From: Acidimicrobiaceae bacterium | GTDB lineage: Bacteria; Actinomycetota; Acidimicrobiia; Acidimicrobiales; Aldehydirespiratoraceae | Direction of reading: 5' to 3' | Assembly (NCBI GenBank): GCA_026708645.1 | Contig: JAPOUM010000004.1 | Location: forward strand, 33,760-97,759 | DNA: 64,000 bases | Part shown: piece after piece, positions 1 to 64,000 of the stretch | Position numbering within the stretch: position 1 is the first letter of the stretch | Layout of the letters: every line of letters begins with the position of its first letter | Translations under genes and position numbers: made by a program | Notes under the pieces: model-generated | Told to the model about the DNA's origin: nothing | What the model saw: the letters and a program-made list of their open reading frames with translations, nothing else | Database searches by the model: none

Positions 1-95
1 CACAATGCCGCCGCAGCGGCAGTCATGTCACAGGTCGCACCTAGGGTGCGCCCGCATGGAGTGTCGCCAGTGTAATTTCTGGAAGGGGCGAGATC

Positions 96-1799
96 ATGAC
101 CCGGTACCGTCAGCCCGAGATGATGGAGGCTGCTAGGGCGATGTCGACTTTGAACGCCGATCCGGCTGGTGCGCATGGTGAAGTGTTCACCCGGCGCTGG
201 GTCGTCGACTTGATCCTGGACCTGGCCGGCTATCAGGCCTCTGCTGACTTGGGAGCTTCGGCGATCGTCGAGCCTGCCTGCGGCACCGGTGCGTTCCTGG
301 TTCCGATCATCGAGCGACTAGCGGAGTCCTGCGCAACGCATGGCCGCTCGATCGTCGACATGGGGGCGGCCATCAGAGCATTCGATCTACTGGCCCGCAA
401 CGTCGACGCAGCACGCGCGTCCGCCGCCGCCCGGCTTGTCGAACTCGACCAGCCTGCCGAGGTGGCGGAGAGGCTCAGCAGGGAGTGGGTCACTCAAGGA
501 GACTTTCTGCTAGACGCGGGACTCGACGACTCCCGACAGGCCGGCTTCGTGGTCGGCAACCCGCCGTACGTCAGGCTCGAAGACGTTCCAGCCGAAGTCA
601 GCGCGGCCTACCGGTCCGAGTGCGGCACCATGCGAGGTCGAGCGGACCTGTACGTCGGCTTCTTCGAGAAGGGTCTGTCGCTGCTCGGCCCCGAGGGAAG
701 GCTGGCGTTCATCTGCGCCGACCGGTGGATGCACAACCATTACGGAGAGCGGCTGCGCGCGCTGGTCGCCGCCGACTACGCAGTGGACACTGTCATGGCG
801 ATGCACGCCGTGGACGCGTTCGAGGACGCAGTCTCGGCCTATCCGGCGATCACCGTGATTCGTAAAGGGTTTCAGGGTCCGGCCCGTGTCGTGGAGACTG
901 CTGACGGATTCGACGAAACCGATGCCGGAATCGTCGCCCGATGGCATGCCGACAGCCACGAACACGCTCCGAGTGCAGGCCGTTTCCAGGCTGGGACGCT
1001 CCAGGGATGGTTCCCCGGCAGCGGCCATTGGCCGACGGGATCGCCTGGCGCCTTGGAGTTGATAGCAGACTTGGAGGAGCGCTTCGCTCCGTTGGAGGAC
1101 TGGCTCACAGGCACTCGAGTCGGCATCGGCGTGGCCACCGGCTGCGACGACGTCTTCATCGTCGAGGACGCTCCGGGAGTGGAGCCCTGCCGCCTGCTGC
1201 CAATGTTGACCGCGCACGACATCTCTCATGGCACGCCTGACTGGAGCGGGCGATTCCTCGTGAACCCCTGGGAGGACGGTCGCTTGGTGGATCTGGATGA
1301 TTATCCCGGCCTGGCCGCATACATCCGGGGTCACGCCGCGCGAATCAAGCAGCGGCATGTGGCACGTTGCAGACCGGCTTCCTGGTACCGCACGATCGAC
1401 CGGGTCGCCCCTGAACTGCAAGCACGACCGAAACTGCTTCTCCCTGACCTAAAGCCGGCGGCTCATCCAGTGCTGGACACAGGCGACTTCTATCCTCATC
1501 ACAACCTTTACTATGTGGTGTCCGACAAGTGGGACCTGGAAGTGCTCGGCGGACTGCTGCTGTCGGACATCGCCAACCTGTTCGTGGGCGCCTACTGCGT
1601 GAAGATGCGCGGCGGCACCTACCGATTCCAGGCTCAGTATCTCCGGAAGATCCGAGTCCCCGACTACGACGACATCAGCGCGGCGTCCGCCGCCGCTCTC
1701 ACCGAAGCCTTCAGACGCCGGGACCGTCCTGCGGCCACCGCCGCAGCCGCTGAGCTATACGGGATCAGTCGGGCCAACCTCCTCGCCGCTGTGGCATGA
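96..1799 (+). CDS. N6-adenine DNA methyltransferase, type II, gamma-class (Eco57I/TaqI-like architecture)
   Basis: 567-aa ORF. SAM-binding motif EPACGTGAFL precedes catalytic motif VVGNPPYV. Long C-terminal target-recognition region. Convergent with a restriction-enzyme-like ORF. Confidence 0.85.
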   Translation: MTRYRQPEMMEAARAMSTLNADPAGAHGEVFTRRWVVDLILDLAGYQASADLGASAIVEPACGTGAFLVPIIERLAESCATHGRSIVDMGAAIRAFDLLARNVDAARASAAARLVELDQPAEVAERLSREWVTQGDFLLDAGLDDSRQAGFVVGNPPYVRLEDVPAEVSAAYRSECGTMRGRADLYVGFFEKGLSLLGPEGRLAFICADRWMHNHYGERLRALVAADYAVDTVMAMHAVDAFEDAVSAYPAITVIRKGFQGPARVVETADGFDETDAGIVARWHADSHEHAPSAGRFQAGTLQGWFPGSGHWPTGSPGALELIADLEERFAPLEDWLTGTRVGIGVATGCDDVFIVEDAPGVEPCRLLPMLTAHDISHGTPDWSGRFLVNPWEDGRLVDLDDYPGLAAYIRGHAARIKQRHVARCRPASWYRTIDRVAPELQARPKLLLPDLKPAAHPVLDTGDFYPHHNLYYVVSDKWDLEVLGGLLLSDIANLFVGAYCVKMRGGTYRFQAQYLRKIRVPDYDDISAASAAALTEAFRRRDRPAATAAAAELYGISRANLLAAVA

Positions 1800-1843
1800 A
1801 CCCGACCTAAGCCCGTCAGCATCCAACCCTTGAGGTGTTGCAG

Positions 1844-2590
1844 CTACTCTCCAGCCGACCAGTCGATACTCGGGTTGGTGGCCATGAATTGCAGACACCG
1901 GCCATGAATGGCCGCCGCAAAAGCCTGGAAGCTGACTGACTCCGACGGGAAGCGAACGGCGGCCGAATCCTTGTCGGCGAGTACCACGCACGCCGCATCG
2001 AGCAGGCGCTCACGAACCATCCGTTCGAAGAAGATCACATATCGATCCGCGTAACTGGCCTCATTGAAGGCCGGGTCCGGCGACCATACGACTTGGCGTG
2101 ACGAGACCGGGGCGGTGAAGGCTGCATTGTCCTCCAGCAGCATGAAATAGCCGAGCCACGGGCGCTGCGGACGGATGATCTCACGCTCCACCGCCTTCCA
2201 AACATCGACGGCTTGGCCTAGCGCCTCGTCAGTGCGGTTGTTGTAGTTCTGTCCCGGACTGCTGCCCGCCATCGACTTCAACTCGACGATTCCGACCACC
2301 CGATCGGCCACCATAACCACGATGTCCCAACTCTTGTCGCGTCGGAAGTAGCCGGCGATCGGGCGACGCTTCACGTCGATCAAGCGAGCCGATATGCCCG
2401 CGTCTACGAACACGCTCACCACGAGTTCGTGCAGAGCGTCCAAGTGTCGTCCTCCAGTCACCTCAGCTCGGATGCCGGTGTTCAAGACTCCCCTGCTCTG
2501 AGACTCGTCGGCCTGCGAGCGCCGGACCGCCCAGTAGTCGGCCACGGCAGCCTGCACCGAAGCGCTGTAGTCAGGAAGCTTTTCAGGCAT
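1844..2590 (-). CDS. type II restriction endonuclease, possibly XhoI/PaeR7I-like
   Basis: 248-aa ORF tail-to-tail with the methyltransferase. The block IVELKSMAGSSPGQNYNNRTDEALGQAVDVW matches my recollection of the XhoI/PaeR7I family core. The family assignment is from memory only. Confidence 0.5.
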   Translation of the reverse strand: MPEKLPDYSASVQAAVADYWAVRRSQADESQSRGVLNTGIRAEVTGGRHLDALHELVVSVFVDAGISARLIDVKRRPIAGYFRRDKSWDIVVMVADRVVGIVELKSMAGSSPGQNYNNRTDEALGQAVDVWKAVEREIIRPQRPWLGYFMLLEDNAAFTAPVSSRQVVWSPDPAFNEASYADRYVIFFERMVRERLLDAACVVLADKDSAAVRFPSESVSFQAFAAAIHGRCLQFMATNPSIDWSAGE

Positions 2591-2714
2591 TCGGCTCCTC
2601 AGTTCGGACTGTCAGGAGGTGAGGCGATACCATCAAGTTGGTGAATCCCCGCCTCAACTCGGCCTTGAGCGCCTTGCTAGAACCGCCGCCCTCCACGAAT
2701 AGCGTCACGCTCAC
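2583..2714 (-). pseudogene. truncated DUF4276-like partner of the AAA15 ATPase (about 43 codons left)
   Basis: GTG at 2714-2712 overlaps the ATPase TGA (2713-2711) as GTGA. The translation VSVTLFVEGGGSSKALKAELRRGF resembles the N-terminal VEGGG motif of DUF4276 proteins. The frame stops at 2583, just inside the restriction gene start at 2590. Confidence 0.35.
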
Positions 2715-3997
2715 CAGCGAGTGCCGCCTATCTGGCCGCTCGTCCACATCTCCCCTAGCCGATACTTCTCCAACCACTTGTCGAGATCGGCACGGTCTAA
2801 ACGGCGCATCTTGGTGGCTCCGTCATCGTTCTCGAATACCACTACCGCTTCCGGCGTGTCGGAGAGAGCATCGATCAGAATGTCTGAGTGCGTCGTGACG
2901 CATAATTGGATCCGCTCACTGGCTGCTCGAAGATGTCTCGCTAAAGCAACCACGAGGTCAGGATGAAGTCCCAATTCAGGCTCTTCTATGAAGATGATAG
3001 GCTGCGCATTAGGATTGTAGAGCATCGCCAAAAGGCAGAGATATCTTATTGTTCCGTCTGAGAGTCTTGTTGCTGGAACAGACTGTTTCCGCGCCTCTGT
3101 AAAATAAATTTGAACAGAACCGCTATTGATAACCACATTATAGTCGGTGAAATTCTCGTAGAGTTCTCTCAGTCCGCTCATAAGGCTCTCTTTGGCCTCG
3201 GGGAACTGTCCGATTTGGTTCAGGACAAGAGCCAGATTTCGATAATCCTCATCCAGCCGATCTCCACGAGCGTCCGCGGCCTGCGATCGTCGGAGTTCTG
3301 CATCACGGCCGAAGGACCACTGGTCATACACAGTCAACGAGTTGTAGATCCCAGAAATCAGGCTCAAGTGCGGATAATCGAGCGGCGAATGAACTTGCTG
3401 AAGTATCGACTGATCCTTGGAGTCGGGATATGGACGGGCCACAAGAGGCCCGCGCGCCGCCCGCTCGACATCGAGTCTCGCCCACCGAAGCCCCGTACCA
3501 GGCACCATCGGCGGTCTGTCCGAGTCAGCATTGCCGTCTGGATGCAACACACGGACACGCGCTTCACCTGTGTCCAAATCTGACCGATAGATCACGCAAT
3601 CAGGCAGATGCTTGATGTTCTCGACTGCCACTCCGAACTTAGAATCCATGCATCTCAGAACGAGGCTGTGCTCAATCTCGAACGACGTCGGCTTGACCAC
3701 CACTTCCAAGCTCGGTTCCCCGGCGATATCTCCCGCCCAGAGCCAACTCGCGAGACCGCCTCCTCGCCGCACAGCGTCCTGCAGATCGACAGGAACGCTG
3801 CGCAGCAACTTGAAGACGTCGAACAGGTTCGACTTTCCCGAGCCATTCGGGCCGATCAGGACGTTCAACATTCCGAGTCGCAGCGGGGCTGTCTCGGGGC
3901 CGAATGAGAGCAGACCCCTGGGCCGAACGCTCTGGATCAAAGGGCCGTCGATCACGGCAGACAGTGCCATTGATGCGTCCCCGGAGTCACTCCGCAT
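2711..3997 (-). CDS. AAA15/ABC-type ATPase of the defence-associated kind
   Basis: Walker A LIGPNGSGKSNLFD. Walker B/D-loop IIFIEEPELGLHPD. SDGT signature-like motif. The central part (about 2950-3450) is visibly AT-richer than its surroundings. The start could instead be the internal M of MALSAVIDG. Confidence 0.8.
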   Translation of the reverse strand: MRSDSGDASMALSAVIDGPLIQSVRPRGLLSFGPETAPLRLGMLNVLIGPNGSGKSNLFDVFKLLRSVPVDLQDAVRRGGGLASWLWAGDIAGEPSLEVVVKPTSFEIEHSLVLRCMDSKFGVAVENIKHLPDCVIYRSDLDTGEARVRVLHPDGNADSDRPPMVPGTGLRWARLDVERAARGPLVARPYPDSKDQSILQQVHSPLDYPHLSLISGIYNSLTVYDQWSFGRDAELRRSQAADARGDRLDEDYRNLALVLNQIGQFPEAKESLMSGLRELYENFTDYNVVINSGSVQIYFTEARKQSVPATRLSDGTIRYLCLLAMLYNPNAQPIIFIEEPELGLHPDLVVALARHLRAASERIQLCVTTHSDILIDALSDTPEAVVVFENDDGATKMRRLDRADLDKWLEKYRLGEMWTSGQIGGTRW

Positions 3998-4187
3998 CCG
4001 CCGAAGTCTGCCGAGACTGGACTGAGTGACGATGGCCCTGAATCATCGTTGCCCATGGGCTGCTCCTTCATCTAGCTTTGTGATGGTAGCGGCCAACGCA
4101 GCCGCCTGAACGGCGCACGGGCGGCGGCGCACGGCCCTGACTGGCCCGCCGCAGGAACCTGCACGGGGCGTCTCGGGACGCTGGGCT

Positions 4188-4200
4188 CCCCCCCCCCCCC
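4188..4200. repeat. homopolymeric C13 tract
   Basis: Direct count: positions 4188-4200 are all C. The tract is 36 bp from the 3' end of tRNA-Asn. Confidence 0.95.
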
Positions 4201-4235
4201 GATCCGCGAAGGCTCGTCAGCGCCTCTTCGTCGGG

Positions 4236-4308
4236 CTCCGGGGGTGGGACTCGAACCCACAACCTAGCGGTTAACAGCCGCTTGCTCTGCCAGTTGAGCT
4301 ACCCCGGA
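4236..4308 (-). tRNA. tRNA-Asn (anticodon GTT)
   Basis: The reverse complement folds as a cloverleaf: acceptor TCCGGGG/CCCCGGA, anticodon loop CTGTTAA, T-arm GTGGG-TTCGAGT-CCCAC. CCA is not encoded. Confidence 0.9.
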
Positions 4309-6152
4309 TCAGCCTGAGATGCTACCAGCGCGCCGGACACGGAGGCGCGACCCGCGAAATCCTCGAGGCTGCGGGCGTGCTCGATCAGCCAGGGCAGCAG
4401 ACCCGCCAGAGCCTCATCGCGGGTGCCGCGCTCGCTGAGCCGCTCCGCCTGCTTGTGTATCCACACGAGACTGTCTATGTAGCGCCGCCTCTCCGCTGGA
4501 TCGCTCGTCGCGCGGTTCAGCCGCCGCAGGCTGCCCATGGCGCGATCGGCGGTGAGGCGAGCCACCCGTGCCAGAACGTCCTCCACGGACGCGTCGCCCG
4601 GGTCGATGGCGAGCCGGTGCAGCAGCTGCGCCGCCGCCTGCGACACCCGGTCCGCGGCTTCCGCCACGGCGCCCTCGCTCGCCAGAGCCTCATAGGCCTC
4701 ACGGCGCACCGGGTCGCCGAAGAGCACGGCGCTCAACCGCCCGGCCACATCATCGGGCCGGTGCATCGCCAGCCTCAGAGCCTCGTCTTCGGGGGTGAGC
4801 CGGCCGTCCCCGCGGACGGCTTCCGCAGCACTTCCAGACTCGCCGGAGACGCCGCGGGCGCTGCGCCCGTCAGCGCCCGAGGCCGCGAAGCGGCGCAGCT
4901 GCTCCGAGTCGACCTGGCAGCGGTCCGCCACATCCAGCACCCGCCGGTCGCGGACCATGGCGTCGGGGTGCTCGTTGACCACGGCCACAGCCCTCTCGGC
5001 GGCGCGCACTCGGCGCTCGATGGTGGACAAGTCCGCCTCGGCGAGGACTCGATCCACCCGGAACTGCAGCAGCGGCACAGCCTCCTCGACCGCCCGCCGC
5101 AGCTCTGCGGGATCGGATCTGGCCAGGTCTCCGGGGTCCTGGCCGGGCGGCAGGTCGGCCACCAGCACCTCCAGCTCGAACTGGCGCTCCCAGTCGTAAA
5201 CCCGGACCGCGGCTGCCGCCCCGGCAGCGTCGGCGTCGAAGGCGAGCACCAGCCGGTCGGCCGAGAAACGCTTCAAGAGCCGCACATGATCCTCGGTGAG
5301 AGCCGTGCCGCAAGTGGCCACAGCCAGAAGGATCCCCGCCTCCGCGCAGCCGATCACATCGGTGTAGCCCTCGCACACCACCGCCTGACCGGCTCTGACG
5401 ATCTCTCTGCGGTGCTCGTGCAAACCGAAGAGGACCCTGCTCTTGTCGTAGGTCTTGGCCTCAGTCGAGGTGTTCAAATACTTCGGGCCGTCACCGTCGG
5501 GCATGACCCGGCCGCCGAAACCGACCGTGTCGCCCCTCTCGTCGGTTATCGGGAACAGGATCCGAGCCCGGAAGAAATCCTGCTGACGGCCGCCGCGATT
5601 GACGAACCCCAGCCCGGAATCGCGCAGATCGTCGTCGGAGAGCCCCAGATGCTCGGCCAGACGATCCCAGTCGTCGGGCGCCCAGCCCAGCTTCCAGCGG
5701 CGCACTAGATCCCCGTCGTAACCACGCGACCGCAGATAGCTGCGGGCCGCTCCGGCGTCGCTCCCGGCGAGCAGCCTCCGGTGGTAGAAGTCGGCGGCCG
5801 CGGCCACCGACTCCAGCAGCCTCCGCTTGCGGCTGCGGGCCGCTCTCTCGTCGCTGCTGGTGTAGTGAAGCTGGATCCCGGCTCGCGCCGCCAGCGATTC
5901 GACCGCGGCGATGAAATCGAACCCTTCGATCTCCTGCACGAAAGTGATCACATCACCGCTGCGCTGACAGCCGAAGCAGTAGTAGACGCCCTTGTCGGGA
6001 GACACCGACAACGACGGGGTGCGCTCGCCGTGCAACGGGCAGCGGGCCATCCACTGCCGGCCGGAGCGTTTGATTTCGGTGTGCTCGCCGATGATCGCCA
6101 CAATGTCGCTGGCCGCCCGCACCCGGGCTATGTCGTCGGCAACGATCCCCAT
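4299..6152 (-). CDS. dnaG: DNA primase
   Basis: Zinc-finger CPLHGERTPSLSVSPDKGVYYCFGCQRSGD. TOPRIM VVCEGYTDVI. The 3' end overlaps the first 10 nt of tRNA-Asn. Confidence 0.9.
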   Translation of the reverse strand: MGIVADDIARVRAASDIVAIIGEHTEIKRSGRQWMARCPLHGERTPSLSVSPDKGVYYCFGCQRSGDVITFVQEIEGFDFIAAVESLAARAGIQLHYTSSDERAARSRKRRLLESVAAAADFYHRRLLAGSDAGAARSYLRSRGYDGDLVRRWKLGWAPDDWDRLAEHLGLSDDDLRDSGLGFVNRGGRQQDFFRARILFPITDERGDTVGFGGRVMPDGDGPKYLNTSTEAKTYDKSRVLFGLHEHRREIVRAGQAVVCEGYTDVIGCAEAGILLAVATCGTALTEDHVRLLKRFSADRLVLAFDADAAGAAAAVRVYDWERQFELEVLVADLPPGQDPGDLARSDPAELRRAVEEAVPLLQFRVDRVLAEADLSTIERRVRAAERAVAVVNEHPDAMVRDRRVLDVADRCQVDSEQLRRFAASGADGRSARGVSGESGSAAEAVRGDGRLTPEDEALRLAMHRPDDVAGRLSAVLFGDPVRREAYEALASEGAVAEAADRVSQAAAQLLHRLAIDPGDASVEDVLARVARLTADRAMGSLRRLNRATSDPAERRRYIDSLVWIHKQAERLSERGTRDEALAGLLPWLIEHARSLEDFAGRASVSGALVASQADPG

Positions 6153-6224
6153 GAGGCGAACCTACCAGTCCCCCGCGACGCTGATCCTCCCGACCGTCGG
6201 ATGCCGCCGCGCCTGCCGGCGTGC

Positions 6225-7622
6225 CTACTGGAGGCGGTCGCTCAGATAGGCGGGCAGGCGGTCGATGCCGACCCGGTCCTGAGCCATGGAGTCGCGGTCT
6301 CGCACCGTCACTGCGGAATCTTCGAGCGTCTCGAAGTCGATGGTGACGCACAGCGGAGTGCCGATCTCGTCCTGACGGCGGTAACGGCGTCCGATCGCCT
6401 GAGTCTCGTCGTAGTCGCAGCTCCAGCGGCCCTTGATCAAGTCGAACACCCGGTTCGCCTCAGGCACCAGCGCTTCCTTGCGCGACAGCGGCAGCACCGC
6501 CGCCTGATACGGCGCCAGCCGGTGGTCGAGACCTAGCACCACGCGCTCGGCATCGTTGACCGTCTCCACGCGGTAGGCCGACATCAGAAACGCCATGGCG
6601 GCACGAGTAGCTCCTGCGGCGGGCTCGATCACGTGAGGCACGTAATGCTCCCCGCTAGCGGGATCGAAAACGTCCAGACGCTCGCCGGAGCGCTCCGCGT
6701 GGCAGCGCAGGTCGTAATCGCCGCGGTTGGCGACGCCTTCGAGCTCGCCCCAACCCCACGGAAACAGGAACTCCACATCAGAAGTGGCCGACGAATAATG
6801 GCTCAACTCGTCGGCGTCGTGGGCTCGCAGCCGCAGCAGCTCGGGCCGGATCCCCAGATCCAGATACCACTGCATGCGCGCCTCGCACCAGTGCTCGAAC
6901 CAGCCTGATGCATCCTCCGGCGGCACGAAATACTCCATCTCCATCTGCTCGAACTCGCGGGTGCGGAACACGAAGTTGCCCGGAGTGATCTCGTTGCGGA
7001 ACGACTTGCCGATCTGGGCGATGCCGAAAGGCGGGCGTTTGCGGCCGGAGCGCGCCACGTTGGCGAAGTTGATGAACATGCCCTGGGCCGTCTCGGGACG
7101 CAGATACACCTGAGCAGCCGATTCGGCGACAGGGCCGGCGTGGGTGAAGAACATCAAGTTGAACTGTCGGGGCTCTGTGAAGTTGCCCCCCTCGCGGCAG
7201 TCCGGGCAGGCCTTCGAGTCTTCGAGCTTGTCGAGACGGTGGCGCTGGCCGCAGTCACGGCATTCCACCATCGGATCCGTGAAGTGGTCGAGATGCCCGG
7301 AAGCCTCCCAGACGGCAGGAGGCGACAGGATCGACGCGTCCAAGCCGACCACGTCATGGCGCAGCTGCACCATCGAGCGCCACCATTGCTCCTTGACGTT
7401 GCGCAAAAGCAGCACCCCCAACGGCCCGTAGTCGTAAGCCGAACGGAATCCTCCGTAGATCTCCGCCGAACGGAACACGAAACCCCGCTTCAGGCACAAG
7501 TTGACGACCGCATCGAACAGAGACGAGCCGCCAGGGGCCGCTTCCGGGGCGCTCTCAGCAGCCTCGGACGCTCGCGCGGGGACCGCGACGGAAACTTCGG
7601 GAATCTCGGCGGTCTCGGGCAT
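6225..7622 (-). CDS. glyQS: glycine--tRNA ligase (dimeric class II type)
   Basis: Class II motifs, for example FRNEITPGNFVFRTREFEQMEMEYF. I placed the start at ATG 7622 (MPETAEIP) rather than the upstream extension given in the track. Confidence 0.9.
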   Translation of the reverse strand: MPETAEIPEVSVAVPARASEAAESAPEAAPGGSSLFDAVVNLCLKRGFVFRSAEIYGGFRSAYDYGPLGVLLLRNVKEQWWRSMVQLRHDVVGLDASILSPPAVWEASGHLDHFTDPMVECRDCGQRHRLDKLEDSKACPDCREGGNFTEPRQFNLMFFTHAGPVAESAAQVYLRPETAQGMFINFANVARSGRKRPPFGIAQIGKSFRNEITPGNFVFRTREFEQMEMEYFVPPEDASGWFEHWCEARMQWYLDLGIRPELLRLRAHDADELSHYSSATSDVEFLFPWGWGELEGVANRGDYDLRCHAERSGERLDVFDPASGEHYVPHVIEPAAGATRAAMAFLMSAYRVETVNDAERVVLGLDHRLAPYQAAVLPLSRKEALVPEANRVFDLIKGRWSCDYDETQAIGRRYRRQDEIGTPLCVTIDFETLEDSAVTVRDRDSMAQDRVGIDRLPAYLSDRLQ

Positions 7623-7785
7623 GGCCCTCACAGGGTAGGTTGAAAGGCCCGGATTGCCAGAGCAGCGCGGCGATTCACCGGTGCCAGCTCGCCCCGCCCG
7701 CACAGCGCCCCTGCCGACGCTGCCGCCCTGCCCGCACTGCGCTCACTGAGCAGCACTGCCGCCTCGCACGGCCCGCGCTGCGCGT

Positions 7786-8505
7786 TCAGCTGCGTTCCAG
7801 AACCGCCATGGAGCGCAGGCGCCGCTCGAGATGCGCTTCGATGGCTGCGGTCGCCAGCTCTGTCACCTCGCCGGCCGCGTCGTCTTCGCTGCGGCGCAGA
7901 GCCGTCCCGAGCTGCCCGCCCAGAATCTGACGCAGCAACTCCAAGGCGTCCTGGCTGATCGATCGACCCTGCCGGCAGCGCCGGCACAGCACCCCGCCCG
8001 CAGCGACGTCCAAAGCTTCGAACGGCCCGTCGGCGCCGCAGGCGACGCAGCTGTGCAGTTCGGGCTGGACGCCTTCCAGCATCAACAGCTTCAAGAAGAA
8101 GCCGGCCACGATCAGGCCGCTCTGCAAACTCTCCAGAGTGCCGAGCGCCCGCACTAGCATCACATGGCGCTGCGGGTCGCTCTCGGCTTCAGGCGCCAAC
8201 TGCTCGACGGCTTCCAGCATGGCGGAAGCTTGGGCGAACCTCGCCGGGTCGCTGCGCAGACCGACGAAACGGTCGATGGTCACCGCCTGCGCCAGCGTCT
8301 GCAGTTCGCTGCGCCCCTCATAGAGCTGCACCGACACATGACAGGCCGGCTCCAAGCGGGCGCCGAACTTCGAGCGGGTCCGACGCACCCCTTTGGCCAC
8401 GGCACGGACTTTGCCGTGGCCGAGAGTGTGAAGACTGACGATGCGGTCGGCTTCGCCCAGCTTCCAGGTGCGCAACACCACCGCCTCGTCGCGGTAGAGC
8501 GGCAC
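7786..8505 (-). CDS. recO: DNA repair protein RecO
   Basis: N-terminal OB-fold signature MPLYRDEAVVLRTWKLGEADRIV. Cys cluster CVACG...CRRC. Conserved recO-uppS-era neighbourhood. Confidence 0.85.
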   Translation of the reverse strand: MPLYRDEAVVLRTWKLGEADRIVSLHTLGHGKVRAVAKGVRRTRSKFGARLEPACHVSVQLYEGRSELQTLAQAVTIDRFVGLRSDPARFAQASAMLEAVEQLAPEAESDPQRHVMLVRALGTLESLQSGLIVAGFFLKLLMLEGVQPELHSCVACGADGPFEALDVAAGGVLCRRCRQGRSISQDALELLRQILGGQLGTALRRSEDDAAGEVTELATAAIEAHLERRLRSMAVLERS

Positions 8506-8510
8506 GGCTG

Positions 8511-9281
8511 TCAGCCGTCGCCGTTGGAGGCAGCCACCGAAGCGTTGCTCGGGCCCGCGCCGTTGGGGGCGAGCCGGCCGAAGCGCCGCTCACGCTCCTG
8601 ATAGACCCTGATCGCTTCGTAGAGGTCGCCGCGCCTGAAATCCGGCCAGGCCGTGTCGGTGAAATAGAGCTCGCTGTAGGCCAACCCCCACAGCAGGAAG
8701 TTGGAGGTCCGGCTCTCGCCTGAGGTGCGGATCATCAGATCCGGCTCGGGCATCTCCGGGTCGTACAACCGGCGGGCGATGGTCCGCTCGGTGATCTGCT
8801 CGGGCCGCATCCCCGCGCTCACAACGGCACGTACCGCGTCGACGATCTCGGCGCGTCCTCCGTAGTTGAAAGCGATCGCGAGCGTCATTCTGCTGTTGTG
8901 CTCGGTGAGCCTGATGGCGTCGTCCATCAAACCCAGCAGCCTCTTGGGCACCCGCTGGTCGCGGCGACCCACGAAACGGACCCGCACTCCCCACTGATGC
9001 AGCTCATCACGGCGTCGCAGCAGGATGTCCTCGTTGAAATCCAGCAAGAAGCGCACTTCGTCAGCCGGCCGTCGCCAGTTCTCGGTGCTGAAGGCGTAGA
9101 CGGTGAGCCATTCGACGCCGATGTCCAAAGCGCCCTCCACCACGTCGAACAAGGCTTCCTCACCGGCACGGTGACCCTCGGTGCGGGGCAGGCCGCGCGA
9201 CTGCGCCCAGCGGCCGTTGCCGTCCATGACGCAAGCCACGTGCGCGGGGACGCGCTCTAGATCCAAAGCCGCAGCGATCAT
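8511..9281 (-). CDS. uppS: isoprenyl transferase / undecaprenyl-diphosphate synthase family
   Basis: Motifs HVACVMDGNGRWA and FSTENWRRP. Confidence 0.9.
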   Translation of the reverse strand: MIAAALDLERVPAHVACVMDGNGRWAQSRGLPRTEGHRAGEEALFDVVEGALDIGVEWLTVYAFSTENWRRPADEVRFLLDFNEDILLRRRDELHQWGVRVRFVGRRDQRVPKRLLGLMDDAIRLTEHNSRMTLAIAFNYGGRAEIVDAVRAVVSAGMRPEQITERTIARRLYDPEMPEPDLMIRTSGESRTSNFLLWGLAYSELYFTDTAWPDFRRGDLYEAIRVYQERERRFGRLAPNGAGPSNASVAASNGDG

Positions 9282-9290
9282 CGCCTGACG

Positions 9291-10145
9291 CTACCGCGCG
9301 GCTTGCCGCGGATCACGGTTATGCCAGTTCTTGTCCACCTTCACCGCAAGCTGCAGATAGGCCCCGTCGGGAAGCTCGGCACGCACCGCGGTTCCAACCT
9401 CTTTGAGCCGCGCCCCGCCCCGTCCGATCACGATGGCCTTCTGCGACGGTCGCTCGACGGTGATCTCGCAGCGCACCAACGGCCAGTCCCATTCGGTGAC
9501 CCGTGTGGTGATGGCGTGGGGCAGCTCGTCTCGCGCCACCGCCAGCAGCCGTTCCCGCACCAGTTCCGCCACCCAGAAAGCCGGCGAGCTGTCCGACACG
9601 GTCTCCGGCGGATAGAGCGGCGGGCTTTCGGGCAGACGCTGCACCAGATGCTCCAGCAACGCTTCCACTCCTTCGCCGGTGAGCCCGCTGACCGGGAAAT
9701 AAGCCTCGAAGTCGAGCTCTCCCAGAGCGGCGAGCTGCTGCAGCATCGTGTTGGGGCCCACCAGATCGGATTTGGTGACCACCACCACCGAATCAGACGG
9801 CAGCGACGCCGCTACGAAAGCGTCGCCGCGTCCGTACGGCGCTGCCGCGTCGATCACCAGGCAGGCCACGTCCAGGCCGTCCAGAGCCTGAGACGCCGCG
9901 GCGTTGAGGCGCTGCCCGAAGGCGTTGCGGGGTTTGTGTATCCCGGGTGTGTCGACGAGCACCAGCTGGGCGTCCGGGCGGGTCAGCACCGCGCGGGCCT
10001 CGGCGCGGGTGGTCTGAGGCTTGTCCGAGACGATCGACACCTTCTGCCCGATGATCCTGTTGATCAGCGTCGACTTGCCTGCGTTGGGACGACCCGCCAA
10101 CCCGACCATGCCGCTGCGGTGAGCCTGAGCCCGGGTCATGCTCAT
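9291..10145 (-). CDS. era: GTPase Era
   Basis: G1 GRPNAGKSTLIN, G3 DTPG, G4 TKSD, C-terminal KH domain. Confidence 0.9.
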   Translation of the reverse strand: MSMTRAQAHRSGMVGLAGRPNAGKSTLINRIIGQKVSIVSDKPQTTRAEARAVLTRPDAQLVLVDTPGIHKPRNAFGQRLNAAASQALDGLDVACLVIDAAAPYGRGDAFVAASLPSDSVVVVTKSDLVGPNTMLQQLAALGELDFEAYFPVSGLTGEGVEALLEHLVQRLPESPPLYPPETVSDSSPAFWVAELVRERLLAVARDELPHAITTRVTEWDWPLVRCEITVERPSQKAIVIGRGGARLKEVGTAVRAELPDGAYLQLAVKVDKNWHNRDPRQAAR

Positions 10146-10984
10146 GTTCTGGTGAGCCGCACCTGGGTGATGCGGCGGCCCTCCATGTGCTCGACGCGCA
10201 GCCCGAGACCGTCCACCTCGACGGTCTCGCCCACTTCGGGGACGTGGCCGAGCGTGCCGAAGATCAGGCCCCCGACCGTGTCCCAGTGATCATCGGGCAG
10301 TGCCGCGCCCACAAGAGCGTTGAGCTGGTCCACCGGCATGCGTCCGTGTAGTAGAGCCTCGCCGCCGGCTAGCGACTCCACCAGCTTCTCGGGCCGGTCG
10401 AACTCGTCGAAGATCTCGCCGACCAGTTCCTCGACGAGGTCTTCGAGGGTGACCAGCCCCGCGGTTCCGCCGTACTCGTCGACCACTATCGCCAAGTGCC
10501 CGCCGTCGGTTCGCATCTCTGCCAGCAGGCTGTCCACTCGTTTGGTTTCGGGAACGAAGACGGCGCGGCGCATCGAGCCGCGGACGTTGCCGTCGCCGCC
10601 GCCTGAGCGTTCACTGCGGGCCAGATCCTTCAACAGCACCACACCGACGATGTCGTCGATGTCGTCACTGCAGACCGGCAGGCGGCTGAGGCCGCGGTCG
10701 ATGGCCATCTCCAGAGCTTCGGTCACAGTCATGGCGGCGTCGACGGTGACCATGTCGGCGCGCGGCGCCATGACCTCGCGCACCACAGTGCGGTCCAACG
10801 CCAAAGCCGAGGCGATCATGTCGCGTTCGGCGTCGTCGATGGTGTCGGCTCGGGCGGCGGCGTCGGTCAGGGCGATCAGCTCGTCCTCACTGGCCGGCGC
10901 GTCGCTGTTCTTGGCGCGCCCCGAGCGGCGCCGCCTGCCGCGTCGGCGCTCCGGCAGCGCCTCGGGCCGGCTGTGTCTAGTCAT
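10142..10984 (-). CDS. CBS-pair + CorC/HlyC C-terminal domain protein (YbeX/CorC-like, no DUF21 membrane domain)
   Basis: DDAERDMIASALALDRTVVREVMAPR followed by a CBS pair and a transporter-associated C-terminal domain. Start set at ATG 10984 (MTRHSRPE), because the longer track ORF runs through ybeY. Confidence 0.75.
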   Translation of the reverse strand: MTRHSRPEALPERRRGRRRRSGRAKNSDAPASEDELIALTDAAARADTIDDAERDMIASALALDRTVVREVMAPRADMVTVDAAMTVTEALEMAIDRGLSRLPVCSDDIDDIVGVVLLKDLARSERSGGGDGNVRGSMRRAVFVPETKRVDSLLAEMRTDGGHLAIVVDEYGGTAGLVTLEDLVEELVGEIFDEFDRPEKLVESLAGGEALLHGRMPVDQLNALVGAALPDDHWDTVGGLIFGTLGHVPEVGETVEVDGLGLRVEHMEGRRITQVRLTRT

Positions 10985-11609
10985 CACGCGAGGACGCTCC
11001 ACAGACTGCCGCCGTGTCTCGGCGGTGATGAGCGGCGAGCAGCCGTCGTTGTTGAGCCGCCATGAGCGCCGCTTCGCCGGGGTGCGCGTGGTCGTATCCC
11101 AGCACATGCAGAACGCCATGCACCACCAGCAGCGCCAATTCGTCATCGAGACCGCTGTCGGGGCCGCAAGAACCGCCGTCACCGCCGACGGCGCCGTCAC
11201 CGTTTCGGGCTGGAACTCGGACCGGGTCCTGTCGTCGCGCTCGGGCTGCGTAGGCGGGGCAGATCACCACGTCGCCCAGCAGCACCGTCGGCTCTGCGTG
11301 CCCGGCGTGAGCGTCGGCAGGCAGCGCAGGCTCGGCCTCTCTTGGTCGCGCGTCGATGGGGAAAGCCAGCACATCGGTGGGCCCCGACTCGCCCATGTGC
11401 AGAGAATTCAGCTCAGCCATGGCGCCGAGACCGACGAAGCGCAGGCCCAGCTCGCCGCAGTGGCAGCCTTCGGCTCGGAGCACGTCGGCAGCCAGCCGAG
11501 CCCAGCGCGCCGCATCGATCCGGTCGGAACCGGCAGTCGGCGACGTCTCGTCGGCTGCGACGACCTCGGGGCCGGCGGCGAGCGGGCCGTTTCCGGGGTC
11601 TGGGTCCAT
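10977..11609 (-). CDS. ybeY: rRNA maturation endoribonuclease YbeY
   Basis: Zinc motif HGVLHVLGYDH. Sits between the phoH-like and corC-like genes, as in ybeZYX operons. Confidence 0.85.
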   Translation of the reverse strand: MDPDPGNGPLAAGPEVVAADETSPTAGSDRIDAARWARLAADVLRAEGCHCGELGLRFVGLGAMAELNSLHMGESGPTDVLAFPIDARPREAEPALPADAHAGHAEPTVLLGDVVICPAYAARARRQDPVRVPARNGDGAVGGDGGSCGPDSGLDDELALLVVHGVLHVLGYDHAHPGEAALMAAQQRRLLAAHHRRDTAAVCGASSRDD

Positions 11610-11617
11610 CAGAAGAG

Positions 11618-12580
11618 TCAGCCCGAGCCTCGACGCTTGCGGCCCACGCGGTCATACGCGGTGACGATGTCGGCCACGATGCGGTGCCGGATCACGTCGC
11701 TGCTGCCCAGATGAGCGAAACCGATCCCCTCGATGCCGCCGAGCAGCTCCTCGATGCCGACGAGGCCGCTGCGCCCGCCAGCCACGTCGATCTGGGTGAC
11801 GTCGCCGGTGACCACCGCCCGAGAACCGAAGCCGATGCGCGTCAAGAACATCTTCATCTGCTCGGGCGTCGTGTTCTGGGCTTCGTCAAGAATGATGAAA
11901 CTCGAGTTGAGGGTGCGTCCACGCATGAACGCCAGCGGCGCCACTTCCACCGCGCCGCGTTCCAGCAGCCTCTCCATGCCCTCACTGCCGACCATGTCAT
12001 AGAGAGCGTCATAGAGCGGACGCAGATAAGGGTCGACCTTGGCCATGAGATCCCCAGGGAGGAAGCCGAGCCGCTCTCCTGCCTCCACAGCCGGGCGAGT
12101 CAGGATGATCCGGCTCACCTCGTCGTTGTGCAGCGCCCTCACCGCCATGGCCACGGCCAGCCAGCTCTTGCCGGTTCCGGCGGGCCCGATGCTGAAAGTG
12201 ATGACGCTGCGCCCCATCACATCGACGTAGCGTTTCTGGCCGGCCGACTTGGGCCGGACCACCCGGCCGCCCGCGGTGTGAAGCACGTCGTGGGTGAGCA
12301 CCTCTGAAGCGCTGACATTGCTTCGCACCATTTCGATGGTGCGTTCGATGGTGGTCACATCGAGGCGCTGGCCGTGCTCTAGCAGCACGATCAACTCCTC
12401 GAAAAGCCTGGCGACGGTCTCAGCCTCGTCGCCGAGCACGCTGAACTCGTTGCCGCGCAGATGGATCCGACTCCCGGGGAAGGCGCTCTCGAGCTGACGA
12501 AGATTGGCGTCGTGCTCGCCCACCAGCGGTCCTAGCAGGTGATTGGCGGGGACGCGAATAGTGGTGGCGGCCTCTGACAT
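11618..12580 (-). CDS. PhoH-like ATPase
   Basis: Walker A GPAGTGKSWLA and IILDEAQN. Start set at ATG 12580 (MSEAATTIRV), because the longer ORF overlaps tRNA-Arg. Confidence 0.85.
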   Translation of the reverse strand: MSEAATTIRVPANHLLGPLVGEHDANLRQLESAFPGSRIHLRGNEFSVLGDEAETVARLFEELIVLLEHGQRLDVTTIERTIEMVRSNVSASEVLTHDVLHTAGGRVVRPKSAGQKRYVDVMGRSVITFSIGPAGTGKSWLAVAMAVRALHNDEVSRIILTRPAVEAGERLGFLPGDLMAKVDPYLRPLYDALYDMVGSEGMERLLERGAVEVAPLAFMRGRTLNSSFIILDEAQNTTPEQMKMFLTRIGFGSRAVVTGDVTQIDVAGGRSGLVGIEELLGGIEGIGFAHLGSSDVIRHRIVADIVTAYDRVGRKRRGSG

Positions 12581-12682
12581 TTGTGTGCGAGCAAGGCTAC
12601 ACGACCAGCCCGTCGAATCTGCAATACCGCCCGGACTCTCGGCGACCCTTGCAGGGACGAACGAGAACGCGCCGCTGCTCGG

Positions 12683-12756
12683 CACCCCCGACAGGACTCG
12701 AACCCGCAACCTGAGGGGTAGAAACCCTCTGCTCTATCCAGTTGAGCTACGGGGGC
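12683..12756 (-). tRNA. tRNA-Arg (anticodon TCT)
   Basis: The reverse complement gives acceptor GCCCCCG, D-arm GCTC..GAGC, anticodon stem-loop GAGGG-TTTCTAC-CCCTC and T-loop TTCGAGT. Pair 1-72 is G-T. Confidence 0.85.
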
Positions 12757-12903
12757 GGAGCAATGCTACCGCTCGGCGTCGCAGCCGCAGCCGTCGGATC
12801 GCTGACTGAACCCGCGCTCCGGCTGCAACGACGACCACTGTCGGCCGCCTCGACCGATGCGGCGAATTCTCCGCTAGACTGAAATCTCCGCTTCGGCGGT
12901 CAT

Positions 12904-12981
12904 GGTGGCCGTAGCTCAGTCGGTCAGAGCGCCGGGTTGTGGTCCCGGAGGTCGGGGGTTCGATTCCCCTCGGTCACCCCA
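12904..12981 (+). tRNA. tRNA-His (anticodon GTG), with encoded G-1 and CCA
   Basis: GGTGGCCGTAGCTCAGTCGG..., anticodon stem-loop CCGGG-TTGTGGT-CCCGG, T-loop TTCGATT, 3' end CACCCCA. Confidence 0.9.
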
Positions 12982-13163
12982 GCTTCTCCCAGTCTGTCCT
13001 CACGGCTCTCTCAGAGTCGCCGGCGGACGTGCATGCCGCCTGCCGAGCAACGCCTCGTCGAACCCCCTCCCCCGCTTGGCGCGGCGGGCCCCGTGATGAC
13101 TCCCCGTGATGACGCTTTGCCGCTTCCGTGGAGCGCTCATGCGCTATCGTGATTCTCTTCAGC

Positions 13164-13237
13164 GCGCCTCTAGCTCAATTCGGCAGAGCAACGGACTCTT
13201 AATCCGCAGGTTCTGGGTTCGAGTCCCAGGGGGCGTA
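13164..13237 (+). tRNA. tRNA-Lys (anticodon CTT)
   Basis: GCGCCTCTAGCTCAATTCGGCAGAGC, anticodon loop CTCTTAA, T-arm CTGGG-TTCGAGT-CCCAG. Confidence 0.85.
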
Positions 13238-13391
13238 CCGTGCTCGAATTTGCACTCAGCTCAAGGGGCGTCTAGTGTGCAGCGCCGCAATACGCCTAGA
13301 ACTCGGACCGGCCGCGCTTCCCTCTTGATGCTGCGCCGGCTCTGAAAGGTTCTCGTCTAATGGATCACCGCCAAATGGATCGCCTCGCCTG

Positions 13392-14225
13392 ATGGGTAAC
13401 TCAGCGATCTTCGTCGACGCCGAATACCTCTACGCAGAGGGGGGACGGCTCTGCTGCAAGAGCTTCGAGCGCGACGACGTGCTCCTCTACGGCTTGGGCG
13501 CGAACGAGTTCCTCTCGGGCCTGGCCACGCGCGTCTGCGGCCACAAGCCGCTTCGCACCTACTGGTACGACAATGCCAACCAAGGCGAGGCCACTCCCGC
13601 GCAAATGCAGCTGGCGGTGCTGCCCAACATGAAGCTGCGACTTCAAACCGGGTCCGCTGATTCGTGCTCCTCCATCAGCTCGGCCATCAGACGGGACATG
13701 CTGACGCTCGCGGAGAATCAGGCCATATGCGACGCCTTCTTGCTGTCGGGCGACGAGAACCTGGTCAACTGCGTCGCCGAAGCACAAGACTTGGGGCTGC
13801 GAGTCACACTGGTGAAGATCAAGGACCACGAAGAGCCTTCGTGCGTCACAGGCTCGCTGAGAACCGAAGTCGACGAGGTGCTCAGCCTGGACCATGAAGA
13901 CCTGTCTCGCTTCATCCGGCGCCGACTCAGCCCCGACGACACCGCCTCGGATGCTTACGACCCCCTTGAGTCGGTGTCGATGGCCGCCGCCCAGTTCGCC
14001 GACAACTGGCTCAACACGGCGCCCGACGACGAGTTCGACGCCCTCTACGACCAGCGTCCGCGCATACCGGAGTCGCTCGACAGCGACCTGCTCTACGCGG
14101 TGGAGCACGTTCTCGGCGGAAGCCTTCGAGGCCAAGACCGCTTGCGACGGGCTGTGCGCCAGGCTTTCTGGGAACGGATCGACCAAGAGGTCGGCGACTG
14201 GCCTCCCATCAAGCAAGGGCTTTAG
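13392..14225 (+). CDS. NYN (LabA-like) domain protein
   Basis: N-terminus AIFVDAEYLY ... LRTYWYD ... FLLSGDENL is typical of NYN/LabA PIN-like nucleases. The gene stands alone immediately downstream of tRNA-Lys. Confidence 0.6.
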   Translation: MGNSAIFVDAEYLYAEGGRLCCKSFERDDVLLYGLGANEFLSGLATRVCGHKPLRTYWYDNANQGEATPAQMQLAVLPNMKLRLQTGSADSCSSISSAIRRDMLTLAENQAICDAFLLSGDENLVNCVAEAQDLGLRVTLVKIKDHEEPSCVTGSLRTEVDEVLSLDHEDLSRFIRRRLSPDDTASDAYDPLESVSMAAAQFADNWLNTAPDDEFDALYDQRPRIPESLDSDLLYAVEHVLGGSLRGQDRLRRAVRQAFWERIDQEVGDWPPIKQGL

Positions 14226-14287
14226 AGCGCTCTTTTAAGGTGCGCTTCCAAGGCGCACGCTCTCAGAGCGCCCGGCCGTGCGGAGGT

Positions 14288-15211
14288 TCACTCCGGGCCG
14301 GGTCGAACCTCTGTCGCGGGAACGCCGCGATCAGCCATGGCGAGCCACTGCGAGAGCGTCAGCGTCTCGGGCCTCGCGGCAGGGTCCACACCGGCCGCCG
14401 CGAAGCCTGCGTCGTCGATCAGTCCCGCCAGCGAACGACGCAGCATCTTGCGACGCTGACCGAACCCGGCACGAACCAGCTTCTCGAAGCGAGTCTCCGC
14501 CTCAGCCGACAGTCTCGGCAGGTCTCTGCTGTCGAGCCGCTCGACGCGCAGCAGCGCTGAGTCGACTTTGGGTCGGGGCCAGAAAACCGAAGGAGGCACC
14601 TTGCCCACTATCCGGGCCGCGGCGCGCCGCTCCAGCAGCACGCTGGGAATGCCGCGCGACCGGGATCCCGGAGGCGCCGTCAGACGTTCGGCCGGCTCTC
14701 GCTGCAACAGCACCGACATCGTACGGATTCTGTGAGCCGAGCGCAGCAGGCCGAGCACCAGCGGCGTGGCGATGTTGTACGGCAGGTTGGCCACCAGCAT
14801 CCAGCTCTCGCAGCCGGCCAGAAGCGGGTCGAAGTCCAGCTGGGCGGCGTCAGCCTCCAGCACTGTGACACGGCCGCCGGCGCATGCGCTGTCGTCAGGG
14901 CCGGCAATCCGGGACTCGTCGAGCAGTTCGCGCAGAGCCGCCGCCAAGCCTGCGTCCACCTCGACGGCCAGCACCCTGGCCCCGGCGGCCGCCAACGCGA
15001 AAGTGAGCGACCCCAGCCCGGCGCCGATCTCCAGGACATGGTCACCGGGACCTGCGCCGCTGAGCCGCACCAATCGGCGGATCGTGTTGGGGTCCACCAC
15101 GAAGTTCTGTCCGTGAGACCGTCGCGGCGTCAAACCGAAACGCTCGAGGAGCGCCTTGAGCTGCGGCTCTGTGTGGATCAGTCGGGCAGCTGCTTCTTGC
15201 AGGTCGGCCAA
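14288..15211 (-). CDS. rsmA: 16S rRNA (adenine1518/1519-N6)-dimethyltransferase
   Basis: QNFVVD and SAM motif VLEIGAGLGSLT. tatD / rpf-like / ksgA order as in mycobacteria. Confidence 0.9.
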   Translation of the reverse strand: MADLQEAAARLIHTEPQLKALLERFGLTPRRSHGQNFVVDPNTIRRLVRLSGAGPGDHVLEIGAGLGSLTFALAAAGARVLAVEVDAGLAAALRELLDESRIAGPDDSACAGGRVTVLEADAAQLDFDPLLAGCESWMLVANLPYNIATPLVLGLLRSAHRIRTMSVLLQREPAERLTAPPGSRSRGIPSVLLERRAAARIVGKVPPSVFWPRPKVDSALLRVERLDSRDLPRLSAEAETRFEKLVRAGFGQRRKMLRRSLAGLIDDAGFAAAGVDPAARPETLTLSQWLAMADRGVPATEVRPGPE

Positions 15212-16215
15212 GGATCCCAGCCGTTGATCTCATACAGCTGGTAGGCCATCTTGTCTTGATCCGACGGCGAAGCGTCTATCGGGTCGACTCCCACCAACTC
15301 CTCGTAATGCATCCCAGCCACCCAGTTCCAGGTGCGGACCGAGAACTGGTAGGCGCCCCGGTAGCGCCCTGTTCGACTGACAGCCCGGTAATTGTGCGTC
15401 GATTCGCAGAACCGCAAGACAGTCCACTGCTCCTCGGTGGTGCCCTCAGGCAGCGGATGCCCCGACGGCCCCACGGACTGGGGAGGCTCCGACGGATCGG
15501 CGGACTCGGGCCGCTCCGACGGCTCGGCGGAACCCATGGAATCGGAACCGAGAACCGCGACGCTCGTCGGCGGAGGCTCGGGAGTTGCGAGCACAGCCAC
15601 AGTCGTCGTCGTGGTCGTGGTGGTCGTGGTCGTGGTGGACGTGGTGGTAGTGGTCGTCGAAGGTTCCGTCGCAGGCTCGTCCGTTGCGGGAACAGTCGTC
15701 ACGGACGGGGCTGTCGCGGTCGGGGCAGGAAGTGTGGGCGTCGCTGGCTCGGGCGCCTCAGTGGCAGCAGCCGCGGCCGCGGCCGCAACAGTGGAAGTGG
15801 TGGTGCTGCGATTCTGTTCAGCCAGTTCGCTGGCGTAGTCGACGGCTTGGTCGCGGGTATGCCGCTGAGCGTCGGTCGACGACTCGGGAGTCTCGGAAAG
15901 CAGGCTCACAGAGGCATCGCTCACCGGATCGCCGGCCGAACCCGGGACCTCGGCGCCCGATTCGGCGGCCGCTACGACGGCTCTGGGGGCTTCAACAAGC
16001 GACTCTGCGTTAGCGACAGCGGCGTCGTCGGACTCCGCAGCGGAGTCCGACGTCGAGATCTGGACCGCGGCGAGCCCGCCCAGGCCGATGACCATCACCA
16101 AGCACACCACGCTGGCGGATCTGCCGAACCAGCTCCCGACAGCGAACTCTTTCAAATACTGGAGAGTCGAACCTCTAGGGGCCGCGTCGCCGTTGGAGTG
16201 GCCGGAGGTGCTCAC
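15178..16215 (-). CDS. Rpf-like transglycosylase-domain secreted protein with poly-Thr linker
   Basis: N-terminal TM segment. Thr/Pro-rich linker with a run of about 20 Thr. C-terminal CESTHNYRAVSRTGRYRGAYQFSVRTWN resembles the transglycosylase-like/Rpf fold. Position between tatD and ksgA. Confidence 0.7.
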   Translation of the reverse strand: MSTSGHSNGDAAPRGSTLQYLKEFAVGSWFGRSASVVCLVMVIGLGGLAAVQISTSDSAAESDDAAVANAESLVEAPRAVVAAAESGAEVPGSAGDPVSDASVSLLSETPESSTDAQRHTRDQAVDYASELAEQNRSTTTSTVAAAAAAAATEAPEPATPTLPAPTATAPSVTTVPATDEPATEPSTTTTTTSTTTTTTTTTTTTVAVLATPEPPPTSVAVLGSDSMGSAEPSERPESADPSEPPQSVGPSGHPLPEGTTEEQWTVLRFCESTHNYRAVSRTGRYRGAYQFSVRTWNWVAGMHYEELVGVDPIDASPSDQDKMAYQLYEINGWDPWPTCKKQLPD

Positions 16216-16988
16216 GACTCGACGGCCGGGTTCGTTTCGCGGGCGGCGTCACGCAGATAGAAGGCTCGCGTGGCGGCAAGAGTCGCTCGCTGCACGTCTC
16301 GCACATCCAGGCTCTTGGCGTCGGCCACAGCGGCGCCCACCACACTCACCCAAGCCGGCCGGTTCGCTTTGCCGCGATGCGGCACCGGCGCCAGATACGG
16401 GCTGTCGGTCTCGACCATCAGCCGGTCGAGCGGGCACAGCCGAGCGGAGTCCCGCACCTCGGGCGCCTTCGGGAACGTGATGATCCCAGAGAACGACAGC
16501 ATCGCCCCTCGTCGCAGGCATTCCTCGGCCTGGTGAGGCCCGCCCGTGAAGCAGTGCATCACCGTGCGCGACGGCATGCCTTCACTGTCGAGCACCGCGA
16601 AGGTGTCGTCCCAAGCCGCCCGGGAATGGACCACAAGCGGTAGATCGTAACGGTTGGCCAGCCCGATCTGTTCAGCGAAGACCTCGCGCTGGACCGGACG
16701 CGGCGAGTGATCGTAGAAATAATCCAAGCCGGCCTCGCCCACCGCGACCACTCCGGGCTGCTCCAGCAGACCCTCGAGTCCTGCGATGCCTTGCGAGGCT
16801 TCGTGGGGATGGACCCCGGCAGTGGCCCAAACCCCTCGATGGTCTCGCGCCACCGCGATCGCCTGTCGGGAGTCCTCAACGTCGGTTGCCACGTTGATCA
16901 GCAGTTCCACGCCCGCGTCACGCGCCTCAGCGACGACTTCCGAGGCGCCGTCGGCTGGAAGATGGCAGTGATTGTCGGCCCACGCCAC
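16212..16988 (-). CDS. tatD: TatD family hydrolase
   Basis: N-terminal metal motif (W)ADNHCHL, later HSR and ETDSPYL motifs. Confidence 0.85.
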   Translation of the reverse strand: MAWADNHCHLPADGASEVVAEARDAGVELLINVATDVEDSRQAIAVARDHRGVWATAGVHPHEASQGIAGLEGLLEQPGVVAVGEAGLDYFYDHSPRPVQREVFAEQIGLANRYDLPLVVHSRAAWDDTFAVLDSEGMPSRTVMHCFTGGPHQAEECLRRGAMLSFSGIITFPKAPEVRDSARLCPLDRLMVETDSPYLAPVPHRGKANRPAWVSVVGAAVADAKSLDVRDVQRATLAATRAFYLRDAARETNPAVES

Positions 16989-17021
16989 GGTTCTAAACCT
17001 GTTCCCGCAAGGCGCCCGCGG

Positions 17022-18671
17022 TCATCGGGGATCGCCTGCCACTAGGTCGAGCGCGGCGACGTCCACTTTGGCGAAAAGCGGACTCGGTTTCGGGATCGCC
17101 TTGCCCGGCACGAGGCTGGGCCGCTCCCAGCGCTCGACGGCGCCGAACAACGGATCCAGAGCCGTCGTGGAGAAAGGCAGATACGGCGCCAGACCGGTGC
17201 GCACGCCCGCTATCGCCTCGAGCGCGGTCCCCAGCACTGCGCCTGCGCGGTCCGGGTCGGTCGAGACCAGCTTCCACGGCTCGTTCGAGTTGAGGTAGGC
17301 GTTCACCGCGGCAGCGGACTCCATGGCGCTGCGCAAGCCGGCGCGAAGCTCCACCCGTTGGATGCATGAGGCTTCTTGCTGCAACGCATCGTCGACGCCG
17401 GAGAGCAGTTCGACGTCGCCGCTGCGGCGCTCGCCCGGCGACGGCACTGCACCCCCGAGCGCCGAGCCGGCCAGCGACAGCACCCGGTTTACGAGATTGC
17501 CCCAAGTGGCCACCAACTCGTCGTTGATGCGCCGGGCGATCTCTGCAACAGATATCTCGGTGTCTGCCTGTTCGGGCAGAGCCGCTGCCAAGGCGTAGCG
17601 CAAAGCGTCCGGCTCGAAGATGCTGAGCCCTTCGCTGATGGTCAGACCCACTCCACGGCTCGCAGCCATCTTCGCCCCCGAGAAGGTGACGTACTGGTTG
17701 GCGGGCACGTCGTCGGGCAGATGCAGTGCGCCGTAGCCCATGAGCTGCGCGGGCCAGAGCATGGTGTGGAAAGGGATGTTGTCCTTGCCGATGAAATAGG
17801 CGTGATAGGCGTCGTCGTTGTGCCACCAGCGCTTCCAGGCTTCGGGGTCGCCGCTGCGAGCCGCCCACTCCTGCGACGCCGACAGATAGCCGATCACAGC
17901 GTCGTACCACACATAAATGCGCTTGCCTTCGCCTAGATCATCGACGGGGAGCTCCACTCCCCAATCGAGATCCCGCGTGATGGCGCGGTCTTGCAAGCCT
18001 TCTTTGGTCCAGCCGAAACTGGAGTTGAGCACATGAGCGCGCCATCCCTGGCGGGATTTGAGCCACGAATCGACCTGCTCGGTGAAGTCGGAGTAACGGA
18101 AATAAAAATGCTCGGTGGCGCGCAGTTCGGGCACGGCGCCGGTGAGGCGCGAGCGGGGCTCGATCAGTTCGACGGCGTCGAGGGTGCTGCCGCAATTCTC
18201 GCACTGGTCGCCCCGGGCCGCTTCGAAGCCGCAGTACGGGCAGGTGCCTTCGATGTAGCGGTCAGGCAGGAAACGCTCGCCGACCGGGTCATAGAACTGC
18301 TCGGAGACGCGCTTGTCGATGAAACCCTTCGACAGATGCGCCATGAACATGTCCTGGGTCGCTGAGGCGTGGTTGGAGGTTCCGGTGGTGGTGTAGAGAT
18401 CCCAGGAGATCCCCAGAAGCTCCCACTGGCGGCAGAACTCCGAGTGGTAGAGGTCGACGATCTCCGCAGGGGTGACCCCTTCGGCGTCGGCGCGCACGGT
18501 GATGGGCGTGCCGTGGACGTCGGAGCCGCTGACCATCAGAACGTCGTTGCCGGCGAGTCGCTGATATCGGGCGTAGATGTCCGCAGGCAGGTAAGCCCCG
18601 GCCAGATGGCCGAGATGGCGGCTTCCCGACGCGTAGGGCCACGCGACCGCGACAAGTACCGGCACCGCCAT
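17022..18671 (-). CDS. metG: methionine--tRNA ligase
   Basis: HIGH-type HLGHLAG, KMSKS-type KMAASRG, zinc knuckle CPYCG...CENCG. Confidence 0.9.
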   Translation of the reverse strand: MAVPVLVAVAWPYASGSRHLGHLAGAYLPADIYARYQRLAGNDVLMVSGSDVHGTPITVRADAEGVTPAEIVDLYHSEFCRQWELLGISWDLYTTTGTSNHASATQDMFMAHLSKGFIDKRVSEQFYDPVGERFLPDRYIEGTCPYCGFEAARGDQCENCGSTLDAVELIEPRSRLTGAVPELRATEHFYFRYSDFTEQVDSWLKSRQGWRAHVLNSSFGWTKEGLQDRAITRDLDWGVELPVDDLGEGKRIYVWYDAVIGYLSASQEWAARSGDPEAWKRWWHNDDAYHAYFIGKDNIPFHTMLWPAQLMGYGALHLPDDVPANQYVTFSGAKMAASRGVGLTISEGLSIFEPDALRYALAAALPEQADTEISVAEIARRINDELVATWGNLVNRVLSLAGSALGGAVPSPGERRSGDVELLSGVDDALQQEASCIQRVELRAGLRSAMESAAAVNAYLNSNEPWKLVSTDPDRAGAVLGTALEAIAGVRTGLAPYLPFSTTALDPLFGAVERWERPSLVPGKAIPKPSPLFAKVDVAALDLVAGDPR

Positions 18672-18753
18672 GGCGAACAGATTACTGCCTCGGAGGCTGA
18701 GATAAAGGGACGGCGGACCTGCCGGCGTGCCCTCTCAGCGACAACGGAGACCC

Positions 18754-19629
18754 TCACCGACGGTCGTTGCTTCTGAGGACCGTGTTGTAGAGCCAGCGTC
18801 GCGGCACTCGATTCTCGACCGCGACCGCGGCCACCGCGTCTCGGCGGGTCACGCCTGTGGAGACCAGGCGCTCGACGTCGCCGCGCAGGCGCTCGACGTC
18901 GGCGCCAGTATCAGCATCAGCGACCGCTCCGTGTCGCGCCGGCGCCCCTTCGAGCACGATCACGGCTTCGCCCTTGACGCCGGCCGCGGCCCAGTCACGC
19001 AACTCGCCGAGGCGCCCCCTGACGATCTCCTCGTGGAGTTTGGTGAGTTCGCGAGCCACCACGGCGCGGCGCTGCGCTCCGCAGGCGTCGGCCAAGTCCT
19101 GCAGGCAGGCCGCCAGACGATGCGGAGACTCGTAGATCACCGTGGTGCATTCGTGCGCCGCTATCTCTGCGAGCCGCCCGGCGCGCGCCTCGCCTCTGCG
19201 GGGCAGGAACCCTTCGAAGCAGTGCCGGTCGGCGGCGAGACCGCTGACCGCCAGAGCTGCCGAACCCGCTGAAGGTCCGGGCACGACAGTCACAGCATGA
19301 CCCGCTTCAGCGGTCGCGGCCACCAGCCGGGCGCCGGGATCGTTCAACGCCGGCATTCCGGCGTCGCTGACCAAAGCCACAGCAGCGCCCGCTTCCAGCA
19401 ACTCCAGAATCTCGGGAATGGCTGCGGCCTCGGTGTGCTCGTCGAGTCGTCTCAGCCTCGGCCGTCCAGCGGCGCCGCGTCCCACGCCGGCGTGTGCGAG
19501 CAGGCGCCCTGTGCGGCGAGTGTCTTCGCAGCAGATCAGATCAGCGCCGGCCAGAGCCTCGACGGCTCTGGGGCTCAGGTCGCCGAGGTTGCCGATGGGT
19601 GTGGCGACCAGCACCAGCGAGGCTGTCAC
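18754..19629 (-). CDS. rsmI: 16S rRNA (cytidine1402-2'-O)-methyltransferase
   Basis: LVLVATPIGNLGDLSPRA tetrapyrrole-methylase-like N-terminus. Confidence 0.9.
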   Translation of the reverse strand: MTASLVLVATPIGNLGDLSPRAVEALAGADLICCEDTRRTGRLLAHAGVGRGAAGRPRLRRLDEHTEAAAIPEILELLEAGAAVALVSDAGMPALNDPGARLVAATAEAGHAVTVVPGPSAGSAALAVSGLAADRHCFEGFLPRRGEARAGRLAEIAAHECTTVIYESPHRLAACLQDLADACGAQRRAVVARELTKLHEEIVRGRLGELRDWAAAGVKGEAVIVLEGAPARHGAVADADTGADVERLRGDVERLVSTGVTRRDAVAAVAVENRVPRRWLYNTVLRSNDRR

Positions 19630-19955
19630 CGCCTGATCTCGAGTTGCGTGCCTTCGGTCACGCCCCAGCGTCGCATGTTCCCGGCTTCGGCTTCGATCAC
19701 CGACCGCGCGCCGCGCGCCGGGCGACCCAGACGGTTGGCGGGCATGGTGGACACTCGCAGCACCCGCATCTCGGCGTCACAGTGGGCCACGTCGATCGCG
19801 AAGCGCATGCCGAAAGTGTGCACCGAGCGTGTGCGCTCCAGCAGCAGGGCGCCTTCTATGCCGCTGCGACCGATCAGCCCTTTGCGGCGTTCGCGGCGAC
19901 CGGAGGCGATCTCGAGGGATGCAACCACCTGATCCTCGGCCAGCAGCCAGGCCAC
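19626..19955 (-). CDS. DUF192 domain protein
   Basis: 109 aa. RRKGLIGR ... HTFGMRFAIDV ... VIEAEAG pattern. 4-nt overlap with rsmI. Confidence 0.7.
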   Translation of the reverse strand: MAWLLAEDQVVASLEIASGRRERRKGLIGRSGIEGALLLERTRSVHTFGMRFAIDVAHCDAEMRVLRVSTMPANRLGRPARGARSVIEAEAGNMRRWGVTEGTQLEIRR

Positions 19956-20061
19956 CCTCCGAAACTAGCAGCAAATCCACGAGACAATCCACTAAATCTG
20001 CGCCTATTGGATCATTTTTCATTTGCAAGTGCGGCGGACGGCTGCGGAGGGCCGGCCGCAG

Positions 20062-21135
20062 TCAGACATTGAACCTGAACTCCATCACATCGCCGTCGGC
20101 GACGGTGTAGTGCTTGCCTTCGGAACGCACCAGACCCCGCCGACGCGCCTCGGACCATGACCCCGCCTCCAGCAGCTGATCCCAGGCGACAGTGTCGGCG
20201 CGGATGAAGCCGCGCTGAATGTCGGAATGGACGACGCCCCCGCATTCAGCGGCCGAGGCGCCGACCCGGAAAGTCCAGGCCCGGCTCTCCTTCTCGCCGG
20301 TGGTCAGAAAAGTCCGCAGGCCCAGAAGCTGGTAGGCGGCGCCCAGGAACTGCTCGAGGGCGCCGCTGCCCAAGCCCAGAGCCGCCAGCATTTCGGGTCT
20401 CTCCGACTCGTCGAGTTGAGCCGCCTCCGCCTCCAGCTGCACGCACAGGGCCACGACCTGGGCATCGCCGAGCTCGGCGCGCACCGGCTCGGCGACCTCG
20501 GCGGCCGAAGCGATCTGGTCCTCGCCGATGTTCACCACCGCCAGCACCGGCTTGTTGGTGATCATGAAGAACGGGCGCAGACCTTCGCGGACGCCGGCGT
20601 CGAAACCGGCCCGATAGAGCGGCACGCCGTCGGAGAGCACCGCGACGGCCTCAGCCAGAAGATCGCACCCGGCGCGCTGGGCAGGGTCGCCCTTCGCCGC
20701 CCGGGTGAGCTTGTCGAGTTGGCGGGAGGCGCTTTCGAGGTCGGCCAGAGCGAGCTCGGTTTCGAGCACTTGCAGGCTGTTGAGCGGGTCGTCGTCGCCA
20801 GCGATGTCATCGTCGGCGAAGGAGCGCAGCACGTAGACGATGGCGTCGGTGTCGCGGATGTGCCCGAGGAAGGCGTTGCCGAGCCCTTCGCCGCGGTTGG
20901 CGCCCGACACCAAGCCGCCGATGTCGGTGAACTGCACCGTCGCCTGCACCGTTCGACGGCTGCGGCTCATTTCCGCGAGAGCGTCGAGGCGCTCATCGGC
21001 AACCCGCGCCACCCCCACGTTGGCCGTCTTGGTGGAGAAAGCGTGAGGCGCCGCGACCGCGTCGCCGCCGGCCAGGGCATTGTGAAGCGAGGTCTTGCCC
21101 GAGTTGGGGAGCCCCACGAATCCGAATCGTTCCAT
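20062..21135 (-). CDS. ychF: redox-regulated ATPase YchF
   Basis: GLPNSGKTSL P-loop, C-terminal TGS-like HSDIQRGFIRA. Start set at ATG 21135 (MERFGFVG). Confidence 0.9.
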   Translation of the reverse strand: MERFGFVGLPNSGKTSLHNALAGGDAVAAPHAFSTKTANVGVARVADERLDALAEMSRSRRTVQATVQFTDIGGLVSGANRGEGLGNAFLGHIRDTDAIVYVLRSFADDDIAGDDDPLNSLQVLETELALADLESASRQLDKLTRAAKGDPAQRAGCDLLAEAVAVLSDGVPLYRAGFDAGVREGLRPFFMITNKPVLAVVNIGEDQIASAAEVAEPVRAELGDAQVVALCVQLEAEAAQLDESERPEMLAALGLGSGALEQFLGAAYQLLGLRTFLTTGEKESRAWTFRVGASAAECGGVVHSDIQRGFIRADTVAWDQLLEAGSWSEARRRGLVRSEGKHYTVADGDVMEFRFNV

Positions 21136-21302
21136 CGGCGGTTCTTCTTCGACGTTCCTGCTCGGCTTGAGGTTGACTGTCCCTGCTTGACTGGCTGCTC
21201 GGCGGCTGGGTCTGACGGAAGTGTGCAGCGCCTGATGAGGATCGTGCGTCCGTTGCCGGACGTCAAGCATGAGCGCCCGGCTGCGGGCGTCTCAGAGCGC
21301 CG

Positions 21303-21392
21303 TCAGCTGTTGCGGCCTACGTTCGGCTTGCGTCCGTGGTTCGCCTTCGAACGGCGAGCTTTGGCACGACGCTTGCTGGTGCGCTTGGACAT
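21303..21392 (-). CDS. small basic protein resembling actinobacterial ribosomal protein bL37 (29 aa)
   Basis: My own translation of the minus strand: MSKRTSKRRAKARRSKANHGRKPNVGRNS, then stop. The ANHG(R/K)xPN core is as I recall for bL37. Too short to appear in the ORF track. Confidence 0.5.
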   Translation of the reverse strand: MSKRTSKRRAKARRSKANHGRKPNVGRNS

Positions 21393-21450
21393 GCCGGCCA
21401 GGCTAGCACCGTGCCGGCGCCGTTCAGCCCTCGCCGCCTCTGATGCGACA

Positions 21451-21507
21451 TTTCTGTTGCTGCTTTATTTCTGTTGCTGCTTTATTTCTGTTGCTGCTTT
21501 GTTGCTG
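21451..21507. repeat. 17-bp tandem repeat x3 (tttctgttgctgcttta)
   Basis: Read directly. Units at 21451, 21468 and 21485. A related T/G/C-rich stretch lies at 21548-21590. Confidence 0.9.
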
Positions 21508-21651
21508 TCCCATCAGGGTCGGCCCTCCTGGCTAGCCAGTCCACGAGGTTGCTGTTTTGCTGCTGTTGCTGCTGCTTTGTTTCTGCCAGCTGGTCGTCGG
21601 GGCCGTGCGGTCTGGCTCTGCTCTGCTGCACGCTCGTGGCAGACTGGGGCG

Positions 21652-22062
21652 ATGCTGCTGATCTACGATGGCCAGTGCGGCTTCTGCGTCCGTTCTGCTG
21701 CGTGGATCAAAGCTCGGCTTCCCGAGACGGCGCGAGTGGAACCGTGGCAGTCGCTGCCACTGGAGCGGCTCGGGCTGACACGAGCCGACGCGCAATCCTG
21801 CGTCTGGTGGATCGAGGGCGCCGACCTCGAATCAGCAGAAGTCGCCGGCGGCACCGACGATCACGCCGCCGTGAGCCCGGCGAAGTTCAGCGGATCAGAC
21901 GCCATCGGACGCTCTCTGGTTGCCGCAGGCGGGATCTGGGCGGCCGTCGGGAAGGTCGTCATCCATCCCCCCGGACGCTGGCTGGCGGCCCCGGCCTACT
22001 CCTTGATCGCAGCGAACCGGCACCGACTGAGCCGCTTGGGGAACATCCGCCGCGCTCACTAG
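21652..22062 (+). CDS. DCC-family thiol-disulfide oxidoreductase (DUF393)
   Basis: MLLIYDGQCGFCVRS N-terminus. Only the last 136 codons of track ORF 20227..22062 look coding; the rest is antisense to ychF. Confidence 0.7.
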   Translation: MLLIYDGQCGFCVRSAAWIKARLPETARVEPWQSLPLERLGLTRADAQSCVWWIEGADLESAEVAGGTDDHAAVSPAKFSGSDAIGRSLVAAGGIWAAVGKVVIHPPGRWLAAPAYSLIAANRHRLSRLGNIRRAH

Positions 22063-22109
22063 CATTGTCGGTATACACATCAACTAGCCAATTCCCTGGA
22101 GGAATGCCA

Positions 22110-23336
22110 ATGATGAAGCGCCTGATCGCGCTGACAGCGGTCCTGTTGTCCTTCGCCCTGCTCGCAGCAGCCTGCGGCGATGACGACGACGAGACCGCCA
22201 GCACAGAAGACACGGCGACGGAAGAGTCTCAGGCTCAACCCGCCGAAGAGACGAGCGAGGCGATGACCGACGACGACGATCACGCCGACCATGACCACGA
22301 CGACCACGACGAAGACGATCACGACGACCATGACCACGAAGACGGCGATTCGGAGACGTCAACGGATCTCCCGACCGTCGGCTTGGTCTACGACATCGGC
22401 GGCCGTGGCGACCAGTCGTTCAACGACTCCGCGGCGGCAGGCATCGAGCGGGCGGCGGCCGAACTCGGGATCGAGTTCACCGAGGCCTCGCCCGAGCCCG
22501 ACGGATCGAACCGCGCGGAGATCATGCAGCTCGCCGCCAGCGAGCACGACATCGTAGTGGGCGTGGGCTTCCTCTATGAGAGCCCGGCCGCAGCGGTCGG
22601 CCCCGAGAACCCCGACACCATGTTCGGCGTGGTCGACTCTGGGATGCTCGACTTCAGCGCCGACCCGCCGGCGCCGTACGCCGACAACATCGCCGGTCTG
22701 GTGTTCGCCGAGCATGAAGGCTCGTTCCTGGTGGGCGCGGCAGCCGCGCTGAAGAGCCAGACCGGGACTATCGGCTTCATCGGCGGAGTACAGAACGTGG
22801 GCGGCTTGATCGAGCGCTTCCAGGCCGGCTACCACGCCGGCGCCCGTGCCGTCAACCCCGACATCGAGATCATCGACGACTACATCACCCAGGCGCCCGA
22901 CATGGACGGCTTCACTTCGCCCGACCGGGCCAAAGAGATCGCTCTGGCCATGTACGAGGAAGGCGCCGACATCATCTACCACGCCGCCGGCGGCTCAGGC
23001 GCGGGCCTGTTCCAGGCCGCTCAAGAGCAGACCGCGGCCACCGGGTCGAAGGTCTGGACCATCGGCGTGGACTCCGACCAGTATTTGACCGCCGACCCCG
23101 GCGTGCGCGAGTTCATCCTGACTTCGATGCTCAAGCGCGTGGACTCCTCGATCTTCGAGATGATCAAGTCGGTGATCGAAGGAACCATGCAGCCAGGACC
23201 GACCAGCTACGACCTCTCCGTCGACGGGGTCGGCTACAGCACCTCAGGCGGCTTCATAGACGACATCGTCGATCAGCTGGAAGCCTTCCGCGAGCAGATC
23301 GTGTCCGGCGAGATCGTGGTGCCCACCGAACCATAG
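22110..23336 (+). CDS. BMP-family (PnrA/Med-like) ABC substrate-binding lipoprotein
   Basis: Signal peptide plus lipobox MMKRLIALTAVLLSFALLAAC. GGAGG lies 7 nt upstream. Body matches the Bmp fold (GFIGG, DSDQY). Acidic His-rich linker after the lipobox. Confidence 0.85.
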   Translation: MMKRLIALTAVLLSFALLAAACGDDDDETASTEDTATEESQAQPAEETSEAMTDDDDHADHDHDDHDEDDHDDHDHEDGDSETSTDLPTVGLVYDIGGRGDQSFNDSAAAGIERAAAELGIEFTEASPEPDGSNRAEIMQLAASEHDIVVGVGFLYESPAAAVGPENPDTMFGVVDSGMLDFSADPPAPYADNIAGLVFAEHEGSFLVGAAAALKSQTGTIGFIGGVQNVGGLIERFQAGYHAGARAVNPDIEIIDDYITQAPDMDGFTSPDRAKEIALAMYEEGADIIYHAAGGSGAGLFQAAQEQTAATGSKVWTIGVDSDQYLTADPGVREFILTSMLKRVDSSIFEMIKSVIEGTMQPGPTSYDLSVDGVGYSTSGGFIDDIVDQLEAFREQIVSGEIVVPTEP

Positions 23337-23374
23337 AGGCAGCAACAGGACTGCAGCAGCAGGACTGTTGTGAC

Positions 23375-23414
23375 GCGATGAACGGGTCGGGCCTGTGTCC
23401 GGCCCGTTCATCGC
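23375..23414 (+). terminator. strong intra-operon hairpin (attenuator/partial terminator) between SBP and ATPase genes
   Basis: GCGATGAACGGG (23375-23386) pairs with CCCGTTCATCGC (23403-23414), with additional GC pairs inside. No clear T-run follows. Confidence 0.4.
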
Positions 23415-23532
23415 GTGCGGTCGCATCCGACGGGCGTCATCACGTCCGGCGCATGCCGTCAAATCCGGGCGCTCTCTTGGTGTGTAGCGTTCGCTAGCGT
23501 TCACTTGCTTCAGAGTTCATCAGGGAGTCCGA

Positions 23533-25140
23533 GTGCCACAGGCTGAAACGCCAGGCTCAGAACCGAGATCTGAGCAAGCCACAGAGCCAGGCTCGGAACC
23601 GGCGCGAGCTCCTGCCATCGAACTGGCGGGCATCACCAAGCGGTTCCCCGGCGTCGTCGCCAACGACGACATCGAGCTGACAGTGGCCGAGGGCGAGATC
23701 CACGCCATATGCGGCGAGAACGGCGCCGGCAAGTCGACGCTGATGAAGATCCTCTACGGCATGCAGCCGCCCGACTCGGGGACCATCAAGATCCGCGGCG
23801 AGACCGTGGAGCTGCACTCGCCGGCGCGGGCCATCGAACTAGGCATCGGCATGGTTCATCAGCACTTCATGCTGGCCGATCAGCTCACCGTGCTGGAGAA
23901 CGTGATCCTCGGCGCCGAGCCGATGCGCGCTCTGGGCCGCATCGACTTCAACGCCGGGCGCAGCCATCTCGACGAGGTCAGCAGGGCCTACGGACTCGAC
24001 ATCAACGCTGACGACCTGGTCGAGACCCTGGAGGTCGGCGAGCGCCAGCGGGTCGAGATCATCAAAGTGCTGTTCCGCGGGGCCAAGATCCTGATCCTCG
24101 ACGAGCCCACCGCAGTGCTGGTGCCCCAAGAAGTGGACGAGCTGTTCTCGAACATCCGCGATCTCAAAGCCGGCGGCGCCACCGTGTTGTTCATCGACCA
24201 CAAACTCGACGAGGTCTTGGAGATAGCGGACACGATCACCGTGCTGCGCCAGGGCCGCACCGTCGGCGCCGTCAAACCCGACGAGGTGACGGCGCGCGAC
24301 CTGGCCGAGATGATGATCGGCTCGGAACTCCCCAAACCCGACGCCGGCGCCTCGACCGTCACCGACGAGGCAGCCTTGGAAGTCTCGGGGCTGCGAGTGC
24401 TCGGCGAGTCCGACCGTCCGGTCGTCGACGACGTGAGCCTGACGGTGCATCGCGGCGAGGTCGTGGGCATCGCCGGGGTCGAAGGCAACGGCCAGGCCGA
24501 GCTGGTGAACGCAATCATCGGCACAGCCGAGAGCGCTCAGGGCAGCATCCGCATGCTGGGCCGCGACATAACCGGTTCCTCGGTGCGCGCCCGGCGCGAG
24601 CTGGGCTTGGGCTACGTGCCTCAGGACCGCCACCAAGACGGGCTGCTTCTGGGGTTCAGCCTCTGGGAGAACAGCACTCTCGGCCACCAGACCGAAGAGC
24701 CGTATTCTCGCGGACCGTGGCTGAACCGCGAAGGCATGCGCAGCCGCGCCGAGCAGATCAAATCCCAGTTCGACGTGCGCACCCCCAACATCGACCTGTC
24801 GGCGCACGCCCTGTCGGGAGGCAATCAGCAGAAACTGATCGTGGGACGCGAGATGGTGGCGGATCCTGCGGTGTTCATCGCCAACCACCCCACCCGAGGA
24901 ATAGACGTCGGCGCCCAGGCTGCGGTGTGGGAACACATCCGCAACGCCCGCGCCGAAGGCTTGGCGACTCTGCTGGTGTCGGCCGACCTCGAAGAGCTGA
25001 TCGGACTGTCGGACACGATCGTGGTGATGTTGCGCGGGCGCCTGGTGGCTCGTCTCGACCCAGGAGAAATCACTCCCCGAACTCTGGGGGCCTACATGAC
25101 CGGCGCCGCGCTCGAAACCGAGGTCTCAGCCAGTGAGTGA
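23533..25140 (+). CDS. ABC transporter ATP-binding protein, duplicated ATPase
   Basis: Two ABC cassettes: GENGAGKST with LILDEPT, and a second SGGNQQK signature. GTG start. Confidence 0.9.
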   Translation: MPQAETPGSEPRSEQATEPGSEPARAPAIELAGITKRFPGVVANDDIELTVAEGEIHAICGENGAGKSTLMKILYGMQPPDSGTIKIRGETVELHSPARAIELGIGMVHQHFMLADQLTVLENVILGAEPMRALGRIDFNAGRSHLDEVSRAYGLDINADDLVETLEVGERQRVEIIKVLFRGAKILILDEPTAVLVPQEVDELFSNIRDLKAGGATVLFIDHKLDEVLEIADTITVLRQGRTVGAVKPDEVTARDLAEMMIGSELPKPDAGASTVTDEAALEVSGLRVLGESDRPVVDDVSLTVHRGEVVGIAGVEGNGQAELVNAIIGTAESAQGSIRMLGRDITGSSVRARRELGLGYVPQDRHQDGLLLGFSLWENSTLGHQTEEPYSRGPWLNREGMRSRAEQIKSQFDVRTPNIDLSAHALSGGNQQKLIVGREMVADPAVFIANHPTRGIDVGAQAAVWEHIRNARAEGLATLLVSADLEELIGLSDTIVVMLRGRLVARLDPGEITPRTLGAYMTGAALETEVSASE

Positions 25141-25167
25141 GCGCCCCATGTCGAGGCGACGCGCCCG

Positions 25168-26328
25168 ATGAACGAACGGTTCGCTCGCCGTCTGGTGCTG
25201 ACCGCGGCAGCGCCGGTGTCGGCGTTGGTGATCGCGATCGTGCTGTCGACGCTCGTGCTGCTGATATCGGGCAGCAACCCCATCAGCGCCTATCTGGACA
25301 TGCTCGAGCACGGCAGCAAGCTCGAAACCCAAGTCGACATCCTCAATCGGGCCACGCCTCTCTATCTGGCGGGCGTGGCAGTGGCCATCGGTTTCAGGAT
25401 GAACCTTCTCAACATCGGCGTGGAGGGCCAGTATCTGCTGGCCTTCATCGTCGCGGCGCATCTCGGCGCTCAGGTGGAGCTGCCGCCGGTGCTTCACATC
25501 GCATACGTCCTGGTGATCGCCATGGCAGTGGGCGGCGCCTTCGCGGGTCTCGCCGGAGTGCTGAAAGTGACCCGAGGGGTCAACGAGGTGATCTCCACGA
25601 TCATGCTCAACTCGGTGGTGATCTCGGGCCTGGCCGCATGGTGGATCGTGGAATGGCAGGCCGGAGGCGAAATATCGGCCACTGGGGGCCGGGTCGGCAC
25701 CGAGCCCATCGACGAGAGCAGGCTCATGCCTGACATCAACTCCTGGCTGGAGGCATTCACCCGCGAGGTGAAATTCGGCAAAGAGCTCACCGGAATGCTG
25801 GTCGTCGCAGTGGTGGTCGGGGTTCTCTACCACGTTTTGCTGACCCGCACGGTCCTGGGTTTCGACCTGCGCTCCAGCGGCGCCAACCAGCAAGCGTCGC
25901 ACGTCGGCGGGATATCGCCCAAGCGCATGATCGTGATCGCCATCGTGCTGTCGGGCGTGGTGGCAGGGCTGGTGGGCATGCCCGAGTTGATGGACGCCGG
26001 CTACTACCCGTCGAACCCGATCAGCCTGCTGGGCTTCTGGGGCATCGCGGTGGCGCTGCTGGGGCGCAACCATCCAGCCGGGGTGGCTGTGGCCGCGCTG
26101 ATCTTCGCTTTCTTGGACATCTCCTCGGGGATACTGCAAGTCACGGGAGCGGCGTCGCGTGAGATCGTCGAGATCATGAAAGGCCTGATCATCCTGACCG
26201 CTGTGATCGCCTACGCGGTGGTGAATCGCATCCGCGCACGCGACGAGGCGGCCGCCGCGGCCGCGGCGATGGCGGACCCGCCGGCGCCTCCCCGCACTCC
26301 GCCGGCCCCGGCAGAAATGCCCGTGTGA
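25168..26328 (+). CDS. ABC transporter permease (BMP/nucleoside-type)
   Basis: Multi-pass hydrophobic protein immediately after the ATPase. NIGVEGQ motif. Confidence 0.85.
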   Translation: MNERFARRLVLTAAAPVSALVIAIVLSTLVLLISGSNPISAYLDMLEHGSKLETQVDILNRATPLYLAGVAVAIGFRMNLLNIGVEGQYLLAFIVAAHLGAQVELPPVLHIAYVLVIAMAVGGAFAGLAGVLKVTRGVNEVISTIMLNSVVISGLAAWWIVEWQAGGEISATGGRVGTEPIDESRLMPDINSWLEAFTREVKFGKELTGMLVVAVVVGVLYHVLLTRTVLGFDLRSSGANQQASHVGGISPKRMIVIAIVLSGVVAGLVGMPELMDAGYYPSNPISLLGFWGIAVALLGRNHPAGVAVAALIFAFLDISSGILQVTGAASREIVEIMKGLIILTAVIAYAVVNRIRARDEAAAAAAAMADPPAPPRTPPAPAEMPV

Positions 26329-27596
26329 TGTCGTCGCTGTCAGGCTTGCTGGGCAGGCAGCCGACCTGGGTCCGCTGGATGATCTACGCCGCGGTCGGCG
26401 TGTTCGTGCTGACCGTGGTGCAAGGCTTCAGCGGCACTGAGCGGCTCACAGCGATCACCACGTCGCAGGCCATGTTGAGATGGTCGGTGCCGATCCTGCT
26501 CGCCGGGCTCGGCGGAATGTTCTGCGAGCGGGCCGGGGTCGTCAACATCGGCCTCGAGGGGATGCTGATCCTGGGCACTTGGTTCGGCGCCTGGGGCGCG
26601 GTCACCTACGGCGGCTGGGCTGGTCTGCTGATCGGCATGATCGGCGGCGCCCTCGGCGGCTTGATCCACGCGGTCGCCACCGTGACCTTCGGGATCGATC
26701 ACATCATCTCGGGAGTTGCGATCAATGTGACTGCGCCCGGTTTAGCGAGATTCCTGTCCTCGGAGGTATTCATCAACACCGAAGGCGGCTCTATCACGCA
26801 GTCGCCGCGCACCCCCGGACTGGGGAAATTCACGTTCCCGTTCCTGGCTGGCGGCGACCTGTTCGGCTGGGACACTCCCGACGTTCTCGGCTGGTTCACC
26901 CGGCAGGACTGGTTCTTCGTGTCTGACTTCACCGGACTGGCAAAAGGGCTGGTGGCGCAGCTGTCGCTGGCCACGATGCTCGCCTTCGCGCTGGTGCCTT
27001 TCAGCGCCTGGCTGCTCTGGCGCACCCGCTTCGGACTGCGGCTGCGCATCTGCGGCGAGCACCCTGTGGGCGGCGAGACTCAGGGCGTCAACATCTATCT
27101 CTACAAGTACATCGGCGTGATGATCAGCGGCGCCCTGGCCGGGTTCGGAGGCGCCTTCATCGCCAGCCCCGAACTGTCGGGAATCTACCTGGAGGGCCAG
27201 ACCAACGGGCGGGGGTTCATCGCCCTGGCGGCAGTGATCTTCGGCAACTGGCGACCGGGCGGGATCATGGCCGGAGCGCTGCTGTTCGGCTATCCCTTCG
27301 GGTTGGGCCTGCGCGACCTGGACGGTTCGGCGTCGCATGCGCTGCTGCTGATCAACACCATCGCGCTCTTGAGTGTCACCGCGTGGGCGCTCAGCCGGCG
27401 CCGGCGTGTGGACGCGGCGCTTGCCGCTGTGCTCGGGCTGGGCGCGGCGCTGTGGTACTTCCTGTCCTCGACGGTGCCCGACTGGTGGATCTCGATCCTG
27501 CCGTTCGTGATCGTGCTGGTGGTGCTGATCTTCTTCTCGCAGCGGCTGCGAATGCCTCAAGCGAACGGGATCATCTACCGCAAGGGCGAGTCTTAG
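26325..27596 (+). CDS. ABC transporter permease (second subunit)
   Basis: NIGLEGM motif, multi-pass. 4-nt overlap with the previous permease. Confidence 0.85.
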   Translation: MMSSLSGLLGRQPTWVRWMIYAAVGVFVLTVVQGFSGTERLTAITTSQAMLRWSVPILLAGLGGMFCERAGVVNIGLEGMLILGTWFGAWGAVTYGGWAGLLIGMIGGALGGLIHAVATVTFGIDHIISGVAINVTAPGLARFLSSEVFINTEGGSITQSPRTPGLGKFTFPFLAGGDLFGWDTPDVLGWFTRQDWFFVSDFTGLAKGLVAQLSLATMLAFALVPFSAWLLWRTRFGLRLRICGEHPVGGETQGVNIYLYKYIGVMISGALAGFGGAFIASPELSGIYLEGQTNGRGFIALAAVIFGNWRPGGIMAGALLFGYPFGLGLRDLDGSASHALLLINTIALLSVTAWALSRRRRVDAALAAVLGLGAALWYFLSSTVPDWWISILPFVIVLVVLIFFSQRLRMPQANGIIYRKGES

Positions 27597-27659
27597 CCTG
27601 CCGCTGCTGTAGCCGTCGGCTGCTGCGCGCCAGCACCGGCGAAAGTTAGAGTCTCGACG

Positions 27660-28523
27660 ATGCTCAGCGAGTCACAGCTGGCCGACTGGCGGCGCGACGG
27701 CTTCTTGAAGCTGCCGGGTCTGGCGCCCGTCGAACGCTGCGAAGCGCTCAAAGCCCATGTCGGCGAGCTGCTGGCGGGCGTCGACAACGCCGGAGACGGC
27801 CCCGGCGACGGCGCTTTGACGGTCTTCTCGACCACCGAGCAGAGCCACGCCCAAGACGAATGGTTCCTGGGCTCGGGCGACACGGTGCGCTGGTTCCTGG
27901 AGGACGGCGCCGTCGTCGACGGAAAGCTGACTCGTCCCTTGCCGCTCGCGGTCAACAAGCTGGGCCATGCCATGCACGACCTGGACCCGGTGTTCGACGA
28001 GTTCTCGCGTGCGCCGGAGTTGGCGGCTGTGGTCGACGGCCTGGGAATGAACGACCCGAAGCTGCTGCAGTCGATGTACATCTTCAAGCAGCCGGGCATC
28101 GGCGGCGAGGTGATATGCCACTGCGATCACAGCTTCTTGTGGACCGAGCCGCAGAGTGTGATCGGCCTGTGGTTCGCCGTCGAGGACGCCACCGTCGACA
28201 ACGGCTGCCTGTGGGCCGTCCCCGGCGGGCACCGGATACCGGCCAAGACCCGCTTCCGGCTGGTCGACCCCGACGACCGCAGTCTGGGCGCTGTGACCGA
28301 CGTGCTCGACGAGACCCCCTACCCGACCCAGGATCTGGTGCCGCTGGAAGCGGCCGCCGGGACTCTGATCGCCTTGCACGGCACGCTGCCGCACTACAGC
28401 GCCGCCAACACTTCGCCGCGCAGCCGTCACGCCTACACGCTGCACATCATCGACGGCCGCGCCGACTATCCGGCCGACAACTGGCTGCAGCGCGGCCCCG
28501 ACCTGCCCCTGCGAGGCTTCTGA
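27660..28523 (+). CDS. phytanoyl-CoA dioxygenase (PhyH) family protein
   Basis: WRRDGFLKL N-terminus, HCDHSF ... HGTLPHYS iron/2-oxoglutarate-type His pattern. Confidence 0.75.
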   Translation: MLSESQLADWRRDGFLKLPGLAPVERCEALKAHVGELLAGVDNAGDGPGDGALTVFSTTEQSHAQDEWFLGSGDTVRWFLEDGAVVDGKLTRPLPLAVNKLGHAMHDLDPVFDEFSRAPELAAVVDGLGMNDPKLLQSMYIFKQPGIGGEVICHCDHSFLWTEPQSVIGLWFAVEDATVDNGCLWAVPGGHRIPAKTRFRLVDPDDRSLGAVTDVLDETPYPTQDLVPLEAAAGTLIALHGTLPHYSAANTSPRSRHAYTLHIIDGRADYPADNWLQRGPDLPLRGF

Positions 28524-28561
28524 CAGCGCCCGGCCTCTTGATCGGGCATCCGCCCAGACCG

Positions 28562-29461
28562 CTAGATCGGCAGCAGAGGATCCCTGCTCGTGCTGCGCTT
28601 GGGCCTGCCGCGGACGACTATCAGGTAGAGCGACGCCGACACGATCAGCACGAGGCTCATCCAGATGTTGACTCGCAGTCCCCACAGCAGACTGGCCGTG
28701 TCTATGCGCAGAGCCTCGATCCAGAGCCGCCCCAGACCGTAGCCCAGCACATAGAACGCCAGAATCGATCCGGGCCTGTCCACACGACGCGGGTCGCCGA
28801 CGAGCCCCGCAGCCGCTAAGCGGCGTCGCCGTCGTCTGCGGTCGATCATCACCAGCACAACGCACAGCGCCAGATTCCACAGCGCCTCGTACAGGAAAGT
28901 CGGATGGAACGTCTCCGCGTCAGAGTAGCCGGTGTGGCGATGCGACTCTTCGATTTCCAGACCCCAAGGCAGATCCGTGGGCGAGCCGTAGAGCTCCTGG
29001 TTGAACCAGTTGCCCAGGCGCCCGACAGCCTGCGCCAGAGGCAGCGACGGCACTATCGCGGCGAGCGTCTCGCCGCGGTCCATGCCTTGGCGGCGCATCA
29101 TCCAGAGCCCCGCCAGGATGCCCGCCGCCATGCCGCCCGGAATTCCCAGGCCCCCCTCCCATATGGCCAGAGCCTCCAGCCAGCCGTCGTCAGCGAAGCG
29201 TCGCCAGTCGGTGATCACATGGTAGAGCCGGGCGCCGATCAATCCGGCGGGCACCGCCCACAGAGCGATCCGGCTGATCTGCTCGGGGTCGTTGCCTCGG
29301 GCCTGCCAGCGCCGCCGCGACATCCACACGGCGGCCACCACCCCCAGAGCGATCATCGCTCCGTAGGCGCGCAACTCCAGCGGACCCAACTCCAAAGAGT
29401 TGCGCGACGGGCTGGGTATCGAGATCAGCAGGCCGCTCGCGCCGACGCCCAGCGTGCTCAT
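28562..29461 (-). CDS. lgt: prolipoprotein diacylglyceryl transferase
   Basis: IWEGGLGIPGG, GRLGNWFNQELYG and HPTFLYE motifs. Confidence 0.9.
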   Translation of the reverse strand: MSTLGVGASGLLISIPSPSRNSLELGPLELRAYGAMIALGVVAAVWMSRRRWQARGNDPEQISRIALWAVPAGLIGARLYHVITDWRRFADDGWLEALAIWEGGLGIPGGMAAGILAGLWMMRRQGMDRGETLAAIVPSLPLAQAVGRLGNWFNQELYGSPTDLPWGLEIEESHRHTGYSDAETFHPTFLYEALWNLALCVVLVMIDRRRRRRRLAAAGLVGDPRRVDRPGSILAFYVLGYGLGRLWIEALRIDTASLLWGLRVNIWMSLVLIVSASLYLIVVRGRPKRSTSRDPLLPI

Positions 29462-29592
29462 GGCCGCCGCTCGGTGCTGTCGCCGCTCCGCAACAGGCGC
29501 CGGGCCGGAACTGTGTGGCGGATCACCGCCGAGCAGCTGGTCACGGCTGAGCCGGACTGTAGCTGAGCCGGACTCACTGATCTCCGCCTGCG

Positions 29593-31365
29593 CTACGCCA
29601 GTATGCGGCGGCCGGCGACGGCGAGGTCATCATCAGGCTCTGTGACCGCGGCCAGCAGACCCGGCACCGCGGCGAGCCGGTTGGCGGCGAAGAACCTGGC
29701 CAGAACTGCCCGGTCCTGCGCGGTTTCGGGATCACCGAGTCTGGTGGCTGCCACAGCCCCGTCGGCGAGAGCGGCGCCGCCGGTGGTGACGGCGAGCATC
29801 TTCAGGTAGGGGCCCGCGGCGGCCAGCCGCTGGGGCGGATCCTCCGCCAGCAGCCATTCGCCTGCTTCGGAGGTCGCCTGCCGGGCCGCCTCCAGACGGT
29901 CTCTCACCGGTTCCAGCCCGGCGACGCCTGCGAGGGACTCGACCGTGGTGGCGACGCCCGCCAGATGGTCGCGGACCGCCGCGCCGTCGCGCATCGTGAG
30001 CTTGCGCCCCACCAGGTCGGCGCCTTGAATTCCGTTGGTCCCCTCATAGATGGGCGCGATCCGGGCGTCGCGATAGTGCTGGGCCGAGCCGGTCTCCTCG
30101 ACGAAGCCCATCCCGCCGTGCACCTGCAAGCCGACGCTCACCAGCTCGCAGCCCAGATCAGTAGCCCAAGCCTTGGTCAACGGCGTCAGCAGCGCGGCCT
30201 GCTCGCCGGCGGTTTCACGCGCTGCCGGATCGGCGCCGTTGTGTGCCCGGTCGATCGCCTCGGCGTTGCGGTAGGCCAGACCGCGCATGGCGCTCACACC
30301 CGAGCGCATGTCCAGCAGCATCCGCCGCACGTCGGGATGCTCGATGATCGCAGCGCTCCCGCCTGCGGGCGTGCCCTCGGCTCTGCCCTGGCGACGCTCG
30401 CGGGCGTAGGCGAGGGCCTGCTGATAAGAGCGCTCCGCTATGGCCGGTCCTTGCAAGCCCACGCTCAAACGGGCGTGGTTCATCATGGTGAACATGGCCC
30501 TCATGCCGCCGTTCTCCTCGCCCACCAGGAAACCCACTGCGCCGTCTTCGTCGCCGTAGGCCATGACGCAGGTCGGGCTGGCGTGGATCCCGAGCTTGTG
30601 CTCTATCGACACGCAGCCCAAATCGTTGCGAGGCCCGAGCGAGCCGTCGTCGTCGATCAGATGCTTGGGCACCAGAAAGCAGCTGATGCCCCTGGTTCCG
30701 GGCGGCGCCTGCGGGGTGCGGGCCAGCACCAGATGCACGATGTTGTCGGCGAGGTCGTGCTCGCCGTAGGTGATGAATATCTTGGTGCCGAACAGACGGT
30801 AAGAGCCGTCGGGCTGCGGAACCGCCCGGGTGGCCACCGAGCCGAGATCCGAGCCCGCCTGAGGCTCGGTGAGGTTCATGGTGCCGGTCCAGGCGCCTGT
30901 GGCCATCGCCGGCAGGTAGCGGGCTTTCTGTTCGGCCGTGCCGTGGGCGTGCAACATGTTGATCGCGCCCTGGGTCAGCAAAGGACACAGCGACCAGGCC
31001 ATGCAAGCCGCAGTGAACATCTCCTCCACTGCTATGCCCACCAGGTTCGGGAAGCCGCCCCCGCCGTAGTCGGGATCGATCGACAATGCTCCCCAGCCTG
31101 CTGCGACATAGGCGTCGTATGCGGCCCGGAAGCCTTCCGGCGTCACGACCGAGCCGTCGGCGAGCCTGCGCGAGCCTTCGGTGTCGCCGACGCGGTTGAG
31201 CGGGGCGATCACCTCCTCAGCGAAGCGGGCGGCCTCCGCCAGAAGCTGGTCGACCACTTCGGGGTCGACGTGCTCGAACTCCTCCAGTTTGGCCAGTCCG
31301 TCCAGATCGGCGACATGGCGCAGATTGAAGGCGATCTCCGCGAGGTCTACTTTGTAATCGCTCAT
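29593..31365 (-). CDS. long-form acyl-CoA dehydrogenase (about 590 aa)
   Basis: ACAD core (TEPQAGSD, YEGTNGIQ) plus a C-terminal extension. Start set at ATG 31365 (MSDYKVDL), because the track ORF extends through the yihY-like gene. Confidence 0.85.
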   Translation of the reverse strand: MSDYKVDLAEIAFNLRHVADLDGLAKLEEFEHVDPEVVDQLLAEAARFAEEVIAPLNRVGDTEGSRRLADGSVVTPEGFRAAYDAYVAAGWGALSIDPDYGGGGFPNLVGIAVEEMFTAACMAWSLCPLLTQGAINMLHAHGTAEQKARYLPAMATGAWTGTMNLTEPQAGSDLGSVATRAVPQPDGSYRLFGTKIFITYGEHDLADNIVHLVLARTPQAPPGTRGISCFLVPKHLIDDDGSLGPRNDLGCVSIEHKLGIHASPTCVMAYGDEDGAVGFLVGEENGGMRAMFTMMNHARLSVGLQGPAIAERSYQQALAYARERRQGRAEGTPAGGSAAIIEHPDVRRMLLDMRSGVSAMRGLAYRNAEAIDRAHNGADPAARETAGEQAALLTPLTKAWATDLGCELVSVGLQVHGGMGFVEETGSAQHYRDARIAPIYEGTNGIQGADLVGRKLTMRDGAAVRDHLAGVATTVESLAGVAGLEPVRDRLEAARQATSEAGEWLLAEDPPQRLAAAGPYLKMLAVTTGGAALADGAVAATRLGDPETAQDRAVLARFFAANRLAAVPGLLAAVTEPDDDLAVAGRRILA

Positions 31366-31376
31366 CAGCCGTGAGA

Positions 31377-32354
31377 TTACCCGTGAACGCCGAGGTTCGT
31401 GAGAGTCTCGGCTTGTTCGGGCTCTTCGGGTTCTTGCGGCTCTTCGGGTTCTTGCGGCTCTTGCGGTTGGGCGGCTTCGCGGCGGTCGCTGAGCACTCTG
31501 TTGATCTCGGCGCCCACGAGCAGGCCCATCGACAGCAGATACAGCCAGACCAGCAGGATCAGCGCTCCGCCGAGCAGGCCGAACACCGCGTTCATGCCGC
31601 CGGCCGCGGCGTCGAGGTAGCCGCGGAAACCCAGCGAGACCGCCAGCCACCAGACGGTGCTGACCACCGCTCCCAACAGATCGGCGCGCCAAGGAGTGTG
31701 ACGCCGAGGCGCCAAGTGGTAGATGCAGGTCGCCCATGACACCACCACCACGAACACGACCGGCCACCGGAACCAGTCCCATGCCGTGCTCAGCGAAGCG
31801 CCGGCGCCGAAACGGTCCGCCAGCTCCTCTCCGACGCCCAGCAGCGGGCCCACCACCACCATCAGGGCGACCAGGGCCGACACCACCACGGTGAACAAAG
31901 TCAGCAGGACGCCCATGATCCGGGCGGAAAGCCAGTTTCTGCGAGTGTCGTGTCCGTAGGTCACGTCCAGCGCGCCCACCACAGCGGTGAAGCCCCGTGA
32001 CGACGCGAAGGCGGTGAGTGCGATGCCGACGGTGATGAGCCCGGCGTTGGAACGCTCGAAGAGGTCCTCAACCGTGGCTCGCAGCGTGTTGTCGCTGCCG
32101 AAGATCTCCGTCATCCGGTCCAAGAGCCACTGCTCGGTGTCGGTTGCGGCGTCAGCACCGATCAACACGTCGAGAGAGCCCAGAGCCGCCGCGAACACGA
32201 TCACAGCCGGAAACAGCCCGAGCAGCCCGAAGAAGGCGATCTCGGCCGACAGTCCGCCGATGCGGGCTCGCGACCACCCTTCACGGAACTCGCCCACCAG
32301 CCGCAGCGTCTCACGCCCAGCAGCGCGAATCGAATGCAGCGAGAGGCGCGCCAT
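31377..32354 (-). CDS. YihY/BrkB family membrane protein
   Basis: Six-TM-like profile with an FFGLLGLFP-type N-terminal segment. C-terminal QPQEPQEPEEPQEPEEPEQ tail encoded by 18-bp repeats. Confidence 0.8.
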   Translation of the reverse strand: MARLSLHSIRAAGRETLRLVGEFREGWSRARIGGLSAEIAFFGLLGLFPAVIVFAAALGSLDVLIGADAATDTEQWLLDRMTEIFGSDNTLRATVEDLFERSNAGLITVGIALTAFASSRGFTAVVGALDVTYGHDTRRNWLSARIMGVLLTLFTVVVSALVALMVVVGPLLGVGEELADRFGAGASLSTAWDWFRWPVVFVVVVSWATCIYHLAPRRHTPWRADLLGAVVSTVWWLAVSLGFRGYLDAAAGGMNAVFGLLGGALILLVWLYLLSMGLLVGAEINRVLSDRREAAQPQEPQEPEEPQEPEEPEQAETLTNLGVHG

Positions 32355-32546
32355 GCCCGTCCGATGCTACGCCTCTACGAGAAGCGCAGCACCGCGAGCG
32401 CTCCACGCACTCCGCTCAGGCTGCGGCCTCGCCGGCGTGCGAGCACGGCCGGCTCTCGTCCGCTCGGCCCCTGTTAAGGCGCTCGGTCGGCTAGCCTCGC
32501 ACTCACATCCGAGCTCGCATCGAGTTCGCCCAGAAGAGAGGTAATC

Positions 32547-33641
32547 ATGCGCTTCAAGAATTCGACACGGCTCATCGCTGCCGCAGCTGTCTTGGCACTG
32601 CTCGGCGCAGCATGCGGCGGCGACGACGATGATCCCGGCGACGTCACGGCCGCGTTCGTGCTGGTGGGGCCGGTCGGCGACGCCGGGTGGAACTGGGCGC
32701 ACGATCAGGGCCGTCAGTACGCCGAGGACGAGACCGGGGCCACGACGCTGTTCGTCGAGAGCGTCCCCGAGAACGCAGAAGACTTCAAGGCGGTGGCCAT
32801 CGACTACATCGAGAACGAGGACGCCGACGTCATCTTCGGAACCTCTTTCGGTTATATGGATCCGATGCTCGAGCTCGCTGAGGAGTACCCCGACGTCGTG
32901 TTCGAGCACGCCTCCGGCTACAAGATGAACGACTCCAACTTCGGCAACTACTTCGGGCGCATGTACCAGCCGCGCTACCTGTCGGGCATGGCCGCGGGCG
33001 CCATGACCGAGACCGGTCGCCTGGGATACGTGGCCGCTTTCCCGATCCCCGAGGTGATTCGTGGGATCAACGCCTTCACCCTCGGCGTGCGCGAGGTCAA
33101 CCCGACGGCCGAAGTCCATGTCGTGTGGACCTCCACCTGGTTCGACCCGGCGGTGGAAGGCGACTCGGCCAAAGCTCTGCTCGAATCCGGCGCCGACGTG
33201 ATCGCCATGCATCAAGACTCGACAGCCGCGGGCGTGGAGGCGCAGAATGCGGGCGCTCGCTGGGTCGCCTACAACTCCGACATGCGCGAGTTCGCGCCTG
33301 ACGCTTTCATCACTGCTCCGGTGTGGAACTGGGGCCCGCGTTACGCCGCCACGATCGAGGCGGTCGCGGACGACAGCTACACGCCAGGCTCGTACTGGGG
33401 CGGCATGGCCGACGGCATCGTCGATCTGGCGCCGCTCGCCGATGACGTGCCGTCCGGCATCGCTGACCGGATCAACGAGGTGTCCGAGCAGATCCGCGAA
33501 GGCGAATGGGACGTGTTCACCGGCGAGATACGCGGCCAAGACGGCGCCGTGCGAGTCGCCGAGGGAGCGACCATGACCGACGGCGACATGCTGGGCATGG
33601 ACTGGTTCGTCGAAGGCGTCGTAGGCGACCCCGGGGCCTGA
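32547..33641 (+). CDS. BMP-family ABC substrate-binding lipoprotein (second operon)
   Basis: Lipobox LLGAAC followed by GGDDDD. Bmp-type body. Heads an SBP-ATPase-permease-permease operon paralogous to 22110-27596. Confidence 0.85.
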   Translation: MRFKNSTRLIAAAAVLALLGAACGGDDDDPGDVTAAFVLVGPVGDAGWNWAHDQGRQYAEDETGATTLFVESVPENAEDFKAVAIDYIENEDADVIFGTSFGYMDPMLELAEEYPDVVFEHASGYKMNDSNFGNYFGRMYQPRYLSGMAAGAMTETGRLGYVAAFPIPEVIRGINAFTLGVREVNPTAEVHVVWTSTWFDPAVEGDSAKALLESGADVIAMHQDSTAAGVEAQNAGARWVAYNSDMREFAPDAFITAPVWNWGPRYAATIEAVADDSYTPGSYWGGMADGIVDLAPLADDVPSGIADRINEVSEQIREGEWDVFTGEIRGQDGAVRVAEGATMTDGDMLGMDWFVEGVVGDPGA

Positions 33642-33790
33642 TCGCGACTGATCCGCCGATCTGACGACTGATCGATCCGGGAGACGCGCGGGCCGATGAA
33701 AGTCGGTCGCGTCGCTGCTGTGTCATCGCCGCCGGAGTTCGCTGCTCTCACGGGAGGCTCGGGCCACGGCCGCGCCACGAACGGACGCTG

Positions 33791-35317
33791 TTGGATCGCC
33801 GATCCGCTCGGCCTCTGAAGACGTTGCTCGCTGTCGACCTTCGGGGAATCCGCAAGGAGTTCCCGGGGGTCGTGGCGTGCGACGGCGCCAGTCTGTCGGT
33901 GCGGGCAGGCACCATCCACGCGCTGCTCGGAGAGAACGGGGCAGGCAAAACCTCGCTCGTGAACGTGCTCGGCGGCGTCTACCTGCCCGACGCCGGCGAG
34001 ATCCGGGTTCACGGCGCTCAGCGGCAATTCCACTCGCCCGCGGACGCGATCGCCGCCGGCATCGGCATGGTCCATCAAGAGTTCCGTCTGGTGCCCACCC
34101 TGACGGTGGCCGAGAACATCGCTCTCGGCTCGGCGCCGCGCTACCTGAACATGGCCCGGATCAACGAGCGGGTGTCGCGCCTGGCGTCCGCCTACTCGCT
34201 CGACGCCGACCCCACCCGGCCTGTGTGGCAGCTCTCCGTCGGCGAGCGACAGCGGGTGGAGATACTCAAGGCGCTGTGGCGCGACGCCGACGTTCTGGTG
34301 CTCGACGAGCCGACGGCGGTGCTCACGCCCACCGAAGCCGACGACTTGGCTCTGGCTCTGCGCGCCATGGCCGACCGCGGGCGGTCGGTGGTCTACATCA
34401 GCCACAAGCTCGACGAAGTCCTGTCCGTGTGCGACGAGGCGACCGTGCTGCGCGGCGGGGTCACTGTCGCGCAGCAACTCAGCCTGACCGGAGTCGAGCG
34501 ATCAGACCTGGCTCAGATGATGGTCGGCGAGGCGGCAGCCGAGACGCCGCGTCCGCCGGAGCAGGATTCCGGCGAAGTAGTCCTGGCACTGGAATCCGTC
34601 TCAGCGCTGAGCGATCGGGGCCTGCCTGCTCTGAGGTCGGTCGACCTTGATGTGCGTTCCGGTGAGATCGTGGGTGTCGCCGGGGTCTCCGGCAACGGCC
34701 AGAGGGAACTGGCAGAGGTCGTCGCGGGGCTGCGCCCGCTGACTTCGGGAACGGTGCGCCTGCTGGGTGACGACGTCGCCGGCTCGTCACCGAAGGCGCG
34801 CTCCCGCAGCGGGCTGGGCTATGTGCCCGAAGACCGTCTCGGCGTCGGCCTCGCCCCCCGCATGTCCGTCGTCGACAACTCAGTCATGCGCTCCTACCCC
34901 GCCATGCGCCGCGGCGTCATGCTGGACCTGAGACGCTGCGAGGATTTCTGCAAGCAGCTCGTCGACCGCTTCGGAGTGCGGGTGGGGCGCATGCACGACC
35001 ACGCCAGCGCGCTCTCCGGCGGCAACCTCCAGCGGCTGCTGCTGGGACGCGAACTCTCCGGCGAGCCGAGAATCCTGGTCGCGGCCCAACCCACGAGGGG
35101 TCTCGACGTGGCCGGCATCTCCGCCATTCAAGAACAGATCGTGGCGCAGCGCAATGCCGGTGTGGGCGTGCTGCTCGTGTCTGAGGATCTCGACGAACTG
35201 CTGGCTCTGTCCGATCGGCTGGTCGTGATGTACGAGGGTCGCATCGCGGCCCGACTCGACCCCAGAACCGCGACACGGGCCGAGGTGGGCGCGAAGATGG
35301 CCGGCAGCGGCGCATGA
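33791..35317 (+). CDS. ABC transporter ATP-binding protein, duplicated ATPase
   Basis: GENGAGKTS, VLDEPT, second cassette SGGNLQR. Confidence 0.9.
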   Translation: MDRRSARPLKTLLAVDLRGIRKEFPGVVACDGASLSVRAGTIHALLGENGAGKTSLVNVLGGVYLPDAGEIRVHGAQRQFHSPADAIAAGIGMVHQEFRLVPTLTVAENIALGSAPRYLNMARINERVSRLASAYSLDADPTRPVWQLSVGERQRVEILKALWRDADVLVLDEPTAVLTPTEADDLALALRAMADRGRSVVYISHKLDEVLSVCDEATVLRGGVTVAQQLSLTGVERSDLAQMMVGEAAAETPRPPEQDSGEVVLALESVSALSDRGLPALRSVDLDVRSGEIVGVAGVSGNGQRELAEVVAGLRPLTSGTVRLLGDDVAGSSPKARSRSGLGYVPEDRLGVGLAPRMSVVDNSVMRSYPAMRRGVMLDLRRCEDFCKQLVDRFGVRVGRMHDHASALSGGNLQRLLLGRELSGEPRILVAAQPTRGLDVAGISAIQEQIVAQRNAGVGVLLVSEDLDELLALSDRLVVMYEGRIAARLDPRTATRAEVGAKMAGSGA

Positions 35318-37017
35318 CCGAACCGACGAGCGCGACTCTGCACACCGTGTCACGCGGGCGCCCTCACTGGCATCGCGGCCTGACCCGACCCGTGCTGCAG
35401 AGACGCTCCGACGTGATTCCGGCGGTCCAAGCCTGCGCTTTCGTGATCGGCATCGCTGTCGCCTTGATAGCCGGAGCGCTGCTTCTGCTGACCGCTGGAC
35501 ACGACCCGGCCGAGGTCTACGGCCGAATGCTCGAATCGTCGCTGGGCGGCACGGATTCGATCTCGCGGACGCTGCTGCGAGCGACGCCTCTCGCTTTGTC
35601 GGGGCTGGCAGTGGCCGTCGCCGGCTCGATGGGCTTGTGGAACATCGGCGCCGAAGGCCAGATAATGGCAGGCGCCACGGTCGCTGCGGGCCTGGCGATG
35701 ACAGCGGGCGACCTGCCGGGACCGGTGCTCATCGTGGCGATGATCGCCGCCGGCGCAGTGGGCGGCACGGTGCTCATGGCGGTTCCGGCACTGGCCCGCG
35801 CCTACCTGGGCGTCAGCGAGATCATCACTACTCTGATGCTCGTCGAGGTTGCGATCCGCGTGGTGGAATGGCTCGAGACGGGACCGTGGAAAGACCCCGA
35901 CTCGCAGGGTTTCGCACTGATCGAGCCACTGCCCGAGCAGGCTGCGCTGCCGGGCCTGTTCGGCCGCTCGCACATCGGAGTCATCATCGCGGCAGCGCTG
36001 CTGGTGGTTTTCTGGCTCACCTTGTCACGAACTGCGTGGGGCTACGAACTGAGGCTGGCCGGATCGTCTCCAGCGACAGCGCGCTACGCGGGCATCTCAC
36101 TGCAACGCAAAGTGCTGATCGCGCTGGTGCTGTCGGGCGCGCTGGCGGGCCTGGCGGGGGCAGTCGAATTGACGGGGACAGCCACCCGTCTCGATCCAGG
36201 CCTGTCCAACGGATACGGCTTCGCCGGAATCATCGTGGCGGCATTAGCGCTGATGCGGCCCTCCGGCGTGGCGGCGGTGGCTTTCGTGTTCGGCGCGGTG
36301 CAGGTGGGCGGACAGTCCATTCAGACGCTCGGGGTGACGAGCTCGATCTCCACGATCCTGCAGGCCATGATCCTCGTCGGGGCGCTGGTCGCTTCCGTGC
36401 TGCTCAACTACCGAATCCGCTGGGTTCGTCCCGTAGGCCATGACACAGCAGACAGCGACAAAGCAAGCAACGGCACAGCAAGCGACGGCGCAGCGGGCGA
36501 CGGCACCGCCGCACCCATTCTGTCCACCGGTCAACCAGCATCCGGTAACACAGCAAGCAGCGGCACCGCAAGCGACGGCACCGCCGCACCCATTCTGTCC
36601 ACCGGTCAACCAGCATCCGGTAACACAGCAAGCAGCGGCACCGCAAGCGACGGCACCGCCGCACCCATTCTGTCCACCGGTCAACCAGCATCCGGTAACA
36701 CAGCAAGCAGCGGCACCGCAAGCGACGGCACCGCCGCACCCATTCTGTCCACCGGTCAGCCAGCATCCGGTAACACAGCAAGCAGTGACACCGCAAGCGA
36801 CGGCACCGCGGGTGACAGCACTGCAGCGGCGACATCTCCGTCGGATGCGGCGGCGGCTAGTGACGCCGCGTCGCAGGCTGAGGACGAGGACGGTGGCGAG
36901 AGCGAGACTGAAGCCGGGGACGGGGGCGAAGCTGAGAGCGAGGCCGGGGACGAGGACGAGAGCGAAGACGGGGGCGATTCCGCAGGCACCCCAACGAACC
37001 CGGGTGTCGTCGAATGA
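35314..37017 (+). CDS. ABC transporter permease with a roughly 190-aa repetitive, acidic C-terminal tail
   Basis: Permease core with NIGAEGQ. The tail has 4 copies of a 25-aa unit (TAAPILSTGQPASGNTASSGTASDG), then an Asp/Glu/Gly-rich end. Confidence 0.85.
   Translation: MTEPTSATLHTVSRGRPHWHRGLTRPVLQRRSDVIPAVQACAFVIGIAVALIAGALLLLTAGHDPAEVYGRMLESSLGGTDSISRTLLRATPLALSGLAVAVAGSMGLWNIGAEGQIMAGATVAAGLAMTAGDLPGPVLIVAMIAAGAVGGTVLMAVPALARAYLGVSEIITTLMLVEVAIRVVEWLETGPWKDPDSQGFALIEPLPEQAALPGLFGRSHIGVIIAAALLVVFWLTLSRTAWGYELRLAGSSPATARYAGISLQRKVLIALVLSGALAGLAGAVELTGTATRLDPGLSNGYGFAGIIVAALALMRPSGVAAVAFVFGAVQVGGQSIQTLGVTSSISTILQAMILVGALVASVLLNYRIRWVRPVGHDTADSDKASNGTASDGAAGDGTAAPILSTGQPASGNTASSGTASDGTAAPILSTGQPASGNTASSGTASDGTAAPILSTGQPASGNTASSGTASDGTAAPILSTGQPASGNTASSDTASDGTAGDSTAAATSPSDAAAASDAASQAEDEDGGESETEAGDGGEAESEAGDEDESEDGGDSAGTPTNPGVVE
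36499..36798 (+). repeat. 75-bp in-frame tandem repeat, 4 full copies (copies 1-3 identical)
   Basis: Unit starts at 36499, 36574, 36649 and 36724. Partial related copies lie on both flanks (about 36460-36815). Confidence 0.95.
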
Positions 37018-37970
37018 CTGAAACGGCGGTCATCGGCCTGCTCGTGGCGACCGTGCAGTTCGCCACGCTGATCTATTTGGCGGCGCTGGGCGAGCTCATC
37101 GTGGAACGCTCAGGCGTGCTGAACCTCGGAGTGGAGGGCATGATGGCCATGGGGGCCGTCTCGGGCTTCATCATGGCGCTGGCCACTGACAGCCCGTGGA
37201 TCGGATTCGCTTTCGCGGCTCTCGTCGGCATGGCTGTCGCGGGCATTCACGCAGTGGTGAGCGTCGTGATGGGCGCCGGTCAGGTGGTGTCCGGCCTGGC
37301 TGTCACGATCGGAGGTCTGGGACTCGCCGCCTTCATCGGCCAGGACGCCGTGCGCGAGCGCGCCGACGCCGTGTTCACTGACATGAGCATCGCACCCCTT
37401 GCCGACATTGCTTGGATCGGTCCGATCCTGTTCGATCAGCCGCCGGTCGTCTACCTGGCTGTGGTCTTGGGCGGCGCAGTCTGGTTCGTCTTGAATCGCA
37501 CCCGCCTGGGGCTCGCCTTGCGTGCGGTCGGAGAATCAGCGTCGACGACGGACTCGGTCGGCCATTCGGTGACGCTCCTGCGCTCAGGCGCCGTGCTGGT
37601 CGGCGGCGCTTTCGCGGGGGCCGCCGGTTCCTTCTTGTCGCTCTACATGGCCGCAGGCTGGACCGAGGGCCTCATCGCCGGCCGCGGCTGGATAGCTGTG
37701 GCACTGGTCATCTTCGGAGCGTGGCGACCCGGGCGACTGGCCGCCGGTTCGCTGCTTTTCGGTTTCACGCTGGCTTTGCAGCCCAGAGTCCAGACCTTCG
37801 ACCTGGAAATCCTCGGGCTGCAGGTGAACACGATCTCGCCTGCGCTGCTCGGCATTCTGCCGTTCTTGCTGACCGTCGTCGTGCTCATCGCCATCAGTTT
37901 CCGCGCGAGGCATCGACCCAACCCCGCACCGGCAGCACTGACGATCCCCTACCGCCGCGAAGAACGCTGA
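37014..37970 (+). CDS. ABC transporter permease (second subunit)
   Basis: NLGVEGM motif, multi-pass. 4-nt overlap with the upstream permease. Confidence 0.85.
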   Translation: MTETAVIGLLVATVQFATLIYLAALGELIVERSGVLNLGVEGMMAMGAVSGFIMALATDSPWIGFAFAALVGMAVAGIHAVVSVVMGAGQVVSGLAVTIGGLGLAAFIGQDAVRERADAVFTDMSIAPLADIAWIGPILFDQPPVVYLAVVLGGAVWFVLNRTRLGLALRAVGESASTTDSVGHSVTLLRSGAVLVGGAFAGAAGSFLSLYMAAGWTEGLIAGRGWIAVALVIFGAWRPGRLAAGSLLFGFTLALQPRVQTFDLEILGLQVNTISPALLGILPFLLTVVVLIAISFRARHRPNPAPAALTIPYRREER

Positions 37971-38062
37971 CGAACCACCACCCCGCGCCGTCGTCACTGA
38001 CCCACACATGAGTATCAGTCACGCCGGCCGCGAAGAACGCTGACGAACCACCACCCCGCGCC
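37955..38062 (+). repeat. 35-bp direct repeat x2, 73-bp period, first copy spans the permease stop codon
   Basis: ccgcgaagaacgctgacgaaccaccaccccgcgcc occurs at 37955-37989 and 38028-38062. Confidence 0.95.
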
Positions 38063-38280
38063 TCGAGCGGCACCCCAACCGAAAGCCTGCACTCACCGGA
38101 ACGCCGCCAACAACACCGACAGACTGCGGCTGCGGCTCTAAACCTGACGACGAACACGACAAGCACAAGACCTTCGACCGCCAGACCGCTAGAACGCCGA
38201 CGAACCACGACGCCGCTCGCCCATGGACACAGACCCGACGCTCGCGGCGTGACGCTCGAAACGCTTGATCAGTCGCGACC

Positions 38281-38395
38281 ATGCGACACCGCGGAAGAGA
38301 TTCGGCCGTCAACCTGTGGATGAACCCCGGACAATGCCTCAATACCGTCTACCACACTGGCACCGCGGAGGAGACTCGGCCGTCGACCTGTGGAT
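38281..38395 (+). repeat. roughly 41-bp direct repeat x2, 74-bp period, containing cctgtggatgaacc
   Basis: cgcggaagagattcggccgtcaacctgtggatgaaccccgg versus cgcggaggagactcggccgtcgacctgtggatgaacctcgg. Confidence 0.9.
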
Positions 38396-38450
38396 GAACC
38401 TCGGGATTGCTGTGAACAACCCTGTGCAAATAACCACAGATTCCGCTTGA

Positions 38451-38510
38451 GCCTGTAGAGAACTCCGCGACACAGAACTCTGCGACGAGAACTCCGCTAC
38501 AGGGAACTCT
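38451..38510 (+). repeat. 14-16 bp tandem repeat x4 (gaactcYgcgacaNN) ending 16 bp before the next start codon
   Basis: Units at 38451, 38466, 38480 and 38495. Confidence 0.9.
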
Positions 38511-38526
38511 GCGGCGCTACTGTCAC

Positions 38527-39306
38527 ATGATGCGAAAGCTGCTGCCGGAACCTGCGTCCGATGTGGATCCGATGGAGCTCTACCCCTCTCTGGCGCGACC
38601 GAGACCGGCGAGCAGGCCTTGGCTGATGCTCAACATGATCTCGGCGGCTGACGGCGCCAGCGCCATCAACGGAGTCAGCGAACCGTTGGGCAACCCGGCC
38701 GATCAAGCCGTGTTCTCGGCGGTGCGAGCCTGCGCCGACTGGATAGTGGCCGCTGCCGACACCGTGCGAATCGAGCGCTATCAGATACCTCGCCCGTCTC
38801 AAGCCGCTCGACGAGCACGACTCGCAGCGGGCCGGCCCGAACAGCCCGGACTGGCCGTGGTGAGCGGCAGCCTCGACCTCGCCTCAGACCTGCCGCTCTT
38901 CGCCGATCAGCGCCCGGGTGAGCGGCTGCCGCTGATCCTCACGGGTCGAAGCGCCGACCCCGAAGCGGTAGAGGCGCTCAGCGGCGTGGCTGAGGTGGTG
39001 AGACTGGCCTCGCCTCAGCCTCAACCGGCTGAGATCATGGCGGAACTGCAGCGCCGCGGCGCAGACGTGGTGCTGAGCGAAGGGGGGCCCACGTTCAACG
39101 GGCAGCTCGCCGACGCGGCAATGATCGACGAGCTGTGCCTGTCGGTGGCGCCGCTGCTGGCGGGAGGCGACAGCACGAGGATCGTTCACGGATCGCGGCA
39201 GTCGCTGCCGCTGGAACTGCGCATGGATCATCTGCTCGAAGAATGCGGCACGCTGTTCGTCCGCTACCTGTGCAGCGGCCGCCGCAAGCCCGGCCCGAAG
39301 CAGTAG
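38527..39306 (+). CDS. RibD C-terminal domain / dihydrofolate-reductase-like reductase family protein
   Basis: NMISAADGA ... GGPTFNGQL ... DELCLSVAPLLAGG pattern. Confidence 0.7.
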   Translation: MMRKLLPEPASDVDPMELYPSLARPRPASRPWLMLNMISAADGASAINGVSEPLGNPADQAVFSAVRACADWIVAAADTVRIERYQIPRPSQAARRARLAAGRPEQPGLAVVSGSLDLASDLPLFADQRPGERLPLILTGRSADPEAVEALSGVAEVVRLASPQPQPAEIMAELQRRGADVVLSEGGPTFNGQLADAAMIDELCLSVAPLLAGGDSTRIVHGSRQSLPLELRMDHLLEECGTLFVRYLCSGRRKPGPKQ

Positions 39307-39388
39307 CCGCACAGCCCTGTCGTTGCCATTCGACCGGCCCGATGCGGGACAGGCCGCAAGCCCGGCCCGAAGCAGTAGCCGCACAGCC
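39281..39388 (+). repeat. 36-bp direct repeat x2, 72-bp period, first copy spans the stop codon of the reductase gene
   Basis: gccgcaagcccggcccgaagcagtagccgcacagcc occurs at 39281-39316 and 39353-39388. Confidence 0.95.
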
Positions 39389-39428
39389 GGCCCGCTGACG
39401 CTGCTCGCAGCCGCATGTGGGAGGCTTC

Positions 39429-39785
39429 TCATCGCGAGGCGCTCCCGGCCGACTCGGAGACAGTCGGAACAGGCCACGCTTCGACCTCGCCGTAGGGCAC
39501 TCGCTCGGGTCTCCCCAGCATCAATGCGGGCACCATCACAGCCGCCGCGACCAAGGCCACCGCCAGACGGCGACGACGGTAGACGGCCTGGGGCAATCGC
39601 GCGGCCCGAACGTCCGGCGAGGCTGCCGAGCAGCATCGTTGCTGAACTGCTCGGGCGACCGCTTCGCCCCGCAGCGGCGCGGCCGGCTCGCCCACCAGTT
39701 CAAACACTTGTTCATGCACGATGTCAGCTTCGCGCGGGCCTGTGACATCGGGATGCTTGACAGCAAACGTTTGTTCTGAAAACAT
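39429..39785 (-). CDS. hypothetical single-TM protein divergent from lexA (weak call)
   Basis: ATG 39785 gives MFSEQTFAVKHPD... with a TM-like RRRRLAVALVAAAVMVPALML. No recognisable domain. One LexA-like box lies inside it. Confidence 0.2.
   Translation of the reverse strand: MFSEQTFAVKHPDVTGPREADIVHEQVFELVGEPAAPLRGEAVARAVQQRCCSAASPDVRAARLPQAVYRRRRLAVALVAAAVMVPALMLGRPERVPYGEVEAWPVPTVSESAGSASR
39702..39713. promoter_or_regulatory. candidate LexA (SOS) box 1: AAACacttGTTC
   Basis: tcAAACacttGTTCat, read directly. Confidence 0.35.
39765..39776. promoter_or_regulatory. candidate LexA box 2: AAACgtttGTTC, over the -35 position of a TATAAT hexamer at 39789-39794
   Basis: gcAAACgtttGTTCtg. TATAAT lies 12 bp downstream on the plus strand. 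Confidence 0.4.
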
Positions 39786-39882
39786 GTGTATAATTGGAAC
39801 GGAAGCCTGCATTCGATCACCTCCCAGCTCAACGTCGAACCCGCCTCTTAGTCGCAACATCGATGCAGGATTTCGTTTGAGC

Positions 39883-39894
39883 AAACTTTTGTTC
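39883..39894. promoter_or_regulatory. candidate LexA box 3: AAACttttGTTC
   Basis: gcAAACttttGTTCac, 68 bp upstream of the lexA ATG. Confidence 0.45.
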
Positions 39895-39909
39895 ACAAAC
39901 CCTACCAGC

Positions 39910-39921
39910 AAACATCCGTTC
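39910..39921. promoter_or_regulatory. candidate LexA box 4: AAACatccGTTC
   Basis: gcAAACatccGTTCat, 41 bp upstream of the lexA ATG. Confidence 0.45.
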
Positions 39922-39961
39922 ATGCAACGGGTGTTTGCCTGATCCAGATAGGAGCAACACC

Positions 39962-40615
39962 ATGCCATCCCGCCCCTACCGCAAGCCGCTCAGCGGCCGT
40001 CGTCGGCAGATCCTCGACGCGATCATCGAGTTCCAGAAGGAGCACGGCTTCTCGCCGTCGATGCGCGAGATCGCCGCCAAGGTCGGCCTGAAGTCCCCGG
40101 CTTCGATAAAAGCTCACCTCGGGGTGCTCAACGAGGCCGGCTACGTGCGGGTCGATCCCATCCGTCCCCGAGCCATCGAAGTGCGCTACGACGAGAACAC
40201 CGGCGCCGCGGTCGAGCGCAGCCCGGTGCGCCACGTGCCGCTCGTCGGGGCTGTGGCCGCCGGTGCAGGCGTGCTGGCCGCGGAGAACGTGGAAGAACTG
40301 GTGCCGGTGCCGGCGAACCTCGCCGGCGAAGGCGACCTCTTCATGCTGCAGGTGCGCGGCGCCTCGATGACCGACGCCGGCATCTTCGACGGCGACTATG
40401 TGGTGTGCCGCTCCCAGAACACGGCCGATGACGGCGAGATCGTGGTGGCCGGGATCGAAGACGGCCAAGAGGCCACCGTCAAGCGGCTGCGTCGCCGCTC
40501 CGGCCCCAAGCCGATCGTGCTGGAACCTGCGAACGAGGCGTTCAGCTCCGTGGAGTACGGCCTCGATGAAGTGACCATCTACGGCAAGGTGGTCACCATG
40601 ATCCGCCGCTACTGA
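39962..40615 (+). CDS. lexA: LexA repressor
   Basis: wHTH LSGRRRQILDAIIEFQKEHGFSPSMREIA. Cleavage/catalytic region VAAGAG ... RGASMTDAGI ... VKRL. Start set at ATG 39962. Confidence 0.9.
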   Translation: MPSRPYRKPLSGRRRQILDAIIEFQKEHGFSPSMREIAAKVGLKSPASIKAHLGVLNEAGYVRVDPIRPRAIEVRYDENTGAAVERSPVRHVPLVGAVAAGAGVLAAENVEELVPVPANLAGEGDLFMLQVRGASMTDAGIFDGDYVVCRSQNTADDGEIVVAGIEDGQEATVKRLRRRSGPKPIVLEPANEAFSSVEYGLDEVTIYGKVVTMIRRY

Positions 40616-40842
40616 CGACCGGCGCCCTGCTGCCAGGCGCAGCGGGAGCGCTGATGCCACCAGCCCCGAGCCGCTGCTAGCACCCGGTCGCCTCTCCCCC
40701 GCCCCGCAATGCCGTCAACCAACGCCATAAACCAGCCCCCAGCCCCCGCGTGACCGGTGCGGAGTCCGCCGGTTCGCCTGTCGGCCTGTCTGCCCAACCC
40801 GGCCTAGCCCGGCCTGGCTGCTAGACCGGCTCGAACTGGCTG

Positions 40843-41973
40843 CTAGACGGGAGTGGTGAGCAGGGTTTTGAGGGCTCTGTGAACCGTCGTCAGGTCGGAT
40901 CGTTCGACGCGCTCGGCGGCTGCGTGAGCCAGCAGCGGATCTCCAGGGCCGAAGTTCGACGCGGGCACGCCACGAGCAGAGAAGAAGGCTGCGTCGGTCC
41001 AACCCAGCTTGGCGCGCGCCGGCGCTCCCGACATCCGCACCAACTCCACCAGCAGAGGATCTTGCAGCCCCGGCAGAGCTCCCGGCGCCGAGTCGACGAC
41101 TTCGACGTTGTCACCGTCGTCGAGCACCGGGGCGAGCAGTTCCCGGATGTGCTCGGAGGCTTGGGCGACGCTGCGGTCAGGCGCGAAACGGTGGTTCAAG
41201 AGCAGTTTCGCCTCGTCGGGCACCACATTGCCGGCCACGCCGCCGCTCACCGCCACCGCTTCGAGGCCTTCTCGGTATTCGCAGCCCTCGATCACGGGCA
41301 GTCGCGGGCGGTAATCCGCAGCCACCGCCAGCACGCCGGCCAACCTGTGTATGGCGTTGCGGCCCATCCAGCCCCGAGCCGAATGAGCTCTTTTGCCGCG
41401 CAAGGTCACCTCGAAACGCATGGTGCCCTGACAGCCGGCCTCGACCACACCGTTGGTCGGCTCGCCCAGCAGCGCCACATCGGCTTGCAGCAGATCCTCA
41501 CGAGCCGCGGCCACCTCCAGCAGCCCGTTGTCGGCCGCCCCGACCTCTTCGCGGGCGTAGAACACGAAAGTCACGTCAACCGCGGGCGCGCTCACGCTGA
41601 GCGCCAAGTCGAGCAGCACCGCCACCCCGCCTTTCATGTCGACTGATCCCAGACCCCACAGCACGTCGCCATCTATTCGAGGCTCGGCGTTGTTGTTGGC
41701 GGGAACCGTGTCGGTGTGGCCGGCCAGCAGGATGCGCCGACCGCTGCCGCTGCCGAGACGGGTGCGCGCCACGAGGTTGTCGCCGATCCGTTCCACTTCA
41801 AGATGCTCGGCTCTGCGCAGCTCGGCTTCGATCAGGTCGGTGATGCGCTGCTCGTTGAAGCTCTCAGAAGGCACCCCGACCAACGCGGCCGTCAAAGCGA
41901 ACAAGTCGCCCGTCGTCAGGGCTTGGCGCAGCGGCTCGCGGCGCGGCGCGGCGCTGTGGGGAACGCAGGTCAC
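40843..41973 (-). CDS. dapE: succinyl-diaminopimelate desuccinylase (M20 peptidase)
   Basis: M20 motifs LAGHTDTV and GSVDMKGG. Adjacent to dapD. Confidence 0.8.
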   Translation of the reverse strand: MTCVPHSAAPRREPLRQALTTGDLFALTAALVGVPSESFNEQRITDLIEAELRRAEHLEVERIGDNLVARTRLGSGSGRRILLAGHTDTVPANNNAEPRIDGDVLWGLGSVDMKGGVAVLLDLALSVSAPAVDVTFVFYAREEVGAADNGLLEVAAAREDLLQADVALLGEPTNGVVEAGCQGTMRFEVTLRGKRAHSARGWMGRNAIHRLAGVLAVAADYRPRLPVIEGCEYREGLEAVAVSGGVAGNVVPDEAKLLLNHRFAPDRSVAQASEHIRELLAPVLDDGDNVEVVDSAPGALPGLQDPLLVELVRMSGAPARAKLGWTDAAFFSARGVPASNFGPGDPLLAHAAAERVERSDLTTVHRALKTLLTTPV

Positions 41974-42140
41974 GTCAACCTTGTCGCAAAGCAGTAGACA
42001 CCCTGGACACGGCGGTCACGCTAATGGGAGAGCCGACAGCAGCCATACGCCGACGAGGCTGTGTCCCGAGCATCCCTCGCCGCCGCCACGAGCAGCAGCG
42101 ACAACGACATCCTCGCGACACGACTGACTCTCACTCGGCG

Positions 42141-42213
42141 CAGGCCTCTCTGCAGCAGGCCCTCTGTAAAAGGCTCTCTGCAAAAGGCTCTCTGTAGCAG
42201 GCTCTCTGCAAAC
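42141..42213. repeat. 14-15 bp tandem repeat x5 (aggctctctgcaaa-like) abutting the dapD stop codon
   Basis: Units at 42141, 42156, 42171, 42185 and 42199. Confidence 0.9.
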
Positions 42214-42215
42214 AC

Positions 42216-43091
42216 CTAGGCACTGGCGCCGTGATTGCGCAGGATCTCGTTGAGCGCCGACTTGTCGTGGCGTTCGCCCTCGCTGAGTTGCTTGATCACC
42301 AAGACTGCCGGCAGCCCGAACTCGCCGCCGGCGAACTCCCGGCGGCGTGTGCCGGCCACGGCCACCGACCAGGCGGGCACCTCGCCACGGCTCAGCTCGA
42401 CGCCGCTCTCGACGTCGATCACAGGTATCGAAGCGGTCAGGATCGCCCCGGCGCCCAGCACGGCGCCCCTGCCGACACGGGCGCCCTCGGCGACGATGCA
42501 GCGGCTCCCGATCAGGCACTCGTCCTCGACGATCACCGGTCGCGCCACCGGGGGTTCGAGCACGCCGCCGATGCCGACCCCGCCCGAAAGATGCACGTTG
42601 GCGCCTATCTGGGCGCAGGATCCGACCGTGGCCCAGGTATCGACCATCGTGCCGGCACCCACGTGCGCGCCGATGTTGATGTAGCTGGGCATCATGATCA
42701 CTCCGGGCGCCTGGTAGCTGCCCCAACGCGCCGAAGCTCCCGGCACCACTCGCACGCCACGCGCCGCGTAGTCGGTTTTGAGCGGGATCTTGTCGGCGAA
42801 CTCGAAAGGCCCCAGCTCTGTGGTGCTCATCTCGGCCGTGGCGAACAGCAGCAGGATCGCCTGCTTGCACCACTGGTTGACTGTGACGCTGCCGTCGTCG
42901 TTGATCTCGGCCACGCGCGCCTCGCCTGAGTCGAGAGCGTTGATGGCTTGACGGATGGCGGCAGTCGTCTCAGGATCGGAGGCGTCAAGGCTCGAGCGCT
43001 CCGCCCAGAGTTCTTCGATGCGGGCTGCGAGTTCGGCGAATCGAAGGTTTGCAGCAGTTGCGCCGGCTGCGGCGGTTTCAGTTGTGGACAC
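42216..43091 (-). CDS. dapD: tetrahydrodipicolinate N-succinyltransferase
   Basis: Left-handed beta-helix hexapeptide repeats (IGAHVGAGTMVD..., IGANVHLSGGVGIGG). dap cluster context. Confidence 0.85.
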   Translation of the reverse strand: MSTTETAAAGATAANLRFAELAARIEELWAERSSLDASDPETTAAIRQAINALDSGEARVAEINDDGSVTVNQWCKQAILLLFATAEMSTTELGPFEFADKIPLKTDYAARGVRVVPGASARWGSYQAPGVIMMPSYINIGAHVGAGTMVDTWATVGSCAQIGANVHLSGGVGIGGVLEPPVARPVIVEDECLIGSRCIVAEGARVGRGAVLGAGAILTASIPVIDVESGVELSRGEVPAWSVAVAGTRRREFAGGEFGLPAVLVIKQLSEGERHDKSALNEILRNHGASA

Positions 43092-43102
43092 GATCCATGA
43101 GG

Positions 43103-44290
43103 CTACTCGCCGGCTGCCGATGCGAGCCGCTGCAGGGCCGACTCGAGGCGGCTTGCGGGTTGGACTGCTGCAATGCGCACACAGGCCCGAGGATCAGGCC
43201 CCTTGAGTTCGCCCGCGTCGCCGGAGTGCTCGCTCGGCGGATCGCCGGTCGTGTAGAACTCGCCGGGGCTCACAACCAGGCCGCAACGCCGAGCCAGCAA
43301 ATCCGCGAACGCCCAAGCGTCGCCGCCGGGTGACACAGCCCACAGGTAGAACGCCCCAGCCGGAAGCGATGCTTGAGCACCTGCCGCCGCGGCGATCTCC
43401 GCAAGCAGCGCCAGGCGCCGCTGATAGCGGGCAGCCTGCTCGACGACGTGATCCTGGTCGTCCCATGCCGCGACAGCTGCAGCCTGCACAGGTCCGGGAA
43501 CCATGAATCCAGCGTGCTTGCGGCATTCGCTCAGGTAGTCGACCAGTTCGGCGTCGCCAGCGTAGAACCCGGCGCGGACACCGGCCATGTTCGAACGCTT
43601 CGACAGGGAGTGCAACGCCAGCACACCTTCTGTGCCGTGTTCGACGATGCTGCGCGGCGGGCCCTGCCAGGTGAACTCGGCGTAGCACTCGTCGCTGACG
43701 ACCGGCACTCTGTGACGGCGCCCCCACTGCGCCGCGGCCGCCAGATCCTCGAGTCCTCCGGCGGGATTGCCCGGCGAGTTGACCCACAGGCACAGTGCCC
43801 GCTCACGGTCGCCGGGGCTGATCGAGTCGAGGTCGATGCAGAAACGGTGGTCCACCGCCACCGGCACACCGCGGCAGCCGGCCAGGACTGCTCCCATGGC
43901 ATAAGACGGATACGACACCGCTGGATACAGCACCGTGTCGCGCTGAGGCCATCGCAGCTTGAGGTAGTGCGGCAGAGAAACAACGAACTCTTTGCTGCCG
44001 ATGCAGGCCGCCAACTCTGTCCGCTCGTCGACAGACGCGCCGAAACGGCGCTGCAACCAGCCTGCTGCGGCTTCACGGTAAGCAGCGCTGCCGGCGGCGG
44101 TCGGATAACCGCTCTCTGCGCCCGACGATCCCAGAGCAGCGATCACCTGCGGAGGCGGAGGGTCGCAGGGAGTGCCGATGGAGCAGTCGACCACGCCTCC
44201 GCCCAGAGCCGCCGCCTGAGACTTCAACGAGGAGAGGCGCTCATAGGGATGCGCAGGCGGGATGAAACCCTCAGCCGGTTCACCGCTCAT
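43103..44290 (-). CDS. dapC: class I/II aminotransferase, probably succinyldiaminopimelate transaminase
   Basis: PLP fold with SLSKRSNMAGVRAGF (Lys motif). Next to dapD. Start set at ATG 44290. Confidence 0.7.
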   Translation of the reverse strand: MSGEPAEGFIPPAHPYERLSSLKSQAAALGGGVVDCSIGTPCDPPPPQVIAALGSSGAESGYPTAAGSAAYREAAAGWLQRRFGASVDERTELAACIGSKEFVVSLPHYLKLRWPQRDTVLYPAVSYPSYAMGAVLAGCRGVPVAVDHRFCIDLDSISPGDRERALCLWVNSPGNPAGGLEDLAAAAQWGRRHRVPVVSDECYAEFTWQGPPRSIVEHGTEGVLALHSLSKRSNMAGVRAGFYAGDAELVDYLSECRKHAGFMVPGPVQAAAVAAWDDQDHVVEQAARYQRRLALLAEIAAAAGAQASLPAGAFYLWAVSPGGDAWAFADLLARRCGLVVSPGEFYTTGDPPSEHSGDAGELKGPDPRACVRIAAVQPASRLESALQRLASAAGE

Positions 44291-44318
44291 TGTGGCCTCT
44301 GCTCGGTGTGACCACCGC

Positions 44319-45785
<1,467 letters not shown>

Positions 45786-45788
<3 letters not shown>

Positions 45789-45900
45789 ACGGTTCTCATC
45801 TCGCGGTTCTCATCCTGCGGTTCTCATCCTGCGGTGCTCATCTGCGCGGTTCTCGTCTGCGCGGGTCTCATCTGCGCGAGTCTCATGCGGGTTCTCATGC
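45786..45900. repeat. 14-15 bp tandem repeat, about 8 units, each carrying a copy of the hflX start region
   Basis: Plus-strand ggttctcatcctgc units from 45791 to 45900. The minus strand reads ..gcaggATGAGAACC.. repeatedly. The last unit merges into the real ATG at 45788. Confidence 0.9.
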
Positions 45901-45914
45901 GACGGACTCGGGGC

Positions 45915-46772
45915 TCACGCGGCGAAGTCGGGCACTTCGACGGCGGCGACGTAGGCCGACTCCGCTTGCAGCGTCACAGGCTCGGCGAGGTCCACCTCCG
46001 CGTGGCCGCCGTCCATGCCCACGCTGACTCGTTGACCCACGACACCCCAGCGGTGAAACGCCGCCGCGACGGCGACTGCGCCGGTGCCGCAAGCGCCAGT
46101 GGCGCCTGCGCCACGCTCCCAGACGGCCAGAGTCAACCAGTCCGGCTCGGCCACAGTGGCGAAATGCACGTTGATGCCGCTGCTGAAGACCGACTCGACG
46201 GCCGGCCCGGCACTCGAGATTCTGACCATCTCAGGCTTCTCTACATAAAACACGATGTGCGGGTTGCCCACGTCCAGTGTGACCCATGCGATCAGTTCTT
46301 GAGGACCCAGGAAAGATCCGAGAGCCGCGACCGGGTCGCACCCTGCGAGGTCGGGTCGCGGGCCGTCGCTGACGCTTCCCATCTCGGTGACCCCGAAGAC
46401 TGTTCCGGCGGCGGCGCTCTGCGCGACGGTGCAGCGGCGGGGACCCGCCACAGTGCTTACGGTGACGTCGAGTTGTGCGACGCCCGTCTCGTGGGCGATG
46501 GCATGCGTCAAGCACCTCAATCCGTTTCCCGACACTTCGGCGTGCGAGCCGTCTGAGTTCCACAACCTCATGGCGGCGCGGCGCGGCGCCTGCTGCGCGG
46601 CGCTGAGCCCGGGCGGATCAACGACCGCGTAGATCAGCCCGTCGGCGCCTACTCCCTCTTTTCGGTCGCACAGCTTCAGCGCCTGATGAGCGCCTTGATC
46701 CGAGCTGGGCATCGCATCCACGAACCGGATCAGGAAGTCGTTGCCCAAACCGTGCAGTTTGTGCAGTCTCAT
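45915..46772 (-). CDS. dapF: diaminopimelate epimerase
   Basis: MRLHKLHGLGNDFLI, SGNGLRC and CGTGA catalytic Cys motifs. The start is ATG 46772, or possibly 46787. Confidence 0.85.
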   Translation of the reverse strand: MRLHKLHGLGNDFLIRFVDAMPSSDQGAHQALKLCDRKEGVGADGLIYAVVDPPGLSAAQQAPRRAAMRLWNSDGSHAEVSGNGLRCLTHAIAHETGVAQLDVTVSTVAGPRRCTVAQSAAAGTVFGVTEMGSVSDGPRPDLAGCDPVAALGSFLGPQELIAWVTLDVGNPHIVFYVEKPEMVRISSAGPAVESVFSSGINVHFATVAEPDWLTLAVWERGAGATGACGTGAVAVAAAFHRWGVVGQRVSVGMDGGHAEVDLAEPVTLQAESAYVAAVEVPDFAA

Positions 46773-46803
46773 ATGCTCGCGAACCATACCCGAAAGGGCG
46801 CCG

Positions 46804-47874
46804 TCACAGGCCGAGCGAAGCGCCTGCTCGCTGCTGGGCGCCGCGGTCGCGCTCCCGGGGCCTTCGGTCGGGCACGGGGGACTCGGCGGCGCTCTGCCAC
46901 AGACTATGCACCGTGCGGGCGCAGCCGGGAGCTTCAACCCAGTGAATCCGCGGATCGCGCAGGAACCAGCGCTGCTGGCGGCGAGCGAAACGACGGATTC
47001 TGCTCAGCGCCGACGCTACGGCCTCATCCAGAGTGGTCTCACCGTTCAGGTGTCCGAACAGCTCCTTGTAGCCGAGAGCCTGCGACGCGCTCCGCGAAAT
47101 CTGCCCGGCCGCCAGAACCTTCGCCTCTTCGAGGAGGCCGCCGGCCAGCTGCTGCTCGAAGCGGCGTTCGATGCGCTCGTCGAGCCAGCGGCGGTCGCAT
47201 TTCAAGCCCACCTGCACAAATGATGCAGGCGGATAGTGCGACAAGCCGGGACCGTGCGACGAGAACTTTCTGCCGCTGCCGACGGTCACTTCCAAAGCTC
47301 TCAGGATCCTGCGCCGGTTGGTCGGCTCGATGCGCTCTGCTGCCACCGGGTCTAGTTCGCACAGCCGCCGATAAAGGGACGCGTCGTCGGGCTCGGCTTC
47401 CAGTTCGGCGCGCGCCTCGGGGTAGCGACCGGGGATCCGCAGATCGTCGATCACGGCTCTCACATACAGGCCGGTGCCGCCTACCAGCAGCGCCGCAGCG
47501 TTGCGGCCGCGAATGTCTTCGAGCGCTGCCACGGCGCGGCGCTGCAGCTGCGCCACAGTGAACTCCTCGCTCGGGGCCACCAGATCAATCAGATGATGCG
47601 GTATCTCGTCTCGCTCGTCCGGGGTCGCTTTGGCGGTGCCCGCATCCATGCCCGCGTAAACCTGCATCGAGTCGAGCGACACGATCTCGGCGCCGTGGCC
47701 CGCTCGACGGATCAGGCGCGCCACACCGAGCGCCAGCTGCGACTTGCCCGCGGCGGTCGGCCCGACGATCACCAGCGGCCTCGCCAGGCAAGGCTCGGCG
47801 GGCACTGCCGATTCGCTTGCCGACGGATCGGTCAACTCAGCGGCCGAGCCGACAGGAAAGCCGGCCATGTCCAT
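46804..47874 (-). CDS. miaA: tRNA dimethylallyltransferase
   Basis: P-loop GPTAAGKS. Position upstream of dapF and downstream of miaB. The exact start is uncertain. Confidence 0.9.
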   Translation of the reverse strand: MDMAGFPVGSAAELTDPSASESAVPAEPCLARPLVIVGPTAAGKSQLALGVARLIRRAGHGAEIVSLDSMQVYAGMDAGTAKATPDERDEIPHHLIDLVAPSEEFTVAQLQRRAVAALEDIRGRNAAALLVGGTGLYVRAVIDDLRIPGRYPEARAELEAEPDDASLYRRLCELDPVAAERIEPTNRRRILRALEVTVGSGRKFSSHGPGLSHYPPASFVQVGLKCDRRWLDERIERRFEQQLAGGLLEEAKVLAAGQISRSASQALGYKELFGHLNGETTLDEAVASALSRIRRFARRQQRWFLRDPRIHWVEAPGCARTVHSLWQSAAESPVPDRRPRERDRGAQQRAGASLGL

Positions 47875-47923
47875 ACGCCGACGAGGCCGCGCAGCGAGCA
47901 GCCCGTGAACTCAGCGCTCACGC

Positions 47924-49660
47924 TCATATGGCTGTCACCGGGATGCGCCGGCGAGGCGAGACCGCGGCCGGGCGCGATCCGGCGTTGCCGGCTGCGACAG
48001 TGCCGACATCGCCGACATCATCGACAGTGCCGACATCGCCGACAGCAGGGAGCGGCGCCATGTCGAGCAGCTCGGCCTGCAAGAAGTTGGCTGCGGCGGC
48101 GGTCACTCTGACATGGCCGTAACGGCCCGGCGTCAGCGCAGCGGGCTCAGATCCGGGACTCGGCCCCGGCGCCCGGAAGTGAACCAGAGTGTTGCGTCGG
48201 GTGCGTCCGCTGCACACTGACGGATCTTTCTTGCTGGGTCCTTCGACGACTATCTCTTCGACTCTGCCGATGCGGGCCTCGTTGGCGAGTCGGCTCGAGC
48301 GTTCGATCACCGCACGCAGACGCTCGTAGCGGTCCACGGCCACGTCATGGGGCACGAAACTGTCGACCATGCCGGCGGCGCCGGTGCCGGGCCGGGGCGA
48401 GAAAATGAAAGTGAAGGCGCTGTCGTAACGGGCTTCGGCGGCCACTTGGAGGGTCTGCTCGAAGTCGTGCTCGGTCTCGCCCGGGAAGCCGACGATGATG
48501 TCGGTGGAGACGGCCAGGTCATCGACGGCCGCCCTTGCGGCGCCGAGGCGTTCCAGGTAGCGCTCAGCGGTGTAGCCCCGCTGCATGGCGCGCAGCACCG
48601 TGTCGCTTCCCGACTGCAGCGGCAGGTGCAGATGCTCGCACACCGCGGGAACCTCCGCCATGGCCGCGATGGTCTCGGGCCGCAGGTCCTTGGGGTGAGG
48701 GCTGGTGAAACGCACCCGCCGGATTCCGGCGATTCTGCCCACGCCGCGCAGCAGGTCCGCGAACAACGGACGCGCCCGCCGGTCGGAGAGCCAGGCGTCG
48801 CCGCACCACCAGGCGTCGTCGGCTGTCGCCGCGTCTGATCCAGTGGCTGACGCTGCGCTCGCAGCAGCAGCCGAATCCGGCGCTGCCGATGCCAGGCCGC
48901 CGACAGCGGCGTCGGCGACGTCCGCGACGCTGCTGCCACGACGCTGCAGGGCCAGATCGCGTCCATAGCTGTTGACGTTTTGGCCCAGCAGCGTCACTTC
49001 GCTCACGCCTTCGCGGGCCAGAGCTTCGATTTCGTCGATCAACTCGCCGAAGGGCCGGCTGATCTCGGGGCCTCGCACTGCCGGCACGATGCAGAAAGTG
49101 CAGCTGTTGTCGCAGCCGATCTGGATCGTCACCCAGGCGCTGTGCGCCGCTTCTCGCCGCGCCGGAAGAGCCGAAGGAAAAGCCTCGGCGTCGTCGCGTG
49201 CCGTCTCGGTGAGGATCTCCACCACCGGCCCGTGCCGTCGGGCGTGGCCTATCAACTCGGCGGCGCGATGCACGTTGTGAGTACCGAAAACCACATCCAC
49301 GTGGCCTGCACGCTGACGCACCAGTTCCCGGTCTTTCTGTGCTAGGCATCCAGCCACGGCGATCAGTGCCTCGGGACGCTGGGCCTTCACCGCTTTGAGC
49401 CGGCCCAGGGCGCCGTAGAGCTTGTTGTCGGCGTTCTCGCGGATGCAGCAGGTGTTGAGCACCATCACGTCGGCGGCCTCCAAGGTGCCGGCGCGCTCGT
49501 AGCCGTCGTCTTCGAGCAGGCCCGCGATCCTTTCGGAGTCGTGCTCGTTCATCTGGCATCCGAAAGTGCGTATGGCGTACGTCCGCCCCCGGCCTTGCGA
49601 CCGAGCTTGCGCCTGCGAGCCTGCTTCGGGGCCTTCGTCGGGGCCTGCTTCACCGGTCAC
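47924..49660 (-). CDS. miaB: tRNA-2-methylthio-N6-dimethylallyladenosine synthase
   Basis: UPF0004 IRTFGCQMNEHDSE, radical-SAM CDNSCTFCIVP, TRAM C-terminus. Carries an Ala/Ser-rich insertion and a repetitive C-terminal tail. Confidence 0.9.
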   Translation of the reverse strand: MTGEAGPDEGPEAGSQAQARSQGRGRTYAIRTFGCQMNEHDSERIAGLLEDDGYERAGTLEAADVMVLNTCCIRENADNKLYGALGRLKAVKAQRPEALIAVAGCLAQKDRELVRQRAGHVDVVFGTHNVHRAAELIGHARRHGPVVEILTETARDDAEAFPSALPARREAAHSAWVTIQIGCDNSCTFCIVPAVRGPEISRPFGELIDEIEALAREGVSEVTLLGQNVNSYGRDLALQRRGSSVADVADAAVGGLASAAPDSAAAASAASATGSDAATADDAWWCGDAWLSDRRARPLFADLLRGVGRIAGIRRVRFTSPHPKDLRPETIAAMAEVPAVCEHLHLPLQSGSDTVLRAMQRGYTAERYLERLGAARAAVDDLAVSTDIIVGFPGETEHDFEQTLQVAAEARYDSAFTFIFSPRPGTGAAGMVDSFVPHDVAVDRYERLRAVIERSSRLANEARIGRVEEIVVEGPSKKDPSVCSGRTRRNTLVHFRAPGPSPGSEPAALTPGRYGHVRVTAAAANFLQAELLDMAPLPAVGDVGTVDDVGDVGTVAAGNAGSRPAAVSPRRRIPVTAI

Positions 49661-49790
49661 AGCTCGAGCCGCCCTCCCGTGTCTGCGCTCGCTCTCGCGC
49701 CTGCACCGTCCCAGGCTAAGCCCAAGCCGACGAGCCCGCTCCGCAACCCCTCGACACGGCTGAAAGAGCGGCTCAGCGCTGGGGCCGACA

Positions 49791-51167
49791 TCAATCCGCA
49801 GCCAACGATTCCACTATGGAAGCCGCAACTCTCTGTGCCACTTGGCTCGGCGCCAGCCTGACCGCGTCGCCGTCAGGCAAACGCACGATCCACCTGTCGA
49901 CGTCAGGAAGGTCGAGCGTCAACTCCTGAACCCCCGGGGAATCCGAGTAGGCGCGTCTCCACTTGCGGGAACCCAAGACATCAGGGATCGACCAGAAGAC
50001 TGCAGGGCCGTCTCTCGGCCGGTCTCTGCTCGGTTCGTCTCTGGCCGGGAGCGAGGCTTTCATCTCGAAGGTGCGGAATCCCGTCCACGCCAGATAGCGG
50101 TTGTGATCCAGACCGGGAACGTCGACGTCGATGCGGAACAGCCACGCGTTTCCGGCCGCGTCACCCTCACAGAGAGCCGCGTAGTCGTCTGCGGAGAGTT
50201 CCGCGTCGTACCACCGTGTGGATACGTCTCCAGTGTCGCCGACGGCCGATTCGATTGCGTCGGTCACGAGCGAGAACAGCAGACTCACCGCGTCGTTCCA
50301 GATCGCGGCGCGGCGAGCCTGGGCTTTGCGGAGCATTTCTTGGGCCGCGTCGTAACCCTCGTGCCTCTTGGCGGCGCGTTCCAGATCGCGGAGCGCGTCC
50401 TCGGCTCTCGCCAGTATCAGTTCCGACAAAGGCTCGAGATCTCCGCCGAGATCCGACTCAGCGAGGGCGTCGTAATACCTCAACCGGTCCTTTCGGCGGA
50501 TGATCACGCTCGGAAGGCCGGCTCTGATCAGTTCCAGGTTCATGACCGCTCTAGCGGTGCGTCCGTTGCCGTCAGTGAAGGGGTGTATGTGCGTCAGCCA
50601 TGCGTGCAAGACGATGGCGCGCAGCAAAGGAAGCGACTCGGCATGATCAACCGACCAACGCTCCCATTCCTCCATGCCTGACATGACCTGATGCCAAGTC
50701 GCTGGAGGAGTGTGAGGCGATCCGGAGATCCTTACAGGCGCCGAACGGAACAAGCCTGCGGTCGGCCCTCTGCCGAGAACCAGGCTGTGAAGTTCTTTCA
50801 CTTGCCGGCTGTCAGACGGCGACGGGTCCTTCGCGAGCTCGACCATGTGGGCCAGCGCCCGCGACAGGTTGACCGCGTCAGCGGAGTATGCGGGGTCGTG
50901 GCCTGTGATGGTCACGCCCTTCTCGACCGCCAGCTCAGTCTCCCCGACGCCCAGAGTGCTGCCCTCGATGGCGTTCGACTCTGCGATCTGCTCATAGCGC
51001 TTGTCACCGAAGTAGGCGCGCAGCGTTGCGTCCGTCAGGCGCCCCCTTTGCCTGAGAAGGTCGGCGCGCTCTTGGAGCTTCCTGGCGTCTTCGATCACAT
51101 GGCGACCGGTGGCGTCGATCGTGTAGGGACTGCCCTCGAGACTGAAAGCATTAGCTTGCGGTGACAT
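49791..51167 (-). CDS. Fic family protein (class II-like) with an uncharacterised roughly 170-aa C-terminal region
   Basis: Active-site HPFTDGNGRTAR. N-terminal inhibitory-helix-like SNAIEG. Confidence 0.85.
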   Translation of the reverse strand: MSPQANAFSLEGSPYTIDATGRHVIEDARKLQERADLLRQRGRLTDATLRAYFGDKRYEQIAESNAIEGSTLGVGETELAVEKGVTITGHDPAYSADAVNLSRALAHMVELAKDPSPSDSRQVKELHSLVLGRGPTAGLFRSAPVRISGSPHTPPATWHQVMSGMEEWERWSVDHAESLPLLRAIVLHAWLTHIHPFTDGNGRTARAVMNLELIRAGLPSVIIRRKDRLRYYDALAESDLGGDLEPLSELILARAEDALRDLERAAKRHEGYDAAQEMLRKAQARRAAIWNDAVSLLFSLVTDAIESAVGDTGDVSTRWYDAELSADDYAALCEGDAAGNAWLFRIDVDVPGLDHNRYLAWTGFRTFEMKASLPARDEPSRDRPRDGPAVFWSIPDVLGSRKWRRAYSDSPGVQELTLDLPDVDRWIVRLPDGDAVRLAPSQVAQRVAASIVESLAAD

Positions 51168-51292
51168 AGATTAGAATATACAATATGCAACTAGCTGGCG
51201 GTGCGTCAGCGGCGGCTGATTCGATCTCTTCGATGGCTCGATCAGCTGCGTCGATCTGCTGCGCCGAGACGGTCTAGCAGGCGGGCGTCAGG

Positions 51293-51325
51293 ACGATGTC
51301 AGAGCGATGTCAGGGCGATGTCAGG
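51293..51325 (+). repeat. 11-bp tandem repeat x3 (cgatgtcagRg) upstream of the second Fic gene
   Basis: Units at 51293, 51304 and 51315, preceded by the related gcgtcagga. Ends 33 bp before ATG 51358. Confidence 0.9.
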
Positions 51326-51357
51326 AAGTCGAATACGGCTTGGAGGTGTCGAATATT

Positions 51358-52359
51358 ATGGGGACGATGCGCAACGAGACGCCTTGGGTTTGGGCGCCTT
51401 TGGAGGGGATGCCCGACGGCGCCGAAGGTTGGACGCTGGCGGGCCAGGCCGACCTGGAGTCGGAGTGGGCGCGCCTGCGTGCCGAGTTGAAAGGCGACGC
51501 AGCCAAAGAAAGGTTCGTGCAGGGCTGGCTGCGCGAGCGGAATCGAGCTTTCGCCATCGAGACCGGGCAAATCGAAGGGCTCTACACACTGCGGCGGGGA
51601 GTCACCGAGCAGCTCGTCGCCGAGGGGCTCTCCGGCGTGGTTGGGGCGCACACCTACGAGTCACTCGACGACGCCACGATCCGAGGCCTTCTGACCGATC
51701 AAGAAGCCGCCCTGGAGATGGTGTTCACGGACGTGGCCGGCGGTAGGGCTCTGTCGGAGTCGATGATCAAAAGCTGGCATCAGCTGTTGACTCGCCATCA
51801 GCAGACAGTCACCGGGCTGGATCCGACGGGCAGGCGTGTGGCAGTTCCGTTCACCACCAAGGGCCGCTGGAAGATCAGGCCCAACAACCCGCGCCGCGGC
51901 GACGGCCACGTGCATCAGTACTGCCCGCCCGAGCAGGTGCCCCCCGAGATGGAGCGGCTGCTGACGCTTTACGCCGACATCGCCGGGAGCGGCTACCCGG
52001 TCAACGTGGAAGCGGCCTGGCTGCACCACCGTTTCGTGCGCACGCATCCTTTCCAGGACGGCAACGGGCGAGTGTCACGGCTGCTGATGGCTTGGGCGTA
52101 CCTGAAACGCTCGCTGCCACCGCCGATCGTCTCCGCTCTCGGCAAACCCGAGTACATCAACGCGCTCGAACTGGCCGACGAAGGCGACCTCAAAGCCTTC
52201 TCGGACTACATCGGCGGTCTGGCTGTGTCGTCCATGATCAACGCCAACCAGCTAGCCCGACAGGCTTTCGCGGGCAGGCTCAACCGGCCCAACGGCAACG
52301 GCGGGCGCACCGTAGGCGACGACTACCTGTCCCCGCTGGACCCTGAGGTGCAGGCCTAG
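51358..52359 (+). CDS. Fic family protein
   Basis: Active-site HPFQDGNGRVSR. TGQIEG inhibitory-like motif. Start set at ATG 51358, 9 nt after GGAGGTG. Confidence 0.85.
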   Translation: MGTMRNETPWVWAPLEGMPDGAEGWTLAGQADLESEWARLRAELKGDAAKERFVQGWLRERNRAFAIETGQIEGLYTLRRGVTEQLVAEGLSGVVGAHTYESLDDATIRGLLTDQEAALEMVFTDVAGGRALSESMIKSWHQLLTRHQQTVTGLDPTGRRVAVPFTTKGRWKIRPNNPRRGDGHVHQYCPPEQVPPEMERLLTLYADIAGSGYPVNVEAAWLHHRFVRTHPFQDGNGRVSRLLMAWAYLKRSLPPPIVSALGKPEYINALELADEGDLKAFSDYIGGLAVSSMINANQLARQAFAGRLNRPNGNGGRTVGDDYLSPLDPEVQA

Positions 52360-52628
52360 CCCATCTCGCCTGACATGAACACAGCATGAGAGCTTCTGTC
52401 GGGGCTGCTCGCTCCCGGTGTAGTTACTCTCCCGATGTTATTACTGATGCCAGTAGTTGCTGGCGCAGCCTCGACCTGCCGCCACCCCCGTCGAAAAGCG
52501 CTCTTGGTGTCATTGCTGATGTCAGTAGTTGCTGATGCCAGTAATGACTGGCCGGGCGCATCAACGCTCATGCCTTGTGGCGCATCAACGCTTGATGCTT
52601 GGTGGCATATCAGTGCTGGCCGGGCGCG

Positions 52629-54056
52629 TCAGGGTGGTGGCGACAGCGCTTCCGTGAGCGCTCGAATTTCGGTTAGAGCGGATTGCAGGTCGTCGGCTGC
52701 CTCGGCGGCTAGGACGGCCGGGGGCGGGAGATTGTCGATGTCTTCGAGGCTGTCGTCGCGCAGCCAGAACAGGTCGAGGCTGACCTTGTCCCGGGCCGTC
52801 AACTCGTCGTAGCTGTAGCTCTTGAAACGCTCCGACGGTCGGCGCAAATGGCGTTCGCCGGTTTTGTAGCAGGCTACGAAGTCGTCGAGGTCGGCTCGGG
52901 TGAGCGGGTTCTGTTTGAGGGTGAAGTTCTTGTTGGTGCGCATGTCGTAGACCCACAACTCTCGTGTCCAGGCCTGATCGGCGCCCTCTCGGCGACGGAA
53001 GAACAACACGTTGGCCTTCACGCCCTGGGCGTAGAAGATGCCTGTCGGCAGGCGCAGCAGCGTGTGGACTTCGCAGTCGTGCAGCAGTCGGCGACGGATC
53101 GTCTCACCCGCCCCCGCTTCGAACAGCACGTTGTCGGGCACCACCACGGCGGCTGATCCGCCCACCTTGAGCACGCCGACGACATGCTGCACGAAGTTGA
53201 GTTGCTTGTTGCGGGTGACGGCCCAGAAGTCTTCGCGCTCGTAGCTGTCCGACGAGGACCGCCCGAAAGGCGGATTGGTCAGCACCATGTCGAAACGCCG
53301 TCCGGGATCGGCTCGCAGGGCGTCGTCGACATGCACCGGCGAGTCCGACTCGGGGCTCTCGATGCCGTGCAGCAGCAGGTTCATGGCGCACAGCCGCGCC
53401 GGCAGGTCCGCTATCTCCCAGCCGGTGAAAGCCCCCGAGCGCAGCAGTGCCACCTGGTCGGGCTCCAGAGGTGTGAAACGCTCGATGATCGACCGGTAGG
53501 CGCCCAAGAAGAACCCGCCGGTGCCGCAGGCCGGGTCGCAGATGCGGTCGCCGGGCTCGGGGGCCATCACGTCGACGATCGCTGAGATCAGCGCTCTCGG
53601 CGTGAAGTACTGGCCGGCGCCTCGGGCGCCTTCTTGAGCGGTCTTCTCGATCAGGCCCTCGTAGGCGTCGCCTTTGAGGTCGGCTTCGTAGCTGAGCCAT
53701 TCGTGCTTGTCGATGAAGTCCTTGATGAGCTGCTCCAGCTTGGCGGGGGTCTGGATCCGGTTGCGGGCCTTGTGGAACACCACCCCCAACATGTCGTCGC
53801 CGGCGCCCAGCGCCGCCAAGGTCTCGCCGTAGTGGTCTTCCAGTTCGGCGCCCGACCGGGCGAGCAGCGACTGCCAGTCATGCTCGATCGGCACCACCCG
53901 CTCACCGCCCAGCAGCTCATGCTGCTCGTAGGCCATCTTCAAGAAAAGCAGGTAGGTGAGCTGCTCCACATAGTCGCCGTAGGACAGCCCGTCGTCGCGC
54001 AGCACGTCGCAGAAATCCCAAAGCCGCTGCACCAAAGCCTTCGAATCGTTGCTCAC
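52629..54056 (-). CDS. hsdM: type I restriction-modification methyltransferase subunit
   Basis: HsdM_N-like LWDFCDVLRDDGLSYGDYVEQLTYLLFLKM, SAM motif DPACGTGGFF, catalytic LTNPPFG. GTG 54056 overlaps the upstream TGA as GTGA. Confidence 0.9.
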   Translation of the reverse strand: MSNDSKALVQRLWDFCDVLRDDGLSYGDYVEQLTYLLFLKMAYEQHELLGGERVVPIEHDWQSLLARSGAELEDHYGETLAALGAGDDMLGVVFHKARNRIQTPAKLEQLIKDFIDKHEWLSYEADLKGDAYEGLIEKTAQEGARGAGQYFTPRALISAIVDVMAPEPGDRICDPACGTGGFFLGAYRSIIERFTPLEPDQVALLRSGAFTGWEIADLPARLCAMNLLLHGIESPESDSPVHVDDALRADPGRRFDMVLTNPPFGRSSSDSYEREDFWAVTRNKQLNFVQHVVGVLKVGGSAAVVVPDNVLFEAGAGETIRRRLLHDCEVHTLLRLPTGIFYAQGVKANVLFFRRREGADQAWTRELWVYDMRTNKNFTLKQNPLTRADLDDFVACYKTGERHLRRPSERFKSYSYDELTARDKVSLDLFWLRDDSLEDIDNLPPPAVLAAEAADDLQSALTEIRALTEALSPPP

Positions 54057-54400
54057 GGCCGATGCACTCCGGGGTATGGGTTCGGGTTGGCGACAGACCA
54101 TTCGTGCAGATGGAGCGCCAAGGCGTGGGGCAGTGCTGAGCCGCGCGGGTGCCGGCGCTTGCTGACGAAGACGACGACCGCGCGCGGTGAGCCCGCGGCG
54201 AGCCGATCGTTGGCGATTTTGGCGAAATCCGCAAAATTCTCAGTCACGATGATCCGTTGCTGCTCGACGGCGATCTCGTAGATGTCGGAGTCAGTGCTGC
54301 CCCCGAGCCCCGCTTCGATAACGCTGAGCGCCTCATGTCCTAACGCAGCCAGTTCTGCCGCCGCAATTCGTGGCAGCATCTCGTCGATCAGCCATCTCAA
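54053..54400 (-). CDS. DUF5615-type PIN-like putative toxin
   Basis: MRWLIDEMLP...LGHEA...D.DI...A..QQRIIVTENFADF matches the DUF5615 pattern as I recall it. 4-nt overlaps on both sides. Confidence 0.65.
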   Translation of the reverse strand: MRWLIDEMLPRIAAAELAALGHEALSVIEAGLGGSTDSDIYEIAVEQQRIIVTENFADFAKIANDRLAAGSPRAVVVFVSKRRHPRGSALPHALALHLHEWSVANPNPYPGVHRP

Positions 54401-54819
54401 GACGAAAGCAATCGTTCACGCTGGCGAGCTTGGCGGCGGACCTCCTCCGCGGCTCGCTCATCCGCTTCGATCAACGCGTCAATCTCCTGAGGGAACGAAG
54501 CGTAGAAGTCTGCCGCCAGCATCACCGACGCTGCCGCTAGGCCGGTCTCGGCGGCAAGGTTCTCGACACGCTCCATTCCCCGGCCCGACGCAGCGGCCAG
54601 ATCACGCACTACCTCCCATACGTCGGGACCGCCCGCGAGCGCAGCGCGCCGACCAACGGGGCCGTCACGATAAACGACACCTGCGAAACGGCGCGTCTTG
54701 AGGCCCTCGTCGAGCATGGAGGAGACCAGCTGTGTGATTGAGGCGCCAACGGCGCGACTCTCGGCCTCGACGCGTTCCAACAGTTCCTCGGGAAGACGGA
54801 ATGATGTGGGCCGCGGCAT
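54397..54819 (-). CDS. putative antitoxin, RHH (CopG-like) N-terminus plus DUF433-like region
   Basis: FRLPEELLERVEAESRAVGASITQLV is RHH-like. The downstream GVVYRDGPVGRRAALAGGPDVWEVV is DUF433-like. DUF433/DUF5615 pairs are a known predicted TA arrangement. Confidence 0.5.
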   Translation of the reverse strand: MPRPTSFRLPEELLERVEAESRAVGASITQLVSSMLDEGLKTRRFAGVVYRDGPVGRRAALAGGPDVWEVVRDLAAASGRGMERVENLAAETGLAAASVMLAADFYASFPQEIDALIEADERAAEEVRRQARQRERLLSS

Positions 54820-54876
54820 AAAAACTCCGTAGCGTGAGCAAGCTACACCATACTACAACACGGTTGTCATAAATTG

Positions 54877-55460
54877 CGAATTGCGCAGTGGTCGAGGCCA
54901 GTGGGCCTGTTGCTTCTTGAACTTCGGCCAGTCTTTCAGCCAGAAAGTCCAGTCGCGCTGGAGTCGCAGTCAGCGAACCTGTTGCTTCCAGCCCGGTCGT
55001 CAACACGCAGCACGGTCGCGTGCATCGTCGTGAGGTGGCCGAAGTCAGCGAACCCTGTCGATCACTGTCAGCGGCGAGACGATGACGGCGGGTGTGCCCC
55101 GTCGCGAGGTGGCCGAAGTCAGCGAGCCACGGCGGGGTGCGGTCGGGGTGTTGGCTGGGCAAGGACGGCGTACATCGTCGTGAGGTGGCCGAAGTCAGCG
55201 AGCCATCTTCTTCGTCATTGAGTGGCGCGCCGGGTAGGGGCGTACATCGTCGTGAGGTGGCCGAAGTCAACGAGCCTGTTGTCTCCTGTCGAAGCACTCG
55301 CGGGCTTTCGCCAGCGCTGCGGTTGCGCTGCAGTCGCGCTGTGGTCGAGGCCAGTGGGCCTGTTGTCTTGCCTCTAGTGGAGTCAATAAACCTTCGTCCA
55401 GCAGAAACCTTCGTCCAGCAAGTTGCGCTGTGGTCGAGGCCAGTGGGCCTGTTGTCTCTC
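54877..55460. repeat. 8-unit repeat-spacer array (35-38 bp related repeats, 72-88 bp period, unrelated spacers)
   Basis: Central units at 55018, 55091, 55168 and 55240 share gtcgYgaggtggccgaagtcaRcgaRcc. Outer units at 54881, 55336 and 55424 share gcgcWgtggtcgaggccagtgggcctgttg. The unit at 54951 is intermediate. Sequences between units do not resemble each other. Confidence 0.85.
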
Positions 55461-55547
55461 TTGTTGGGGCGGGATTCGCCCGAGTGCGTCCGGCCGGGTC
55501 TCTGGCCGGGAGGCCGGTGTCGGCTACCGCCATGCGGCGAGCGGGGT

Positions 55548-56954
55548 TCACCACAGCGTGGCCGGGGCCGGGTCTCTGGCTCTGGTGCTGACGCTTGTAC
55601 GGCTTGTTTTGCTTTCGGGTCGGGCCGGTGATCGCCCGCGACGCAGTGGCGGTTCCGGTGCTGGTGGCCGCTCGGCGGCGCACGCCGGCCCGCAACGGCC
55701 GTGATCCGCTGACCCGACACGACCCGCTCCCCGAGGTGGATGGTCGTCGGCGTGGGCCGGCCCGTAGCGGGGCTGCAAAGCGGGATTGTCGGGCGGGTGC
55801 AGCGTGTGAGTGCCGTCGCTGTGGGTCTCAATGAACCAGTCGTGATGATGGATTTTGTGGTGACAGTTCCAGCACACCATCACCATGTTCTTGACGCTGG
55901 TCTCCCCGCCCTTGGAATACGGGACGATGTGATGGGCTTGGCACATGCTCGGCGGCGCCCCGCAGTGGAAGCAACCGCCGTAATCGGTCAGCAGGGCTTG
56001 CCATTGCGTGTCGGTGACCGTGCGCCGTGACCGGCTGCGCCAGATCGCGTCACCCGAACGGTCGTACACCAGACCGGTCCAACGCGCGTTGCACGACAAC
56101 TCCTCCAGCACCTCCGGCGGCAGCCGTGAACCGTCTGAGAGTTCAGCGACCAACTCGCCGGTGGCGTCGTCAACGTGCGCTACCAGCGTGATGTCAGCCA
56201 CCCAACCAGCGCCACCGTCGGACCGAACGCCGTCAGCAGCGACCGCAGGGGCGGTGGCGCGGTCGAGGGCGTCGGCCATGCATTGTGCGAACTGGCGTCG
56301 ATCCGCTTTGGGGAGTTTCCGGTCGTTGCCGAGCAACTGTTCTGCGATGTGGCGTATCCGGTTGTGGATGCGTGTGCCGGTGATCTTGTCGAACTCGCCA
56401 TGCAAAGCGACCATGCCGTCCTCGCCGTCATAGAACCTCAAATACCGCTTAGCACGCTGACGGGCATGCTCAGAGGCGCCGTCGTCGTCTTGCTGGGCGG
56501 TGATCCAGCGTTGCGCGGCGCGCCTGAACTGCTCGGGACGCATCGACGAGGCTTGCCCCAGCAACGAATCATCGCCTGCTACCGCATCAGAGCCGGTTTT
56601 GGTGATCGCCTCGGCGAGCCGTCGGGCGTTCGCTTGGGGCACTTCGCCGGCTTGCACAGCGTCTCGCAGCTTCGGGACTTTGTGCAACGCTTGCGCGGTC
56701 TTGACCTGACTGCGGGCTTCGCTGTGAGACAACCCGGCAGACACGGCCAGCACTTCCGCGCCGCCGTCGCCGTGACGCTCCCGTGCGGCGATCAGCTCCG
56801 CGGCGGCGCTCTGGAACGCCGTGCCTGCGGCCATGAACACACGAGTCTGCTCCAAGGCGGCGCGCAGCTCATCGGACGCCACACCGCCGTCGCGCAATGT
56901 CGCGAGCATCCTGTTGGCCGCGGCGACCGCTTGTCGAGCATCTGCTAACACCAT
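55548..56954 (-). CDS. DUF222 + HNH endonuclease (REP13E12-type protein)
   Basis: HNH core CQAHHIVPYSKGGETSVKNMVMVCWNCHHKIHHHDW with the long alpha-helical DUF222-like N-terminal part. The true C-terminus is uncertain. Confidence 0.8.
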   Translation of the reverse strand: MVLADARQAVAAANRMLATLRDGGVASDELRAALEQTRVFMAAGTAFQSAAAELIAARERHGDGGAEVLAVSAGLSHSEARSQVKTAQALHKVPKLRDAVQAGEVPQANARRLAEAITKTGSDAVAGDDSLLGQASSMRPEQFRRAAQRWITAQQDDDGASEHARQRAKRYLRFYDGEDGMVALHGEFDKITGTRIHNRIRHIAEQLLGNDRKLPKADRRQFAQCMADALDRATAPAVAADGVRSDGGAGWVADITLVAHVDDATGELVAELSDGSRLPPEVLEELSCNARWTGLVYDRSGDAIWRSRSRRTVTDTQWQALLTDYGGCFHCGAPPSMCQAHHIVPYSKGGETSVKNMVMVCWNCHHKIHHHDWFIETHSDGTHTLHPPDNPALQPRYGPAHADDHPPRGAGRVGSADHGRCGPACAAERPPAPEPPLRRGRSPARPESKTSRTSVSTRARDPAPATLW

Positions 56955-57261
56955 GAACAGTAGTATAGGTCATGGGTGCGACAAAGCAACCTCTTTCAAG
57001 TAAAAATCTTTAATATCGGGCATCTTTCTTGCCAGCCATGCGAGCATTGGCCAGCGCCGGTTCCGGGGTGCCCCACCCTCAACCGCTGACAGCCGCCAGC
57101 TCCACCTCGACCACAAACACGCAGGCCAGAAAACGCTGTCTCGCACGAGCGATGCGACGTCGGCGGGGTGGCTGACCACGATGAGCCGTCACACCGGCCT
57201 GAAAACGCAGTTCCGTGCGACCGGTCATTGACGGGACTGTCGCTAGCTGTGATAGCTTGTC

Positions 57262-57325
57262 GCCAATCCCCCCAGTCGCTTCTGGTGGCTGGGCGAAGGC
57301 CCGCTTCGGCGGGCCTTCGTGCTTT
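57262..57325 (+). ncRNA. candidate small RNA, copy 1 (promoter-like element, 9-bp hairpin, intrinsic terminator)
   Basis: TTGACG 57228-57233. Extended -10-like TGaTAGCTT 57250-57258. Hairpin CCCAGTCGC/GTGGCTGGG 57271-57293. Terminator GAAGGCCCGC-ttcg-GCGGGCCTTC 57295-57318, then GTGCTTT. Confidence 0.3.
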
Positions 57326-57477
57326 ACCAGCCCCGGGCTTGAAGAGTCCGCTGCGAACCAAAACTAGTACACCGAGATCGCGCCTTAGCGAGGCTTCTGG
57401 GGTTGTCGTTGCAGCGGGCTAGCCGCGCACAAGCGAGGCGAGCCATCCGCAAGTGCCCGAAGAGACAGTCAAACCCT

Positions 57478-57488
57478 CCCCCCCCCCC
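57478..57488. repeat. homopolymeric C11 tract
   Basis: Direct count. Lies between the two sRNA-candidate copies, 15 bp upstream of the second TTGACG. Confidence 0.95.
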
Positions 57489-57537
57489 GCTCACGGACGG
57501 TCATTGACGGGACTGCCACTAGCTGTGATAGCTTGTC

Positions 57538-57601
57538 GCCAATCCCCCCAGTCGCTTCTGGTGGCTGGGCGAAGGCCCGCTTCGGCGGGCCTTCGTGTTT
57601 T
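57538..57601 (+). ncRNA. candidate small RNA, copy 2, with terminator abutting the NYN stop codon
   Basis: TTGACG 57504-57509. Hairpin 57547-57569. Terminator 57571-57594 followed by GTGTTTT. The NYN stop codon (57600-57602) overlaps the T-run. Confidence 0.3.
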
Positions 57602-58256
57602 ACCAGCCTCTGGGCTTGCGAATTGGCCCCGTCCGGTCATACACGACGTCCGGCAGCTGCGACCCCTCAAGCGCTCGATTCGGAATCTGACGATAGAACA
57701 GGCAGCCAACCTCTTTGAGTCTGCGAGACCGGCGGTTGCGGGGATGCGGGTTGAAGACGCCCACCCGGATGCCCATCTCAGACTGAGCGACCTCAATCGC
57801 CTGGGCCAGATCCGAGTCGTTGCTGAAGACGACAGCCGTCTCGCAACGGTGCTTGCAGGCGTCCAGCAGCAGGTAGGTGGCCAGATTGACATCGGACCCT
57901 TTCTCTTCGGTCCTGAGCACTTCGACGGTTCGTGACTCGCGGGGTTGGGGCTTCGCGAGTGGAAGGCGAACTGCTCGAGTCACGAAGTGCCCGTACTGGA
58001 TCTCCATCAACGGCAGCGCGGCAAGGGCACGCAGGTAGGCGTCCTGGCGATCCGGACGCTGAGGGTCATCCTCGCGAGCGTCCACCCGAGCCGTGAAGTA
58101 ACGGATCTTGGCAATGTTGTCGCCGGGCAGCAGTCGTCGGCAGAGCGCCTCGAGGTCGAGCCACTTGTATGGCGTCTCCTTGACAGCGCCGTAGTAGAAG
58201 TTGAACCCGTCAACGTAGACGACGGTCTGGGGCCGCCTTTTCTCCATGCCAGGCAT
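57600..58256 (-). CDS. NYN domain (PIN-like) nuclease family protein
   Basis: VVYVDGFNFYYG ... IRYFTA ... EEKGSDVNLATYLLLDA ... VVFSNDSDL is the typical NYN/LabA acidic-residue pattern. ATG 58256 lies 1 nt after the hsdS TGA (58260-58258). Confidence 0.75.
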   Translation of the reverse strand: MPGMEKRRPQTVVYVDGFNFYYGAVKETPYKWLDLEALCRRLLPGDNIAKIRYFTARVDAREDDPQRPDRQDAYLRALAALPLMEIQYGHFVTRAVRLPLAKPQPRESRTVEVLRTEEKGSDVNLATYLLLDACKHRCETAVVFSNDSDLAQAIEVAQSEMGIRVGVFNPHPRNRRSRRLKEVGCLFYRQIPNRALEGSQLPDVVYDRTGPIRKPRGW

Positions 58257-58257
58257 G

Positions 58258-58935
58258 TCAGCGGCTTGGATCGGCCGTCTGAGCGGCTGTGATTCGTTCT
58301 AGCAGGGCTGATGCGGGCTCGTCGGTCGGGTCCTGCGCCACGAGCCGCCCTGCGAAGGCCTCAGCCAGCACACTGCGACGCAAAGCCTCGATCCTGGCCT
58401 GAGCAGCCGTGATCGCAGCACTGGCAGCATCCAAACGCGAAAAATACTCCTCAATCGCAGCAACAATCCGCCCCTGCTCCGCAAACGGCGCAACGGGAAT
58501 AATTTGCTCAAGGATCGGCCCTGACTTGGCTCATGTGTGAGAACCGGTACCACCTTCGACAGCTAACTTGATCCAGTCTCGAAATTCGGGTGAGGACAGA
58601 TACTGCGCAATGAAGCCAGCCATTCGCGGATGTCGAGGCCGAAAGACCAGATACTCGGTCGATGCGATTTGTGGGACATCTTCCGCCTGACCGACAACCC
58701 AGACACGATTGATACGCGGATTGATCTTGCAGAGCAGCACATCACCTTGCTCAACGCCGCGCTTGCCGCTCTTGACTAGGACTCCATCAGTCCTCTCTGG
58801 ACACCCCGAGGGAAACGCCGGCACGCTATACAGGTCGTAAATGACTCCAGGTTCTGGTATGAGTTGTCCACGGACCTCAACCCCAAGATCGCCGAGTTCG
58901 GCTGAGGCCCAGCCGGGTGGGAGAACGCTGGTCAT
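58258..58935 (-). pseudogene. hsdS: half-size type I specificity subunit (single TRD + conserved helix) with an in-frame TGA
   Basis: N-terminal MTSVLPPGWASAELGDLG... TRD (134 codons). TGA at 58533-58531. The same frame continues AKSGPILEQIIPVAPFAEQGRIVAAIEEYFSRLDAA...AFAGRLV.QDPTDEPASALLERI, which is the HsdS conserved region. I translated it codon by codon. Confidence 0.75.
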
Positions 58936-59010
58936 GGGGCTTGGGGCGGGGCCAGAGAGCGGGCCGCTGGACGTGGGCTCAGGTCGAAGATGGGGAGCGT
59001 CTGGTGCTGC

Positions 59011-59388
59011 TCAGGCGACTTGGTCTGAGTTGATGAGGACGCTACCGCCGGGCTGGACATCGATGTTCAGGTTATGGCCTGCTAGCAGCGCCATGCCTAC
59101 CAGCGGGATTGAGCCAGAAGCGTCGACTTGGATGAGCCTCATTTGGCCGTCCCATAGGACGAAGGCGCCATGAGCCAACAGGGTTGTGATGCTGCCGTCG
59201 GCCAGGATGAATATCGAATCGCCGACTTCGGGAAGCTCCATCTCTGCCACGACTGTCGGCGGCAGCGTCAGAAACTCGGTGAAGCCGGTATCGACCACGG
59301 CTTCGATCTCAAGTGTCTGCCCTGCTGGGCCGCTTACGGGCAGTTCGACGACAGCTTCCAAGCGATCGTTGACGACTCCGGCGATCAC
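59011..59388 (-). CDS. retropepsin-like (clan AA) aspartic protease, about 125 aa
   Basis: Catalytic VVDTGFTEFLTLP (D-T-G). LLGMALL-type C-terminal motif (LVGMALLAGHNLNID). GTG 59388 overlaps the upstream TGA as GTGA. Confidence 0.7.
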   Translation of the reverse strand: MIAGVVNDRLEAVVELPVSGPAGQTLEIEAVVDTGFTEFLTLPPTVVAEMELPEVGDSIFILADGSITTLLAHGAFVLWDGQMRLIQVDASGSIPLVGMALLAGHNLNIDVQPGGSVLINSDQVA

Positions 59389-59792
59389 GGTGCCCGTCGC
59401 GAAGGTCGGGCGCCGTGGCCCCAGACGGCGTTGTAACCGACTCGGAGCAGCCACACGTTGACGGCATCCGGATGCGCGGCTCGCAGCGACGCAGCCGCCA
59501 CTCCGAGATCATCGGCCAGAGCCCAGCCTCCGCTGTCCACATCAATGGCCATGTACTCGCCTACATGCGCCGCCGCGAAATGCGGGCGGATGTCGCGCTC
59601 GTAGAGCTCCTTGCCGAGCCGGGCGATCTTCTCGTTTGAGAGCGTCGACTTTTCAAGGGTGCCCGGCGACAGCGCCTCCTCCTTCGGGAGCGTCGGCACC
59701 CGGCGACAGCGCCTCCCCTTCGGGAGCGTCGGCACCCGATGAGCGCGCACAGACGCCGCCTCCAACTCAGATTCGACGCTGCCTTTGATCAT
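59385..59792 (-). CDS. small protein, paralog B of the protease-associated pair
   Basis: 135 aa. Shares HRVPTLPKG..EALSPGT and ARLGKELYERDIRP...EY.AIDV.SGGWAL.DDL.VAAASLRA.HPDAVNVWL.RVG with the upstream paralog. ATGA overlap at 59789-59792. Confidence 0.6.
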   Translation of the reverse strand: MIKGSVESELEAASVRAHRVPTLPKGRRCRRVPTLPKEEALSPGTLEKSTLSNEKIARLGKELYERDIRPHFAAAHVGEYMAIDVDSGGWALADDLGVAAASLRAAHPDAVNVWLLRVGYNAVWGHGARPSRRAP

Positions 59793-60223
59793 GCCGGCAG
59801 TATCCGTCTAGGGCTCAAGATGTGACCCATAACCAGATGGCCGACCCGGATCAGCCACACATTGACAGCATCAGGATGCACCGCACGCAACGACGCAGCA
59901 GCCACCAAGAGATCATCGGACAACGCCCAGCCACCACTGCTCACATCGATGGCGACATATTCATCTTGATGCGCATCCTCCACCTGAGGCCGGATGTCAC
60001 GCTCGTAGATCTCCTTGCCGAGCCGGGCGGTCTCCTCTCGCGGGAGCGTCCGCTTCTTGTGGGTGCCCGGCGACAGCGCCTCCCCCTTCGGGAGCGTCGG
60101 CACCCGATGAACGCGCACAGGCACCGCCTCCCGGGACTCCAAGCCCTGCTGGGAAGCCTGGTCCGCACGAAGCCCGGGGTCTGCCACCGCAGCAGCGCCG
60201 TCTGGATCAACCATAGTGCTCAT
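59789..60223 (-). CDS. small protein, paralog A of the protease-associated pair
   Basis: 144 aa. The C-terminal roughly 70 aa resemble the small partner proteins I recall next to retropepsin-like proteases in cyanobacteria and archaea. Confidence 0.6.
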   Translation of the reverse strand: MSTMVDPDGAAAVADPGLRADQASQQGLESREAVPVRVHRVPTLPKGEALSPGTHKKRTLPREETARLGKEIYERDIRPQVEDAHQDEYVAIDVSSGGWALSDDLLVAAASLRAVHPDAVNVWLIRVGHLVMGHILSPRRILPA

Positions 60224-60245
60224 ATCGTAACTCTAATGCCTTCAC

Positions 60246-60274
60246 ATAATATTCTGCAACCTGTCAACACGCAA
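60246..60274 (-). promoter_or_regulatory. candidate internal promoter for the small-protein/protease/hsdS/NYN string
   Basis: The minus strand reads TTGCGT (60274-60269), a 17-bp spacer, then TATTAT (60251-60246). It sits in the AT-rich 81-bp gap after hsdR. Confidence 0.3.
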
Positions 60275-60304
60275 TGTTGATATGAGCTGCCGACGACCGG
60301 CGGT

Positions 60305-63037
60305 TCAAGCGACCAGTGCGAGAGTCAGTTCTTCGAGGAGCGGATCGAGGCCGCTGCCGAAGAGTTGGCGGGCTTTGCCGAGGCCGCCGTGGGTGCTGAA
60401 CGGCGGATTCTGCAGGTCGGCGGGCGTGAAAGCGAGGCTGCCGGCGATGTGGTCTTTGATGAGGCGCAGGTAGTCGGTCCGCGCGTCGGTGAAACGACGT
60501 CCGAGAGCCTGCTGCTGCGCCAGCCAGGCCTCGAAGCGCTCGTCGACCAGGTCCGGGTAGGCGACCAGTTCGTCGGTGTGGCCGAGGGCATGACGGACGA
60601 GGCTCACCAGATCCGTGCTGACGCGATGCCCTGAACCTCTGACCTTCGAGGCGTCGAGTGTCTGATAGGCGTTCCACAGAGCTTCGGGTGTCCAGCGGTG
60701 CGGCGGGCGGCTGATGGCTCCGGCGAGTTCTTTGATGTCGGCATAGGCGAGCCCGCCGCCGTAGGGCTGGCTGTAGAGCACCTGCAGAGCAGTGATCTCG
60801 TCTTTGTTGTCCTCGATGAAGCGGCGGAACGACTCGGTCTGCTCCCTGGCCCGGTCGGCGGCCTCGCGGGAGAATTCGCCGGACAGCACTCTGTCCTTCG
60901 ACGCGGCGTCGATCACCTGCTCGTAGCTGCGACGGACTTCGATCAGCTTCTGCCGCAGCGCCGCGTTGCCCGCTATCGGCCGCACAGCCTCGGCGATCAT
61001 GCGCTCAGCGGCAGCGGCGACCTGCACAGGAGTCGGATCCTGCGTCGCGGCTTCGGCTGCCGCCTCGGCGTGCTGAAGGTCGGGATTCAAGGCGTCGGTG
61101 ATCCGACGGACCAGATCGCCCAACGCGATACCCGCCACAGTCTCCACCTCGGCGCGGTCCGCGGCGGTGATGCGACTGTTCAGACGGGCCAGACGCGACG
61201 CCACCGACGACACCACATCAGCATCAATCGAACCGAGCCCGACCTGGTTCAACAGACGGTCGAAGTCCACACCGGGGTTGCGCTCCAGCGGCACCGTGTC
61301 GTGCAGACCTGCGTCGGTGACGCCGACCGCGTCCACGATCACGAAACGGTCCTTCGCTGCGGCGTCGGGAGTGACCGCCCGCAGGTCGTCAGCGTCGATC
61401 ACCCGCACGCCCCGGCCCTTCATCTGCTCGAAAAAGTTGCGGCTGCGCACCATCCGCATGAACACCACGCACTCGATGGGCTTCACGTCGGTGCCGGTGG
61501 CGATCATGTCCACGGTCACCGCGATGCGAGTCTCATAGCCGGTGCGGAACTGTTGGAGGAGCTGCTCCGGCTTGTTGCCCGAATCGCCGGAGCGGTAGGT
61601 GATCTTCACGGCGCCTTCGTTGCCGAGGCCGAACTCCTGACGGAAGATCTGCACGATGTCGTCGGCGTGGCTGTCGTCCTTGGCGAAGATCAGCGTTTTG
61701 GGGATGTGCTCGAGCTGACCGTCGGCGTCACGCTCGCGGTCGGTGAATATCTTCGGCAGAGAGGCTCGCAGCGTCTTGGCGACGGTGCGGATCTGGTCGG
61801 GGGCCACCACCTTGCGGTCCAGCTCCGCGGCGTTGTAGTCGATGTCGGCGTCGACCTTCTCGAAGCGGCGGTGGCGGGTCTCGCGGTCGCGGAACTCGGT
61901 CACGAAATCGGCCGGGACCGTGCCGCCGGACTCGGTGATCTCCGTGCGGATGCGGAACACGTCGAAGTCGACGTTCACCCGGTCGGCCACCGCCTGCTCG
62001 TGGCCGTACTCCATCACCATGTTCTGATCGAAGAAGGCGAACGTCTGGATGCCCGGCGTGGCGGTGAGCCCCACCAGGAACGCGTCGAAATACTCCAGCA
62101 CTTGGCGCCACACCCCGTAGATCGAGCGGTGGCACTCGTCGACGACGACTAGGTCGTAGGACTCGATGGGCACCCTCGGGTTGTAGGACACCTCCACAGG
62201 CTGAGTCGGCGCAGTGTCGAAGCCGGTCCGCTCGTCGAGGCTCTCGTCGTAGTCGTCGTAGTCGGCGTCGCCTCGCAGGATCGCATAGAGCCGCTGGATG
62301 GTGCAGACATGCACTTTGGCGGCGGCCTCGTCGGCCATGTCGAGCCGTGAGGCCGTCAACCGACGGACGTTGTACAGCTCGGTGAACTTTCGGGAGTCGT
62401 CGGGGACGGTGAAACCCTCGAACTCTTTCACCGCCTGACGGCCCAGATTGGCCCGGTCCACCAAGAACAGGATCCGGCGAGCCCCGGCGTAGCACAGCAG
62501 CCGGTAGCAGACGTTGGCGGCGGTGAAAGTCTTGCCCGCTCCGGTGGCCATCTGGATCAGCGCCCGGGGTCGGTTCTCCAGCAGGGACCGCTCGAGGCTG
62601 CCGATGGCTTCGGCCTGCGCCGACCACAGTCCGGGCGGGTCAGGACCCAATTCGGGCAGGAGCTGCAAGCCAGCCCGCAAGGTGGCGTAACCGCCGAGTC
62701 GGTGCTGGTCTTCCACCCACTGTGCGAGAGTCTCTGGCCGATGGAAGGCGAACACTCTCCGGCTGGCCGGGATCGGGTCGAGCCCGCAGGTGAAACGAGT
62801 CTCGCTGCCAGTGGACTCGTAGCCGAACGGCAGAGCGCCTTCCGCAGTGAATGCCGGCAACTCGTCGGGGTAGGCGTTGCGGTATTTGCCGGTCTGGGGC
62901 TCCACGCCGGTGAGCGTGCTGCCCGCCTTCTTGGCTTCGATCACCCCCACCGCCTGCCGGTCCACGAACAGCACGTAATCGGCCGGACCGGCGCCAGTGG
63001 GCACCTCACGCACCGCCACTCCCTGCGCGGCGGCCAC
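60305..63037 (-). CDS. hsdR: type I restriction enzyme R subunit (EcoEI-like C-terminus)
   Basis: PD-(D/E)xK DYVLFVDRQAVGVIEAKK, helicase motif I MATGAGKT, motif II VVDECHR, C-terminal FSTHGGLGKARQLFG. The track ORF start (63139) lies inside tRNA-Pro. There is no ATG, so I list the first GTG outside the tRNA (63037). Confidence 0.85.
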   Translation of the reverse strand: MAAAQGVAVREVPTGAGPADYVLFVDRQAVGVIEAKKAGSTLTGVEPQTGKYRNAYPDELPAFTAEGALPFGYESTGSETRFTCGLDPIPASRRVFAFHRPETLAQWVEDQHRLGGYATLRAGLQLLPELGPDPPGLWSAQAEAIGSLERSLLENRPRALIQMATGAGKTFTAANVCYRLLCYAGARRILFLVDRANLGRQAVKEFEGFTVPDDSRKFTELYNVRRLTASRLDMADEAAAKVHVCTIQRLYAILRGDADYDDYDESLDERTGFDTAPTQPVEVSYNPRVPIESYDLVVVDECHRSIYGVWRQVLEYFDAFLVGLTATPGIQTFAFFDQNMVMEYGHEQAVADRVNVDFDVFRIRTEITESGGTVPADFVTEFRDRETRHRRFEKVDADIDYNAAELDRKVVAPDQIRTVAKTLRASLPKIFTDRERDADGQLEHIPKTLIFAKDDSHADDIVQIFRQEFGLGNEGAVKITYRSGDSGNKPEQLLQQFRTGYETRIAVTVDMIATGTDVKPIECVVFMRMVRSRNFFEQMKGRGVRVIDADDLRAVTPDAAAKDRFVIVDAVGVTDAGLHDTVPLERNPGVDFDRLLNQVGLGSIDADVVSSVASRLARLNSRITAADRAEVETVAGIALGDLVRRITDALNPDLQHAEAAAEAATQDPTPVQVAAAAERMIAEAVRPIAGNAALRQKLIEVRRSYEQVIDAASKDRVLSGEFSREAADRAREQTESFRRFIEDNKDEITALQVLYSQPYGGGLAYADIKELAGAISRPPHRWTPEALWNAYQTLDASKVRGSGHRVSTDLVSLVRHALGHTDELVAYPDLVDERFEAWLAQQQALGRRFTDARTDYLRLIKDHIAGSLAFTPADLQNPPFSTHGGLGKARQLFGSGLDPLLEELTLALVA

Positions 63038-63111
63038 CGCGGCATGTCGGTAGTCGCAAACTGGTGGCTGAGAGATAGCCCGGTCTGCGAGCGGTAGCCT
63101 GTTCTGCTTCA

Positions 63112-63185
63112 CGGGACGTGGCGCAGCCTGGTAGCGCACCTGCTTTGGGAGCAGGGGGTCGCCGGTTCAAATCCGGCCGTCCCGA
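63112..63185 (+). tRNA. tRNA-Pro (anticodon TGG)
   Basis: CGGGACGTGGCGCAGCCTGGTAGCGC, anticodon stem-loop CCTGC-TTTGGGA-GCAGG, T-arm GCCGG-TTCAAAT-CCGGC, acceptor CGTCCCG. Confidence 0.9.
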
Positions 63186-63194
63186 CCGAGAATC

Positions 63195-64000
63195 ATGGTC
63201 CAACTTCACGAAGCCCAACGCCGGGCAGAGCCGATCGCACGCTATGTGGCGCCCGAGTCGTTGCAGGACGCCTTGGACGCCTTGGCCGCGCACGGCGCCT
63301 CGGCCCGAGCCGTCGCCGGCGGCACCGACCTGCTTTTGGAACTGAGCCGCGGCGCCAGGGCCGGCGTGGACACTCTGGTCGATTTGAGCGTGCTGGAAGG
63401 CCTCGACGCCATCACGCTCCAAGACGGGCGCGTCGAGCTGGGCCCGCTGGTCACCCACGCCGATGTGATCGCGTCGCCGCTGATGACGGCTGCCGGCTTG
63501 CCGCTGGCTCAGGCTTGTCTGGAGGTGGGCGGGCCGCAGCTGCGCAACCGGGCGACGGTCGTCGGCAACATCGTGACCGCCAGCCCCGCCAACGACACCA
63601 TCTCGGCGCTGTACGCGCTGGACGCCGATGTGACTGTGGCTTCCGCTGCGGGCGGCTCGCGCACCATGGCGATCACGGATTTCGTCACCGGTTTCCGAAG
63701 CACTGCGCTCGACCCGGCGGAACTGGTGACGAAAGTGTCGTTCGACGCGCTGACCGAGCAGCGTCGGGGCGTCTTCGTGAAGCTGGGCCTGCGCAGGGCG
63801 CAAGCCATCTCGGTGGTTCATGCTGCTGTGGTCGTCACAGAGAACAGCGACGGAACCGTAGACGACCTGCGGGTGGCGCTGGGCAGCGTCGGTGCGACCA
63901 TCGAGATGATCGACGCCGCTGCCGCTGTCGCCGTGGGGCGGCGGCTCAGCGAGGCAGCCGACGACGCAGCGGCTGCGGCACGCGCCGCGATCAGCCCCAT
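63195..64000 (+). CDS. FAD-binding subunit of a molybdopterin (xanthine/CO dehydrogenase family) enzyme, 3'-truncated by the window end
   Basis: My own translation from ATG 63195: MVQLHEAQRRAEPIARYVAPESLQDALDAL...VAGGTDLLLEL...RNRATVVGNIVTASPANDT. Absent from the track because no stop codon is reached. Confidence 0.8.
   Translation, partial: MVQLHEAQRRAEPIARYVAPESLQDALDALAAHGASARAVAGGTDLLLELSRGARAGVDTLVDLSVLEGLDAITLQDGRVELGPLVTHADVIASPLMTAAGLPLAQACLEVGGPQLRNRATVVGNIVTASPANDTISALYALDADVTVASAAGGSRTMAITDFVTGFRSTALDPAELVTKVSFDALTEQRRGVFVKLGLRRAQAISVVHAAVVVTENSDGTVDDLRVALGSVGATIEMIDAAAAVAVGRRLSEAADDAAAAARAAISP

Follow-up and report, generated by a model that had tools for sequence, protein, structure and literature searches.

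A CRISPR-like array of eight repeat-spacer units is the largest local member of a genome-wide class of micro-arrays in a sponge-associated Acidimicrobiia species

Is an array of related repeats, separated by segments that bear no resemblance to one another, a CRISPR locus when no cas gene accompanies it, and if not, what process builds such a structure? The question is raised by the DNA between a DUF222-HNH endonuclease gene and an RHH antitoxin gene in a sponge-associated species of Acidimicrobiia, for which a window of 64 kb was analysed (the window hereafter means this whole stretch). A preliminary description had reported eight units there, with the repeat/unique-spacer pattern of CRISPR rather than that of a plain minisatellite. 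We find that the array belongs to a lineage-specific, genome-wide class of micro-arrays, of which it is the largest local example. The features involved are collected in the table.

Table. Coordinates of the array, its units, its neighbours and related structures in the window
Feature	Coordinates	Strand	Remarks
Whole array, 8 repeat-spacer units	54876-55460	+	non-coding; flanked by the stop codon of DUF222-HNH and the start codon of the RHH antitoxin gene
u1, R0-type unit (ATTGCGCAGTGGTCGAGGCCAGTGGGCCTGTTGCTT)	54880-54915	+	13-nt deletion in strain L003
u2, hybrid unit (GTCGCGCTGGAGTCGCAGTCAGCGAACCTGTTGCTT)	54952-54987	+	core of the central type; 5' end and tail of the R0 type
u3, central-type 38-nt repeat	55017-55054	+	92% identity to u5
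u4, central-type 38-nt repeat	55091-55128	+	87% identity to u5; first 10 nt (5') diverged
u5, reference central-type 38-nt repeat (GGCGTACATCGTCGTGAGGTGGCCGAAGTCAGCGAGCC)	55167-55204	+	unit and spacer missing in strain L003
u6, central-type repeat (55239-55276, 97% identity to u5) followed by the R0 tail TGTTGTCT	55239-55284	+	
u7, R0-type unit (GTCGCGCTGTGGTCGAGGCCAGTGGGCCTGTTGTCT)	55333-55368	+	unit and spacer missing in strains L003 and L005
u8, R0-type unit (GTTGCGCTGTGG...TGTTGTCT)	55422-55457	+	
5' end of the R0 repeat in three tandem copies of 11 bp	55314-55347	+	u6-u7 interval
17-bp tandem duplication	55388-55420	+	within the u7-u8 spacer
DUF222-HNH endonuclease gene	55548-56954	-	upstream of the array in transcription order; >15 paralogues per genome
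RHH (CopG-like) antitoxin gene	54397-54819	-	downstream of the array; homologues elsewhere lack an array
DUF5615 (PIN-like) toxin gene, partner of RHH	54053-54400	-	followed by hsdM (52629-54101)
Sister structure A	37954-38219	+	36-nt repeat holding the stop codon of ABC permease ORF 37014-37970
Sister structure B, 40-44-nt repeat present twice, period 74	38287-38404	+	
Sister structure C	39281-39388	+	36-nt repeat holding the stop codon of the RibD_C gene (38527-39306); 2 copies, 100% identity, spacer 36 nt
Sister structure D, older pair, 82% identity, period 72	52429-52536	+	flanked by the Fic gene and the hsdM end
75-bp tandem repeat, about six units	36399-36848	+	in frame, within the extended 3' part of permease ORF 35314-37017

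Each of the eight units was confirmed, and they lie in one register, with starts at 54880, 54952, 55027, 55101, 55177, 55249, 55333 and 55422. Together they span 54880-55457 and share a core of 25-28 nt; the consensus GYGMDGKRGYCGMRGYCARYGRRCC accommodates each of them, and in every unit the register opens with (G/A)T(C/T)G(C/T)G. The distances between successive starts are 72, 75, 74, 76, 72, 84 and 89 bp. The last of these equals 72 + 17 because of the 17-bp tandem duplication in the u7-u8 spacer, and the value of 84 reduces to 72 because of the 11-12-bp tandem repeat in the interval before it. The repeats measure 36-38 nt and the spacers 34-39 nt, or 48 and 53 nt where the small duplications sit; the spacers are unique and, apart from these two, uniform in length, as in CRISPR arrays. 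Where CRISPR calls for at least three near-identical direct repeats of 23-47 nt, the array offers four 38-nt copies (87-100% identity), the central copies already singled out in the preliminary description, together with four related ones.

The flanking copies had been described as a variant with a small hairpin, AGGCC-AGTG-GGCCT. This variant is carried by u1, u7 and u8; u2 is a hybrid of the two variants. The R0 tail TGTTGTCT is kept in u6 and missing from u3-u5, which marks u6 as the copy whose shifted central register was duplicated. R0-type copies stand at both ends of the array, and its growth was therefore not simply polar. A stretch of 60 bp rich in AT adjoins u1. A GAAG motif noticed post hoc in the repeats was not significant after correction for multiple motifs.

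The array is non-coding. A minus-strand frame (54665-55831) stays open through it, as had been noted, and we likewise conclude that it does not encode a protein. A coding reading was rejected on two grounds: neither this frame nor any of the three ORFs that cross the array has a Pfam match, and its GC content by codon position is wrong, with GC3 (0.60) below GC2 (0.68), whereas in the real genes of the window GC3 (0.68-0.84) exceeds GC2 (0.43-0.54). Periods of 74, 75 and 76 bp, moreover, shift the frame. A structured-RNA reading was dropped as well, with z-scores of -0.07 and -0.59 for the fold of the whole array on the two strands and single-repeat folds no better than those of shuffled sequences. 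Rfam searches of 54000-56500 with permissive filters gave chance matches only, none of them to a CRISPR-DR family.

The repeat sequence is strictly local. Each repeat variant is found in the window at the array alone, where shuffles predict 0 matches by chance, and a profile built from the units matches the eight units and nothing else in about 265 kb of the clade. No other copy that would make the units a dispersed homologous family was found in the window or at the other loci examined, and the dispersed genome-wide REP/MIRU-type element that the preliminary description had named as a refutation of CRISPR was thus not seen. The spacers are unrelated to one another, as had been claimed, and to the flanks, the similarity between spacer and neighbour lying at z ~0. 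TRF detects no array of 72-76-bp unit length at the locus, and the units lack the whole-length similarity of MIRU/VNTR elements, in line with the earlier view that this is no plain minisatellite. The spacers have no match in local DNA, and no direct or inverted template exists within 1 kb on either side.

Comparison of nine assemblies revealed that strain variants of the array differ by entire repeat-plus-spacer units. Strain L003 lacks the u5 and u7 units and strain L005 the u7 unit, so that copy number varies among strains, as it does in MIRU/VNTR loci. All differences are internal unit deletions; there was no gain of spacers at the leader-proximal end and 0 novel spacers among the nine assemblies.

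Pfam annotation of the whole window agrees with the preliminary description that it contains no cas genes, and no Cas domain occurs in the window or the other loci examined, which together make up about 5% of the 2.48-Mb genome. A degenerate pattern of the repeat core had two single chance matches among 185,579 species genomes, and JGI metagenomes gave none; within these collections, Rfam and the 265 kb of the clade, no known CRISPR repeat family and no other array or genome was found to share the repeat. Five spacers had 0 exact matches in IMG/VR; viruses of this host are probably poorly sampled. Megablast against phages returned nothing, and sensitive blastn a 22-mer at E = 0.6 (phages) and two weak matches (plasmids). 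The claim of a CRISPR-like array therefore stands as far as the pattern goes; it does not extend to a canonical functional CRISPR, for which cas genes within 64 kb, an Rfam CRISPR-DR match, spacer matches, further repeat copies in the DNA searched and spacer turnover between strains are all missing.

The same geometry occurs at many loci, each with its own repeat, and this moves the question from one locus to a genome-wide process. In the window alone there are four sister structures (A-D in the table). The second copy in structure A, at 38027, is identical to the first at 36/36 positions across a spacer of 37 nt, and decayed copies follow at 38103 (21/36) and 38184 (26/36). Elsewhere in the same species, pairs occur at L018 7759 and L026 11805 (both 36-nt repeat, 36-nt spacer) and L018 5912 (36/37), as well as at nine positions of L027 (4372, 11289, 11915, 13586, 13746, 15691, 15778, 18578 and 18887); relatives display the same geometry at L019 7413 (37/38), L017 and L023. 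A survey of 127 kb from this species gave 60 repeat-spacer pairs at short range; for 22 of them the period lies between 70 and 76 bp (p ~5e-23), and GC-rich control DNA (66 kb) contains one repeat-spacer pair only. The density is about one locus per 7 kb.

These loci have several properties in common. The repeat is strictly local and usually 36 nt long (range 31-45 nt, with the mode of 36 at about 10 of 19 loci), and the spacer measures 26-42 nt; their sum, however, is tight (71-76), with an SD of the period of about 1.2 bp. The intervening segment of about 36 nt matches nothing nearby (flanks, 1 kb to either side, either strand), whatever the identity of the repeats, and is thus of non-local origin. 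Where the paired repeats are 100% identical, their boundaries are sharp, yet the spacers are at random similarity. Several repeats hold the stop codon of a gene, which stays intact, and the copies decay with distance from that gene. Successive duplications are shifted in register by 10-13 nt, about one helical turn. A start GNCGY, a 5' end that would be typical of actinobacterial CRISPR repeats, is present in 7 of about 22 repeats and missing from most examples at L026 and L027. In a related species, about 60 bp stand where the window has 557 bp of repeat-spacer units, and its permease has 417 aa against 567 aa in the window, the 75-bp tandem repeat, which is of the same period class as the array, being missing from the orthologue.

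A process of insertion with target duplication offers an attractive explanation for these observations. In each event, a target window of about 36 nt would be duplicated and about 36 nt of unrelated, non-local DNA placed between the copies; the unit added would therefore be 72-76 bp. Later, unequal recombination between repeats could have led to the loss or gain of whole units, and small tandem duplications of 11 and 17 bp may have arisen within two spacers. The central 38-nt repeat type would derive from the older 36-nt GTCGCGC...TGTTGTCT type by a 10-nt displacement of the duplicated window. If a window displaced by 10 nt was duplicated, u6 should keep TGTTGTCT and u3-u5 should lack it, as is the case. 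In its descriptive part, which comprises the anatomy of the array, the local repeats, the non-local origin of the spacers and the genome-wide period, this account is very probably correct; the insertion with duplication, and above all the enzyme, we infer.

To our knowledge, one reaction alone leads to such a result, the integration of spacers by Cas1-Cas2, the integrase of CRISPR adaptation. For this reason we consider ectopic ("neo-CRISPR") integration the most probable mechanism and tentatively favour, as the account of the locus as a whole, its construction by iterated events of this kind. Indeed, what defines a neo-CRISPR array, a local segment duplicated around a spacer-sized non-local insert, is what we find here: the repeats are local, the inserts unrelated and the boundaries sharp. 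The attribution to Cas1-Cas2 is, taken by itself, rather doubtful. Repeat length varies from 31 to 45 nt while the sum of repeat and spacer is tight, and an enzyme that measures the repeat predicts the opposite; that the period varies less than the repeat length sits badly with Cas1-Cas2 and would allow for a mechanism not yet described. The density of one locus per 7 kb also far exceeds reported ectopic integration, and neither a cas gene in the loci examined (about 5% of the genome) nor a spacer match nor an Rfam CRISPR-DR match was found. Whatever the agent, the array is most likely a neutral footprint, with no sign of an immune or regulatory function.

It is conceivable, if somewhat speculative, that an undescribed process is active genome-wide in these Acidimicrobiia sponge symbionts, writing in about 36 nt of non-local DNA and duplicating about 36 nt of target with a period of 72-76 bp. 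Recurrence at the same sites would then give rise to CRISPR-like arrays de novo, with arbitrary repeats and often starting from stop codons. Its agent could be a highly promiscuous adaptation integrase, or an enzyme or structure unrelated to Cas.

The latter possibility, which we regard as rather unlikely but as the strongest competitor, would involve an integrase other than Cas1-Cas2, a template-switching polymerase or copying between segments a fixed distance apart. Its hallmark would be a fixed period of about 72-74 bp, or some seven helical turns, within which the boundary between repeat and spacer is free to slide. This agrees well with a period (SD ~1.2 bp) far tighter than either repeat (31-45 nt) or spacer (26-42 nt) lengths, with register shifts of about one helical turn, with the extreme density of loci whose repeats all differ, with the lack of cas genes at the loci examined and with the perfect 75-bp tandem array of the same period class at 36399-36848. 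However, no enzyme or structure is known to act in this way. The commonest partition (36/36) and the enriched GNCGY start resemble instead the work of an integrase with a preferred site and a ruler, and the net gain of DNA relative to the related species favours insertion over copying onto existing sequence.

A genuine orphan or decaying CRISPR, with its cas genes elsewhere or lost and the two- and three-copy structures unrelated to it, is improbable. The usual detectors would accept the four nearly identical 38-nt repeats, whose spacers of 34-38 nt are unique, the repeat start GTCG(C/T)G and the small hairpin of the R0 type are suggestive, the AT-rich stretch beside u1 could be read in the same sense, and strains lose units as they do from CRISPR arrays. 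Against this stand the 64-kb window free of cas genes, the failure to find a further repeat in 185,579 species genomes (two single chance matches), JGI metagenomes or the 265 kb of the clade, and the lack of an Rfam CRISPR-DR match or of spacer matches. Among the nine assemblies spacers differ by deletion only, and diverged repeat types occupy both ends of the array. Such a reading would, in addition, leave without explanation the sister structures, over 20 in number, that share the period but differ in their repeats.

Even less probable is an ordinary MIRU/VNTR minisatellite, in which tandemly duplicated units of 72-76 bp would have had one half homogenized by gene conversion while the other drifted to randomness. 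Actinobacterial VNTRs with similar periods exist, copy number does vary among strains, a perfect 75-bp tandem array lies nearby and the pair at L027 18578 retains 56% flank identity. What this model does not accommodate is 100%-identical repeats next to spacers at random similarity with sharp boundaries between them, the negative TRF result and the absence of a dispersed homologous family of units. The preliminary description had also raised a dispersed MIRU/REP-type family, which the strict locality of the repeat contradicts.

That the array serves the adjacent RHH protein or the HNH protein as a field of binding sites, be they operators, iterons or a centromere, can be dismissed as highly improbable: the array does lie directly upstream of the RHH gene, and a spacing of about seven helical turns would place the sites on one face of the DNA, but RHH homologues of 76-90% identity at five other loci (L010-L014) have upstream gaps of 74-198 bp that lack such repeats, the array core having no match there even with 3 mismatches; the RHH gene has a separate small palindrome of its own (54855-54867); no DNA past the end of the ORF is common to the HNH paralogues; and the same geometry, with unrelated repeats, recurs beside unrelated genes. 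The operator or iteron field suggested earlier for the RHH protein falls with it, and stacked att remnants, a further earlier suggestion, are disfavoured by the regular 72-76-bp geometry and the absence of an integrase. Nor is the array part of the conserved DUF222-HNH (REP13E12) element, since DNA homology among the paralogues stops inside the ORF, about 190 nt before the stop codon, and none extends into the array. The units bear some resemblance to the 3' ends of HNH genes, which proved not significant. A protein-based scan of JGI metagenomes for relatives of the HNH gene yielded two distant short contigs only.

If insertion with target duplication is indeed what happened, this genome records dozens of independent births, and the early growth, of CRISPR-like arrays from ordinary sequence. 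To date, such births have been observed solely in engineered E. coli, where they are rare, and the loci would bear on how arrays originate. The same mutational process would build intergenic DNA in 72-bp steps, lengthen gene ends and add 24-codon blocks to genes. Should the agent be a promiscuous adaptation integrase, the loci would give a natural, large-scale view of the origin of CRISPR arrays; should it be unrelated to Cas, they would represent insertion mutagenesis of a new class, by which intergenic DNA grows, and a period constraint independent of Cas would make the mechanism new biology. A practical consequence concerns CRISPR detectors that work on structure only. These will call such loci in these abundant sponge symbionts, and sponge metagenomes would then seem richer in "orphan CRISPRs" and spacers than they are.

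An example of a canonical CRISPR array is the DR locus of Mycobacterium tuberculosis, of type III-A with a 36-nt repeat. The array shares with canonical CRISPR the direct repeats of 36-38 nt, the unique spacers of 34-39 nt, the period of 72-76 bp, a repeat start GTCG and the loss of whole units in strains. It differs in having no cas genes within 64 kb, no spacer matches or spacer turnover and no repeat copies elsewhere, in mixing two types of repeat, displaced in register, of which the older stands at either end, and in being accompanied by many sister loci with other repeats, some of them within genes or across stop codons. The MIRU and ETR minisatellites of mycobacteria are intergenic, have periods of 51-58 and 69-79 bp and vary in copy number; MIRUs form a dispersed homologous family whose units are similar over their whole length. 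Like them, the array is actinobacterial, intergenic and strain-variable in copy number, with a similar period, and members of its class often lie at gene ends. Unlike in MIRUs, only half of each unit repeats, and the sequence is different at every locus.

False CRISPRs have been sorted into tandem repeats, STAR-like elements, simple repeats and an "unknown" class (Zhang & Ye 2017, PMC5294841), and are recognized by a lack of spacer diversity, a tandem structure detectable by TRF or a dispersed signature, as in STAR (PMC5294841). The array resembles them in its repeat-spacer appearance without companion cas genes, which a structure-only detector would call CRISPR. In contrast to them, it shows full diversity of its spacers, nothing that TRF detects and no dispersal of its repeat; within that scheme it belongs at best to the "unknown" class. 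Sponge-symbiotic Actinobacteriota have been reported to be enriched in CRISPR-Cas genes (PMC11706023).

In E. coli, off-target integration by Cas1-Cas2 has been documented to spawn new arrays (Nivala, Shipman & Church 2018, Nat Microbiol 3:310, as represented in the papers that cite it: bioRxiv 10.1101/148544, PMC6698737, PMC7054753). As those citing papers portray it, the E. coli system relied on overproduced Cas1-Cas2, was rare and duplicated a canonical 28 bp, whereas here more than 20 natural loci occur in about 130 kb, the duplication is 31-45 nt long with a fixed period, and we infer the involvement of Cas1-Cas2 from the outcome. The likeness lies in the architecture that these papers ascribe to neo-CRISPR arrays: an ordinary genomic stretch of repeat length is duplicated around an unrelated insert of spacer length, the new "repeat" is local and specific to its site, and small arrays can grow there.

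The array consists of eight direct-repeat units (u1–u8, by rising coordinate), all of which start with (G/A)T(C/T)G(C/T)G and share a 28-nt body matching GYGMDGKRGYCGMRGYCARYGRRCC. Units u1, u7, and u8 carry the R0 repeat type, GTCGCGCTGTGGTCGAGGCCAGTGGGCCTGTTGTCT, of 36 nt with a 5-bp hairpin; u3–u6 carry a central type, GGCGTACATCGTCGTGAGGTGGCCGAAGTCAGCGAGCC, of 38 nt and 87–100% identity, which extends 10 nt beyond R0 on the 5′ side but stops 8 nt short of its 3′ end; and u2 is a hybrid of both. Of the central copies, only the last, u6, has kept the R0 tail TGTTGTCT at its 3′ end. The two longest spacings reduce to 72 when small tandem repeats in two spacers are subtracted. The preliminary description of eight related repeats at 72–88 bp, with four near-identical central copies, flanking hairpin variants, and unrelated spacers, is thus borne out, with unit starts 72–89 bp apart and spacers that resemble neighbouring sequence at chance level. 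Neither variant recurs elsewhere in the window, where none is expected by chance. The same array is present in nine independent assemblies, both short-read and long-read, and is therefore not an assembly artefact. None of the nine contains different spacers; one strain (L003) lacks exactly the u5 (72 bp) and u7 (89 bp) units and is missing 13 nt of u1, and another (L005) lacks the u7 unit.

Features of the array, its surroundings, and structures of similar geometry (window coordinates unless a contig is named; L018, L026, and L027 are same-species DNA, L019 a related species)
Feature	Position	Details
Array	54876-55460	eight units
Unit starts u1–u8, common register	54880, 54952, 55027, 55101, 55177, 55249, 55333, 55422	spacings 72, 75, 74, 76, 72, 84, 89
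11-bp tandem triplication	55314-55347	accounts for spacing 84
17-bp tandem duplication	55388-55420	accounts for spacing 89
15-nt exact repeat GGCCGGGTCTCTGGC	55492-55506, 55566-55580	74 bp spacing; spans HNH gene 3′ end
Locus A	37954-38219	pair 37954/38027, repeat 36 nt, 100% identical, spacer 37; copy scores 36/36 (37954), 36/36 (38027), 21/36 (38103), 26/36 (38184)
Sister structure	38287-38404	pair 38287/38361, repeat 40-44 nt, period 74
Sister structure	39281-39388	pair 39281/39353, repeat 36 nt, 100% identical, spacer 36
Sister structure	52429-52536	pair 52429/52501, period 72
Pairs in L018 (repeat/spacer, nt)	7759, 5912, 3290	36/36 (7759), 36/37 (5912)
Pair in L026 (repeat/spacer, nt)	11805	36/36
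Pairs in L027 (22 kb)		nine pairs, periods 72-74
Repeats spanning stop codons	37954; 39281; L027 11915; L027 13819	permease; RibD_C; HNH paralogue; minus-strand gene
Perfect 75-bp tandem array	36399-36848	about six units, in-frame
ABC permease ORF	35314-37017	tandem units form 150-aa C-terminal extension
26-nt repeats GTGCAAATATGTCACCGTGTGTCACC	L019 7908-8122	four, spacing 62-64 bp, upstream of thiolase gene
RHH antitoxin	54397-54819	
Palindrome ACAAC-ACG-GTTGT	54855-54867	directly upstream of RHH start codon
GTAGC...GCTAC hairpin	54829-54846	directly upstream of RHH start codon
DUF222-HNH	55548-56954	
116-nt direct repeat	57222-57337, 57498-57613	96% identical, 276 bp apart; each with perfect 26-nt palindrome CGAAGGCCCGCTTCGGCGGGCCTTCG
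hsdS	58258-58935; L003 5365-6735	fragments; intact, 456 aa
Adjoining paralogous small genes	59385-60223	135 and 144 aa, internal 49-nt repeats; DNA 79% identical over 276 nt
Eco57I-like N6 methylase	96-1799	restriction-modification pair, 96-2590
XhoI-family endonuclease	1844-2590	restriction-modification pair, 96-2590

Periods of 74, 75, and 76 break the reading frames across the array, which is non-coding. One minus-strand frame, 54665-55831, stays open, and the earlier judgement that it is not protein-like holds: neither it nor two plus-strand ORFs match Pfam, and its GC3 (0.60) lies below its GC2 (0.68), whereas genuine genes in this DNA show the opposite order. Codon-position GC over the array is flat (0.61/0.61/0.68). 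The array is also no known RNA; Rfam returned chance matches only and no CRISPR-DR family, and the whole array or single repeats fold no better than shuffles.

Exact-protein matching assigns the locus to sponge-associated Acidimicrobiia represented by metagenome-assembled genomes, including GCA_026709905.1, several ENA sponge metagenomes, and one 2.48-Mb long-read contig. The genes around the array all lie on the minus strand, in the order hsdR, small TA-like ORFs, hsdS, an NYN-domain gene, DUF222-HNH, the array, the RHH antitoxin, a DUF5615 toxin, hsdM, two Fic genes, and miaB-miaA-dapF-hflX. The remaining window holds housekeeping genes (dnaG, recO, uppS, era, ksgA, metG, lexA) and ABC transporters, with a second restriction-modification pair. 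The type I specificity gene, hsdS, is in fragments here; the type I restriction-modification system of this strain may be inactive or altered. The palindrome and hairpin before the RHH gene are candidates for an operator and a 5′-UTR structure of the toxin-antitoxin operon. Strain L003 shares the 116-nt repeat pair, which sits in the gap separating the start of HNH from the end of the NYN gene.

We scanned for short-range direct repeats flanking unrelated sequence, at pair distances of 20–400 bp. In the window, this revealed further structures with the array's period (72–74 bp in four of them) and unrelated repeats. Of the 60 repeat-spacer pairs detected across 127 kb from this species, 22 have a period of 70–76 bp (binomial p ~5e-23 versus a uniform expectation), a density of about one locus per 7 kb; in a control of 66 kb of unrelated GC-rich DNA, the scan yielded just one pair. 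Relatives (L019, L017, L023) also carry such pairs. The GGCCGGGTCTCTGGC pair, on the array's other side, looks like an old, decayed member of this class. The L019 repeats have another geometry and are possibly an operator array. Short-read contigs covering window 38.0–39.6 kb (L020, L021) have both their starts and their ends exactly within 36-nt repeat copies, so that these structures fragment metagenome assemblies of the organism.

No repeat of the class has a second locus in ~265 kb; each is strictly confined to its own site. The intervening segments have a host-like GC of 63%, resemble the sequence before the first or after the second copy at z ~0 irrespective of repeat identity, and show no relation to the ±1 kb context on either strand; they are therefore neither decayed tandem copies nor products of local template switching. 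Young pairs have sharp boundaries. At the four stop-codon loci, the first copy leaves the gene intact and later copies decay with distance. Successive duplications can be shifted in register by 10–13 nt (main array, L027 13733/13746, L027 15765/15778). In a related species, the permease-RibD_C gap is ~60 bp versus 557 bp in the window, and the upstream permease (L022) has 417 aa, without the 75-bp repeat extension, versus 567 aa; the units are thus lineage-specific DNA additions. Seven of ~22 repeats, both array types included, start with GNCGY, which seems to resemble the GTCGC/GTCGT with which CRISPR repeats of actinobacteria begin. Repeat length varies from 31 to 45 nt, and the sum of repeat and spacer is steady at 71–76 (partitions 45/26, 44/30, 39/33, 38/34, 36/36-37, 32/41).

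Staggered cuts ~36 nt apart, joining of an insert, and gap filling would yield a local repeat, a non-local spacer, and a local repeat. Among known systems, Cas1-Cas2 alone produces this outcome with a spacer-sized insert. The main array fits iterated insertion-duplication events: an older R0 array (u1, u2, u6 ancestor, u7, u8) would have come first, the u6 ancestor would then have expanded in a 10-nt-shifted register, adding u3–u5 and three new spacers, and unit loss and small tandem duplications would have followed. In E. coli, off-target integration has been shown to give rise to new arrays (Nivala et al. 2018, as cited in bioRxiv 10.1101/148544, PMC6698737, and PMC7054753). CRISPR-Cas genes are reported enriched in sponge-symbiotic Actinobacteriota (PMC11706023). 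However, if a ruler set the repeat length, the repeat should be constant, whereas the constant sum is what we see, and the locus density far exceeds reported ectopic integration. As described earlier, no Cas domain occurs in the whole 64-kb window, and no cas genes were seen in the ~5% of the genome examined. Five spacers gave no exact match in IMG/VR, local DNA gave none, and phage and plasmid collections gave only weak ones; viruses of this host are probably poorly sampled. We take as chance a 22/22 match (54992-55013, E=0.6) of the u2-u3 spacer to the primase/helicase gene of several Mycobacterium phages (Keshu, Pixie, ShedlockHolmes). We therefore place only low confidence in Cas1-Cas2 as the agent, and a Cas-independent process setting the period at about seven helical turns is a serious rival. 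Our confidence in the descriptive account of the array and its class is high.

Other readings fail. A plain minisatellite, already doubted in the preliminary description, conflicts with TRF, which detects no unit-length array, and with the chance-level spacer similarity. A dispersed REP/MIRU family, also raised there, falls away: across 185,579 species genomes the degenerate core matches twice, each time singly and by chance, JGI metagenomes contain no match, and a unit profile search of ~265 kb of the clade found the array only. Each genome carries more than 15 DUF222-HNH paralogues (448–816 aa; L017, L018, L019, L026, L027), and the array is not part of such an element, since paralogue DNA homology stops ~190 nt before the stop codon with unrelated sequence downstream; the array units show no significant similarity to the 3′ ends of HNH genes. 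These paralogues have a hypervariable central insertion with 66-, 72-, and 201-nt repeats, and in several cases the paralogue's own 3′ end recurs downstream in degenerate form. The suggested iteron or operator field of the adjacent RHH protein is dismissed by homologues 76–90% identical in five other contexts, with only 74–198 bp upstream and no core match nearby even allowing three mismatches.

Comparison with known kinds upholds part of the original CRISPR reading. In structure the array qualifies as a CRISPR array, but it has no nearby cas genes, recurring repeat family, or spacer turnover; nor is it a minisatellite of MIRU type, an operator field, or a piece of the HNH element. There is a substantial, though less than even, chance that the underlying process is new. 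Beyond the single locus, the analysis brings to light a pervasive, unexplained 72-bp insertion-duplication signature, and among known systems the array would appear to behave most like a neo-CRISPR locus, an array born by off-target Cas1-Cas2 integration.

Follow-up and report, generated by a model that had tools for sequence, protein, structure and literature searches.

The HEC-09 family of NYN-domain proteins almost always travels with a conserved, structured small RNA. In the window, that is, the whole 64,000-nt stretch of DNA analysed here, the family is represented by a complete gene abutting a broken hsdS, and the sequence evidence suggests that the small RNA probably controls the encoded nuclease. 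The reading that we favour, by a modest preference, is an autonomous module of RNase plus RNA that would resemble a type III toxin–antitoxin system and would be lodged in a decaying type I restriction–modification (R-M) island.

The NYN protein and its family

The NYN gene occupies positions 57600..58256 of the minus strand as a complete ORF of 218 aa, assigned to the HEC-09 family through Pfam PF01936 and PADLOC. Its product scores 43.7 bits against PF01936 (cut-off 24.2; E 5e-11), and residues 11–218 align with positions 4–202 of the 203-position PADLOC profile PDLC04163 HEC-09 (E 4.7e-39). Residues D16, E117, E118, D122, D132, D147 and D149 are invariant across 34 homologues; in an alignment with the HEC-09 representative, four of them, D16, D122, D147 and D149, fall on its DGFN, TDVN and SGDSDL motifs. 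The AF2 model (pLDDT 89) returns 2qip and the MARF1 NYN domains 5yaa and 6fdl as its top Foldseek matches, while a profile of the NYN alignment run against PDB sequences recovered no NYN chain, the fold search alone being successful. The nuclease called in the initial annotation retains its catalytic acidic residues and has a MARF1-like fold, and together fold and conserved residues point to a candidate RNase.

At the upstream junction, the final TGA of hsdS (58260-58258) is followed by a single C and then by the NYN ATG at 58256, the one-nucleotide spacing noted previously. A second in-frame ATG lies at 58247 and was the start chosen by the gene caller in the near-identical locus of a 99%-related genome (L001), so that the gap measures either 1 or 10 nt. 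Abutment on the same strand makes the previously proposed co-transcription of hsdS and NYN plausible. The second NYN gene that had been placed at 13392-14225 exists as well (PF01936 E 1.8e-8); it has no pairwise similarity to the first and no copy of the RNA motif nearby.

A word-index search recovers at least 7,894 relatives of the NYN family. Members also occur on 425 PLSDB plasmids, some of them of 3.4 kb; carriers include the 3.4-kb E. coli plasmid pKMi006_5 (NZ_CP091696.1) and M. abscessus GD43A with prophiGD43A-1. A closely related member resides in a Mycobacterium abscessus prophage between integrase and repressor; the plasmid copies of Klebsiella, Xanthomonas and E. coli are mostly distant relatives. 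Clustering of all ORFs within 4 kb at 80 loci yields no fixed protein partner, the largest neighbour family being integrases (7/80), in agreement with the Pfam and PADLOC neighbour counts. Type I loci account for 2–3 of 80 species-level NYN loci and belong to a single clade. Specifically, the immediate upstream neighbour is hsdS in 2 of 74 cases in species-level genomes, with one further hsdM-remnant locus, and the downstream neighbour is hsdM in 1 of 75. The hsd-associated loci all come from the window's own clade, with HsdM proteins 87–89% identical, and it is to this clade that the recurrence of NYN genes 3' of hsdS, raised in the initial annotation, is confined. HEC-09 is a promiscuous, horizontally spread, single-gene family of MARF1-like NYN candidate RNases with no fixed protein-coding neighbour.

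The initial annotation took an NYN protein in a PrrC-like role to be undescribed, which is outdated: the family is PADLOC HEC-09 and, in the passages on it by Payne et al. (bioRxiv 10.1101/2024.01.29.577857), is reported to be embedded in Hma defence systems, the tested representative giving no defence against the phages assayed. HEC-09 members within Hma systems also occur among the loci collected here (L048, L049). The window protein is 34% identical to the P. amygdali protein tested by those authors and shares with HEC-09 the full-length HMM match, the MARF1-like fold and the conserved aspartates. In both cases a single gene is embedded in a defence locus based on DNA modification, an Hma system in the account of Payne et al. 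and a type I R-M locus in the window. The passages of that preprint on HEC-09, NYN, type I RM and PrrC make no mention of an associated RNA.

The NYN-associated small RNA

Directly 3' of the window NYN gene lie conserved small RNA genes that the initial annotation overlooked. Copy 1 (57541..57602, plus strand; model R1 74.6 bits, E 1.3e-19) reads, from 5' to 3', as a AAUCCCCCC tail, hairpin P1, a GC-rich terminator hairpin P2 and a U-tract, with a predicted folding energy of -39.9 kcal/mol (z -6.3). Copy 1 and NYN converge, the U-tract of the RNA overlapping the stop codon of NYN (57600-57602). A promoter-like element read from the sequence, TTGACG, spacer and TAGCTT, precedes the RNA at 57504..57534 on the plus strand. 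Copy 2 (57265..57326, plus strand; 73.0 bits, repeat family D3, with a fold prediction) lies within a 116-nt direct repeat that also includes a promoter-like element at 57228-57258. The two copies are thus 276 nt apart, each with its own promoter-like element; L001 likewise has two copies, and the independent ENA scaffold L006 has one. A consensus scan for promoters and terminators reported no sigma-70 site; it also overlooked the terminator downstream of NYN, since it needs a T-run on the scanned strand. Tandem Repeats Finder did not detect the interspersed 38-nt repeats.

Across the family, the motif comprises about 60 nt folded into two hairpins, with a promoter at a fixed distance and an intrinsic terminator. 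An invariant single-stranded 5' AUCCCCC is followed by a hairpin of 9 bp with a C(UUCG)G cap. Nucleotide identity of the element 3' of NYN is 80–96% where the proteins are about 50–70% identical. RNAalifold on a MAFFT alignment finds compensatory changes in 14 of 20 pairs. Across 87 distinct sequences, pairing holds in 96.0% of cells and every one of the 19 pairs shows compensatory changes. The covariation score is 0.570, compared with 0.203 after shuffling, and slid controls do not exceed 0.123. A second set of 92 sequences, obtained independently by a pattern-first route, gives 97.5% pairing and a score of 0.475 against 0.170, figures to be read with the bias of model-fitted alignments towards structure. 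Pairing reaches 96–97.5% on the sense strand and 87.5% on the antisense strand, and the G.U cells (152 and 178) fix the strand of the RNA. Moreover, a -35/-10 pair occurs at the fixed distance in 117 of 175 cases compared with 51 of 175 shuffled controls, the interval from the end of the -10 element to the conserved A peaking at 6 nt.

The RNA is new in being absent from Rfam 15 and from the searchable literature. No Rfam 15 covariance model matches the motif at its gathering score, the best scores belonging to rsmX (29.8 bits against a gathering score of 56), isrB (19.4 against 35) and the L25 leader (18.8 against 34.1), and a search of the accessible literature returned no work connecting bacterial NYN proteins with an antitoxin or an RNA motif. 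An att- or attC-like DNA recombination site was considered for the element and rejected because the G.U pairs are strand-specific and the promoter stands at a fixed distance. Pairing of the C-run with the NYN ribosome-binding site was not adopted either, the sequences ahead of the start codon being G-rich in some loci and such sequences absent elsewhere.

Model R1 matches 85 of 86 NYN loci, and in the reverse direction an RNA-first scan of metagenome contigs finds NYN in 83 of 103 evaluable loci, about 20% of the RNA copies in that sample having no NYN nearby. Placement is flexible: among the 86 NYN-first loci, the RNA is convergent and lies downstream in 35, lies upstream on the NYN strand in 47 and is divergent upstream in 3. 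Two more cases come from the RNA-first set, a co-directional downstream one (L170) and a further divergent one (L102). This flexibility argues for action in trans. In the upstream layout, promoter, RNA and terminator are followed after 0–40 nt by the NYN start, the start codon lying only 1–2 nt past the U-tract in L015 and L018. The order characteristic of type III systems, with one promoter, RNA, terminator and nuclease, is thereby present in 47 of 85 NYN loci, the window locus not among them, and in 39 of 79 canonically placed metagenome pairs. In viral contigs, a strict P1 pattern retrieved two partial motifs and no NYN. Model R1 found no RNA beside distant plasmid homologues (31–34% identity; Klebsiella, Xanthomonas, M. 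intracellulare), although these carry a similarly laid-out leader. In the enterobacterial and Xanthomonas plasmid subfamily, the leader displays a ATTAAGTT loop.

The hsdS half-gene and its type I island

The region is a type I R-M island adjoining tRNA-Pro, with the gene order hsdR, small ORFs, hsdS, NYN, DUF222-HNH, a toxin–antitoxin-type pair and hsdM, the three hsd genes all lying on the minus strand. The tRNA-Pro(TGG) gene (63112..63187, plus strand; ARAGORN, Rfam tRNA 67.7 bits) abuts hsdR and is the likely island boundary. The hsdR gene (60305..63013; Pfam ResIII and EcoEI_R_C) is intact, its ORF extending to 63139 with a likely start near 63013, and its product is 98.9% identical to the 902-aa HsdR of L001 without an internal stop. 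Equally intact is hsdM (52629..54056; Pfam N6_Mtase E 1.3e-63, HsdM_N), whose product is 99.8% identical to that of L001. Between NYN and hsdM, a DUF222-HNH endonuclease gene (55548..56954, minus strand; Pfam DUF222 and HNH) is 100% identical to the L001 copy. It is accompanied by a minus-strand gene pair (54053..54819) overlapping the hsdM start, which encodes a 140-aa protein with a weak RHH/CopG-like N-terminus (Pfam CopG_antitoxin E 0.0049, below its cut-off) and a DUF5615 PIN-like protein (Pfam DUF5615 E 6.4e-18); the L001 copy of the DUF5615 gene shares 4 nt with hsdM. Two paralogous small ORFs of repeat family D1 separate hsdR from hsdS (60223-59789 and 59792-59385, minus strand), L001 having one extra paralogue, and a clan-AA aspartic-protease-like ORF lies at 59454-59011 on the same strand (NCBIfam TIGR03698 E 5e-14, below its cut-off). 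Pfam scans of the small ORFs between hsdR and hsdS returned nothing, even at E 10.

The hsdS pseudogene itself (58258..58935, minus strand) contains one target recognition domain (TRD) and one C-terminal conserved region, equivalent to the latter half of an ancestral hsdS with two TRDs. Translation confirms the half-size, interrupted gene of the initial annotation: the frame 58935-58258 comprises 225 codons with one internal stop, after which it runs on through PFAEQGRIV...AFAGRLVAQDPTDEPASALLERI. This frame matches NCBIfam PRK09737 (E 1.4e-13, positions 280–450 of 461) and PADLOC Specificity_I (E 2.7e-42), and Pfam Methylase_S does not match the read-through product even at E 10. The HsdS signature of a TRD followed by a conserved helical region is present, without the uninterrupted two-TRD, two-conserved-region ORF of the relatives, which encode 445–456 aa in two units. 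L001 has a 456-aa two-unit hsdS with a 3' junction identical to that of the window. Three diagnostic bases in the window start region match the internal linker of L001 and not its 5' start, and the window conserved region is 99% identical to the second conserved region of L001. The conserved motif LVPQDP reads LVAQDP in the window, and a complementing second hsdS is absent from the window. On these features hsdS is a decaying pseudogene that has lost its first TRD-plus-conserved-region unit. The loss would have occurred by a crossover between the 5' leader and start and their repeat, which forms the internal linker in the intact relative, and the locus displays in this way a route from a two-TRD hsdS to a half gene via an internal leader-like repeat. 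HsdM and HsdR are intact but, lacking a functional S subunit, are probably inactive in both methylation and restriction.

The internal stop is a TGA at 58531..58533 (minus strand), as originally annotated, and represents a nonsense mutation from CGA to TGA in a conserved Arg codon. TRD homologues read GSHT-R-AKSG across the site, and in the homologues L087 and L088 the codon is CGA. The independent scaffold L006, 99.96% identical to the window with 4 mismatches, 1 gap and one repeat copy fewer, has the same TGA and the same 134-aa truncated product. An error of the window assembly is accordingly unlikely, and an otherwise intact half-size gene disguised by a sequencing or assembly mistake is highly improbable: the TGA is one base away from the CGA of the homologues, but that base is shared with a scaffold differing elsewhere by SNPs and repeat-copy number, and the site lies outside any homopolymer run.

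Recombination or deletion that joins the repeated conserved segments of an hsdS gene gives rise to half-size HsdS forms (PMC3874165), and the half-S derivatives EcoDXXI deltaC/deltaN recognise symmetric sites (PMC3874165). These and the EcoR124I deletion mutants of the same source consist, like the window hsdS, of one TRD and one conserved region, and both HsdM and HsdR of the window are intact, so a functional product can be envisaged in which low-level read-through of the TGA yields a 225-aa half subunit that dimerizes on a palindromic bipartite site. We give this scheme hardly any credence. In contrast to the EcoDXXI and EcoR124I derivatives, the window gene has an additional nonsense codon, which most likely renders it inactive. 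A single transition has turned the conserved Arg codon into TGA, a recoding signal is neither known nor visible, and hsdS uses TGA as its own terminator. The alteration of LVPQDP likewise speaks against function, as does the 134-aa truncated product, which lacks the HsdM-binding helical region.

Proposed control of the nuclease and comparison with known systems

Under the favoured reading, NYN and its RNA would constitute an autonomous two-component module inserted between hsdS and hsdM. The RNA would act on the nuclease in trans and would most likely be an inhibitor or antitoxin produced in surplus; if it were lost, because transcription stops, a phage infects or the element disappears, the RNase would be set free. 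Latency of NYN would thus depend on its own RNA, with no part for the type I enzyme, and the junction with the hsdS stop codon would contribute only transcription and possibly coupled translation; the small RNAs are the better candidate for restraint of the nuclease. Several observations weigh against this reading: the HEC-09 representative gave no phage defence in the passages of Payne et al. on the family, the RNA is a single unit and known type III antitoxins are defined by tandem repeats, the metagenome RNA copies include the fraction without a nearby NYN, and the distant plasmid homologues are unmatched by model R1. In the window, moreover, the RNA is antisense to the NYN 3' end, so that a role in antisense regulation or transcription interference is inseparable there from protein binding. 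The proposal that NYN and RNA define a new family of type III-like toxin–antitoxin or abortive-infection modules is tentative, and we hold it a little short of an even call.

A purely cis-regulatory element, with no trans-acting or protein-binding role, is unlikely yet retains some weight. By position, it could serve upstream as a transcription attenuator or leader and downstream as a bidirectional terminator or cis-antisense RNA. Such a role would fit the 47 of 85 loci in which the motif occupies the 5' leader with its terminator 0–40 nt ahead of the start codon, and the U-tract overlap with the NYN stop codon in the window, through which the two transcripts would be complementary. However, the same sequence and structure are kept in upstream-sense, downstream-convergent, divergent and co-directional downstream placements, the convergent form has its own promoter, and orphan and duplicated RNA copies occur; termination, furthermore, needs neither the invariant single-stranded AUCCCCC nor a UUCG-capped P1. 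A further reading would make the RNA, beyond an inhibitor, a functional subunit of the nuclease, with the invariant single-stranded 5' AUCCCCC as a seed for directing or gating NYN on G-rich RNA targets. This is improbable; if it held, HEC-09 would be a minimal RNA-guided or RNA-gated RNase across many bacterial phyla.

The initial annotation had drawn the analogy to PrrC, in which an HsdR/M/S complex would hold NYN latent and a phage disabling the type I enzyme would unleash it. The position of NYN within an hsd locus in the window and L006, in L001, L007 and L008 and in L002–L005, together with the presence of HEC-09 inside Hma systems (L048, L049, and the relevant passages of Payne et al.), speaks for such a guard, but the analogy is not borne out and we regard it as very improbable. 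The type I association is limited to the 2–3 of 80 species-level loci of one clade, and the spacing is variable, with a gap of about 95 nt in L007 and L008 and NYN placed after hsdM in L002. NYN stays intact beside the hsdS pseudogene of the window and beside a lone hsdM fragment in L011, an ABC-ATPase sensor domain is absent from it, and the family is paired with a conserved RNA of its own whatever the context.

The junction of hsdS and NYN alone is ordinary, being a decaying specificity gene beside an already catalogued candidate gene. The interest lies in the RNA, which offers a concrete explanation of nuclease control in HEC-09, a candidate defence gene of wide distribution for which neither a phenotype nor a partner was known. 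The suggested functional unit for defence or toxicity assays is therefore NYN plus RNA; in the convergent arrangement, a clone of the NYN gene and promoter would miss the RNA 3' of the gene. If the favoured reading is true, the RNA-antitoxin systems would gain both a toxin fold and a non-repetitive RNA architecture that are new to them.

Convergent antitoxin RNAs that overlap the toxin gene at its 3' end are familiar from the type I toxin–antitoxin systems txpA/RatA and bsrG/SR4 of B. subtilis and par of E. faecalis, whose toxins are small membrane peptides. The window RNA resembles these in converging on the toxin gene and sharing the terminator region, but differs in that the structure of the NYN RNA is conserved and that the RNA is also found upstream in sense orientation, a placement that antisense action does not explain.

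PrrC with EcoprrI (PMC3874165) is similar in having an RNase gene inside a type I R-M operon. PrrC combines ABC-ATPase and anticodon-nuclease domains, both lacking in the 218-aa NYN protein, and according to the relevant passages of the preprint (10.1101/2024.01.29.577857) it occurs almost only within type I R-M loci, whereas the NYN family mostly resides elsewhere. Closer in design is AbiF-RCd22 of C. difficile, in which the RNA is reported to act in cis and in trans and to neutralise the toxin by direct binding (PMC12373285). Here too a protein toxin is encoded with an adjacent conserved structured non-coding RNA in the same upstream layout, AbiF belonging to the Abi_2, HEPN-like family and the window protein to NYN. 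The Rfam abiF model does not match the NYN-associated motif.

Type III toxin–antitoxin systems follow the order of a single promoter, RNA, Rho-independent terminator and nuclease gene (PMC5086642). Their toxins belong to the ToxN/AbiQ-like ToxN, CptN and TenpN families, as opposed to the NYN/PIN-like fold of the window toxin candidate, and their antitoxins are tandem direct repeats processed by the toxin, in contrast to the single two-hairpin unit found with NYN, in which no pseudoknot is evident. In addition, in the half of the NYN loci without that order, the window among them, the RNA forms a gene of its own that converges on NYN. With ToxIN, CptIN and TenpIN (PMC5086642), the NYN modules nevertheless share a candidate endoribonuclease paired with a small structured non-coding RNA, the same gene order in about half of the loci, and a distribution over plasmids, prophages and defence islands.

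Decay of hsdS and the type I island

The hsdS frame at 58935-58258 (minus strand) comprises 225 codons, carries a single internal TGA at 58533-58531 in translation and closes with the conserved C-terminal region of HsdS, PFAEQGRIV...AFAGRLVAQDPTDEPASALLERI. NCBIfam PRK09737 matches the frame (E 1.4e-13), with the second half of the model covered, as does PADLOC Specificity_I (E 2.7e-42); a Pfam scan of the frame gave no match. A single C separates its terminal TGA (58260-58258) from the ATG of a 218-aa ORF (NYN, 58256-57600, minus strand) matching PF01936 (E 5e-11). The half-size hsdS with an in-frame stop and the NYN start 1 nt beyond its end, both described in the initial annotation, are thereby confirmed. 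An alternative in-frame NYN ATG lies 9 nt downstream and is the start called in a relative. In the window, NYN abuts the hsdS end and is preceded by neither a recognisable Shine-Dalgarno sequence nor an RNA-like element. The gene probably depends on hsdS transcription, and perhaps also on translation coupled to hsdS, so that the hsdS nonsense codon, 272 nt upstream, may lower NYN translation.

The window hsdS is a decaying pseudogene descended from a two-TRD gene. The same locus in L001, a 2.48-Mb ENA contig of a 99%-related genome (NYN 99% identical), encodes an hsdS of 456 aa composed of two units that both end in the same conserved region, with the 5' leader and start of the gene (…GPAPSPMTSVLPPGW) recurring as the inter-unit linker. 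The window gene retains one unit, whose conserved region is 99% identical to the second and 94% to the first conserved region of L001. Additionally, three diagnostic bases near its start agree with the L001 internal linker (55/55 nt) and not with the L001 true start, while the DNA upstream matches that upstream of L001 hsdS. A one-unit gene with a linker-type start and L001-like upstream DNA would fit deletion of the first TRD and first conserved region by a crossover between the leader/start and the internal repeat. At the DNA level the window TRD resembles neither TRD of L001; its protein homologues (61-76% identity) read GSHT-R-AKSG at the position of the TGA, so the stop replaced an arginine codon, and this codon is CGA in two of them, one C-to-T change thus having produced the stop. 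In the window, LVAQDP stands in place of the LVPQDP motif that is otherwise invariant. The same truncated product is encoded by L006, an independently assembled scaffold (99.96% identical, 4 mismatches and 1 gap, one repeat copy fewer). No internal stop occurs in HsdR, HsdM or the other genes, which share 97-100% identity with their L001 counterparts, and a search for a second hsdS within the window found none. Engineered half-S subunits can function as dimers (PMC3874165); the 134-aa hsdS fragment, without the helical region, should not work. Full-length L001 hsdS (L001 8620-9990) itself looks like an in-frame tandem duplication of the half gene, the halves joined by a copy of its 26-nt 5' leader, start codon and first codons, and this built-in repeat would allow hsdS to switch by recombination between its half-size and full-size forms.

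The wider locus runs from tRNA-Pro (63112-63187, plus strand) through hsdR, two paralogous small ORFs and a clan-AA aspartic-protease-like ORF (59011-60223), hsdS, NYN, DUF222-HNH, a 140-aa ORF with a DUF5615 (PIN-like) ORF (54053-54819) and hsdM, all on the minus strand, to a plus-strand Fic gene beyond hsdM. The tandem small ORFs, 64% identical to each other, number two in the window and three in L001 (L001 7105-8544), and no protein family was found for them; the protease-like ORF matches TIGR03698 below cut-off. The 140-aa and DUF5615 ORFs form a toxin-antitoxin-type pair fused to the hsdM start (4-nt overlap in L001), so hsdM is probably co-transcribed with the pair, an arrangement reminiscent of the hsdS-vapBC-hsdM order of M. 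tuberculosis. The gap separating the HNH gene from the 140-aa ORF holds four 38-nt direct repeats (GGCGTACATCGTCGTGAGGTGGCCGAAGTCAGCGAGCC; 55017-55276), 87-100% identical and interspersed with unique 34-38-nt spacers in a CRISPR-like geometry; related repeats lie on either side, at 54876-54989 and 55329-55459. The L001 version has three repeats, one repeat-spacer unit fewer, and the repeats match none of the Rfam CRISPR-DR families.

The NYN protein and its small RNA

NYN has at least 7,894 relatives at E < 0.001 (word-index search, 8,000 candidates scored), the best among the matches listed being 60-78% identical and belonging to Acidimicrobiia, Chloroflexota and others. Residues D16, N19, E117, E118, D122, D132, N146, D147 and D149 do not vary among 34 homologues, so the catalytic acidic residues, D16, D122, D147 and D149 among them, are present. 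The best PDB fold matches of the AF2 model (pLDDT 89) are 2qip and the MARF1 NYN domains of mouse and human. PADLOC PDLC04163 (HEC-09) matches over the full length (E 4.7e-39). Payne et al. (bioRxiv 10.1101/2024.01.29.577857) defined HEC-09 as an NYN candidate that consists of one gene and lies within Hma defence systems; they reported a MARF1-like structure, three conserved aspartates and a lack of protection against every phage they tested. Their P. amygdali representative shares 34% identity with the window protein, an already known candidate (HEC-09), and the DGFN, (T/S)DVN and S(G/N)DSDL motifs of the two align. Some family homologues (PLSDB hits H34, H40, H51) are annotated '6-hydroxy-3-succinoylpyridine 3-monooxygenase HspA/NicB', probably a propagated misannotation.

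A 116-nt direct repeat starting at the NYN 3' end served as query against all collected loci. Directly past the NYN stop, 55-80 nt show 80-96% nucleotide identity in more than 25 loci, whose NYN proteins are merely ~50-70% identical. Read opposite to the NYN strand, the element begins with an invariant, single-stranded 5' AUCCCCC(C), followed by P1, a 9-bp hairpin with a C(UUCG)G cap, then by a short GGGYGC linker, the GC-rich hairpin P2 and a U-tract. From a 33-sequence MAFFT alignment, RNAalifold predicts the two hairpins with compensatory changes in 14 of 20 pairs, and the covariance model R1 was built from this alignment. R1 detects the motif beside NYN in 82 of 86 NYN loci at E < 1e-5 and in three more with filters off; the sole miss is a contig ending 23 nt after NYN. 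Across 87 distinct sequences, in a model-fitted alignment that favours the structure, 96.0% of cells are paired, 19/19 pairs show compensatory changes, and covariation scores 0.570, whereas shuffles give 0.203 and slid partners no more than 0.123. Despite the model-fitted alignments, the MAFFT-based result and the slid controls argue that the covariation signal is real.

In the window, copy 1 of the RNA (57541-57602, plus strand) overlaps the NYN stop codon (57600-57602) with its U-tract and is preceded by a promoter-like TTGACG/TAGCTT (57504-57534), while copy 2 (57265-57326) lies within the second copy of the 116-nt repeat; both fold as predicted (-39.9 kcal/mol, z about -6). Between them, a run of 11 C at 57478-57490 in a C-rich stretch (ccctccccccccccc), possibly a slippage-prone tract, marks where the L006 assembly collapses the repeat. 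A second NYN gene (13392-14225; 277 aa, PF01936 E 1.8e-8) lies after a tRNA-Arg/His/Lys cluster and is of another subfamily, lacking pairwise similarity to the first, and an R1 search beside it found no RNA.

Placement and mobility of the RNA-NYN pair

Of 85 loci, 47 have the RNA immediately upstream of NYN on the same strand and three have it upstream and divergent. In the other 35, among them an M. abscessus prophage, a Paenarthrobacter plasmid and the window, it lies downstream of NYN and is convergent with it. In the upstream form, a strong sigma-70-type promoter (e.g. TTGACA-17-TATAAT in locus L045) drives the RNA, and the NYN start codon lies 0-40 nt past the RNA's terminator. An independent scan of metagenome contigs with the P1 pattern and no NYN information returned 120 loci; NYN is encoded in 83 of the 103 with enough flank (40 convergent, 39 upstream on the same strand, and 4 in other placements, which include divergent L102 and co-directional downstream L170). 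These RNA-first RNAs covary as well (97.5% paired, score 0.475 vs 0.170). The 20 orphan RNAs lie among Abi_2, AbiEi/AbiEii, PIN, HicAB and XRE genes, identified by eye; they may be leftovers, or the RNA may have partners besides NYN. Examples with promoter and terminator and no NYN are L094, L124/L193, L189, L136, L151 and L118/L166.

The G.U pairs (152 and 178 cells in the two data sets) fix the transcribed strand, pairing being 96-97.5% in sense and 87.5% in antisense. A -35/-10 pair precedes the RNA in 117 of 175 cases, compared with 51 of 175 among shuffled controls, and the distance from the -10 box end to the conserved A peaks at 6 nt, placing the RNA 5' end at about this A and its length at ~60 nt. 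Rfam 15 contains no family for the motif, the best sub-threshold scores being rsmX at 29.8 bits (gathering 56), isrB at 19.4 (35) and the L25 leader at 18.8 (34.1), and a literature search for a link between a bacterial NYN protein and an RNA partner found nothing.

In PLSDB, 425 plasmids carry NYN homologues (Klebsiella 207, Xanthomonas 56, Escherichia 37), including 3.4-kb plasmids with three annotated genes and an R1 match (25 bits) just upstream of NYN. In prophage prophiGD43A-1, the homologue sits between integrase and repressor, with the RNA downstream (66 bits). A distant plasmid branch (31-34% identical) gave no R1 match; by eye it has the same layout with a different RNA, comprising a promoter, a C-rich hairpin with a ATTAAGTT loop and a terminator, the start codon following 15-25 nt on. 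This leader, with a strong intrinsic terminator, lies at L214 2330-2497, L215 2320-2482 and L216 2340-2509, on Klebsiella and Xanthomonas plasmids of clinical and plant-pathogen origin.

Type I enzyme or small RNA as the NYN partner

The initial annotation likened NYN to PrrC, an RNase held latent by a type I enzyme. Among 80 NYN loci, one genome per species, hsd genes adjoin NYN only in L007 and L008 (order hsdR, hsdS, NYN, hsdM), and an hsdM fragment does so in L011; all three are Acidimicrobiia, and HsdM of L007 and L008 is 87-89% identical to that of the window. Methylase_S is an immediate neighbour in 2/74 cases and N6_Mtase in 1/75, the commonest being a phage-type integrase (4 upstream, 2 downstream); PADLOC places HmaA or HmaB near NYN in loci L048 and L049 and finds scattered CBASS, AriA-like, Dpd and mad genes as well. 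The hsdS-NYN junction is not conserved: the gap is ~95 nt in L007 and L008, NYN follows hsdM after 208 nt in the comparison loci L002-L005, and in the related locus L088 hsdR, hsdS and hsdM are contiguous with nothing embedded. The adjacency is therefore real and common to several related genomes, but with 2/74 species-level loci, a single clade and a varying junction it is one lineage-specific insertion and no recurrent partnership, which leaves the PrrC-like model unsupported. At L002 2296-2366, a solitary weaker RNA copy (46 bits, 5' tail diverged) stands right after hsdS, where NYN stands in the window, while NYN follows hsdM; this leftover suggests that NYN relocated or was duplicated within the locus.

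The real unit is NYN with its conserved small RNA, which is undescribed in the sources searched. That the RNA exists and is associated with NYN we hold with high confidence. The RNA is conserved in every orientation to NYN and brings its own promoter where one is required, which favours a trans-acting partner over a purely cis-acting leader or terminator. The most likely mechanism is an RNA-controlled nuclease of the type III toxin-antitoxin or abortive-infection type, in which the small RNA would control NYN, acting in trans as its inhibitor; we infer all functional steps of this scheme, and give the inhibitory, trans-acting role roughly an even chance.

Payne et al. describe PrrC as embedded in type I systems almost without exception; in contrast to this recurrent partnership, the window NYN entered a type I island once, in one lineage. 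The upstream form of the RNA-NYN loci has the same layout as type III toxin-antitoxin operons (PMC5086642) and as AbiF-RCd22, whose RNA binds its toxin, acting in cis and in trans (PMC12373285).
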